From the NCBI GenBank assembly GCA_030141605.1, contig JAQGDQ010001225.1, positions 1 to 53,861 on the forward strand: a stretch of 53,861 bases of DNA, given 5' to 3'. This DNA comes from Tubiluchus corallicola (taxonomy: Eukaryota; Animalia; Priapulida). Numbering within the stretch: the stretch's first letter is position 1; the number at the start of each line of letters is the position of its first letter. Below, piece after piece: positions 1 to 53,861 of this stretch. Made by a program: the position numbers and the translations under genes. The notes below the pieces were generated by a model. It had not been told where the DNA came from, made no database searches, and worked only from the letters and a program-made list of their open reading frames with translations.

Positions 1-142
1 AAGAGGGTTGCTGTCTGGTATGTTAATGTAGGGTTGTGCTGAATTAAAGGCAAGGTCAACGCTTCTAGGAGGTTAGGCTTATTTCAATGTTCGCGAAAAA
101 TTTCAGAATTTAGTAATAAAACTGCAATAAGCGCCTCGTGTG

Positions 143-400
143 ATTAGTAAAATCACTTTAAGGTCGTGATCACTTCATGCTTGGGCGCTCCCATTCTTCC
201 ACCAATGACGTCATAATTAGTAAAATCACTTTAAAGTCGTGATCACTTCATGCTTGGGCGTCATTCGCATTGAAGAAAGTAGCGCACTGTCAATCTTCAC
301 GAAAAAGTAGAATTAGTTTTCACAAAAACAAAGAAATGGCTAGTTTGTAATGCATAATGACACATTAAGCAGGGCGCGCTTACGAAAAGATTCGAAGTCT
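143..400 (+). repeat. Diverged dispersed repeat with internal duplication; second copy at ~38279-38500
   Basis: ATTAGTAAAATCACTTTA...GTGATC...CATTCTTCCA...GTCAATCT is shared by both loci; ~45 bp duplicated at ~143 and ~216. Confidence 0.65.
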
Positions 401-2075
401 CCCAGTTAAACCACAATTTTCAGCTGAATACGTCTAATAGTTTCTATTCGGAGGTTGCATATTTTAAATTTATCCTTTATATACAGTTCTTCACAAATTT
501 CTTTGTTATATTTTACTAAGTTTAAATGATAACAGTAAAACAAACCCAACATACTGCGTGACTTGTTCTTTCTTTTAGCACACCACAAACAGTTTAGGTG
601 ATAACAGTAAAATAAGCCCAACATACTGAGTGACTTATTCTTTTCTTTACGGGAATTAACATTATACTCTATTTGCATAATCTTATACCGGTGTAAATTC
701 TAAAAACAAAGTCTTATACTAGCCACTTGTTCAAATTTAAAGGTGAAAAAAGACAGTGTTCAAAATATCTCCCCCAAAAACCTTTCTATTCAAAGTTGTA
801 TTACTTTGCTTTACCTGTTTGAAAAAATTGTGTAACTAGAAATGAAATTTCTTGGTAACTTAAAATTTTCCCTCCGCCTGGTAAAACTTAATTAATAAAT
901 TAATTACTTTAATTTCACCTTTCCAGTGTGAATCACTGACTCACTCATCTTGTAATTTAATCATTTGCTTAGTGAAGAGTGCTGAACGAGCGCTCTGAAT
1001 ATCTTTTCAAATTTTACACTATACAGTTACTTCAAGCATCGTCAAAAATTGTTTCAAATAAATTATTGTTAAAATGGTTTATTAAAATTCACATTTTATT
1101 AAAAAAAGCCTTATGTCTGAATTAGTGAAGGAAGAGGGCACTGTCACGTCTTGAACTCATGACCTACCAATTAGATTTGTTTTGTCAATACAGATTTGTC
1201 ACAGTCACAATTCATTATCAAGTCGTGTCCTAGATATTTTATTCATTAATCAGGTAAAATTTCACTCATTAAATATTGGTGCAACAACGACGAAAGTTTG
1301 GACCTGCTAGCCTCGGGTTCGCATCCTAGATAGATAGATAGATAGATATTTTATTTCTGAAAATCAAATTTTCAACATGAGAAATACAAACTCGACGCAT
1401 ACCCGATGGTTTTATCAGCGGGCAGAGCTCGGGTAATGATTTCCAAATCATACTAACAATTTGACTCAACATAGCTGCACAAGGTATACACACAGATATA
1501 CAAATTTAGTTGTAAACTCCATGAAGCGAAAAAAACTATGTACTAAGCATTTGTACACATGTGATAAACAAATATTTTACCTATATGATAATCACAGTGA
1601 TGCGGTTATATGTCCGCTAACAAAGCTATACTATTTAATTCAAAAATCTATGCATACAGTCGTAAATGAAACTTCCAATTGACATTAATTCTCCATCAAA
1701 TAAATTTGCAATATTGCTATAATTGAGCGCGTACAGTGATCTATAAAGTGCATTTTCATGGCACTCGCACAAAAAATGCTCTTCTGTCTGAATTTCTCCA
1801 CAAAGACACATACTTTGTGGAGAAATCCCTAGCTGATTACAAATTTTCGAGCATCACCTTGACTTAACAGATTATGTGTTATACGTTACACATTTCTGCT
1901 CTCTCGTGGCTAAAATTGCTTGTTGAAATGCAGTTGCTGCGTTAATTTTGCTTCCAAATGTTACAACACATTGAAAAATATCTATATTTGATTTATTGAA
2001 ATCATTGAACCTTCTTTATGCATCGTCGAATGACCCTTTCGACAAGCGCGGAAGCGTGAATGACCACATGATGCC

Positions 2076-2090
2076 GTTGCCCATAGCAAC
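2076..2090. promoter_or_regulatory. RFX X-box-like palindrome GTTGCCCATAGCAAC
   Basis: Fits GTTRCC-N(0-3)-RGYAAC and lies in a small CpG-containing patch. Confidence 0.5.
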
Positions 2091-2920
2091 GCTCGATAAA
2101 CATTCAACAAAGAACTCATGTTACAGTTTGCTTTAAATTATTGCAATGAGCACTTTGCCCTGACAGAAATTAATGAATGGCCTTGACACTTCAGGCCCGC
2201 AATGCCCCACATTTTACCCAGACCGTTGAAAACTTTAAATTTCGAATTCGATGGCAGGAAATTTCTATTGAAATTTCTGTTGAAAAATAACCATTTAACC
2301 AACGTAAGTTTCTGAGCAGGTAGAGATATGAATATGAGCATTTTCAATTGTTCATCTATGGGCCTAAATTTCAACCAGTCCTAAAGCATTTCGAAATTTT
2401 GCCATTTACTCATTTTGAGGTAAACAATTCGTACTAAATTTTCAGAAAAAGATACATTGGCAACTTTGGAACGCGTGTCTGTTAACAGTTAGCTTGCTAT
2501 CATCATTTTAGGAGCAGCGAGCAATGACTATGTAGAATGTTCGCGAATTTATATTTTTCAAAAAATCACCCCAATTATAGATACATTTAACTGTAAAAAT
2601 AAAGAAAAAAATTACCTAAATTATTTTAAATGGATCTTCAGGTATTGTTTAAAAATCATGCTGTTAAAACACTAGCATTTTGAATAGACAACTTAGAATA
2701 GAATGTCTAACCAGGCGGCATGACGACACTGTAACAGTGACGTCACAATGTGTTTGCAAATATGGATGCCATTATGGAAATCTGGACTTCCCACGACATT
2801 GTAGCAGTATTTTTTATCAAACCATGTGCGTCCAATTTCGTACCAACATTGAAGTAAAATATCCTACGCTGTACCAACATTGTAGCAATATTTTTTGAAC
2901 ATATTTTTGTCAAGATCTGA

Positions 2921-3143
2921 ACAAGATCGTGGCCACATGTTGACAATATAGTGACAAGATCGTGGCCACATGTTGACAATATAGTGACAAGATCGGGCCA
3001 CATGTTGATAATATAGTGACAAGATCGTGGCCACATGTTGACAATATAGTGACAAGATCGGGCCACATGTTGACAATATAGTGACAAGATCGGGCCACAT
3101 GTTGACAATATAGTGACAAGATCGTGGCCACATGTTGACAATA
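2921..3143. repeat. Minisatellite, 32/33-bp unit, ~7 copies
   Basis: ACAAGATCG(T)GGCCACATGTTGACAATATAGTG repeated. Confidence 0.95.
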
Positions 3144-4504
3144 TTATGTGCTGCCTGGACACAGTGGCACTATAAACTGTACGAACGAATATGGAAAGTT
3201 AATCTGTAATTCACCCAATTGTTCATGTGCGTGATACATTATTGTTTTAACACACAAACCATATTATCATACGAAACCTCAACAAGTCTGACCCCAAAAA
3301 GTGAAACGTTTAACCTGAACGCGGATCCATGTCAAAAATAATAAAGGATTTATACCTAGCAGTGTGAAACACGTACAATCATTTGTACTCTGAAACTTTG
3401 ATTTCGCACGCAATCGACACAAAAGCTACAAACTACTATCCCGTGTTTGCTTGTGTGGTCGAAACCAACACGAGTTCGACGCCTTGCTTGGTAGTAACAA
3501 GAAGCGTGAGAAATTGCAGGTTTGCGAGAACGGTTGCCCTAGTCTGACAGAACTGAAGATGATTTTACGTGAATTTAGATTACAATTTCTTCAACTCTCA
3601 CAGTTTTACTGTTTGCATTTAATAAAAGTATCTAAACACATACATACAAATTCAATAATTTTTCACTGAAAGCTGCTCAGTAAATACCATGGAAATTATG
3701 CCTACGTGTCACTTCACTAAACGAAAAACCGACTTTATAGTTTTACAATCCGTGCCTGGATAGTTACGTTTGGAGAACTACACTATTTAGCAGTGCAAAT
3801 AAGCCTGCAGACTAAATATAGACTAAAAATTAATACTATTAGGTTCCTGCTGCAGTGTTTAATAACTGATTAAAATCTTATACAAACGAGCAATATTTTG
3901 TTGCTTATTTCTGGCATTGCACATTTTAACAGGCTAAAAACACGCAAATAAATGAAAACAAATAAATGCGTTGAATTGTACAAGATATGTACAAAAAATG
4001 TACAGCATACTATTAAAAACAACAGCAATCCAGATAACACGATCAAATAAAAAATTAAATCATGTGTAAAATATCAAAATCTATAGGTACAAAAATATTA
4101 CTGAACCGGGTGAAATAAAAACACGTTATGTACTGCAAAATTCGAGTAGATGTTGCCAAGTATTTAATAGCAAGTACTACAAACTATTTACAAACTTTAA
4201 CACAAGTCTTTAGACGTGGACAATAATAAATACGTAAATGCTAGTACACCACAGGCAGTTGTGCAACCTGTAATTAATATACAGAGGTTTATCTGCTGTA
4301 TGAACGTGAACAACAACAAAATACTTATAGTACACCATAAGTAGTTGTGCTTTCATTTATTATAAAGAACTTTTGCTGCTCATCAAACGTAAATATACAT
4401 AAATAATTTTACTGGCACATATTACTGCTCCATCTAAGAATAAGATATGGATTCAAATTAGTTAATCTGTAAACTAAATAAAGATTTTTAAGCTAAACAA
4501 TAAG

Positions 4505-4675
4505 CAGTTTATCCATGTGAATATCCGTTTACATGGAGATAAACAAAAAGTTAATATTCATGTGTACCTTGATTCACACGTGAATAAAACCAAATTGATA
4601 TTCACGTGTATATTCGCTCACATGTGAATAAACAAGAAGTTTACAGTCATGTGAATAAATATTGAATGAATATTC
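4505..4675. repeat. Degenerate tandem repeat of ~43 bp with internal ATTCAC...GTGAAT dyads
   Basis: About four diverged units. Confidence 0.55.
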
Positions 4676-6354
4676 GGACGTACAAGTTTTTAAAAAAGCA
4701 CGTACGTGCACACACGCGCACACATATACATAAGGATATGTGTGTGTATGTGTAGTGCATATCTACGCTCGTACACGCATACACGCATGAACAAAATTAA
4801 CATGACCTGCTCGATGCATTTTAATTTTGCTGTGTAAACTCATCAGTAGCAACCCAGAAGGTTTAATTTAACTAGACCAACTTGTATAACAGGTCGGAGA
4901 AAGCTCTTGGATAAACAGGATAAACAAACAAACAAGCTTGTAAACAAACACATCAACACCGTGACCCGCCCAATCTAAAGTTCAGTTATTAGGCTCATAT
5001 GACCCATGCTCATATGACACGGAAATTTAAATTACTAAAAAATTGGGATTTACTAGATATGACTTCACATCTTGCGATGATAACAAAATTTCATCAAAAT
5101 GATACGAAAAAATCTGAACAGTTGAAGTAACTTATAATCTATGGATACAATCACAGATGGTATAATAAAAAGAATTATGTTTCTATTATTTTTTATTTTA
5201 TTTTATGTTTATTTCAGTACATAAAAATTGCCATAGAAAATAAACAGATATTTCAACAAGCACATCACTATTTTGTTATTCAAAAGATAAAACATTTTGA
5301 CATAATTACAATGAACAATGAAAATAAAAATTATTTTATTGTTATTGTTATTATTATTATTATTATTACTATTATTATTATTCCACTTTGCAGCCAATTA
5401 CAGAAATAATAATAAGACAGACTGTAAGCCACAGTTTAAAATGCAAGTGCGCCTGTTGAGATTTAGCAGAATTTCTAACGCACCACAAATAGTTCATGGC
5501 ATGTCATGGGGCATGCTTACACACCACAAACAGTTACTGGAGATATTATGCGTACCATTTATAGATAATTTTCATTATTAAAAGTGACCATTAACATTCA
5601 AAATAAACAGACCAGGACTTGAGTAAAAGTTCTTCTGTTTTTTCAGTTGCTCAAAAACGAACTCAAAGCTTTCGCCAGTATTTTGAGTCAATTTGAGTAA
5701 ACCAAGTTACTGCATTGAGTAACAATTTTTCAACCTTTTTCAGTCATCGTAAAACAAAAACAAACCTTTCAAATGCATTATGAGTATTTTGAGTCATTTC
5801 GAGTAACCTATATTACTCATCACTCATTCCTAAATTCCATGTTTTCACCGTCGGGGCTGCAGAAGTGCTATATTCAAATAGCTACGCTGCCCAAATTAAG
5901 TTACATTACAATTTTTTATTCTCTTTTTCGGGTTTTCTGAAAAAATCAAAGATTTCGCCTATTTGTCTAGAAGCCACTACGATAGTTAATTGGTAAAACT
6001 GAAAACACCAGATATTCACTTCAAAATTCCTCTTCAATCTAGAATGGTTCACACGGGGGGGGGACTTGCAGCGGTGCATAAAATTATAATCACACAGGAC
6101 GTGGATGCGACGAAATAATGACTGGTCCATGAGAGTGTTCTGGTTAATGCCCTTATACAGGGTGTCCCGGAAGTTCAGCACTCAGACTGTACGTCCCAGA
6201 ATAAAAAACTTGGAAAGTTGGTTCGTTTTGTTTTTAGTTTACCCTAAGTTAATAGGTACCAAAAAAGATAATTATTTATACATGGTGCTGTCATACAAGT
6301 GTTAAAGTAAAAGCAAAATTGTCTTGATTTTCTTATTTCCTTTAACTCTGTAGA

Positions 6355-6625
<271 letters not shown>

Positions 6626-8944
6626 ATAGTAACATTATTCAACATATTTGAATAAGCCTTTTCGCAGTTTTGCTGTGCGCGCGACCAATTTTCGTAAGTC
6701 AGAGATTAAATGTACCACAGCAATGCGTGTTAACTACAACCATCACATGACATGTGTATAAAGCAAAGCCATCTGCCACATCTGTTCAGTAACATGACTT
6801 GTTTTACGTCGACTTTACTTAATTATCCATTACACTGTGCTTTGAGTAATTTACTGGCAGGATCTTGCTTGGGAATAAGAAAAAATGAACTAGGTAAGGT
6901 TCTAGCTAGCTGTTAAAACCTTCGATCTCTTCACAATCATCATCAATCACTGAAGTTGTGAAAAGGCTTATCTTGATATTGGGGTACAGGGTGTTCCAAA
7001 ACAAACAGTGCACTAAGGAACGGTATATATAAGCATCAATACTACACAATTCAAAGTCCAATGGTGACAGACCCACTTCCAGAATTTATTTAATCTCTTA
7101 TTTAATTATTATCACATTAATGACAAGCATATCATTGATAAAGTTTTAATAAAATTTTGATATTAAACTTGAAAGACTAGGATGTAACCTGGATTTGAAC
7201 CAGGAACCTTGCGCTTGCAGTGGAGCTGTCTTAATCAAGTTTGCCAGTTATATAGATTGAACTTTGGACTACCTCGACCACATGGAACTGCGGTGACCCA
7301 TTGATTAAGGCTGCTGCCTTGCAAGCAGAAGCTCACTGGTTCAAACCCATACTGTATCACAATTTTTTGCACTTCATGTCTTTCAAGTTTGATAAAAATG
7401 TAGATTTGCGACATTATTTATAATATTTTACTATATGATTTAAACTAGGTTGTGCTTCTTTATGATTTGACCGCCGGTCAGCATAATCGTTTTCAGTATA
7501 CATTGCATCAGCATATTCCTACAGTAGTGTTTGTTTTGGAACAACCTTTATCAAGCCACGCCAACTGTAAACTCATTATTTCAATAATCGCAATAAGATT
7601 CATGTCATATCAAGTATGTGCAAACGAACTGCCCTACCCTTCCACTTGAAAAACTTGACTCACCAAATTTGCTCAATGATAGAATTTGCACTGGGTGAAA
7701 GAGTTAACCTATTTAACACTTTACCAACTGATAATGTGATAGAACGCTGCAGGTGTCAAAGCATTGATGCGATTAATACTTCCGAATGTTCTACATTTTA
7801 CAACGCTGAAGTCAATTCGTTTGAATTACTTGTTAACTGCACAATGTTAGAACTCTTCAATGAACTCGAACTACAATTTTCTGACACGTAAAATGAGCCC
7901 CAGTTGTAAATATTTCTAATACGTGAATTAAAAATATCTATCTTCCCAGGCAGAGCTTTCATAGTCTTCCATAATTAGCGGTACAAAATGAGTCCCACAT
8001 AAGTTTTACCAAATAATTGGTCATTACTATACTATACTAATATCAATAAGGCGAAATTAGGGTAAATCTTTAGTGCTTAGCGTGCGTATAATAAAGATTA
8101 ATAGGGCATATCGATCTCTCAAGATCAATAATAAGCCGACAAAGAGCCGACTGTAACTAATTCTATATTAGTGAAATTTCTCACTGTGTCTTAACATAAT
8201 AATTAGACATTTGAATCGTAATAAGCGTTGAACTAAGCTCACAGTTTTTCCAGATATACCAAATATGGAAAGTTACACATTATCAAGTTAAAGAATAAAT
8301 ATCAAACGTTATCACCGCAGTTTACATCTACAAAGGTACGTTGCTAGGCTCTTTATATTTACATTTAGAGGCCCACGCGATATTTAACGTATCTATGCCT
8401 ATTTACATATAGGCCATAGTTACGCATGTGGCTCACCCAAATGTCAGCGAGTCACAGACAGTGGATACAATAAACAGCAACTAAATTACTTTATTATTAA
8501 GTTTTAGGCCTACACAAAGATATGTGAAAATAAGCCTATAGTAAGCACATATCCAAAAAAGTTTAGGAAATAAATAATTATTAAAAATGTAGGCCTACTT
8601 ACCCGCATAAAGGCTTAATGTTATAATCCAAGTTGGTTCGCTAAAGCCAAATTCTTCAAATTAAATCACTAATAATCATTTATGGACAGAACTCAAAAAA
8701 CAACAACATTCTAACCAAGCAATGTGACTACCTACAGCTGTAATTCACTGAGACAGGTAGACTAGAGATACTAATCACAGGTAGATTTTCACGTTCAGAC
8801 AATAACACATGTGTTCAGGTAAGTGATGCTGAGTTCTCTCTCCTACCTCTCTCTACACACCTGTTCAAACGACAATCTGTACTGTTAGATACCTGCCGGG
8901 TGCATTCACCTTGATGTGAGTGAGCATCAATGAACTGAAAGGCT

Positions 8945-8969
8945 GCTACCATGGTAATGCGCATGCGCC
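8945..8969. promoter_or_regulatory. X-box-like GCTACCATGGTAAT fused to an NRF1 motif TGCGCATGCGC
   Basis: Exact GCGCATGCGC palindrome in AT-rich background; no downstream gene firmly identified. Confidence 0.45.
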
Positions 8970-9992
8970 GTTTCACTCTGATCAACTGCACAAAAATTGT
9001 ACTTGATATAAGCATTTTTAAGACTGAACACCTGCGCAGTTTTATTGTGTTTTTGTTTGTTTGTTTGTTTGTTTGTTCGATTGTTTGCTTGTTTATTAGT
9101 TCTTTTGCACTGTTTATTTCATCATTTATTCATTAAAGACAAAACAAGACAAAGAAACAGAAGTCAAAATAAAAAGTGGCAATTTGCAGGAAAAGAAAAA
9201 GAGAAAACAAAAAGTAGCTGAGATGAAAGAAGATCGTAGGAAAGAAGGAAGAGAAAGAAAAGGAACAGAACAATCCTATTATACGCCAGACAAAAAATTA
9301 AAATTGACTTTCTAGTTTCAAGTATGATAACGACGATGATGATGATGACAAAATATAAGTAAGCAAGTTATTTTGGGGATGGGTGAATAACACAGTGGTT
9401 ACAGCACACGTGCTGCGGCCAAAATAAATTAATCCTGTTAGTCAGTAAATGAGTGGGAGACTGCCTGGGTTCAATACTCGTTCAATGGCTTTCTTTGGAC
9501 ACTGATTGTAGTTCCATCGTGGTAAGACATCTCCGTCAATTCCAACGGTTCATCTCAGAGAGAACTAATTATGACTCTTCGATAATAAATCAGATTCTGA
9601 ATGCTTCATCACAATTATTGAGCAGGCTCTGCCCTACAGTTGAGTGCTGGATTCTTTCTTGCAGAACACTTAAAGATAAAAAAATAAATAAGTTTGAAAG
9701 TGCTAAGTATGATGACGATGATCAAAGCTAGTTGATGGACATTGATTTGTGCACTTTATAGCTTTGCTTATGTTGTTAGACTGGAGTTGTAATAAGCGTT
9801 ACGCTTAAACTTGATATATACTTACTGATAAAAAAAAGGTATCATAATGTAATGAGAATTACGAATCTTTAACTACGTAATAATAATAATAATATGTATC
9901 AGAGCTATGAAATCGATTTAATTGCATTGTGCTGCCATCTATCCCAAAAGTTTGGTCTCACTGTTGCTGGGCACAATCACCAGGTGTTCCCA

Positions 9993-10000
9993 CGGAAGTG
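9993..10000 (+). promoter_or_regulatory. ETS/GABP-like motif CGGAAGTG upstream of PCBD exon 1
   Basis: Motif match and position only. Confidence 0.4.
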
Positions 10001-10031
10001 ACGACAGTTTCCGCTTCATGCCGCCGTAAGC

Positions 10032-10076
10032 ATGCGGCCTTTAGTGTTTGGAACGGTTAGACGGTTTGCGAAAATG
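10032..10076 (+). CDS. PCBD: PCBD exon 1 (MRPLVFGTVRRFAKM; second in-frame ATG at 10074-10076 just before the donor)
   Basis: ATG|gtatgg donor in phase 0 joins exon 2. An ETS-like CGGAAGTG lies just upstream. Which ATG is used is inferred. Confidence 0.7.
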
Positions 10077-10409
10077 GTATGGAATTTTATTTCTTAACTG
10101 TACTCAATGTATATGCAAAATTCACAACTATTTACTAATGAACTATTATTTTTGAAGTACAGGTTAAGGAAGACTTGCTTATTTACCTTTTGATCTTAAC
10201 TGACAATCATTATTTTGTGCTGTTCATAATAACTAATCGTCACGTTAGGGTATAATATTGATAATCTTAAATTATAATATCTCTATAGCGAACCCAATTG
10301 GTGTAATATTAGTTTCACAAATACCTTAATGTGTACTAAAATAAGCACTTTATTGATACAGCTATATGGCTGTGTTGACAGTAACTGCTACACTACAAAA
10401 ACAATGTGC

Positions 10410-10745
10410 ATGCACATTGTTTTTGTAAAGAAAGGTTTTCTCTTTTTGCAATATTACTGCATTCATATTGTATTTATAAAGAAAGGTTTTGTCTTTTTTG
10501 CAAAACTACTGCATTCGTATGGTTTTTATAAAGACAGATTTTGTCTTTTTGCAAAACTACTGCATTCGTATGGTTTTTATAAAGACAGATTTTGTCTTTT
10601 TGCAAAACTACTCCATTCGTATTGTTTTTATAAAGAAAGATTTTGTCTTTTTGCAAAACTACTGCATTCGTATTGTTTTTATAAAGAAAGATTTTGTTTT
10701 TTTGCAAAACTACTGCATTCGTATTGTTTTTATAAAGAAAGGGGT
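10410..10745. repeat. Minisatellite, 51-bp unit, ~6.5 copies (PCBD intron 1)
   Basis: CAAAACTAC recurs at 10501, 10552 and 10603. Confidence 0.95.
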
Positions 10746-11449
10746 TTTCTAGATTTTTTACATTGAAAATGCTAGAATTCAGAAATATTGCAATGATTAT
10801 TTTACATTTATTCATTTAGTCATTATTGTTATATTATTCATAATAATAAATAAAGTTTATATTTATATAAATTTTCATACAAAATGCAAAAAATTATATA
10901 TATATATATAATTTTTCGCGTTTTGTATGAAAATTTTTAATAATTTTATTGGTGTTATGATATCTTTAATATGTAATTATAATTATGACATTTTACTGTA
11001 CAGAGCCACTGAAAGTACTTTTGCTTGAAGATACAATTTATAGTAACAAATGTTATTTACTAAATATTCTGTTTGCATCCTTGCAGACAATGGAAAAAAG
11101 CAATCTTAGATTGATAGTAATTGAGAAACGTTATTTTCTTTCTCTATTTGATTTTTACCTGCATTTTAAAACTTACATTAATCAATATCAATCAAGTTAT
11201 GAACTTAAGTTAATGGCAAATTTATATTTTCGTGAAAAATCAGGGTTTTTCTTCACTGACCTAAAAAGTTTCTAGAACAGAAACTCTAAAACAGGATCAA
11301 TTTAGCAGCCCAAAACCGGACAGTTTGCAGTCCTAGCAAGAATTGACCTGTGATTCATTTTGCTTTTCAATGCGTGTTTTTTTTCTGAAAATACCGATGC
11401 TAAGTCTAGAATTTTACATAATTTCAACTTGCACTATTTTTTCCTATAG

Positions 11450-11587
11450 GCATCAGAAGCAAAGCGAGTGAAATTATCTGGTGATGAAAGGACGAGTAGT
11501 CTCGCCGGACTGACATCTGGTGGATGGACTGAAGTCGATGGTCGAGACGCCATTTACAAAGAGTTCCTCTTTCAGAACTTCAATCAG
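11450..11587 (+). CDS. PCBD: Pterin-4-alpha-carbinolamine dehydratase exon 2
   Basis: ttcctatag acceptor; translates ASEAKRVKLSGDERTSSLAGLTSGGWTEVDGRDAIYKEFLFQNFNQ, matching the PCBD GW..GRDAI.K.F.F..FN motif; GT donor at 11588. Confidence 0.93.
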
Positions 11588-11601
11588 GTCATTGCATTAT
11601 T

Positions 11602-11960
11602 TTGGGTATTATAAAATTTCAAACAAAGATCTATATGAAAAAATAAAAGAAGAACCTTGGACAAGAAAAATAAAAAGACGCCGTTTAAGATGGATTGGAC
11701 ACATGCTTAGAGACTACCTGATGATATTCCAGTGAAGATAGATCTTCAACAAGCCATAGAACCAGCTAAAAAGACCTGCAGGAGGACAAATGTTAACATA
11801 TTTAGATTTTGCACAGAAAGATTTAAACACTTCAACATTGATCTTTAGAAATAAATGTACTTGGGGCATTGCAGCGAGTAGGGAGTCCTGGCATAGGGAG
11901 GTGAACAGAATCATGTCACTGGATGTATGATTCATTTGATGATGATGATGATGATGATGA
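11602..11960 (+). mobile_element. 5'-truncated RTE-type LINE fragment
   Basis: Degenerate ORF KISNKDLYEKIKEEPWTRKIKRRRLRWIGHMLR (RRLRWxGHxxR motif at the LINE C-terminus), (GAT)n tail, TSD CATTATT at 11595-11601 and 11961-11967. Confidence 0.85.
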
Positions 11961-12308
11961 CATTATTCTCTCGTTTTTAGACTTTCATTTTGTTTCTTTC
12001 TTTTATAAAACTGATTCATTTTGCTTTGCAAGAATTACACTGAAAGTAAACAGCTATTTAGAACGTTGTTTTAAATGAAGTATAAGAATAATTTTCTTGT
12101 ACTTTCTTCCTGTAATGGATCCTGTCTTCATTCGATTTGTCAAGTGTCGTATTTTTAGAGGAATTTTCCCAGTTATGCGCATGCTGTGGAGATCACATAA
12201 ATAAATGTGGATCTATTTATATATTTATCTCTCATAGTCCACATGTTAATATAATTTTATTACTAAACAAAGAGAACTTTGTTATAGACTCTATCTATCT
12301 CTACATTA

Positions 12309-12679
12309 CAGTCGACCCTCGTTAAACCGGACCCCGTTAGCCCGGATATCGGATAAAACGGACGTCATCCGTGGTAAAGGAAACTGACCGATTTCCGTCC
12401 GAGCCGGAGCGCTAAACACAACAAGGCCTACCAACTGTACAATAATTTCTTTATCCTCACAGTTTAACTATTTTAAAGTAATATACAGTATAGTATATTA
12501 CTATATATACTATATATGCAGTACAGTATATAGTGCACAGTATATAGTCAAATGTACATATATTTAGGTGATTATTCCTGTATAATATAGACCATATATA
12601 GGCATATCGGATAAATCGGACAATCTGCTAAATCGGACCCCCCCCCCCCCCATTAGTCTGGTTTAACGAGGGTTGACTG
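12309..12679. mobile_element. pogo/Tigger-like MITE in PCBD intron 2
   Basis: TIR CAGTCGACCCTCGTTAAACCGGAC / GTCTGGTTTAACGAGGGTTGACTG, flanked by TA on both sides. Confidence 0.9.
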
Positions 12680-13190
12680 TAATTGGGGAACAGCCTGTAA
12701 AAACATAGCGTTACAGTGAGACTTTTTATACAGTAACTAACCAAATGTTCAATATCTTTTTTATCATTTGAAGTGATTTATCATGTCATCTGAAAAACAG
12801 ATTATCGATATCTTATCGTTCAAAAAAGGTATCACGAATTTTGTATCGTTTAACATCACTAGATGGCAGCTGTGTAGCTGCACTTGATCCCTACAGCTTG
12901 AGGCATCCATCCTGGGTGTTACCTGGTGTTTTACTTCCGGAAAGTTCACTATCAATTTTCAGTGGGAAAGCTTTGTAAATTGTATATTTGTGAAACGTTA
13001 CATCAAGCTGCAAAGCTTTCCTGCTAGAAATTGTCTGCTATGACGTGGAATGAAGCAAATGCCAAACAATGACATAAGTTCTGCCAAAACACTAACAACG
13101 TAGCGCCATCTAGAGACGGAAATAAAAAGTTATTGGCATCTGATCATCACGCATATGAGGGCGTCACAAACAGTTTTTGAAGATTTTTAA

Positions 13191-13642
13191 CCCTTTCAGT
13201 CCCGAATTATTTTTTTAATAAGGAAAAGTTTTTTGGCTTGGTACTTTTGTTCAGTATGTCCATCTTGTTTACACATAATAATTGTTTTTTTCTACCTGTG
13301 TCCGCGTGCTAAATATAGCCTGTATCCCACGGGATACATTGGGATTCAATGGAAGCATAAAATGTGCTTCATTTTGCAACTGCTGATAATTTTTTAAAGT
13401 ATTTAAGACATTTAGTATGCATGCTATGCTGATCTGTACAAAGTCATCTCTAAAGTACTGTACCTTGCATAGTTTTTTGTGCTATGTAGATTTTCTAGTT
13501 TGCCATTTTATCACAATTTTTAGTCTATTGTTATTGGCTTAAATCAAAATAACTGTTAACAGATCAAATAACTACAAATTTTATTAATTTTAAAGGCAGA
13601 AAATATTCTCGTATCCCACGGGATACAATGGGTATGAAAGGG
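13191..13642. mobile_element. piggyBac-like MITE in PCBD intron 2
   Basis: TTAA TSD; TIR CCCTTTCAGTCCC / GGGTATGAAAGGG; internal palindrome GTATCCCACGGGATAC occurs twice. Confidence 0.85.
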
Positions 13643-13784
13643 TTAATGCTGTTTAAATAGCTTGTTTAATGTTTTTCGTTCATTGGTTTGAATTTTGTAT
13701 TTTCATTCATACTTGTTTACAGTTTCAATTGAGATCTACAAGGTATTGCTAGACCGGTATCATTCAATTTTTTCTGCTTTCTAG

Positions 13785-13967
13785 GCATTTGGATTCATGT
13801 CGCAGGTCGCTCTACAAGCTGAGAAAATGGATCATCACCCTGAGTGGTTCAACGTCTACAACAAGGTGCAGATTACTCTGAGTACCCACGACTGCGGTGG
13901 TCTTTCGGAGAATGACGTCAAACTGGCAAAGTTTATAGAGAAATGTGCAAGTAGATTCACAAAGTAG
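13785..13967 (+). CDS. PCBD: Pterin-4-alpha-carbinolamine dehydratase exon 3 (terminal)
   Basis: [60 protein letters not shown]; contains the diagnostic [13 protein letters not shown] and THD motifs; AATAAA signals at about 14021-14063. Confidence 0.97.
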
Positions 13968-14640
13968 ACTTCCATTGGTAAGTTGCTAACTTGCTGTATA
14001 CATTACACACATCGCTGCCTAATAAATTAAATTGATGACTATCAATAAAGTTCTCTGAATAAAAGTGTACCCCGCTCACATCACTGTCTTCATTTTGCTA
14101 CGCATTGGAGTTGCTTACAAAATCATGTTGAACAAACAGATATGCATTTGCGACAATATTCCTGTTTTTTTATCAGTAAACAAAAAATAACAAAAACAAA
14201 ACATCAGGGCTGTCATCTCAAGCAGCCGAGATTACTTCCACCTTTATAACATCTAACTAACTAGGTCAAGATCAAGTTGTAGAATTCAGTGAGAAACAAA
14301 TCCGGCGCAGAAATTAGAATCGGCAGGCTGGTCATGAAAATTTACTGTTGCTTATAAACTTTTTGAATCTTGACTTGATACTTTTCGTGAGCTTCTTGAC
14401 TGTGGGGAGCAATTCCCTGACCACTGACCAGCACTTCAGAGTAGCTGTACTGGTCACTCAGAATTTCATTCAGTGTCTCAGTAAATCTTCTGAATTTATT
14501 CACTAATTCTCTTGAACTTCTGTTAAGGGAATATATGATGATTTTTTATATCCTACTACAGTACGAAGTACGATAAAAAGTATATATTTTAACACTTACA
14601 ACATTGCCAGAGTGCTTAATTAAGTAGTAAATTAAAAATT

Positions 14641-14835
14641 TAATTAAAGACAAGCGAGCTCAAGTAATGATGACATCCCAACTGAGCATAAGTTTCAGCA
14701 GCACAAACAATATCTCCCGAGCGTGTTACACGTGTTTGCGAAAGCAAAAATTGATGTATAATGCTACTGTACATAATTCGGTGTGATATATAAAAACTCG
14801 ACAAAATTTAAATTTCACATTTACCATTCTGTTGA
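14641..14835 (+). repeat. Diverged dispersed repeat; other copies at ~24993-25195 and partially ~25520-25625
   Basis: Colinear GATGACATC...CGAGCGTGTT.CACGTGTTTG...GCTACTGTA...AAAACTCG blocks. Confidence 0.65.
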
Positions 14836-15889
14836 TTACAGAAATGTGATGCCGGGCTTTACTTGTTGGTTTTCTGTTCTTTATTTAAACCAGATTTACT
14901 TCAACAATTCCCAAACTAGTACTCCTAGCCGAGCGGAGAGGTAGTAGTACACAGATGTTAGTAGTTTAGAAACTGAATCAGTTTCTCATAGGTACCTCTA
15001 CGGGGCGTACCTTGAGATAAAAGATGTGGGTTCGAATCACGAGTGGGATCTTAAGTGTCGGTCTTGAGTTGCTGTTATTGTGTTTAGCTAACAAAGTGTG
15101 AACTATTCATAATATTTTTACTATTCAAATACTCCTTAAAAGTTTACAAAAAAAACGCACTCCAAGATACATATTTTTGTGTATAAAGAACGATCAAAAT
15201 TTAATGAACAAATTTGTGATGATCAAAAGATAATTTTCAAAATCAATCAGAGTGCTGCACTCCCTTTTGGTTTAAAATTAAAAGTACTTTCAAATGCAGT
15301 CTCTCAGACAACAAGATTATACTTAATCACTAGAGCGTAGCTGTTTTTCAGTAAAGCATACCTAAATCATGTTATACTTTAAACCACAAAACTTCTTAGA
15401 CATAACGTTGTTTACCAAACATGGAGGAAAAATAAACACGAGGCAAAACCCAACTAAAGTTAAACAAATTAGATTCTAATACACTAGGTCCTCACTAATT
15501 ACATGTTCTATTAATGAGCTATTTCATGTTCATTTCAGATTGTCTAGTCTAACATGGCAGCTGCCATTGGAGCAAGAGAAGAAATCTTCAAACGTTGCCA
15601 GAATGCGAAAATAGATTCTCTAGTTGACTTAGAAATGGCGGTTTAGATGGCAGGTAGCAAGACTGGAAATTAAAGACTCGGGATATGGTGCTAATTTTAT
15701 TGTTACTGCTAGATGTCACTAACATTCACTAATTAGATGAAATAGGATACAGTTGTATATTCCATTGTTATTTGATCCTAGTTCACGGTGCCTCCAAAAT
15801 GGTTGTAAGTCGACCTGTACTATGCAGTAGGTTTTTGTCTACCTCAGATTGAATCCCTGTTTAACCCATTTGCTTGTAATTTCACAGAA

Positions 15890-17208
15890 ATGCAAGCCGT
15901 CAGTTGCTTGCGGTCCAATCATCATAGCAACACGGTACGCAAGCTGTGAGTTGCTTGTGGTCCAATCATCATAGCAACACGGTACGCAAGCTGTCTGCTT
16001 GCGGTCCAATCATCATAGCAACACGGTACGCAAGCTGTCTGCTTGCGGTCCAATCATCATAGCAACACGGTACGCAAGCTGTCTGCTTGCGGTCCTATCA
16101 TCATAGCAACACGGTACGCAAGCCGTCAGTTGCTTGCGTTCCAATCATCATTGCAACACGGTACGCAAGCTGTGAGTTGCTTGTGGTCCAATCATCATAG
16201 CAACACGGTACGCAAGCTGTCTGCTTGCGGTCCAATCATCATAGCAACACGGTACGCAAGCTGTCAGTTGCTTGCGGTCCAATCATCATAGCAACACGGT
16301 ACGCAAGCTGTCTGCTTGCGGTCCAATCATCATAGCAACACGGTACGCAAGCTGTCTGCTTGCGGTCCAATCATCATAGCAACACGGTACGCAAGCCGTC
16401 TGCTTGCGGTCCAATCATCATAGCAACACGGTACGCAAGCTGTCTGCTTGCGGTCCAATCATCATAGCAACACGGTACGCAAGCTGTCTGCTTGCGGTCC
16501 AATCATCATAGCAACACGGTACGCAAGCCGTCAGTTGCTTGCGTTCCAATCATCATAGCAACACGGTACGCAAGCTGTCTGCTTGCGGTCCAATCATCAT
16601 AGCAACACGGTACGCAAGCTGTCTGCTTGCGGTCCAATCATCATAGCAACACGGTACGCAAGCCGTCAGTTGCTTGCGTTCCAATCATCATAGCAACACG
16701 GTACGCAAGCTGTCTGCTTGCGGTCCTATCATCATAGCAACACGGTACGCAAGCCGTCAGTTGCTTGCGTTCCAATCATCATTGCAACACGGTACGCAAG
16801 CCGTCAGTTGCTTGCGTTCCAATCATCATAGCAACACGGTACGCAAGCTGTCTGCTTGCGGTCCAATCATCATAGCAACACGGTACGCAAGCCGTCAGTT
16901 GCTTGCGTTCCAATCATCATAGCAACACGGTACGCAAGCTGTCTGCTTGCGGTCCTATCATCATAGCAACACGGTACGCAAGCCGTCAGTTGCTTGCGTT
17001 CCAATCATCATTGCAACACGGTACGCAAGCCGTCAGTTGCTTGCGGTCCAATCATCATAGCAACACGGTACGCAAGCCGTCAGTTGCTTGCGTTCCAATC
17101 ATCATAGCAACACGGTACGCAAGCCGTCAGTTGCTTGCGTCCAATCATCATAGCAACACGGTACGCAAGCCGTCAGTTGCTTGCATTCCAATCATCATAG
17201 CTACACGG
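15890..17208. repeat. Minisatellite, 44/47-bp units, roughly 29 copies
   Basis: GCTTGCG(G/T)TCCAATCATCATAGCAACACGGTACGCAAGC followed by TGTCT or CGTCAGTT. Confidence 0.98.
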
Positions 17209-17414
17209 TGGGTCAAGCGTGATGCACCCTGGTGTAAGCCAGAATGTAGGTCCATGTAAGTTTTTGGAGCTTATTATCTACTTCAGTATAATTACGATTT
17301 GCATTATCACATTATAAATCAAATATAATTACAATAATTGTAACAAACTTATATTAATATGCTGTTGTGTGATATAGTTAGAGAAAAAATGCAAATATAA
17401 CAAAAATTGTAAAA

Positions 17415-17887
17415 CAGGGGTGTGCAAATTATCTGACTAGCCGGGCCACATTAAACTTTCCCGCAATTCATGCGGGCCACAGGCAGTTTGATCAAGGAGC
17501 CAAGTACAGAAAGGCCTAATAATGATTTTTTTGCATCAGACCTGCGTACATCATCACTACTACACCCAAGAAACTATTTTAGAAGTTATTAAAATTTATA
17601 TTACAAACCATATATTTCTACTTTCAGGACAGATAGTGGTAATTTCATTACAATGCATATTAGTAATGTGTATCACACGGTCTGTGTAGTACAGTGACAT
17701 TAAGCTACAACCGTCTTGTAAGGGTTAATGGCATCCGATCTAGTAGAAAAAACTACCCGCACTATCTTTGGGATCGTGGCACGGACTTCAGCTGGATACA
17801 CTCAATTAACCGCACTTTCATTAGGTTGACAAATCTCTTCGCGTGCCGCACAAATTCTCTCGGCGGGCCGCAATTTGCACACACCTG
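17415..17887 (+). mobile_element. hAT (Buster/Charlie-like) MITE, copy 1
   Basis: TIR CAGGGGTGTGCAAATT...AATTTGCACACACCTG; 8-bp TSD TTGTAAAA on both sides. Confidence 0.93.
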
Positions 17888-19591
17888 TTGTAAAAGAACT
17901 ATAGTAATATAGTTTACTAAACAACATAATAGTTTATCAACAGGAAAAAATGCTGCCTGGTGTTTAAGAAGCAAAACTGAAAAGTAGGAAAAATAGAAAA
18001 AGATAAAGTAATAGAATAAGATAACGCATACATTTCAATGTAGTACAGCTTCACAGCTTACATCTACAACATTGACTAATCACCAAATTCACCACTTGCT
18101 TCGTAATGAGCTGTTTCATTTTTCTTTGTATCTAGTATTTCTTTGTGAGGCACTAAATAGTCAGTCTTTTCAAACGTTTAACTTTTTTGACTTGATTATG
18201 TCAACACTATAGATATTTATTATTTTCTTTTGTAAGTTTTATTACCGAGCTGGAATTACGTATTTATGAAACTTGCTGTCCTACTTTCGTTCATTTACAT
18301 AATATTTGGCTAAATTTGGTAAACTTTAGCACAGCTGTAGGATTGATACCCTTGCAATAATCAGTGTTCTTTGTTTTTAGAAAAATCAAGGTTTAAAATA
18401 GTTTTTATTGATAATCGTATCAGCTAATAATGGATAACTATTAACAGTTAAAAGCTATCAGATGACACATACCATCCTGTGTGAAAAAATTTGGAGGTGA
18501 GTCTAGCAAGTCTGTCGACTTCGTATATCGTTAGAAGTAAACTTGCCAATGTGACAGAGCTGGTCTGATCACCAAGCAAAGTAAGGTACGTGTATTTCCC
18601 GTGTTGCAAGAAAGCAAGTAGAGGGTGTAGTGTAAACTTTTGCATTTTGCGCATGTGACAGAGATGGTCTAATCACCAAACAAAGTAAGGCGCATGCATT
18701 TCCCGTGTTGCAAGAAAGTGAGTATAAATTGGTGTCTACAATTATACTACCACATGCGGTATTTATAGGGTTTGAAAAGATATACAAAATGAAGGTTTGA
18801 AGGTTTGTGTGTTTACCACACTCTCAAAAGAAACATGTCCTCAACTCCAAGTTAGGGCAATCAAACAGATGGAAAACACAAACATTTAGTAGCCATTTTG
18901 GATGCATAAATGATCACTTCAGGGTGGCATAAATCATCGGGTAGCTTTTCAATGTTAATAGTAAAATGCCAATAAGTTTTTTTTCATTTCTTTGCAACTC
19001 TGATGTTTAAACTCAAACCTCTTTATGCATTGAATGAGAATTTCTCTGACATTGATGTAAGTGCACAAAATTGGCACTACTAGAGTTGAACCAACTGCAA
19101 GTGATCACATGCCAAGGCAGCACTTTTCAATTTATTGCAAAGAATAAAACAGATAGTAATGTTCAATATACAAATAATGCACTAATCATGGCAGTAAGAA
19201 TATAGCTAGAAATGATGTATGTTATTTACATTGTTTAGATGTAAAATAAAAGCCTATTTTTGTAGAGAAAACGACGTTTTCTGAATTTTTCACATATGGC
19301 CATTTTTTGTAGTGCAAGGTGCTGCACATGTACCAAGCTGATTTGATTTTTTAAAAAATCCGTGTGACAGATAAAAATATTTTTGCTATTAGTAATTAAT
19401 TACTATAGTAACTGCTATTATAGTAATTACTATAGTCATTAATATGAAAAAGTCAAATGATTAATGGTTAACCTCGCAATTATTCACACACTTTAAAGAT
19501 GTCTGTCTGTCTCTTACAACAGACGACCATCACGATTATAAGCCCCCATGTAAAGAGTTGAGTCATTGGTGAAACGTAAGTTGACCTAGAT

Positions 19592-20051
19592 CAGGGGTGT
19601 GCAAATTATCTGACTAGCCAGGCCACATTAAACTTTCCCACAATTCCTGTGGGCCACAAGCAGTTTGATCAAGGAGCCAAGTACAGAAAGGCCTAATAAC
19701 GATATTTTTGTATCCGACCTGCGTACATCATTATTACTACACTCAAGAAACTATTTTAGAAGTTACTAAAATTTATATTACAAACCATATATTTCTACTT
19801 TCAGGACAGATAGTGGTAATTTCATTACAATGCATATTAGTAATGTGTATCACACAGTCTGTGTAGTACAGTGACATTAAGCTACAACCGTCTTGTAAGG
19901 GTTAATGGCATCCAATCTAGTAGAAAAAACTACCTGCACTATCTTTGGGATCGTGGCATGGACTTCAGCTGGATACACTCAATTAATCACCCGGGCCGCA
20001 CTTTCATTAGGTTGACAAATCTCTTCGCGGGCCGTAATTTGCACACCCCTG
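19592..20051 (+). mobile_element. hAT MITE, copy 2
   Basis: Same TIRs and internal sequence; TSD ACCTAGAT. Confidence 0.95.
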
Positions 20052-21755
20052 ACCTAGATGCTTAATTTACAACGATTTACGATGTTTGAGGTTCAACCAA
20101 CCAGCAAATCATTCGAATTGAAAACATTTTAACGGGCACGTATTGTATCGTTGCTTTCTTGTTACGTATGCCGAAACACGTGGAAGAAAATGTGGATGTT
20201 AATGGATTTTGAGTGGACGGTTGTTCGTCGCAAAAATGTTGTCAGTGCGGGTGGATTTATCGAGTGTTCTCTCTTACAATTGAAAACCAACAATAGCATG
20301 CCCTGTTGAGAACATACAATTAGGATAAATAATTATAACTAGGGGTGACCATTCTCTACTAGAAAACGTATTCGAATCAAGTTTGTGACTTTTGAATTCG
20401 AATCAAGTTTGTGACTTTTGAATTCTAATCAATCCGAACTTCGGTATTTGGAAATCGAAATGAGACTGAAAGATCTTCGAACCACCAACAAAAATTAGTC
20501 TTACAAAGGTCATGCATGTTAAAAGAATCTGTTCTGCAGTAAATCTACTGATAGTTTGTTAAAAAATTGTGCACAGAAATAACAGCTAAATTATACTAAC
20601 TGCTTGGTGTTTCAAATGTTTTAATGATAAAGAAGGTATGTGGTTAAAGTGCTGAATTAATCGAATCTATAGTTTTAGGTTTGCTAATAACTGCAAGTTA
20701 GGAAGATGTTAAGGAATAAGAAATCTGGTCAACAAACGTGATAAAAATCATCGTACCTGTGTTTATAAATACTCAATGCATTTTGTATGTTGACCGATAT
20801 ACATAATGCGTATTTAACTACTTTTTACTTAGTTAACAGAAAATGACTTGAAACAAATACAAACCAATTGAGAAAATTTTCATCATATATACAAATACAA
20901 AGAAAATTTTTATCGTATATACACAAAATAATAACTATTTAATCAATAACAAATATAGAAATGATACAACTCAATAACTGAAGTGAGACGACAGAATTAG
21001 TCCTCCCAATCAGGCCTACGTGAGTTACACAGCTGCATGTGTTACACGTATACCGAGAAAGTGCCAGGTTTACTGTAACCGGCTGTAGGTGGCAGCACCA
21101 TAAAGCAAAAAATTCTACAATTGAGATAAGACTACTAAGTCTTTCTAGTAGATAAGTACTATACTGAATTGTAGATGGCAGCACCACATTTTAGGTTTTC
21201 TATTAAGCGAAAGCGACAAAAAATCAAACTGCACCAATGAAATGTATTTGTGCTTAACCAAGTTAAATCCGTGACAACATATCTGAGAGCTTTTGTAATT
21301 TCTAGGAAGAAATTAAATACACTTACAATGTATTAAATGTAATTAAATAATAAAAATAATGTAACTCAGTAGTGGTGTTGCAAATCTCAAACTTAATCCA
21401 TTGAAAATTCTTGATGGTCACCATGTAAGAAATTAATATGTTGTTACCCCTAAACAAGCCTTTATCTCATGATCAATAATCAATAGTGGATCAATAATCG
21501 CTTGTCCAAAGGAAAAAATACGATGACATCTTTTCCTCTACTATACCCCCCCCAAATTCGACCAAAATTCAATCATTGTCACTGCAAAATAAAACGCCTT
21601 GCCTACATCGATAAAAGTTTTCATTGCTAATTCACCAATGTAAATAAACCAATGACTTCTAATCTGTGATCGTTGTCAGAAGAATGAAAATGTCATCCAC
21701 AGGCAGATCTCTGGCAGCAATCAATACCAATAAATCTATAATTATTGCTCTGTGA

Positions 21756-21840
21756 TCAGTCATCGTCGTCAGATGAACTAAAGACATCATCTATCGGTAA
21801 TCCCTTCTCTCTTCGGTTTGCAATCACTTTTGCTGCCAAA
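21756..21840 (-). CDS. CENP-U-like protein, terminal coding exon (LAAKVIANRREKGLPIDDVFSSSDDDD*)
   Basis: ttttttcag acceptor in matching phase, TGA stop. The eight exons sum to 2517 nt, 838 aa plus stop. Confidence 0.75.
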
Positions 21841-21848
21841 CTGAAAAA

Positions 21849-22175
21849 AATATGCGTAAAAGATTGGTATTTTTGTACAGAAATTAATATGCGTAAAAGA
21901 TTGGTATTTTTGTACAGAAATTAATAGGCGTAAAAGATTGGTATTTTTGTACAGCAATTAATACGCGTAAAAGATTGGTATTTTTGTACAGCAATTAATG
22001 CGCGTAAAAGATTGGTATTTTTGTACAGCAATTAATGCGCGTAAAAGATTGGTATTTTTGTACAACAAACACGTAAGATTGGTATTTTTGTACAGCAATT
22101 AATACGCGTAAAAGATTGGTATTTTTGTACAGCAATTAATGCGCGTAAAAGATTGGTATTTTTGTACAGCAATTA
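21849..22175. repeat. Minisatellite, 37-bp unit, ~9 copies, adjoining the last acceptor of the CENP-U-like gene
   Basis: GCGTAAAAGATTGGTATTTTTGTACAG(A/C)AATTAAT repeated. Confidence 0.95.
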
Positions 22176-22300
22176 CTGTTAAGAAAATGTTTTTCTTTGT
22201 AACTTCAATAGTAGTCAAATTTACATAAAACACAAATTTGTAAACCACCGATGAAGGGTTCATATGAAGAATTCACCAATTGCATTTCATTTTTGTAAAA

Positions 22301-22681
22301 CAGGGTTGCCAAAGAATTTTAAAATGAAATTTCCGGACTTTTCCTTGACTTTTTCCTGGCCAAATATTGATTTTCCATGATGAAGATAAGCAGAAATTGT
22401 ATTACCAGTAAACATATTCAAACATTTTTGTGTAAGGACATTAATACTGATATATAATGTGTCGGCCAATCATTATTTTTGGAACAGAAATCTAAACTGG
22501 GAGCCATAGCAAAATTTTATTTGAACACGAATAGCTGAAAAATATCGGTTCACTGTGATTATTTTGCACCATTTTTATCATTTTCCCTGACTTTTTACCA
22601 AATTATCTTTTTCCCTGACCTTTTAATGACTTTCCAGGATAGCCCATATTTTCAAGGATTTTCCCTTATCTGGGAGCCCTG
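22301..22681. mobile_element. Non-autonomous TIR element (CAGGGTT...GCCCTG) with subterminal TTTTCCCTGAC repeats
   Basis: Imperfect TIRs and repeated subterminal motifs; no clean TSD. Confidence 0.6.
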
Positions 22682-23061
22682 ATAAAAGGATGAAAAATTC
22701 TTATCTTACGCTATTATCTTTGTTTCCTTAGAATGATAAGATAAAAAAACGTATGCAATACATTACACTTGTATAAGATACTTTTATGTAACTTAGACAC
22801 TCTTATGTAACTTTTCTGTGTATAGGATAAAAGAACAGAATTACCATGAAAGTCAGCAATATGCAGGATATAAAAACACAGTATAAAATAACAAGAAGTA
22901 ATGTACAAGTGTTAGTACAATAATGATAATAATAATAACTTATTATGGTGTTTTTCTATATACAGTGTTCAAAGCACTTAACAAATCTGAAGAGCTAAAT
23001 TAATACAATATAAGAGAAGTCAATAGACACCTACTTCAGTAATATAAAAATCAAATCACAA

Positions 23062-23336
23062 ATTATTATTATTAGTAATAATAATCTTTATTTAAAGTCA
23101 GCTTTTGGGTCAACAATTAACATTAGCTCAAAGAGCTATTATCGCCGACTGTAAATAACAACCTACAACTACATAACAGAGACTGTTATTACCCCACTTT
23201 TACCCTAAATACCACGAGTCAGGCAGGTCAACAGCAGGTACCATTTTTAAAGTCTTTGGTATGACCCGGCCGCTGCTTCGAACTCACGACCTCCCAGACG
23301 GAAAGCAGACGCATTACCACTAGACTAAACCGTCTG
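23062..23336 (-). mobile_element. tRNA-derived SINE, copy 1
   Basis: Minus strand shows A box (TAGTGGTAA), B box (GTTCGAA), GGTCATACCAAAGACTTTAAAAATGGTACC core and (ATT)n tail; second copy at ~37120-37376. Confidence 0.8.
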
Positions 23337-23439
23337 ATTTTATGAAATGAAACACAGTATTCCTACCTCAGTTATATACATGTAAACAATGTAAATATGT
23401 ATACAAAAATCTGCAGTTAAAAACCAATAAAATACCTAC

Positions 23440-23549
23440 TTCAACTTTCTCCTATGCAGGAGAAGCATTTCCTGTCGGATCACATTGTTTCGACGTCTCG
23501 TTTTCCTGATGTCGGCTCTAACTTTCTTCAAGGCTAAAATTTCCTGGAT
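23440..23549 (-). CDS. CENP-U-like protein, coding exon 7 (IQEILALKKVRADIRKTRRRNNVIRQEMLLLHRRKL)
   Basis: tttttag acceptor, gtaggt donor; coiled-coil-like; phases 0/2. Confidence 0.8.
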
Positions 23550-23691
23550 CTAAAAAACAAACGCAATCATGAACTTTTCATCCTTCTAACCCGTTAGCAT
23601 TTCGTTGCCATTGGCTAAGTTTGCATACAAATTTGATAAACGTGACTTATTTCACTTACTGACTGTACTGCTTTCTCTTCAGAAATCTTAC

Positions 23692-23770
23692 CTTTTCATG
23701 GAGGAGAAATTTGACTTCGGACAAGTAAATTTTGAGAGCTCTCCTTTCCGTCCGACCAGTAACTTCAGAT
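23692..23770 (-). CDS. CENP-U-like protein, coding exon 6 (SEVTGRTERRALKIYLSEVKFLLHEK)
   Basis: ttcgcag acceptor, AAG|gtaag donor; amphipathic helix; phases 2/0. Confidence 0.8.
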
Positions 23771-23922
23771 CTGCGAAAAACAAAGAAGTTACAGCCAACA
23801 GTAAACAACGCAAATATTTTGACACACATGCAACTATAGTTGCTCAATCCATTTACTCTTTACATTCCTCTAAAATCATGCAGGTCATCAACCCACTTGC
23901 TAAAAACTTGCTAAAGACTTAC

Positions 23923-24031
23923 CTGAGTTCAGTGCATATATCCTCAATCATGTGCAGTACAACGTCTAGATCTAGCGCCTCCTTGGCGTGCCTTCTCTCT
24001 GAAGGGCAGTACAAATCTAGCGTCTCAAGAC
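23923..24031 (-). CDS. CENP-U-like protein, coding exon 5 (LETLDLYCPSERRHAKEALDLDVVLHMIEDICTEL)
   Basis: AG/GTAAG boundaries, phases 1/2. Resembles, from memory, the start of the conserved CENP-U domain (W/Y-C-P...L-D/N-V/I-V-L). Confidence 0.75.
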
Positions 24032-24110
24032 CTAATAGCAAAAGTGAAAACTAGTCACTAATAGAAATGCAAACATTCTCACAGTACAGTAACTACGGCA
24101 CTATATAGAG

Positions 24111-24611
24111 CAGGGGTGTGCAAATTATCTGAGTAGCCGGGCCACATTAAACTTTCCCGCAATTCCTGTGGGTCGCAGGCAGTTTGATCAAGGAGCCAAG
24201 TACAGAAAGGCCTAATAACGACTTTTTTTGCATCCGACCTGCGTACATCATTACTACTACACTCAAGAAACTATTTTAGAAGTTATTAAAATTTATATTA
24301 CAAACCATATATTTCTACTTTCAGGACAGATAGTGGTAATTTCATTACAATGCATATTAGTAATGTGTATCACACAGTCTGTGTAGTACAGTGACATTAA
24401 GCTACAACCGTCTTGTAAGGGTTAATGGCATCCGATCTAGTAGAAAAAACTACCCGCACTATATTTGGGATCGTGGCACGGACTTCAGCTGGATACACTC
24501 AATTCATCGCCCGGGCCGCACTTTTATTAGGTTGACAAATCTCTTCGCGGGCCACACAAATTCTCTTGGCAGGCCGCAAGTGGCCCGCGGGCCACAACTT
24601 GCACACCCCTG
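24111..24611 (+). mobile_element. hAT MITE, copy 3 (intronic in the CENP-U-like gene)
   Basis: Same family; TSD ATATAGAG. Confidence 0.95.
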
Positions 24612-25674
24612 ATATAGAGTCATCCCCTCCACATCAAAATAGTCGTTAGCATAGTGATTCCTCAGGACAATTCCGCCTTGGAGAAGATCAGCTTTGCTTT
24701 GTAACGTTTAAACGCTTTTAATCAACAATGTAGGATAGAAACCTCATTGGAAAATGGAAGTTTCTTATGCATCAACATTCAAGCATCTGCTTGACAGAAA
24801 CGTGGCAAATCTGACTATTGCATCACTATAAGCAAACTATTATTTGCTTATATTATTATTTATTATTATTATTTACAGAAAGACAAGAGGATTTTTTATA
24901 CACTACCCCATTTTCAATAGGATAAAAAGTATACACTGTAGAACCTATAATACTGCAAAAGCATTTCTGATACTTAAATAACAATTAAAGTCTTAATTAA
25001 CGACGGGCGAGCCCAACTGCGATGACATCACAAACGAACAAAATTTTCGACAACAAAAACATTCTACGAGCGTGTTGCACGTGTTTGTGGAAGCAAAGGT
25101 TAAAATACAGCGCTACTGTAATAGATTCAGTGTGTTGTACTAAAACTCGCCAACTTTTAAGATAAAATTCAAATTCCAATTTACCGCTGTGTTCGTCACG
25201 CATGAGCTGTCGAAGGTGTGCAGTACGTCACAAACGAACACCCATGAATTGAGACGTACAGCACCTGTTTCTGGTAATTAAATAATATCTCAACTCCGTC
25301 AGGACCGTCAGAGTTTGGTGCATTTTTTTATTTTATCCAATTAAATCACTTATAAATGTTTAAATAAATAGAATGATTGTACAGCTGAGATTTTTCTGAA
25401 AAGAACAGTACCAATTTTTGTAATCGTTTAGTTATGTCTGTTCTCATACAGTAGCAGAAATGTCATATGTCTTGTAAGACCCATTTTGAGTGGTGCAGTC
25501 CTGAAAGAGTTAAAAGCTTAGTTAATGACCACAAAGCCCGACTAGTGGTGATATCATAAGTGAACATAATTTTCAACAGCAAACAATTCCACCCTCGCGT
25601 TGAACATGTTTGCAAAAGCAAAAAACTTCTAAATATATTTATTTTTGAATCAGTTGTGAAAAGGCACTACTTAC

Positions 25675-26339
25675 AAATTGGATCACCGTCGTGTGCTGCA
25701 ACCTGGTGTCGTAAACTTTCACCGGAAGGACTCGCACCGCTGCCAGCTTTTGAACTCGAAGTTGCACCCGCCTCTTCACTTGAATCTTCACCGGATCTCC
25801 ATCTCTTTGTTTGGAACTCTGGCCTCTTTTCACTTGTAGTTTCCGGAAAAGCAACCGCTTGTGTTGTGTTGACATCACCGTCACCATCAGCACTTGCAGT
25901 AGCACCTCCTTCATCCGTGGAAAGATTATCAGGAACCGGAAGAGTAACGTTACCGCTTGCTGCTCTGCTGTGTGCCACCCCTTCTTCTTGACTTGATGTA
26001 GGACCTTCAGAATCCGCAGTAGAATCCTCGTCCCGACTCGTGGTGGCCGGTTGATCGGAATCCGAAACGTTTTTGTCGCCACTGGGACCTCTGGCACCAA
26101 AAGAACCGAGAGAAGTTGGCGCCACCGATGCCGAAGCATCGTTTACGACACGTTTTTGATAACCTGGATGCGTCCGCCTCCTCGTCGCTGTTACTCTTCC
26201 GTCGGAGTCCGGATGGTTCCGGGATTGCGGCAGCACTCTAGGCGTGGATGTGATGAGAGGCTGTGGCATCCTTGCTCCGTCAGTTGTGGGAAGAGGTGTC
26301 ACTGTGCTGGTCAGGAGACTGCTGGCACTTGTTGATGAC
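25675..26339 (-). CDS. CENP-U-like protein, coding exon 4 (acidic S/T/G-rich low-complexity region)
   Basis: ctttcag acceptor, T|gtaagt donor; phases 2/1; matches the 211-aa ORF. Confidence 0.85.
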
Positions 26340-26614
26340 CTGAAAGACGTCCTGTCAAATTAAAAGAACTGACGCATTTCCACTGTGGACGAAATTTGAA
26401 GAAACTGAGAAAAAAATTGAGCAGCGAAAAAATTATCATAAATATCATATTATATTGTCAATTTATTTTGAATGTAAACAACAACAAAACTCAATTTAGT
26501 ACATCACTCTAACCAGAATAACCGCGATCGGAACTCTCCTGCAACCAAATGACAAACTTCACAGGATAAATTAGGAATGAATATTTTCTTGTATAAATAT
26601 TATAAATATATGTC

Positions 26615-26865
26615 ATAATATATATATATCATGTATAGTATATTATATATATATATATCATGTATAGTATATTATATATATATAGTATAGTATAGTATAT
26701 ATTATATTACATAGTATAGTATATATATACATATATATATATATATATACATACATACACATGCACGCACACACCATATACACGCACACACACACACACG
26801 CAACACATATATAATTGATTGGCAAAAAGTTTTTTTTGAGCTACCCTATTATATATATATATATG
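26615..26865. repeat. (TA)n/(CA)n low-complexity microsatellite
   Basis: Direct reading. Confidence 0.9.
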
Positions 26866-27009
26866 TGCACTCATTGACTTGTTATTCTGTTCCATTTTAA
26901 TGAATTTTTGCCTTGCAATATTTCCATTATATTAAAGAATCCTGAGGTAATGTTAATAACATTGTAAAAATCATCAAAACAGGAAGAAAGTATAACGAGA
27001 TTTACTTAC

Positions 27010-28241
27010 TGTCTGTTTTGCAAAAATGTTGACTGTGAAATCTGCAGCTGCTCCAGATCCGGTCGTGGAGAATTCCTTGGAATTTGTTTAGGTACTGCTC
27101 GGCTCTTCTTAGACTGTTTAGATGAGAGTCTTCCCCGCTTGGCTGCCGGTTCGATGCTCACGTGTTGGTAGTTGCCGGCAGTCCGACGTCGACTTGACGA
27201 AGAAGCTGAGACGACAGATTTATGATGTTTGACCGATGTCCCTGTGTCAGACATGAATGTTTTAAATTCAGACGTGGGCTTTGGTCTACGGGGAGATGAC
27301 CGCGATGGTTGCCCTTTCATGCGAGCTGGACTTGACGAGGGTAGGGATGACTCAACTGCCCGCATCGATGCACTGGGTCGTTCCGGAGATGGTTCCTCGC
27401 CATGGTCCTTCTCTCTAGACGACGCAGTAAGTTGAACTGCAGATGTTTGCGGCTCGGCACGTCTAGGAGATGACCTCAATTGCTGCACCTCCCCCGGGTC
27501 TACGCTGCTCGAAGACACAGGTGGGTAAGAACGTCTCGTCGCATGCAACTTAGAATGTCTTGTGGAAGACTGAAGCTGATGCACTTCACCATGGTCCGCA
27601 TCAGAAGGTGCGGGCGGCAAAAATGCGGACGCAAGTGATCCAGGTCGCCTCGGAGAAGACCTCACAGGTCGTTCATAACTCGGAGACGACTGTGAGATAA
27701 AATTCCTAGCAGGAGACTTTCCGCGGGAAGAACTATTCCGTAAGATGTCCCTAGGATTTTTCTTTAATGGAGACTTCGCAAGAGAAGGCTTACTGGTTTT
27801 TTCCATTTGATGGAATTTACTGTTGACAAAAGATTTCCGTGCCGTTTGTTTAACCGAGGGCACAGATGTCGTCTTGGTAGAAGATTTCACTCCGGATTCA
27901 GCAGGAGAACTTTGTTTCTTAGGAGAAAGTTTCCGCTGGCTCCCTCGAGTGGTCGCTCTTGGAATGAACGACTTACGAGCCGTCTGCTTTGCTGCTGGCT
28001 TCTCAGTACCAAGACTTGTAACTGATGAATTAGCAACGGGTTGAATGTTGGTCACATGTGCACTAGCAACAGGTTGAATGTTGGTCACATGTGCAGCAGC
28101 AACAGAATCTTCTGACAGGACTACGGACGAAAGATCGGGAGGAAACGGTCGACCGACTTGTTTACGACGAGGAGTACTTGTTCCTGGAATAACCCGAGAC
28201 GACTGATGCTTTCCGGGCAAATTTTTCTTTTTACTACCAAC
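27010..28241 (-). CDS. CENP-U-like protein, coding exon 3 (1232 nt; S/R/K/P-rich disordered region with two KQTARKS motifs)
   Basis: Long GC-richer ORF bounded by ttatcag acceptor and CA|gtaagt donor; phases 0/2. Confidence 0.85.
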
Positions 28242-28637
28242 CTGATAAAACATGTGCAACTTTCATGTTATAATGTCTCTTTTGTACATTTTAGTAACTA
28301 ATTTACTTGACTAGAACAGCTTGTATTGTCTATATTTATAGAGCTTATTTGATGAAGTCAGTATAAAAAAATTCCAGAACATTCAAGTTAAAGAGTCTTC
28401 GATTTCTTTGTCGGAAGAAAAGGGAATTTTAACTATATCCCAAGGAATTTTCTCTGCAGAGTTACATTACTTAGTATTTTCAAAGTTTTGAGAAATTTTT
28501 TAAACATTATTCATGAAGGGTGTTTTCTTGTGTTTTAAGCTGAGACATTTTCTGTTTTTTGCTGTTTTATTTCCAAATAATAGAGCCATCAGAAGACTTT
28601 TAACAATGTATTCAATATAGTTTACGGCACAGACAAG

Positions 28638-28941
28638 TTAATGCACAAATTAATTACGGACTTAACCTGAATAAATTTACTTTTGTAGAACATGCAATAA
28701 AATATCATTTATTAATGCACAAATTAATTACGGAGTTAACCTGAAGAAATTAACTAATGTAGAACATGCAATAAAATATCATTTGTTAATGCATAAATTT
28801 ATTACAAAGTTAACCTGAATAAATTTACTTTTGTAGAACATGCAATAAAATATCATTTGTTAATGCACAAATTAATTACGGAGTTAAACTGAATAAATTA
28901 ACTAATGTAGAACATGCAATAAAATATCATTTGTTAATGCA
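28638..28941. repeat. Tandem repeat, 74-bp unit x4, alternating A/B variants
   Basis: TTAATGCA at 28638, 28712, 28786, 28860 and 28934; TTACTTTTGTAG alternates with TAACTAATGTAG. Confidence 0.92.
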
Positions 28942-29024
28942 GCTTGAGATTTCCAAGTGATGTTTAAGTTTTCTGGAGCATAAGTTTAATTTATCAGTAT
29001 TTATTCTCCATTATTCTCATTTAA

Positions 29025-29330
29025 CTCTTTCAGGACGGCTCCATTCATAACATGTCGTATAAGACCTACGACCTTTCTGCTACAGCATGAGCACAGACAT
29101 AACTAAATGATTACAAATTAGGTACTGGTTTATTCAAGAGAATCTCAGCTATCCAACTGCACTATTTGTTTAATCATTTATAAACGATTTAATTTATTAA
29201 AATTAAGAAAACACGCCCTTTTCAGGCACTCTAACTTAGTAGATTGAGTAGCTATGTCTGGTGTACGCTTGCGTGATTGAAGACATTTTATTGATAGCCT
29301 GCTTGCTACAGCCCTTGTTATCAGAGTGTT
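29025..29330. mobile_element. Old TTAA-flanked (piggyBac-like) dispersed repeat; other copies at ~25290-25509 (inverted) and ~46396-46740
   Basis: Shared TTAA-CTCTTTCAGGAC end and ACAGACATAACTAAA...ATCTCAGCT core in three places; boundaries are approximate. Confidence 0.65.
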
Positions 29331-29753
29331 GCATCTGAATAGTTGATATTTTTTGCATTAGTTACAGTGCAAACTCTGCAGTTACTGAAAGCTTTTTCCA
29401 ATTTCTTTGTCAAAAATCGATTTTCAATTTGTCTAAAGTAAGCAAATGCATTTCATAAATAATTTTGCAAAAAAATCCATTGTATGATGAGTAGAAACTG
29501 TATATATGTGAGCATATATATATATATATATAAAGACATCGAAACTGTTTGTGGTACGTAACAGTACACTGAGTTGTATTGCCCAACCACTTGTTATTTC
29601 TTAGAAAAATTTTGCTGTGTCAAAAAAATTCACTTTTTCTCTGAAGAAACTATCACACTATTACAAACTTTTTAAAAATAAACTTGATAAATCTTGTAAC
29701 CTGACGAAAATTATATACCTGAATATGCACAACAAAAATTCAAAATCGGTTAC

Positions 29754-29901
29754 CTTAGCAACAGCTGGTGCCTGTGACAACGATGCACCAGCATCCGAAA
29801 CACGTGAACTGTTGCTAGCATCTGCGCCAGCACCACCTGACGGATTCGCATCGGTACCATCGGTTTCAAACACCCACGGTCTTAGCGTGACTTTTCTTTT
29901 C
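29754..29901 (-). CDS. CENP-U-like protein, coding exon 2
   Basis: ttctag acceptor, AAG|gtaacc donor; KRKVTLRPWVFETDG...APAVAK; phases 2/0 are consistent. Confidence 0.75.
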
Positions 29902-30584
29902 CTAGAATGAAATTGCAAGATGAATGCCAGGTTATCACTGTACAAACATATCTACTGTAAGTTTGAGAGAGCTATCACTAAAATTAAAATTGTATGTATA
30001 ACTAGAGACAACAAGTATGGATAACTAGAGTTCCTGTGGAAACCTGAGAAAGTTATCCATTTAAACGTCTAACCTACCGCTAACTGGTGTAACCCTTTAA
30101 CCTTTACTTAGCCAAGTTTTCTATGTATCCACATTAAAAAAACTTTGTATCTGTTCTGAGTTGAAGTGCATGGATAGCAATGTCCCGTTTGCATAAAATT
30201 GTACTATTTACAACATTGTTTCAATTAATCTGGTTGCCTAAGAAGCATCTAAATGATAAATTGCAAAAAGGTCTTTGAAAATATTTCCTTTCTTGCAAGA
30301 ATTTGGCAAACTGTCCTACGGCTGAGGACACTTGTATTGCAAACTTTCTTTTCCAAAGGCTACTGTTGTGAAAGACGGAATTAAAAGATTATTTCTTGAT
30401 CTTAAGACGTGGTCACAAGAATCGTCTGCAAGTAGATTATGTAGGTAAAAGTGTCTTGAAAGATTTTTTGAAATGCAATCTTAAATTGCTCATTCAGCAT
30501 CTAGACTAATACAAGTTGATCTCAACTGACAAACAAAAGCTTCTGAGGAAAAAAGAATTTTTTTGATGCTAAAAAACCTGCCAC

Positions 30585-31053
30585 TGATCACCAGATAAGC
30601 TTCACATGTACAATCAGCAGGTAAGCTTCACATAATCAGCAGGTAAGCTTCATGTAACCAGCAGCTAAACTTCATGTATTCAGCAGGCACGCTTCATGTA
30701 ATCAGCAGGTAAGCTTTAAGTAATCAGCAGGTAAGCTTCATATAATCAGCAGGTAAGCTTCACGTATTCAGCAGGTACGCTTCATGTAATCAGCAGGTAA
30801 GCTTTAAGTAATCAGCAGGTAAGCTTCACGTAATCAGTGAGATAAGCTGTGAGCTTCACGTAACAAGCAGGTAAACTTCACATATTCAGCAGGTAAGCTT
30901 CTCATAATCAGCAGGTGAGCTTCACGTATTCAGCAGGTAAACTTAATGTATTCAGCATGTAAGCTTAGCATATTCATCGGGTAAGCTTCACTCAAATCAG
31001 CAGGTAAGCTTCACGTAATCACCAGATAAGCTTCATGTAATCAGCAAGTAAGC
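30585..31053. repeat. Minisatellite, 22-bp unit (AATCAGCAGGTAAGCTTCACGT), ~20 copies
   Basis: Direct reading; intronic in the CENP-U-like gene. Confidence 0.95.
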
Positions 31054-31166
31054 CTGTGAGACATCTGCATGATGCGTTCAAAGACCTTGAGTTCTTCGAT
31101 TCACTGCTCTAATCAAATCAAATCAATTAGCCCCTGATCAAATTTTCGAGATGAGATGGGTCCACT

Positions 31167-31609
31167 CTTTCCCGCAATTCCTGCAGGCCACATGCAGTTT
31201 GATCAAGGAGCCAAGTACAGAAAGGCCTAATAACGATTTTTTTGCATCCGACTTGCGTACATCATTACTACTACACTCAAGAAACTATTTTAGAAGTTAT
31301 TAAAATTTATATTACAAACCATATATTTCTACTTTCAGGACAGATAGTGGTAATTTCATTACAATGAGTATTAGTAACGTGTATCACACAGTCTGTGTAG
31401 TACAGTGACATTTAGCTACAACCGTCTTGTAAGGGTTAACGGCATCCGATCTAGTAGAAAAAACTACCCGCACTATCTTTGGGATCGTGGCACGGACTTT
31501 TCAGCTGGATACACTCAATTAATCGCCCGGGCCGCACTTTCATTAGGTTGACAAATCTCTTCGCGGGCTGCAAAAATTCTCTCGGCGGGCCGCAATTTGC
31601 ACACCCCTG
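31167..31609 (+). mobile_element. hAT MITE, copy 4 (left end missing)
   Basis: Internal sequence and right TIR match the other copies; the left ~40 bp and its TSD are absent. Confidence 0.9.
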
Positions 31610-31960
31610 TTATAAATCAAGTTTTCCTGGTTTGCCCCAAAACATGAATTTGAACGCGAATGCGTCACCCGGCATAACCATAGCATTCGAAGACTTATTG
31701 TTCAGTAAAAGTATAAAACACAAGAGGAAAAGTTAGAAAATAAACAAGCTTAATAGAAATGCAGATTGTAGTGACTCGTAACATGATAGACTGACTCATG
31801 CTGGACGGATGGAGTGAAAATGATTTCCTCCATTGACAGCTCCCATCCAAATTACTTGTTTCAGTATCAATTACACATTGGTTTACCTTTTCACTGCTTT
31901 ACCAATGTGTAGGTTGCAATGTTAAACATAAGCACATGTATAAAAACAAATTGCACTCAC

Positions 31961-32049
31961 GAATATCGCAAGCCTTCAACTTTAGTAGATCTCTGTGGCC
32001 AAATCACCAGTTTTGAGGATTGCTTATTCTGTCGTTTTCTGTTACTCAT
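31961..32049 (-). CDS. CENP-U-like protein, coding exon 1 (MSNRKRQNKQSSKLVIWPQRSTKVEGLRY)
   Basis: ATG shortly after a ttttag acceptor; gtgagt donor in phase 2 matches the next exon. Confidence 0.7.
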
Positions 32050-33608
32050 TATTGCACTAAAAATACAGAAATGCTGGGTTAGAAACTTGTAACCAACAGT
32101 ACCATATACAGAAGAGAAACCAAATACTAAGCTTTGTTATACAGTTAGTCCCTCATAAGATAGGTACAACTTGCATATCTGCAATAAACACTGGCATTTA
32201 GTTTCCATGCAATGTGTTTCACAAATTTAACCTTAAAAAAGGACATAGAACAACTCACGTAATACTTAAACCTGGACAAACTTAACCTTAAAAAAGGACA
32301 TAGAACAACTCACGTAAGACTTAAATCTGGACTAGCAAAACGCAAATAGATGGCAGGACAAATTACTAACTTTTAACTTTAGCCTAAGCCAGTCTTATTC
32401 GTAGTTTCAAATTTGCACGCATAAAGCCTGGCTTCAATGGTAAAATTATTATAATTTGTATTTGGTTTAACGTGCAATTTGCAACATTATTTCACAAACA
32501 AATTCTGTGTCGCCCTTTTGGTTTGCTTTTAACCGCCAGCCAGTTAAGCGGTACGGGAAACCTTGCTGTAAACGGTAAGATTTTGAGACGCTCCTGCGTC
32601 CCCTTTGCTACAGCCAGAATAAAAGGGACCTTTTAGACTTCACGAAGGCTGGAGCCAACGCTGGATGCTAAGCTTTTTGCGGGTGGCCCAGATCCAAAAC
32701 AAGATCTTTTAAATAACTGAAATAACCCTACAGGACCGTCCTCTTACCCAACCCAGGGTGTGTATTAATTTTGAGCTGGAAATCAATGTTGAACTTAAAT
32801 TATTGTAAGTTGTAAATGCTAAAGGATGTTGGTATTGCAAAAATAACCTTGGTTTCAGGGGAGTTTAGCGAAACAGCAGCACGATTGAAGTTAACTAACT
32901 AAACAGGAAATACAGAAGCAACAATGCACTCACCTAAATTTACAGGCTAGACTCTTTGAAACACTTGCATGCCTACAGGGGTAAACTTATCGAATCTAGT
33001 TTACAAGATATCGCGCAAGTGGAAGATGTCAGCTAAGCATTACTAAAAAGTTCTGACAAATTGCGTTAATGGCTCAACCTAGTAGCTTACATGGTAGATT
33101 CAGTGTTCTACCGGTAGAGTTATTGGTTCAACCTTGTAATTAATTCGTTTAGGACATAGTCTTAGGATAAAACCTTAGATAGCTTAATACTTTTTCCAAG
33201 GTAGTTCCAATTATTATTAACTGCACGTTACGATCAGTACCATTTTTCAACTCCTTGGTGTGACACTATCGAGAGTTGCGTCCACGACATCCCGGGTGAG
33301 AAGCGAGCACGCTACCATTGAGCTACATCACCTGGGTACCCAGAACACCCTCATTTGTACTCACGCATGCACACACGTTTGTGTAGCAAAAACAGGCACA
33401 ATGAAACTGAAGAAATTAACCAAGAAGTTGCCCACATGATACACATGTTAACCCATATTGACTAATGAGGGTCAACATAGTAAATGCAACATTTCAATGG
33501 GCCTATATATTTTATACCAATGACCTGGATTTTTAGAGTCACTTAGATGCCCATATTACAAACAAGTCAGTTAAAAGCACAGCCCTGATTTTCGTATAGC
33601 ACAAAAGC

Positions 33609-33645
33609 CACGTGATAAGGGTCACTTTGCTGTGTACAATATAAA
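33609..33645 (+). promoter_or_regulatory. SIBD-like gene proximal promoter: E-box CACGTG, GATA site TGATAA, GGGTCA half-site, TATAAA
   Basis: Motifs read directly about 90-125 nt upstream of the ATG; function is inferred. Confidence 0.55.
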
Positions 33646-33733
33646 GCTGGATGTTGGTCATGTTGAGTTCGTTCTCAAATATTTCTTTCTGAAGACTCAT
33701 AAATTGTGTTGTTCAGCCTCAACCAACAGAAAG

Positions 33734-33780
33734 ATGAAGGGATTTCCTCTTACAGTCATTGTAGTGGGCTTGGTGGCACA
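33734..33780 (+). CDS. Secreted single IGFBP-domain (SIBD/neuroparsin-like) protein, exon 1 (signal peptide MKGFPLTVIVVGLVAQ)
   Basis: Hydrophobic N-terminus, CA|gtaagt donor, TATA box about 90 nt upstream. Confidence 0.85.
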
Positions 33781-35043
33781 GTAAGTACTGCGACAGTATA
33801 TGTGAATGAAAATCATTGAATGAACGAAAAGTTAAAAAACGAATGACTGAGTGAATAAGCAAAGAAAAGAAAAAATAAAAGAAACAAAGAACGAACTGAT
33901 GAATGAAAAGTTAAAACAAACGAATGATTATAATTAATTTATTAATTAATTAATTAATGCACATAATTATTATGTACGAATAAATGAATGAAGGAATGCA
34001 TGAACGAACAGAGAAATGAAGAAATGAATGAATAAACGGGTGATTTGCATAAACAAATGAAGAAATATATCAGAAAAATAAGTAAATAAGTGAGTTAGTA
34101 GTTAAAATGAAAGAAAATTTGTGAGTGAATGAACAAACAAGTAACTGAGGGACACTCGACAACTAAATGAACAAACTAAACTATTTTTCTCAGAGTCTCT
34201 CGTCCTTCAAGAACTTCATCAGCTGACATCAACCTGATATAGCTAGAAGATCTTAAATGATATCAACTTAATATAGCTAGGATCTTTCAAGATCTTAGCT
34301 GTATAAAGTTGAAGTCAGCTGATGAAGCACGTAAGGGACGAAAACTTATGAGAAAAATAAAAATTTCTTTCAGTCTTAATGGACATTTTGAGTTCTTTTA
34401 CGGTGGCGACTATGGCAAAATCTCAGAAGAGCACTATCTTACTTTCAAGCTACGAATACGTGAATCGACTAATTAAAATTGAACGAACTTATAAACTAAA
34501 ATAATTATATTATTAAACCAACTCTATTAGATTTTAATATGCCAAGGTTATTAGATGTAAATTAGTAAAGCAATTGTAGTCCTGTATATGACACCTGTCC
34601 TTTTTGAAATTTTACTTTTGTCGTGTCTATGTGTACAAGTATAAGTATCTTTATTTATTACATTTTTACAGCAGGAAAAACACAGCGCATAAAACGATAA
34701 TATGATGCAATGTAAGAAAATTATTATAATCATTAATTTATCTGAGATATGATATTAAACTGATTGGTGAAAATGTGGCGAAGAATTAAAAGTTATCAAA
34801 GTGAACCACAAAGAAACGATTAAAATATACAACTACGTGAACAAACATCAAAAGGAGTAAACAAAAAAACTTGCAAACTAATTAAAAAAACAAGAAGAGG
34901 GATTCATCGATCAGTAGAGTGGAGTATAAGAGCAAACTAGACTTGCTGTTGTTATTGTTGTTGCTGCTACTGCTGCTGTTGAACTTTGAAGCCTGGCTGC
35001 AAAGCACTACTGATTGTATCGTTTCAATTCGTTTGCTTTCCAG

Positions 35044-35197
35044 AGCATACAGCATTACCTGTCCTTGCTTTATCAAGTCGCTTTATGCAACACCTGCAGA
35101 TTATTGCAGGGAATTCGAGCTGCCCGAACTAACTGAGGCTGACTGTAAGTATGGCGTAGGCAAAGATGTCTGTAGATGCTGCGATGAGTGCAAAAGG
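35044..35197 (+). CDS. SIBD-like protein, exon 2
   Basis: tttccag acceptor; AYSITCPCF...DCKYGVGKDVCRCCDECKR contains the IB-domain D-x-C-x-C-C-x-x-C motif; AGG|gtaag donor. Confidence 0.9.
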
Positions 35198-36189
35198 GTA
35201 AGATTTTATTATCAACCGTGTTGGCATACTTTTTGCTGATGCTTTAGGTTTTTTTGCTATTTCCCGTCGTGGTCGATGAGTTTGGAATTAGAAAACAAAA
35301 TTTGTTTGTTAGGTAAATTGATTTCGTGATACTATGGCATTTATTTACTAACTATCTTTACTTTTACTATATGTATATATCTATTTACTCAACATTGGCA
35401 CGTATTTATTTTATGTATCTATCTTTCATAAATTTTCTTTAAAACGTTGACTCTAATTATTTGTGCTAAAGAACTGGCACTATATATATATATATACAAA
35501 CCAACATTCTATTACGTATGTACAGGTCAGAACAGAAATAAACTTTGTATGCTAGTTTGGTGACCCTAAAATTCCATTACCACAGCTCCTTCTATAGTGC
35601 AGGTATGAACGAGCCTTTAGTAAAGAATGATGATAATATATATATAGTAACAAAAACACAAACACAGCAGTTACATTTGAACGTTAATTTATATTTAGTT
35701 GTTTATGGTATCTTTCAATATATGGTATCTTCATCAGAACAAAGGAATTGACTGAAGGAAATATTGTGACAGGCTTCTTTGTAGGAATGTGTGAATACGT
35801 GAGTAGACACAGGCTTCAAGTTATGCATCGTACACTGTGGATACAGGCTAAACAGTACAGTAGCGGAATGAAGTAATAGAGTTGTGACAGGCAGAAAATA
35901 ATTTATGTAAAAATGGATAAAAATCCATTAGTATTTGAATTTCAGTTTATGAAGTATGTTGATGTTGGACCCAAAAGCCCTTTTATCATTACAAAACATT
36001 TGTATTATTGCTCAGTAGTATGATTATTATACAAACCAACATTCTATTACGTATGCACAGGTCAGAACAGATTGCACAGTTTTCTTTTTTTTGAACGTTA
36101 CAGGGTCCTGGAGAACAGAATGACAGTCGTAACTCTTAACTGAACTGATTAACTCTGATTGCGCAGTTTTTATTTTTTTAACGTTACAG

Positions 36190-36354
36190 GGTCCTGGAGA
36201 AATATGCGGTGGTCCTTGGGGCTTTAGTGGTGAGTGTGGCGATGGACTGGAGTGCGTCACGGAGGTTCTGCCTGGGTATGATCCAAATTTTGCAGACGGA
36301 ACGTGCAAGACGATAAAGAAGCCAGTTGGAGCTCCGTTCGATGACGACGTATAA
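36190..36354 (+). CDS. SIBD-like protein, exon 3 (terminal)
   Basis: GPGEICGGPWGFSGECGDGLECV...GTCKTIKKPVGAPFDDDV*; GExCGG...GxCGxGLxC motif. Total 121 aa with 12 Cys. Confidence 0.9.
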   Translation, partial: GPGEICGGPWGFSGECGDGLECVTEVLPGYDPNFADGTCKTIKKPVGAPFDDDV

Positions 36355-36979
36355 AAATCTTTACTGGCTAAATGTGGGAGACAGTTATGTATTAAATACA
36401 ATTCCATTATTCTCGCCATTATTAATCTTTTATCGATATTTTTATTATTAATTTCTTTTGTTTTTTAATAACTGAACAAAACCCATATTTTACTAATTGA
36501 CAATATTTGTGTCTGTGGTCGAAACTTTATTGGATGTAAATTTTACTGCAACGAAAATTGACCACCATTTTACTCGTGGTCATTTAAAAACTTCTAAATC
36601 GTGTAGAACTTAATAAAAATAGAAAAGATTTTAAATTGTTTTATTGTTTATAATTTATTATAATTAGTGAGTGAAGTTATTATTTTGCCTTTTGTTATTG
36701 TATGTTAACGTTTTTTAAGTATAAATGTGTTTTTGTTTTTCTTTTCTTTCTCGTTTTTCTTTTCCCCTCTTCTTTTCCTTCTCCTCTTTTTCTGTACGTG
36801 GTGAGTTCGAATGAATCTTTGGAAAAGTATTCCGCTTTCGCTTATCCGACTCTGACAAAGTGTGCATCTAGATAGACCTAGTCAGCTTTGAAGTTTGAAG
36901 AGTATGCAGTAGGCACAGCGACTGAATCCAAGTCCCTGGTCAGGGACCCACCTGATGAGGTGAAGCTAATGTGTACGAA

Positions 36980-37069
36980 ATAATAGTAATAATAACAATA
37001 GTAATAATAATAATAATAATAGTAATAATAATAATAGTAATAATAATAATAATATTAGTAATAATAATA

Positions 37070-37114
<45 letters not shown>

Positions 37115-37376
37115 GTAATAATAATCTTTATTTAAAATCGGTTTTTGGCTGAACAATTAACATAAGCTTAAGAGTTTTTATTACTGACAGTAAATAACGA
37201 ACTACAGGTATATAATAGATACCATTTTTACACAATTTCTAACCTATATATTACGTGTACAAAATAAAACAGCAGATGCCATTTTTAAAGTCGTTGGTAT
37301 GACTGGCCGCTGTATCGAACTGGCGACCTCCAATACAAAAAGCGGACGCGTTACCACTAGTCTAAACCATCTGGTC
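36980..37376 (-). mobile_element. tRNA-derived SINE, copy 2, with expanded (ATT/ACT)n tail
   Basis: Colinear with 23062-23336; tail microsatellite at 36980-37125. Confidence 0.8.
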
Positions 37377-39050
37377 ATAACAAACCCAAATGCATGTGCA
37401 TGCACGTTGTTGGGGGTGTTGGAGGGTATGCGGCCTTGACAAGCCTGTATTTGTGTTGCGCTTGACTAAACTGTACTTGAGTCATAGATGTAATATGGCT
37501 TGATTAGTGAACTGCTTGGGCAAATTAAGAAGACGGGCAGAGGAGAGCAAAAAAAGAGAGTATACAGATTAGCAGAACGCCATGGCGAGGAAATTTGTTG
37601 CTTTATTTTGTTAAAAGTTCTTGTTCTTTTTAAATCAGTTTTAATAAATGTGTTTTTAAACGAAGTTAGAAGTTTTTCAGCTCTACAAACTGAAACATTT
37701 GTACATTTTTGTATTTGTTTTCAACCCTAAGCCTGAATATGTATTTGATCTTGGGGCAAAATTAATTTGCATTAATTATCTAGTCTTTGATTCTCCCTCC
37801 TTTTTCTCGATTATCAAATTGAAAATAAACAAAAATTACAAAGTTCCCGACAGTACTACTAAAAACACTCATGCAAAGTCATCGGTTCAAGACCTAGAAC
37901 GGTCAACAGTTTTTTGTCCTTTCCAGCTTTTACATATTTTGTAATAAAAGAATTTATAATTATCATTCCACCAAAAAGAAAAATGTTTGGTGATTTTCGT
38001 TTTTCCTTCAAATAAACCAATAATCCGCAATGCAGCTTTTTTCAGGAACATGAAACATAAACACATGAAACACGTGGTCATCATAATTATAAACCAACTT
38101 GGAGCAACCAACGTTACACTAATTATCAGAAGAATTATCTAATAAACTTTAATTTCAACAACACAATCGCACAGCTTAAAGGAAAAGTCAACTCTTCTGG
38201 GAGAATGGGCTGCATTTCAATGTTTGTTCAAAATGTTAGAAGCACTTAGTAATAGAAGTGTGATAAGCAATTCCTGTAATTAGTAAAATCACTTTATAAA
38301 GTTGTGATCGTTTAACGCTTTGCGCTCTCATTCTTCCATTAGTGATATCATTCATCAACTGAAGCAGTGCAGTGTCAATCTCCATCAAAAGTAATACGTT
38401 TTTACAAAAAATTAGATAGCTAATTTTGTAATGTTTTGCATGGACATTATAAGTGCGAAAATTTGCAATAAAATTAAGCAAAGCATGCTTACGGAATACC
38501 ACAATGCACTTACAAAAAGTCACAGAGTCCACCAATTATGTCATAATTTTCAGGACAATGACGCTACCACAGTGCCCAAAAATTCTGTACAGTGAGTAGC
38601 ACGAATTTTCTCTATGTTTCAAAGGCAATTTTTGGAAAGTAAAGTGATAAACGTAAAATAAATGCAATATACTAAATGACACATCCTTTCCTTTAAACTC
38701 ATTAAACACCAAAACAAGTAGACATATAGTAAGCACTTTGCAAAACAGATTCTTGAATTCTATGTAGTATGTAAAAGTAATACTCTAGTAACTCGACAAT
38801 GTCAACTTTATAGCCAACAGACATTATATGATGTAAACTCAATGATAGGTTTCAACTTGTTTAAAGTTGTAGAAAATAATGTTATCCTAGAAGATGCATT
38901 TAGATATCCCGTAAAATTGTAAAAAGAACCGAGTTAAGTTCCAGGCAGCTAGCAACAATAAACTTAGGAAAGGGTTGTATAAATTGTATTGAAAACAAGA
39001 ATTTTAATTTTTTGTCAAAGTATTAATTGAGAGCGTAGAATTTTAAATTA

Positions 39051-39167
39051 CAGTCTAGCCTCGTTATCTCGCCCCTTGTTATGCCGCCAAACTCGTCTCT
39101 CGCCATACTCGCCTCTCGCCAAAAATTTGCCCAAGATGGACAGTGGCGAGATAACGAGACTAGACTG
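39051..39167 (+). mobile_element. 117-bp minimal derivative of the 44596-45520 element
   Basis: Same TIRs and TA flanks; consists only of the two ends joined. Confidence 0.92.
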
Positions 39168-39354
39168 TAATTGCTTTGTCTTCTTGTATGTAAATAATAT
39201 CTGTTCTTGTTTTTTGTTGTTATCAGTGTTTAATATTTATTTTTACTTTTACTACTAATCTACTAAATTCTTTTAATTGAAGCACTTATGTAACTTAACT
39301 GTACATGTGTGTTCGAAAATAAATGATATTAATAATAATATTTAACAAGTTATT

Positions 39355-42300
39355 CTAACTTCGGAACAAACTCAAACGCTTGACCATGTCCAAGTCAGCA
39401 AGGAGTTTACGCAACGACTGTTTCAAATACGGAGAAGTAGATGGACCTCCCGGCTTCTCCTCGCCATACCCGTCCTCCTCTGAACTCTCCAGGACAGAAA
39501 TCTGATGCTCAATGAAGTCCAGCCGGGAGCTGACCTCGTTCTGTTCTTCACTCACGTGGTCAAGCAAGTTCATGATACTTTGGTACGGCTGCGTTTCTTT
39601 TTCTCCCGACTTCACCTCCTCTTTTGTGTTGCTACACGATTGTTCAGTATTCTCATTAGCATTTACATCAGCCCAATCACCAACTCGGTTATCTTCGGGC
39701 ATTCTGTTCTCATTCAACTCAGTTTCGCTGCTGGCGTGTGTACCAAAAGGCATGACATCACACGCACTCTGCAAATCAGGTCCTGTTGTCGAATGCACAT
39801 TATCATCACCTGCAGCTATTGGTTTAATTGGACTACCAACATCTGTTATTTGCACGTCACTACTAGCAATTGTGGTGCTCGTGTTGTTCGTTGATGAATG
39901 TGGGTCTTTGCAAGTGCCAGCCGAGGGCGTGGATTCATTTGAGGTTACAGGCTGCGTGATGTCCTCAAATTCACTGATGTGCCTCTCATCGGATAAATGC
40001 AGTTCACTAGCAATAGGCTTATCTAAAGGTTTAGTATCATCTACAGTTTCTAACTGCTGCACCTTATCAAATTCTTTGCTGCAATCATTTTCTTCCAATC
40101 CATTTTCACTCAAATCAAAATGCTTGGACTGCGGGAGCTCACGCTCGTGCTGTACTGAATCGCCATTAGGGTGGTCAGAAGACGCACAGTCAGAAGTGAC
40201 AGCAGAGTTACCTGGCAGAACTCCCGAAAATGAAACATGAGATGCATTCACAGAAGCTGGGATAAACATATCTGTCTGTCGGCTTTGGATTTCAGATGAT
40301 GCGCAAATGTTATCATTGTGGTGATTTAGCACAAGTGAATCTGGTTTTTCTTTTGGAAGTGCCAAAAAGTCAACTGTATCTTGCTGCGGGACACAGGAAG
40401 CACCAATCTGGGAAACACTAGAAATTCGAGGCATTCTTCCAGTATAGCAATGATCGTAGTGGCCATACGGATCACCTCCTGCACCGTTTGCATTGACGCA
40501 GAGAGAATCCGCACTGCCAGGTGTGGGAGGCAGTTGCCCGTCTCTCACCCACGGCTTTTTAAACAAGGTCAAATCGGGGTTATCCTCAGACGTGGCCAGT
40601 TTTATCTTTCGCCAAAGATGACTGATGACCGTTCGCACCTGCGTCAGATCAGAACTGAGGTTGTGTATGACAAGGGATCTTTTCGCCCGACTCTCAACTG
40701 TATCAGATTCTGGAATGAAATTAAAAGCTGGCAGTTTGCCAGTTTCAAACCACGTCTGATCGTGCCTGTATTTTCCACGAAGCCTCAAACCCTTTGGACT
40801 TCTGCACATGGGACAAGTATACGTACTCGGTATGCTATCATCCGTACACCCCACACACTCGGCGTGCTGCCAGCAGAAACATTTCTCGCACTGAATCATC
40901 AAACCATTTTCATTGACAGAATTACAAACGCAGCTGATGGTTCCGTTTTTGGCAAGCTCAAATTTTTCGTCGTCATTTTCCGTTGACTCTAGCATATCCT
41001 GCGACAATTCATCTAAACCGAAAATAACAGTATCCGAGGAGCTGTCGCACTCCGGAGTGGTCTTTTCTTCAACACTTACCACAACATTATTCACAAGGTT
41101 CTTATCATCCGGTATTACAGAAACACTTTCTGTCATCTGCGCATCAAGAGACTTGAGCTCGACATTTTTTCCCGGTGTAGAATTTATGTCATCACTGACA
41201 TTTTTACGTTTTTCGTGTTTCTTCTTTGTCTCAGATTTCTTCGCTGCAATTGCTGGATTGTGATATAAACGACCATGTTTTGACACGCTTCTACCATGGT
41301 CGGCCACAACATTTGACAATGCACCATCACCACCAGGTGACTTAGCCAGTTCGAAATTAATGACAGCAGACTTTTTACTGTAAAACTTACTGACAGATGA
41401 TGATGATGATGCTTCCGCTGCAGCTGCGCTAGCAGATTCTTCACTTGATTTGGCAGCATTTACTACAATTTTTGGAACTGTAATCAATTCCTGCTTCACG
41501 CTAACATGTTTCTCATTTATCTTTTTCGTTTTGGCCAGTTGCGACTCAACAGGGTCTTCGTGTAGATGAACCGATGTTTGTTTCAACGAATGCTTCCGTG
41601 CCGTGAGACGCCACTTTTTGCGTGACTTGTGAGACGGACTTACGGGAGGCGACTTTTCCACGCCAACAGAAATGTCCGAATCAGTAGAGCAAATAGAAAC
41701 CGTCTTCTTCCTTTGCACCGATGTTGCAACATCGTCGTCATCATCATCAACATTTTTCTTGTCCTTGTTAGCTTGCACGAGCGCTTGCTGTTTGTTTGTT
41801 GTTGTTACTTCAGGTGCAGGAAAATCTTTCTTTTGTGTGGCACTCTTGGAAGACAACTGTTTCTTCTTCTTCTTCTGCGGTGAAACAATTCTTCTAGCGC
41901 GGTCCGGGTGATAATATTTAACGTGATATGCCAACAGACTCTCTTTTCGAAAACTTTTGTTACAATCCTTGACTTTGCACTTGTACTGGTTGTGGTCTTC
42001 TTCGATAATGAGTTCTTTCGGTGCAGGTGTATTCCAAGGAATGTATTCAAGCTGATAACCTCTGCCCGCTTCAGCCGGCTGATTTCTTGTCCGATCTTTT
42101 GGCGCGTGAGACAAATGTGAAGCAGATTTCTTACGATCTCTCTGTGCACCGGAATGTTGCGTTAGAGACGACTGCGCAGCTAGCACGCGAGCGCTCGGAT
42201 GTCGTTTTCTAGTGCCTTGTATGGGAGTCTGCAAACTAAGATGTCTCGTTCTGACTCCCTGTGATGTTAATTGGTTGCTAGGACGTCTAATCCGAACAGC

Positions 42301-43500
42301 GGCACTTGATGCAGTCTCCCTCTGAGCCATCACTACCAAATCTGAGTCAGACTTTCGTGTGACAGGTCTATGAGAAGGCGCTTTGCTACCATCACTAGCA
42401 ACTGGTGCCACTTTAGCCGGAGAGTTTAACTCTAATTTTTCAGTGCTAGTTCCGTGCAAAGGCACATGGTTGCCATGGCCAACTTTTGTAGGAGCAGCTG
42501 CTTGATGCATCCCGTTTGACTCTGCTGTTAATTTTTGTGATGATTCAGCTGGTGCAGCAGCCTCCGTATCGTTTGCTTCTATCTTGACCACTACGTCCAT
42601 TGAAAGAGAAGTCGAGTCCTCTAATGAGTCTGAATGTTTTGCTTCCACAGAAGAAACTTTAGTGGTTTCTGCCAAGTTATTATCTGAAGTTGCAAATGAG
42701 TTCTGTTCTTTGTCGTTTCCTTCCGTCGGATGCTTCACTTCACCTTTTCCTTCTGCGACACTTTTTGAAGCGCTGCCTTGCTTAATCTCTTTTTTATCGG
42801 GCATTTCCTTTTCTTCTTTAACCGCAGCTTGTTTCGCCTTTTTCTCCACATTTTTTTCTAGTTCTTTTCTACCTGACATGGTAGGCTGATGACCATCATG
42901 GTCTGTTTGAGAACTTTCTTCAACAGTTTCTACCAAACATTTCACTTCACATTCTTTTGCGTCGCTCGAGTTGACCCGCGCATCAGCGTTATTAGCCGAG
43001 TGGCGCTTCTTGTCAAAAAGCGAAAGGCGTGGCCTTTTCACTTGCGGCCGGGGCGGACTCAATTCCATATCGGACACGCGTCGTTTTTCGCCCTTGTGAG
43101 AATCCGTTTCCTTCGATGTTGACCGAGGAACTTCATCGTGTACCAAAGGCGATATGTTTGACGCATTTACAACTGTGCTGATGCCGTCGTAGAAAGCGAC
43201 TTTATACGAACACCCGCCTGCCGTCGCCGTAACCTTCGCAGGGTATTTCTTTCCGTTTTTCCACTTTGCCAACACCTCGCTGCCGACTTTGTATCGCGCA
43301 GGCTTCTTTTGCGCATCGCGTCTCTGCGAGCTTCGAGGAATGGGTCGTATTCTGTCGCTGTCAGAATCCAACCACTCGTCGAAGCGGGCACTCCATCGTT
43401 CAAAGTGAATCAGAATCCTTCGCTTAGAATCATCAACTTCGAGTATCTTAGCCGTGTACCATTTGTTCCAGTCGTCGCGAGCTTCGATGCGGTTTCCAAC
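39355..43500 (-). CDS. PHF20: PHF20/PHF20L1-like protein, main exon (Tudor1, Tudor2, C2H2 zinc finger, PHD finger, C-terminal helices)
   Basis: Exon starts at the gttttag acceptor: VGNRIEARDDWNKWYTAKI...LIHFERWSARFDEW (Tudor1); VLAKW..YPAKV..VAFYDG (Tudor2); CKVKDCNKSFRKESLLAYHVKYYH (C2H2); CVC...MIQCEKCFCWQHAEC...CPMC (PHD). Confidence 0.95.
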   Translation of the reverse strand, partial: VGNRIEARDDWNKWYTAKILEVDDSKRRILIHFERWSARFDEWLDSDSDRIRPIPRSSQRRDAQKKPARYKVGSEVLAKWKNGKKYPAKVTATAGGCSYKVAFYDGISTVVNASNISPLVHDEVPRSTSKETDSHKGEKRRVSDMELSPPRPQVKRPRLSLFDKKRHSANNADARVNSSDAKECEVKCLVETVEESSQTDHDGHQPTMSGRKELEKNVEKKAKQAAVKEEKEMPDKKEIKQGSASKSVAEGKGEVKHPTEGNDKEQNSFATSDNNLAETTKVSSVEAKHSDSLEDSTSLSMDVVVKIEANDTEAAAPAESSQKLTAESNGMHQAAAPTKVGHGNHVPLHGTSTEKLELNSPAKVAPVASDGSKAPSHRPVTRKSDSDLVVMAQRETASSAAVRIRRPSNQLTSQGVRTRHLSLQTPIQGTRKRHPSARVLAAQSSLTQHSGAQRDRKKSASHLSHAPKDRTRNQPAEAGRGYQLEYIPWNTPAPKELIIEEDHNQYKCKVKDCNKSFRKESLLAYHVKYYHPDRARRIVSPQKKKKKQLSSKSATQKKDFPAPEVTTTNKQQALVQANKDKKNVDDDDDDVATSVQRKKTVSICSTDSDISVGVEKSPPVSPSHKSRKKWRLTARKHSLKQTSVHLHEDPVESQLAKTKKINEKHVSVKQELITVPKIVVNAAKSSEESASAAAAEASSSSSVSKFYSKKSAVINFELAKSPGGDGALSNVVADHGRSVSKHGRLYHNPAIAAKKSETKKKHEKRKNVSDDINSTPGKNVELKSLDAQMTESVSVIPDDKNLVNNVVVSVEEKTTPECDSSSDTVIFGLDELSQDMLESTENDDEKFELAKNGTISCVCNSVNENGLMIQCEKCFCWQHAECVGCTDDSIPSTYTCPMCRSPKGLRLRGKYRHDQTWFETGKLPAFNFIPESDTVESRAKRSLVIHNLSSDLTQVRTVISHLWRKIKLATSEDNPDLTLFKKPWVRDGQLPPTPGSADSLCVNANGAGGDPYGHYDHCYTGRMPRISSVSQIGASCVPQQDTVDFLALPKEKPDSLVLNHHNDNICASSEIQSRQTDMFIPASVNASHVSFSGVLPGNSAVTSDCASSDHPNGDSVQHERELPQSKHFDLSENGLEENDCSKEFDKVQQLETVDDTKPLDKPIASELHLSDERHISEFEDITQPVTSNESTPSAGTCKDPHSSTNNTSTTIASSDVQITDVGSPIKPIAAGDDNVHSTTGPDLQSACDVMPFGTHASSETELNENRMPEDNRVGDWADVNANENTEQSCSNTKEEVKSGEKETQPYQSIMNLLDHVSEEQNEVSSRLDFIEHQISVLESSEEDGYGEEKPGGPSTSPYLKQSLRKLLADLDMVKRLSLFRS

Positions 43501-43962
43501 CTAAAACACAAGAGAAATAATTTGCTTTACATTATTAGCCGTCACAGTTTCCGGAGCAAGAAAGAAAAGGCCGACTGCAACCTAAACAGAGACAATAACA
43601 TAACATCATATGCAACATGGGGCAGCGTTACACATTCGAAGCCGACACTCAGTATGAGGGAGAATTCGAGTACGAATTCAGCATTTCTGGCATCACAGAA
43701 GATGGCACTTACATCAGTCTTACTGAAGATGTAATAGACGGGACTTTACTAGGTCTGCATGAGACGAAACTAAAGTTCTTTCTAACATTTGAAAAGTTTC
43801 AAAATTTTATGTTATTATACAGTAGTGGACAGGACTTTCATCCAAATCAACATTCTGTATTGCAAGTACACGTTTGCCAGAGCAGCTCAAAGTGAATAGT
43901 ATAAAATTCCTTTAGATTATGGTAAATTACTGATTTTAGCTGCTTTTAAACTTGCCTTAAAC

Positions 43963-44463
43963 CAGGGGGGTGCAAATTGCGGCCCGCGGGTCACTTGCGG
44001 CCCGCTGAGAGAATCTGTGCGGCCCGCGAAGAGATTTGTCAACCTAATGAAACTGCGGCCCGGGTGATTAATTGAGTGTATCCAGCTGAAGTCCGTGCCA
44101 CGATCCCAAATATAGTGCGGGTAGTTTTTTCTACTAGATCGGATGCCATTAACCCTTACAAGACGGTTGTAGCTTAATGTCACTGTTCTACACAGACTGT
44201 GTGATGTGCATTACTAATATGCATTGTAATGAAATTACCACTATCTGTCCTGAAAGTAGAAATATATGGTTTGTAATATAAATTTTAATAACTTCTAAAA
44301 TAGTTTCTTGAGCGTAGTAGTAATGGTGTACGCAGGTCGGATGCAAAAAAAATTGTTATTAGGTCCTACTGTACTTGGCTCCTTGATCAAACTGCATGTG
44401 GCCTGCACGAATTGCGGGAAAGTTTAATGTGGCCAGGCTAGTCAGATAATTTGCATACCCTTG
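43963..44463 (-). mobile_element. hAT MITE, copy 5 (opposite orientation, PHF20 intron)
   Basis: Reverse complement of the family; TSD CCTTAAAC. Confidence 0.95.
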
Positions 44464-44595
44464 CCTTAAACAATAGCTTTTAATTAATATGCCTGATATA
44501 TTTATGACTACTTATCTAATTGCTGTGCATGCCTGTATTATTGTGTGCTTATATTTTGACTGTAAACATTAGTTCCAAACCCGTGTTTCTATATA

Positions 44596-45520
44596 CAGTC
44601 TAGCCTCGTTATCTCGCCACTGTCCGTCTAGGGCAAATTTTTGGCGAGAGGCGAGTATGGCGAGATAACGGGAATATAACGAAGTTAGTCTATATGTATA
44701 TACATAATAGTTGATTAACATAGTGTTCCTCTATGTACATATGAAATATATTTCGCATTATGATACCAATCAACATTAAATCAGAAATGAAAAAATGTCA
44801 TAAAAATAATCTTAGAATGTTACTTTTTTATTTAAAAAACCTTTTTCGAGTATACACTTAAATGCAATAAACTTAGCAAAAGATTTTGAAACTGTGACCA
44901 TGACTTTGCATCCATTTTTCTTTACTTGCTATTATATCTCCTACACTTCTCCGGCTAACAGTGTCACCAAATTTCGCACTAAATACAGCAGCAATTTCCT
45001 GCTGTGTCTTTGAAGAATTATTCGTATGATAAATACACCTTTTTTTGTTCAGGATTAAGACAAAACAGTTTTCGCTTCAGAGACATCATGTAAAGTTGCT
45101 CACACTTTGTGGAAACTCAAACTTAAACGCAGCTTTGGTGTTATAGAGTAAGGGTATCGGTGACGCTTTAGTTTCTCTGCGCATTAACAAACCACAGCAC
45201 TCCTAATCTAATCCTGGTGAGACACACACTAGATTAATTATGTCTGTCTATCGAGTACAACAGCATTGTCTACATACCGCGGTTATATTGATCGACACGC
45301 GGTATATGCATTGATCAATTCACCTCTGAGTTTGTCTGTTTGGCGACATAACGAATATAGTTTACATAAGAATTCATCCTAGCATGACATGGCGAGGGCG
45401 AGAAGCGAGGGTGGCGACTTAACGAGATAAATATCAAAGCAGGAAATCCGTCCTGGTACTTTCTATGGCGAGAGACGAGTTTGGCGGCATAACGAGGGGC
45501 GAGATAATGAGGCTAGACTG
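44596..45520 (-). mobile_element. pogo/Tigger-type deletion derivative with a frameshifted transposase N-terminus
   Basis: TIR CAGTCTAGCCTCGTTATCTCGCC, TA TSD. The minus strand (~45089-44885) reads MMSLKRKLFCLNPEQKK/CIYHTNNSSKTQQEIAAVFSAKFGDTVSRRSVGDIIASKEKW, a CENP-B-type N-terminal HTH. Confidence 0.88.
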
Positions 45521-46345
45521 TAATGTCTACCATAGTGCAATTGATGACTCTATTCGAAATTTTGAACTCTATAAAACAAATTATCATATTGTCCCTAAGA
45601 AAAAACATCGAGTGAACCAATGTTATTAAGAATCATACAGCATCAATCGACACTTAACAAATGAGATACTTCACCATAACACTCTACATACAGACACTCT
45701 GCACTGAAGTACATCAATATTAAGTGATATGTGATAGAATATTTAAGTAATACAATATGCCATAAATATTAAGGAGTGCAGCATCTAGCAGCCAGTTTGG
45801 AAAACAAAATCCCAAACTGTCATTTCCTCAGCTTCTGCATCTTACGAAAAACAAGGAACAGCCTGTTGTATTGGTGGCAGGATAACAGGGGATAACAGGA
45901 CAACAGAAATTGAATTGCTAAAAAAATCGAACAGAAGTAAAAAAATCTACTTTTTTATTTTCTCTTATAACATTGCTACATGCCAATGCTAGTTTTTATT
46001 ATCCTTCACTAGAATTTGAACCAAAGACCTTCTGCTTACCTGGCAACTATGCTAACCATTATACCGCAGAGGTACTCTGACTTTTGCGATGTAAATCACT
46101 AGAGGTTCACATGGGGAATAAGAGTTCACACTGTAACAAGAGTTCTGGGCTGTTGGACACTGTGTATTAGCTGGTTAAGTTAAACACTGCACCAGTAAAT
46201 TTGCTGTATTATTTCAGTCAAAATTATGAATTGGTGAGCAGCAAAACAAATGCCATTGCTAAATTAATTACCTCCTATTACAATCCAGGTAAATAAAGTA
46301 AATTTCATAAAGAACTGAGAAACTCCCGCAACTAACAATTAAAGA

Positions 46346-46369
46346 CCCTAACCCTAACCCTAACCCTAA
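46346..46369. repeat. Interstitial telomere-type repeat (CCCTAA)4
   Basis: Four exact units. Confidence 0.85.
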
Positions 46370-49226
46370 CAATTATCTGTAAAGACCTAATTAAGTCAGG
46401 ACTGCACCACACAAAATAAGTCTTATAAGACCTATAACTTTTCTGTTATATGCGCACAGACATAACTAAACGATTCAAAAATGAGTACTGTTCTATTTTG
46501 GAAGATCTCAGCTATCCAATCATGCTATTTGTTTAAACTCAGCTATCCAATCATGCTATTTGTTTAAACATTTATTATAAGTGATTTAATGAGACAAAAT
46601 TAGGAAAAACAGTTTGAAACACTTCACTTCAAACTGAAGGACAAAGATGCCCTCTTAGGCACTTCAACTTAGCCTATTCAGTAGCTAAGTATAACTTACA
46701 CATGCACGATCATTGACTGCCTGCTTTCTACAGCACAAGAGAACTAGGTGCTGTACGGAGTTCCAGGAAAAGCCAACCGATCAGCCAAGGAGAAATTAAG
46801 GTCATTTCATCTTTAAACAAGAATTTCTCCTTAAAATAGAGTAGATTTGATGCCAAAATGTATCAGAAAATTGTGTCCAGATAGTCGACATATAGTCAAT
46901 TTCACACAAATGATACAGTACCTAATGGTACCTAATGATACCTAATGGTACTGTACCTAAAAATGGATTCATAATTTGTCTAAGGTAATCAAACGCATTC
47001 TATATATAATATAGCACGAAAATCCATAGTGTGAGTAGAAATCTATAAAAATTATCAAATATAACATAATGGTTGCTTAGTGAGAGCAGTTCTTTATGAA
47101 CCCATGGAAAATGTAGCACACGCTGCTGGCCTGATGGAGTTATGCCAACTGTGAGCACAGCTGCAGCAGCACTTTTGGCATGCAAGAATCATATATTAAT
47201 TGATTAATTAACACTCATACTGAAGTACAATCACCAAACTACGTTTTCAAATTCTGAATTTGAACTAAAAACCATCGGTGTACAAGACCGACTCCATAAC
47301 CAATTGACTAATTATCCACGAAAATTTCAGGCTCAAACTTGTTCTAAATAGAAATCATCTAATCAGTTAATTAGAATCACTCTAATGTGATCAATCTCAC
47401 ATTGGAAGTGCGGAAATGTTGACCAGCGATAAGAGCTGAATTTTGCATTGTCACAGTCATTTGGAAAACAGTAGCCTAGTGGTTATGGTATCGAGCGCAC
47501 AATTGAAAGGTACCTGGTTCAGACAATGCTCTAACTTTTATTAATTAATGAAAACTTCATTAATTGTGGGTTTGTATTATCATTAATTTACAAGAGTATT
47601 TTACTTTGCGATAGCCATTACCTAAACATCTTACAGTAATACTTTTCTAGTGAGCGTCGACTGTTTTATCATATCAATTTGTTGTTTATCTATTAATCGC
47701 TTATTTACAACCATCAACTGCTTAAAATTCAGTTTGCTTAGTTTAAAGTAATTGTTAGAATGTCCATTATTCCCGGTCAGAAATGGACATAATGTCCAGA
47801 GGTGGGTCATCTATCAGTATCAAGCATAACTTTTGAACAAATACATTTACAACCATCAAGGGCAGTATATTATAGCTTAATAAAGTTCAGGCAAGCACCG
47901 TGATCAGCACATAGGGAGATAAAATACCACATTATTAAATCAGTTTTAACACCCAACATTAACTTGAAAAGGAACAAAAAGATTTCAGCTTCCAACTAAA
48001 ATAATTACAAAATTTAATAGGTTTTAATATATAAGTTTGTCTTGGAAATAGCCATTTACAGTTTACAATTACTGAAATCTCACATTTGTTTTTGTACAAA
48101 ATGTCCTGAAAGGACGAATAGGCCAAAGCACCTTAATAAGTAATAAAATGACGTTGCGAGTGACGAATGCGACCCAATCTAAATGTAATACTTCAGCTGG
48201 TGTCTGGAAACACTAAGTGGGATGTTCACTGTAATCACAGAAAACACTGTAAACAGAGGTTAATACCACTGAATGCTTTATTAACATAATTAGTATGTCC
48301 AATATAACATAAATGTCCAACAGCTCCCATAAAGTGGATTAACCTGACTGTTCAGAGCACAGGTGTGTAATAACAGACAAGTGACTAGCAGGTAACAATC
48401 AGCAAAGCTGGTCAAACCGAAAGCTTTACATTCACGTCACAGAGGGCGCCTCGTGCACGATAAGTAAGATTAACAAAAAGAAAGCTAAGTCTGCTACATT
48501 CACGGTTGCTTTACATTGCCGTGCACTCCACAACTTACTGTTTCTCTCAAAGATATAAAAATTATTGTGTACGTGTATATGCTAGCTGCTAAAGACTCTT
48601 ATTTGCATTTTCCGTACTATATTGCATTTGTATTTATATATGGTTTAATGGATAATTATCTGTATTTTAATAATAACTGTAAGATGCAATGTGGAAATGA
48701 ATAAACTCTTGAACTAAGTCGCAATAATACAACCAGAACAAGAACAAATGACATACGATAGCAGCGTTCATTTGTTTATAAATTAATGCACATATTACTA
48801 GCTGGTTTGTGAAAGTGCTCTGACAATGACGCAAGACTTAGCTGATTTATCAATGTGTACTTGTGACGCGGTGTACCACCTTGTATCGCCTCTCCATATA
48901 CTAGGCTGTCACACATGTACCACCTGTCCGTGAACTGAACTGACTGTTTACCATAACGTGGTACAAGGTGGTATTCATAAGGAAGGCAATGTGGGACGAG
49001 GCAATTCCCTATGAGAACACTATGGCTTAAAATATGTCAGCACTCCCTTTTGACACATTAGTTACTTTTGACAAGCCTGTTGCTGTAATTAACCGTAATG
49101 TTTTAATGAAGCCTATTTTTACAAAGCTACTGGTGCATTTACTACGATTTTGTGTATTTTCTTTGTAACACGGAACGTCAAATGTAGTGATTTACTCAAT
49201 AAAAATTTAAACACTAACATAATTAC

Positions 49227-49289
49227 CTCAAATTTAATGTTAGATTTTCTTCTTTTACGTTTTGAAAACGCAGTTGAAGGGTCAGACAT
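49227..49289 (-). CDS. PHF20: PHF20-like protein, first coding exon (MSDPSTAFSKRKRRKSNIKFE)
   Basis: GAG|gtaatt donor in phase 0. The join gives ..RKSNIKFE-VGNRIEARD, parallel to vertebrate PHF20 ..RRGISFE-VGAQLEARD (from memory). Confidence 0.85.
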
Positions 49290-49892
49290 TTTCGGCTAAC
49301 CCTACCAGCTCCTGGATAATCAGGAAAATAAAAAAAGCGCCATGACTGCTGGCTACAAGAGTCTGTATAAGATGAAGCGAATGTAAATGAAGCTCTGTGA
49401 TCCGCCTTAGGTTACCTATACCAAGGTTTTTTATCTTGAAAAAAAACAACGCAATTATTGACAATCATAACAAATTCGCGATAATAAACAATCAGCAATC
49501 AGCCATATCATTTATTTTCTGACATTGTAATTTCGAGGCGCACTGGAACGGTGCAGTACTTATCCAAAACACAGATGCACTGTTCTTTGACAATGGGACT
49601 TCTATTAATTTTGTTAGTTGTCTCTCAAGGGCGTTTTGCCCTTATCACGTACTAAATGAAAATAATCCTAGCAGTAACAAATTTTTGCACTTCATAATAT
49701 ATTTTTTATTATTAAAATTCTTTGCTTTGTTAAAAAATTATTTACTATAATAGAAATCCTCTATTTGGAAAGCGGAATTCACAAAAAAAAACTGAAATTC
49801 TCCCTTTATGTAGTTAAGGATTGAGATTTGACAACAGGACGGACACTTTATAACTGCCCACCCCAAACTCAAAAAAGCATTATACCCTATAT

Positions 49893-49976
49893 TCGGATAC
49901 AAAATAATTATTGAAATTATATAATCTATAGTCTATTATATAGACTATATAATTTCAATAATTATTTTGTATCCGA
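49893..49976. repeat. Perfect 31-bp inverted repeat with 22-nt spacer
   Basis: Arms 49893-49923 and 49946-49976 are exact reverse complements. Confidence 0.95.
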
Positions 49977-51977
49977 GCACAGGTATAATGTTTTTGTGAT
50001 TTATAGTGTCATGCAGGCAATTAAGTTTCTTCCTACAATTACTGCATGGCAAATTTTATGCCATTTTCTGCACTGGGGTCAAAGTTGGTAATTAAAAAAT
50101 TGCCCAATCTAGCATAAATCATCAGCACTCGGTACACAATACGATCACTGCGATGCCATCATATACCTACATATGTGCAGAGACTGTTCTAAACGAAACT
50201 TAAATGAGAAAAACAAAGGTCTAGGTCATGGGGGACGCACTGAGAAATCGGGTGCATTTTGTAAGACTTTGTTGCCTAACAATTTGTAAATCAACTTTAA
50301 CCTTGTCAAGGTCAAACAAGCAAAATAATAAGGAAACGTTTTTGAATACACATTATCTGTGACTTTTTTTTGTTTTTTTCTTATTTGCTTCTGTTTCCCT
50401 GTTTTGTTTTGTATGATTTATATTTACCTTAGTTTAATTTATTATATTCTTTTATGAACATCTTTGGTTGATCATTCTACTGTTTTTTGTTGGATTTTTT
50501 TAGTTAATGCTCACATTATCCATTTTCTGTTATGTTAAAAATCTTAAGTTTCTTTTATTTTGTTTGCATCGCATATTCACAGTATTTTACAATTGTAAAT
50601 TTTTGGTTATTTAAATTATAATGTTCTATAATATTGCGTTTCCCATCAGTTAGTTGCCAATTACACACGTCAACAGAATTCAAATTTAAATTGAAAACGG
50701 TGCCAAAATTAATTTTACTTAATCGTTGCCATTTAAGGGTGGCTGACTAGATAACCTACGGGTTCTTCACTGCCCTTCTCCTTTGTTACATAATATTGCA
50801 TGTATTCCTAATACTGTATTTTGTTAATTCTTGGAGTTAATAAATGAATTGAATTGAATTGATAAAACCTAATCTCATTGTAGATGCATAAGAAAAAATT
50901 AATCTCAGGAAAAGTCAAGGTCAACATCAAGAGAAGAGAACACGAGAAATTATCACCTTTTACAAACTCACAATACAAAATTGTAAAAATCACGTCACTT
51001 ACTGGATATCATTTGCATATTTGTACGGAAATATTGTGTACCATAAAATTTCGTTAACATACATTAAGCCACGGTATACCAGACTGTTGTTAAACCACTA
51101 TTAGAAATGTTTCCATGTACTACAAGAAAATAATACAGTACACAAATGCTAATTTTAATTTTAGGCTACAGTTTATTAGCACAGCAATTCTGAAAGTTGT
51201 TTTCGTTAAACGAGCTATATAATATAGATAATAAAAAACTAAACAAATATCACTATTTAATTGATTGAACTGTGCACTCATCTAAAAAGCATATACATTG
51301 TATAAATATAATTACACAAACATTATGCTTTATAATGCTGTAAAAACAATTTTGCATGCCACGTTATTTAAAGCATTTTAATTATGGTTCAAAACCTATC
51401 TTTATAACAAACAAGGTAACATCACTACAATATTCACACTCATTCATCTACTAACAATGACATCGACATGATCTTGGCTAAAACATACTCAGTATTGGAA
51501 ATTTGTATACAGACCAAGACACAGAATTCCATAACTACTAAAAGTGCATTTTCCTGGCAAGCTGATACCCGGGGTCTTTGAGATACGGAGCCATAAACAG
51601 ATGACGCCCATTCTCTTAACATCCTTCAAGTTGTTCAGATGGCAAATTAGAAATTCAGTACTCCAGAAAAGGTTAAATAAATTACTGCGTATACGGGCCT
51701 TGTTTTAGCAAGCAAACTGCATGTATTAAATGTGTCATCTACATAATTTTAATAACAATCCTACAGATAAAAGTTGTTTCAGACATTACAGCATCCAATC
51801 AATTTTAAAATAACTTGTTACGTGGCTGTCATACATAGCAAAGGCAAAAAAAAATTAATCATTAACTGGATTATTATGTGTATCACTGTCATCATCACGA
51901 GACACAACTCACATGATACATGATCTGTTTAGAATTTACTACATAACATATGGCTACAAAAGCGCAGCAGTTTCCAG

Positions 51978-52247
51978 CAGGGGTGAGCATCGAATGTTCG
52001 AATTCAAATCAAACCTAAAATTATAGATTCGAATAAATCAGCACTTCAACTTTATTGAATGTTTGGAAAAGTACGCAATTAGCACAATTTAGATGCTGTA
52101 CAAACTAACAGATTTTACTGTAGAACAAAATCAAGTAATATGCATGATCTTTGTAAGACCACTTTTTACTAGTGGTTCGAAAACTTGTTCGAAAGTCTTT
52201 CCAACTCAATTCGAATTCGCTTTCCGGTAGAAAATGCTCACCCATTG
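51978..52247. mobile_element. Old TIR element (CAGGGGTGAGCAT...ATGCTCACCCATTG); related inverted copy begins at ~20340
   Basis: Imperfect TIRs and TTCGAAT subterminal repeats; 20340-20580 resembles the reverse complement of its right half. Confidence 0.65.
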
Positions 52248-52547
52248 TCTCTAGTACTCAACAGGCAAACATATATAAACAAGAATCTTCCTGTCAAAAT
52301 AGAAAGAACCACACAGCTTCATTCCACTCATGCACTAGGCAGTTCTTGTCCTCTCAGTGGAAGCCATGTAAAGGACTCTATAAACAACGATAATGAGCAT
52401 GAAATTTTGAACTCGTAGCATTTCGAGTCCCAATCAAGAATGTAACAGATACTAATTTGTTAACAATCGCAGTTGTATCAACTGTCGTAGTAAATTATTA
52501 TAGACTGGTATACAACAGTCTTAAACAAGGTGATAAAATCACAAGTA

Positions 52548-53861
52548 TTAAGTGACAGATCTTATATGATAATGAAGTAGCTCTTCATCTGAAAGGGCAG
52601 ATGGGGCGCCACTCATTGAACACTTCCCATCCACGGTTTTAGGAAATGCGATCACGTCCCTTATTGACTTGCAACCACATATGATGGCTATCAATCGGTC
52701 TAAACCTAAAGCAATCCCACCGTGAGGTGGACACCCCAACTCCAGCGCCTCTAAAAGGTGGCTCATTTGCGCCGAGTCAATTTTCAAAACAGAATCAAGA
52801 ATATATCTTTGCAGATCAGCATCATGAATGCGGATTGACCCACCTCCGATTTCCTGTCCATTTAAAACAAGATCGTAGTGCTGCCCCCTAGCCTTAACAT
52901 TTTTGCTATATACAAGATGGAGGTCTTTGGGAAGAGGTGCTGTAAATGGATGATGTCCAGTCTCTAAACACCCTTCTGGCCCATCAGCAGGAAAAAATAA
53001 CGGAAAATCGGTAATCCACGAAAAGTTGAATGAATTGTTGTCTATAAATACATCACTTATCTGTCGCAACTTATCCAAGCATGTGAGCCTTATCTTGCCA
53101 AGGAAGCTACAAGCATTAAAAGTATCGCCCACTGACAACAGCAGTATGTCTCCGGGTTTGGCTTCTAACTTCACATTTGCTGCCATCTGTTGTTCGCCCG
53201 AGAAAGCAGCTTGCAAAGACGACTGCCAGTTCAAATCATCATCAACTTTTATCACAAAGAAGTGCTTGACAGGAAACTCATCCTTCAAAGTAGAAGCTAG
53301 TTTGTCTAGTTCTCGCTTTGAGAAATACTCGCTACCTTGTTTAATGTTTAATGCATGTGCAGCATGGTTCTGCACAACATTAGATGAATTTAAACCGTCA
53401 GTCAAGCTGTGTATTCGCATGTTAAAGCGAGTGTCTGGTTTATCAGTGCCATACGAACCAATTGCCTCTTCATATGTCATTCTATTAAAAGGTATTTCGA
53501 TGGGTTTCAGATGCGAAGGCCAGGCGTATTTTAACATTTCTTCCACAAGTTGCAAGATGTCGTTCTGTGACACAAAGGACATCTCAATGTCAACTTGTGT
53601 GAATTCAGGCTGGCGATCAGGACGAGCGCCTTCGTCACGGTAACAGCGAGCAATCTGCATGTACCGATCCATTCCACCCACCATCAAAAGTTGTTTGAAT
53701 TGTTGTGGACTTTGCGGCAGGGAGTAAAACTTCCCAGGATGCTCTGTTGGAACAAGGAACTCCCGAGCGCCTCCCGGAGTCCTTCTGAATAAAGTTGGTG
53801 TCTCTATGTCAACGAACCTATGAATAGTGCACAAGAATTCGCGCAATTTCATTGTCATGTC
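52548..53861 (-). CDS. DARS2: Mitochondrial aspartyl-tRNA synthetase (5' part lies outside the window)
   Basis: FVDIETPTL..TPGGAREFLVP, SLPQSPQQFKQLLMVGG, ARCYRDE..RPDRQPEFTQ (motif 2), GAD insert, HHPFTAP, PPHGGIALGLDRL (motif 3), IRDVIAFPK: a bacterial-type AspRS in a eukaryotic nuclear context. Confidence 0.96.
   Translation of the reverse strand, partial: DMTMKLREFLCTIHRFVDIETPTLFRRTPGGAREFLVPTEHPGKFYSLPQSPQQFKQLLMVGGMDRYMQIARCYRDEGARPDRQPEFTQVDIEMSFVSQNDILQLVEEMLKYAWPSHLKPIEIPFNRMTYEEAIGSYGTDKPDTRFNMRIHSLTDGLNSSNVVQNHAAHALNIKQGSEYFSKRELDKLASTLKDEFPVKHFFVIKVDDDLNWQSSLQAAFSGEQQMAANVKLEAKPGDILLLSVGDTFNACSFLGKIRLTCLDKLRQISDVFIDNNSFNFSWITDFPLFFPADGPEGCLETGHHPFTAPLPKDLHLVYSKNVKARGQHYDLVLNGQEIGGGSIRIHDADLQRYILDSVLKIDSAQMSHLLEALELGCPPHGGIALGLDRLIAIICGCKSIRDVIAFPKTVDGKCSMSGAPSALSDEELLHYHIRSVT

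Follow-up and report, generated by a model that had tools for sequence, protein, structure and literature searches.

Histone H3K9 mimicry outside histone H3 is well documented. The sites methylated by G9a/GLP include K185/K239 of G9a itself, K205 of GLP, K16 of ATF7IP, K126 of LIG1, WIZ and K26 of histone H1.4 (PMC2175347, PMC9768651, PMC6172828, PMC10020546, PMC3325965; excerpts in each case); the mimics of G9a, GLP and ATF7IP read ARKTM (PMC2175347), and that of LIG1 is a TARK sequence (PMC10020546). According to the excerpted parts of PMC8541646, G9a reads TARKS, requiring Arg before the lysine and favouring Ala before this Arg, and prefers a hydrophilic and then a hydrophobic residue after the lysine (section 3.1). 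HP1gamma binds methylated ARKS/T in non-H3 proteins with a strict requirement for Ala at position -2 (PMC3325965, excerpt), and phosphorylation by Aurora B beside a G9a/GLP mimic blocks HP1 (PMC9768651, excerpt). Human Nup107 carries a TARK sequence at K25 that is methylated by G9a/GLP in vitro (PMC6172828, excerpt), and this TARK is also present in the kinetochore orthologue set of PMC5579357.

The tail of the inner-kinetochore protein CENP-U carries described motifs of other kinds, namely a cohesin-binding FDF motif (PMC11182772), the human Plk1 sites T78/T98, of which T98 lies in a Ser-Thr-Pro site (PMC7837267), FACT binding and the fungal Mtw1 motif, as given in the excerpted parts of these sources. 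The N-terminal motif of yeast Ame1 binds the Mis12/Mtw1 complex (PMC4137059; bioRxiv 10.1101/2025.06.03.657598; both in part), and the excerpt of PMC4137059 describes it as clearly conserved in fungi only. The chromatin of the centromere core is without H3K9 methylation, yet cohesion and segregation depend on HP1 and on pericentromeric heterochromatin (PMC9768651, excerpt). Within a literature search that left most subscription papers outside its scope and included part of PMC12647219, no H3 mimic was found in CENP-U or in another CCAN subunit. H3K9 mimicry is already established; what would be new here is its setting in a predicted inner-kinetochore (CCAN) subunit.

In this study, a stretch of 53,861 nucleotides from the priapulid Tubiluchus corallicola, referred to as the window, was analysed. 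The original prediction had placed two KQTARKS peptides in the third exon of a CENP-U-like gene, and the minus strand does translate so at both 27969-27989 and 27831-27851; these coordinates cover the seven KQTARKS residues, whereas the flanks quoted with them lie outside. In their sequence contexts the two copies read AAKQTARKSFIP and VKQTARKSFVN. The identity of KQTARKS with H3 residues 4-10, also claimed beforehand, is exact when compared with the H3 peptide printed in the excerpt of PMC2175347. An eighth residue, F, is common to both copies, where H3 has T, and the motifs are therefore given here as octamers.

27966..27989, minus strand: H3K9-like motif copy 1, KQTARKSF, residues 164-171, with K169 at the K9 position and S170 at the S10 position
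27828..27851, minus strand: H3K9-like motif copy 2, KQTARKSF, residues 210-217, with K215 at the K9-like and S216 at the S10-like position

Copy 2 follows 46 residues after copy 1, and these two are the only TARK or QTAR readings in all six frames of the window. Each of them has the ARK(S/T) core that an H3K9 mimic requires, Arg standing at -1 and Ala at -2. The tail around them, judged by composition only, is rich in S, P, R and K, with 8-12 hydrophobic residues per 60.

The gene in which the motifs lie was modelled with eight exons, GT-AG introns and matching phases, and is predicted to encode 842 residues plus a stop codon, in place of the 838 residues put forward earlier.

31961..32049, minus strand: exon 1 (predicted), ATG at 32049, GT donor, frame-consistent; its end encodes the first part of the Ame1-like motif
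29754..29901, minus strand: exon 2 (predicted), AG/GT ends, GC 0.53; 29868-29901 completes the N-terminal motif
27010..28241, minus strand: exon 3 (predicted), 1232 nt, a 418-codon open frame; basic, Ser/Pro-rich low-complexity tail with both H3-like motifs
25675..26351, minus strand: exon 4 (predicted), Ser/Thr-rich, then an acidic linker
23923..24031, minus strand: exon 5 (predicted), core of the CENP-U domain; Pfam PF13097 match
23692..23770, minus strand: exon 6 (predicted), helical part of the CENP-U domain; frame-consistent, no Pfam match of its own
23440..23549, minus strand: exon 7 (predicted), start of the coiled coil; frame-consistent, no Pfam match of its own
21756..21840, minus strand: last exon (predicted, exon 8), 28 residues, acidic tail, TGA; in place of the longer C-terminal coiled coil of orthologues

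This predicted splicing is frame-consistent and leaves the motifs in exon 3, as had been proposed. The GC content of exon 3 is 0.50, compared with 0.29 and 0.26 in the flanking introns; over the model as a whole, the exons range from 0.39 to 0.53 and the introns from 0.26 to 0.38. The frame is lost when exon 3, exon 4 or the two together are skipped; it survives only the joint skipping of exons 2 and 3, an event that would truncate the N-terminal motif. A contig of run X1 has a 1-base insertion after position 26373, just outside exon 4; the exon 4 acceptor at 26351 fits this contig, because the insertion then falls within the modelled intron 3. In-frame stops led to the rejection of an alternative acceptor at 26404 and of a possible exon at 25490, and the pyrimidine tracts of the seven in-frame AGs within exon 4 are poor. 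The predicted 3' UTR holds, at 21661-21712 on the minus strand, a frameshifted and decayed copy of the last exon's end.

The suggestion that the host is CENP-U-like was upheld by a Pfam match and by a likeness seen by eye at the N-terminus. When the exons were scanned one by one, one of the eight matched CENP-U: exon 5 reached 22.1 bits against PF13097 (cut-off 21, E 1.6e-4, model positions 96-125 of 181), and the other seven exons, scanned singly, gave no CENP-U match. Exons 5-7 align by eye to Saccoglossus CENP-U without gaps. Residues 27-41 (31961-31971 and 29868-29901, minus strand) form a basic and aromatic stretch that, by eye only, resembles the N-termini of CENP-U from Saccoglossus, Nematostella, Salpingoeca and yeast, which suggests that the CENP-U route to Mis12 may survive in invertebrates. 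Exon 3 would thus sit between two CENP-U hallmarks, since the N-terminal motif lies in exons 1-2 and the CENP-U domain in exons 5-7. The C-terminus is about 60 residues short, with 28 residues after the exon 7/8 junction against approximately 87 in Saccoglossus CENP-U, and no exon fitting the missing C-terminal helices was found downstream within the window. The host is accordingly called a shortened CENP-U homologue rather than a canonical member, because the full C-terminal coiled coil and terminal helices are lacking; it is predicted to be a C-terminally shortened CENP-U homologue. Homologue searches returned no relative for exon 3 among 7978 candidates scored (proteins of 719-2050 aa), for the motif region among 47 candidates (225-718 aa) or for the exon 5 reading among nine candidates (77-2000 aa). 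Searches of the ESM Atlas yielded no usable relative, and PDB sequence searches no match. The sole HMMER match, a medaka repeat protein obtained among representatives with exon 5 as the query, was rejected as spurious.

The remainder of the window holds several further features. Upstream of the CENP-U-like gene, 39358-43500 on the minus strand is a 1381-codon open frame, one very large exon with MBT, Tudor, C2H2 and PHD matches, which we take to be PHF20-like. An aspartyl-tRNA synthetase-type frame with a GAD domain, presumably of the mitochondrial type, occupies 52551-53861 on the minus strand and is cut by the end of the window. At 15892-17209 there is a minisatellite of about 29 copies of 44-47-base units, GC-rich relative to its surroundings. 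An element of about 450 bases with inverted ends occurs at approximately 17410-17880, 19590-20050, 24110-24610 and 31180-31610; two of its copies lie in introns 1 and 4 of the CENP-U-like gene, it is high-copy in run X1, and it is likely to be a non-autonomous DNA transposon. Within the CENP-U-like protein, residues 13-17 (31999-32013, minus strand) presumably fit a PP1-docking pattern of the RVxF type.

The two octamers were compared at the level of DNA. Seven of the eight codons differ between the copies, every difference being at a third position and synonymous, so that not one amino acid has changed. When seven changes were placed at random in a neutral simulation, only synonymous ones resulted in 10 of 2,000,000 trials. 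Only one codon in eight is identical between the copies, compared with 3.0 expected under independent codon choice, and the flanking DNA is 24-33% alike, which is background; the flanks are unrelated. This synonymous divergence and the unrelated flanks indicate that the copies are old or independent and that the peptide, rather than the DNA, has been kept. When exon 3 was shuffled 200,000 times, a single KQTARKS came up three times and a pair never; a repeated 8-mer of any kind arose in 10 of 20,000 shuffles. A single KQTARKS is not rare proteome-wide (about 0.27 expected per 20,000 proteins of this composition). A metagenome scan for DNA coding for KQTA(R/S)KSF, with Ser restricted to TCN codons, found 79 loci, each with a single in-frame-coded match; none had two ARKS in the frame and none was a recognised CENP-U. 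Two of the 79 (L007:879-902 and L022:1471-1494) look like the beginnings of histone H3 genes; their frame ends right after the ARKS codons, probably at an intron. The signal is the motif pair together with its synonymous divergence, and not a single copy. The view that selection acts on the peptide, already voiced in the original prediction, is therefore judged likely: with seven synonymous and no non-synonymous codon differences and 10 in 2,000,000 neutral trials, the two KQTARKSF motifs have likely been kept by selection.

Other parts of the tail behave differently or in parallel. Run X1 is DNA, as its contigs cross intron borders, and exon 4 differs from its X1 contig by seven non-synonymous and three synonymous changes (40 of 50 rows listed), which indicates that the tail drifts in general. 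Over the stretch of exons 4-8, run X2 covers repeats only. A recent 33-base tandem duplication at 28031-28105 in exon 3 has produced an 11-residue repeat. The tail also holds many [ST]P-x-[KR] sites and the following repeated motifs, whose functions are putative.

27285..27662, minus strand: three RSSPRR repeats at residues 273, 335 and 393, putative CDK1/Polo-box-type sites (consensus from the excerpt of PMC7837267)
28167..28181, minus strand: TSTPR copy 1 at residue 100, Ser-Thr-Pro, putatively of the Plk1-docking type
26237-26251, minus strand: TSTPR copy 2 at residue 524, putatively of the same kind

The RSSPRR repeats have diverged at synonymous positions only, and repeated kinase sites appear to be a habit of the tail, because these three copies in exon 3 show the same synonymous pattern as the octamers.

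Kinetochore orthologues from PMC5579357 (supplementary file 3; 22 CenpU entries from 20 species, together with every TARK in the set) were used to look for related motifs. Of 45 TARK sequences, eight are in CENP-A, all as K-x-TARK, and 37 are elsewhere; among these 37, K-x-TARK occurs four times, three of them in CENP-U and the fourth in Phytophthora Cep57. The CENP-U motifs are KKTARKDL in Xenopus tropicalis and two copies in Salpingoeca rosetta, KMTARKSI and KVTARKGV. All three have a hydrophobic residue two places past the lysine, as do both copies in the window; the lysine side is kept in all three and the serine in one. TARK is missing from CENP-U in 18 of the 20 species, including human, mouse, fugu, zebrafish, Saccoglossus, Nematostella and ten fungi. 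CENP-U makes up about 0.33% of the residues of the set, with lengths counted by eye. Counted per species, two of three K-x-TARK occurrences fall in CENP-U (P ~3e-5, or 3e-3 at a tenfold composition bias), with a pattern that was picked after seeing the data and a count that misses motifs split by line breaks. For plain TARK the corresponding P value is 0.007, becoming 0.05-0.12 at a three- to fivefold bias and 0.34 at a tenfold bias; with such bias taken into account, the enrichment is weak. The original prediction knew of no such feature in vertebrate CENP-U; in this set that holds for human, mouse, fugu and zebrafish, which are without TARK, and fails for Xenopus. Since Xenopus CENP-U carries a related K-x-TARK, the feature is not wholly absent from vertebrates, and the motif would either be ancestral and often lost or have arisen more than once.

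The reading that we favour, tentatively and at somewhat short of an even chance, is that the KQTARKSF pair is an H3K9 mimic: G9a/GLP would methylate it, HP1-type chromodomains would recognise it and Aurora B would turn it off. Here the host would be anchored at the kinetochore through its CENP-U domain, and a probably disordered tail would display both motifs. Enzymes of the G9a/GLP type would methylate K169 and K215; HP1-type chromodomains would bind the methylated sites, and an HP1 dimer could do so bivalently across the 46-residue spacing. In mitosis Aurora B would probably release HP1 by phosphorylating S170 and S216. The likely outcome would be that the inner kinetochore is tethered to pericentromeric heterochromatin or, alternatively, that H3K9me-like docking sites are supplied at CENP-A chromatin, which is without H3K9 methylation; the tether would persist through interphase, and mitosis would release or retune it. 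A methyl-lysine mimic with a phosphorylation off-switch is favoured because the preferences of G9a and HP1gamma fit the octamer, whereas the Aurora consensus fails at -3 and leaves K-Q-T-A unexplained. In particular, KQTARKSF would suit G9a better than H3 itself does, as S-F matches the preference for a hydrophilic and then a hydrophobic residue and the S-T of H3 does so less; an F in this place, next to the serine, speaks for the preferences of G9a/GLP and Aurora more than for a plain copy of H3.

That all eight residues are constrained while the synonymous sites are saturated counts for the mimic, as would the recurrence of K-x-TARK with a hydrophobic residue at +2 in Salpingoeca and Xenopus CENP-U and the in vitro methylation by G9a/GLP of human Nup107, whose TARK stands in the same orthologue set. 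Against it count the RSSPRR repeats with the same synonymous pattern, and on the comparative side the Xenopus motif and the second Salpingoeca motif, which are without the S/T of the HP1 consensus, and the motif-less CENP-U of 18 of 20 species would tell in the same direction. The short C-terminus, in so far as it bears on incorporation into the kinetochore, would also weigh against it. Furthermore, 8230 human proteins bear a loose G9a motif (PMC10611923), and K187 of H1.2 is methylated by G9a yet unbound by HP1 (PMC8541646, excerpt), both of which speak against the mimic.

A broader and doubtful proposal is that a module mimicking H3K9 in the CENP-U tail predates animals and persists in a choanoflagellate, a frog and the present invertebrate, mammals and fishes having lost it. 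The inner kinetochore would then display its own H3K9me/S10ph switch at CENP-A chromatin and recruit HP1 and, via HP1, the passenger complex or cohesion factors, thereby coupling kinetochore to heterochromatin without histones.

Among the alternatives, the one that survives best, although we consider it improbable, is that the motifs are Aurora B sites in a basic DNA- or microtubule-binding tail, whose charge would be switched in mitosis through S170/S216 and neighbouring CDK1 sites; the likeness to H3 would then come from sharing the kinase of H3S10, with no methyl-lysine reader. The Aurora B consensus, [RK]-[RK]-x-[ST]-hydrophobic in the excerpt of PMC4607871, agrees with R-K-S-F in the basic Arg at -2 and the hydrophobic Phe at +1, the tail is rich in [ST]P-x-[KR] sites with RSSPRR and TSTPR repeated, and in human CENP-U the N-terminus is known as a kinase hub (PMC7837267, excerpt). 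However, the same consensus favours a basic amino acid at -3, a position that Ala occupies in both copies, as at H3S10. The identical K-Q-T-A of the two copies would be left unexplained, and of the three motifs that the PMC5579357 set has in other CENP-U proteins, two are without serine.

Still less likely is it that the motifs imitate the H3 tail in its unmodified form and are bound by a protein that handles histones, for instance the FACT chaperone or an H3 importin, serving its recruitment to the centromere or nuclear import of the host. The exact seven-residue match exceeds the ARK(S/T) core of the G9a, GLP and ATF7IP mimics, and Importin4 and Kap123 are reported to bind the H3 tail. The excerpt of PMC11912937 can be cited on both sides: CENP-OPQUR depends on the N-terminal tails of human CENP-Q/U to bind FACT, but human CENP-U does so without any TARK. 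The F at +2 in both copies also departs from H3 toward the preference of G9a.

Less probable again is a repurposed CENP-U paralogue or remnant off the kinetochore that has lost its C-terminal coiled coil and acts as an H3-tail decoy or scaffold elsewhere in chromatin or in the germ line. The 28 residues past the exon 7/8 junction, compared with about 87 in Saccoglossus, and the failure to find an exon for the missing helices downstream in the window agree with it, but the scan could have missed a last exon, and the Ame1-like N-terminal motif and the putative Plk1-type sites appear to be kept, as in kinetochore CENP-U.

Lastly, a functionless H3-like heptamer, of chance origin in a tail rich in K/R/S/T/A and then duplicated locally, is very improbable and largely refuted: single matches do arise at proteome scale and in metagenomes (the 79 loci), and local copying does happen in exon 3, because a recent 33-base tandem duplication lies there, but seven synonymous and no non-synonymous differences in 24 bases, between unrelated flanks, are at odds with it.

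If the mimic reading is true, an H3K9/S10-like switch in the inner kinetochore would be a direct, histone-free link between kinetochore and heterochromatin, and histone mimicry would reach beyond chromatin enzymes into the kinetochore. With the motif in Xenopus, egg extracts would offer a test of the idea. Antibodies against H3K9me and H3S10ph might also recognise the peptide, and centromere staining in such species could then be misleading.

The locus can finally be compared with the known systems. It shares with mimics of the G9a/GLP type a non-H3 ARK core and an Aurora B-accessible Ser/Thr at +1, and with G9a, GLP and ATF7IP (ARKTM) a hydrophobic residue at +2. Those proteins are chromatin enzymes, cofactors or replication proteins with demonstrated methylation; here the host is a predicted subunit of the inner kinetochore, seven H3 residues are matched, and two identical copies stand 46 residues apart. 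Nup107, which has a kinetochore role in mitosis, is similar in its TARK near the N-terminus and in its place in the kinetochore orthologue set. It differs in being a nucleoporin, in having a single copy and in lacking a serine behind the lysine, and the excerpt of PMC6172828 gives no function for its mark. With CENP-U/Ame1/Mis17 the host shares the domain core, a long basic low-complexity N-terminus and Ser-Thr-Pro sites, and its basic-aromatic N-terminal motif resembles by eye the Mis12/Mtw1-binding motif of Ame1; in contrast, it is about twice the length of human CENP-U (842 versus 418 residues), its C-terminus is some 60 residues short relative to orthologues and it bears two heptamers identical to H3. 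The N-terminal tails of Salpingoeca and Xenopus CENP-U likewise carry K-x-TARK and, at +2, a hydrophobic residue, and the Salpingoeca protein also has two copies after the N-terminal motif together with TP sites; they differ in that the serine is found in only one of their three motifs and that none has Q at the position of H3 Q5.
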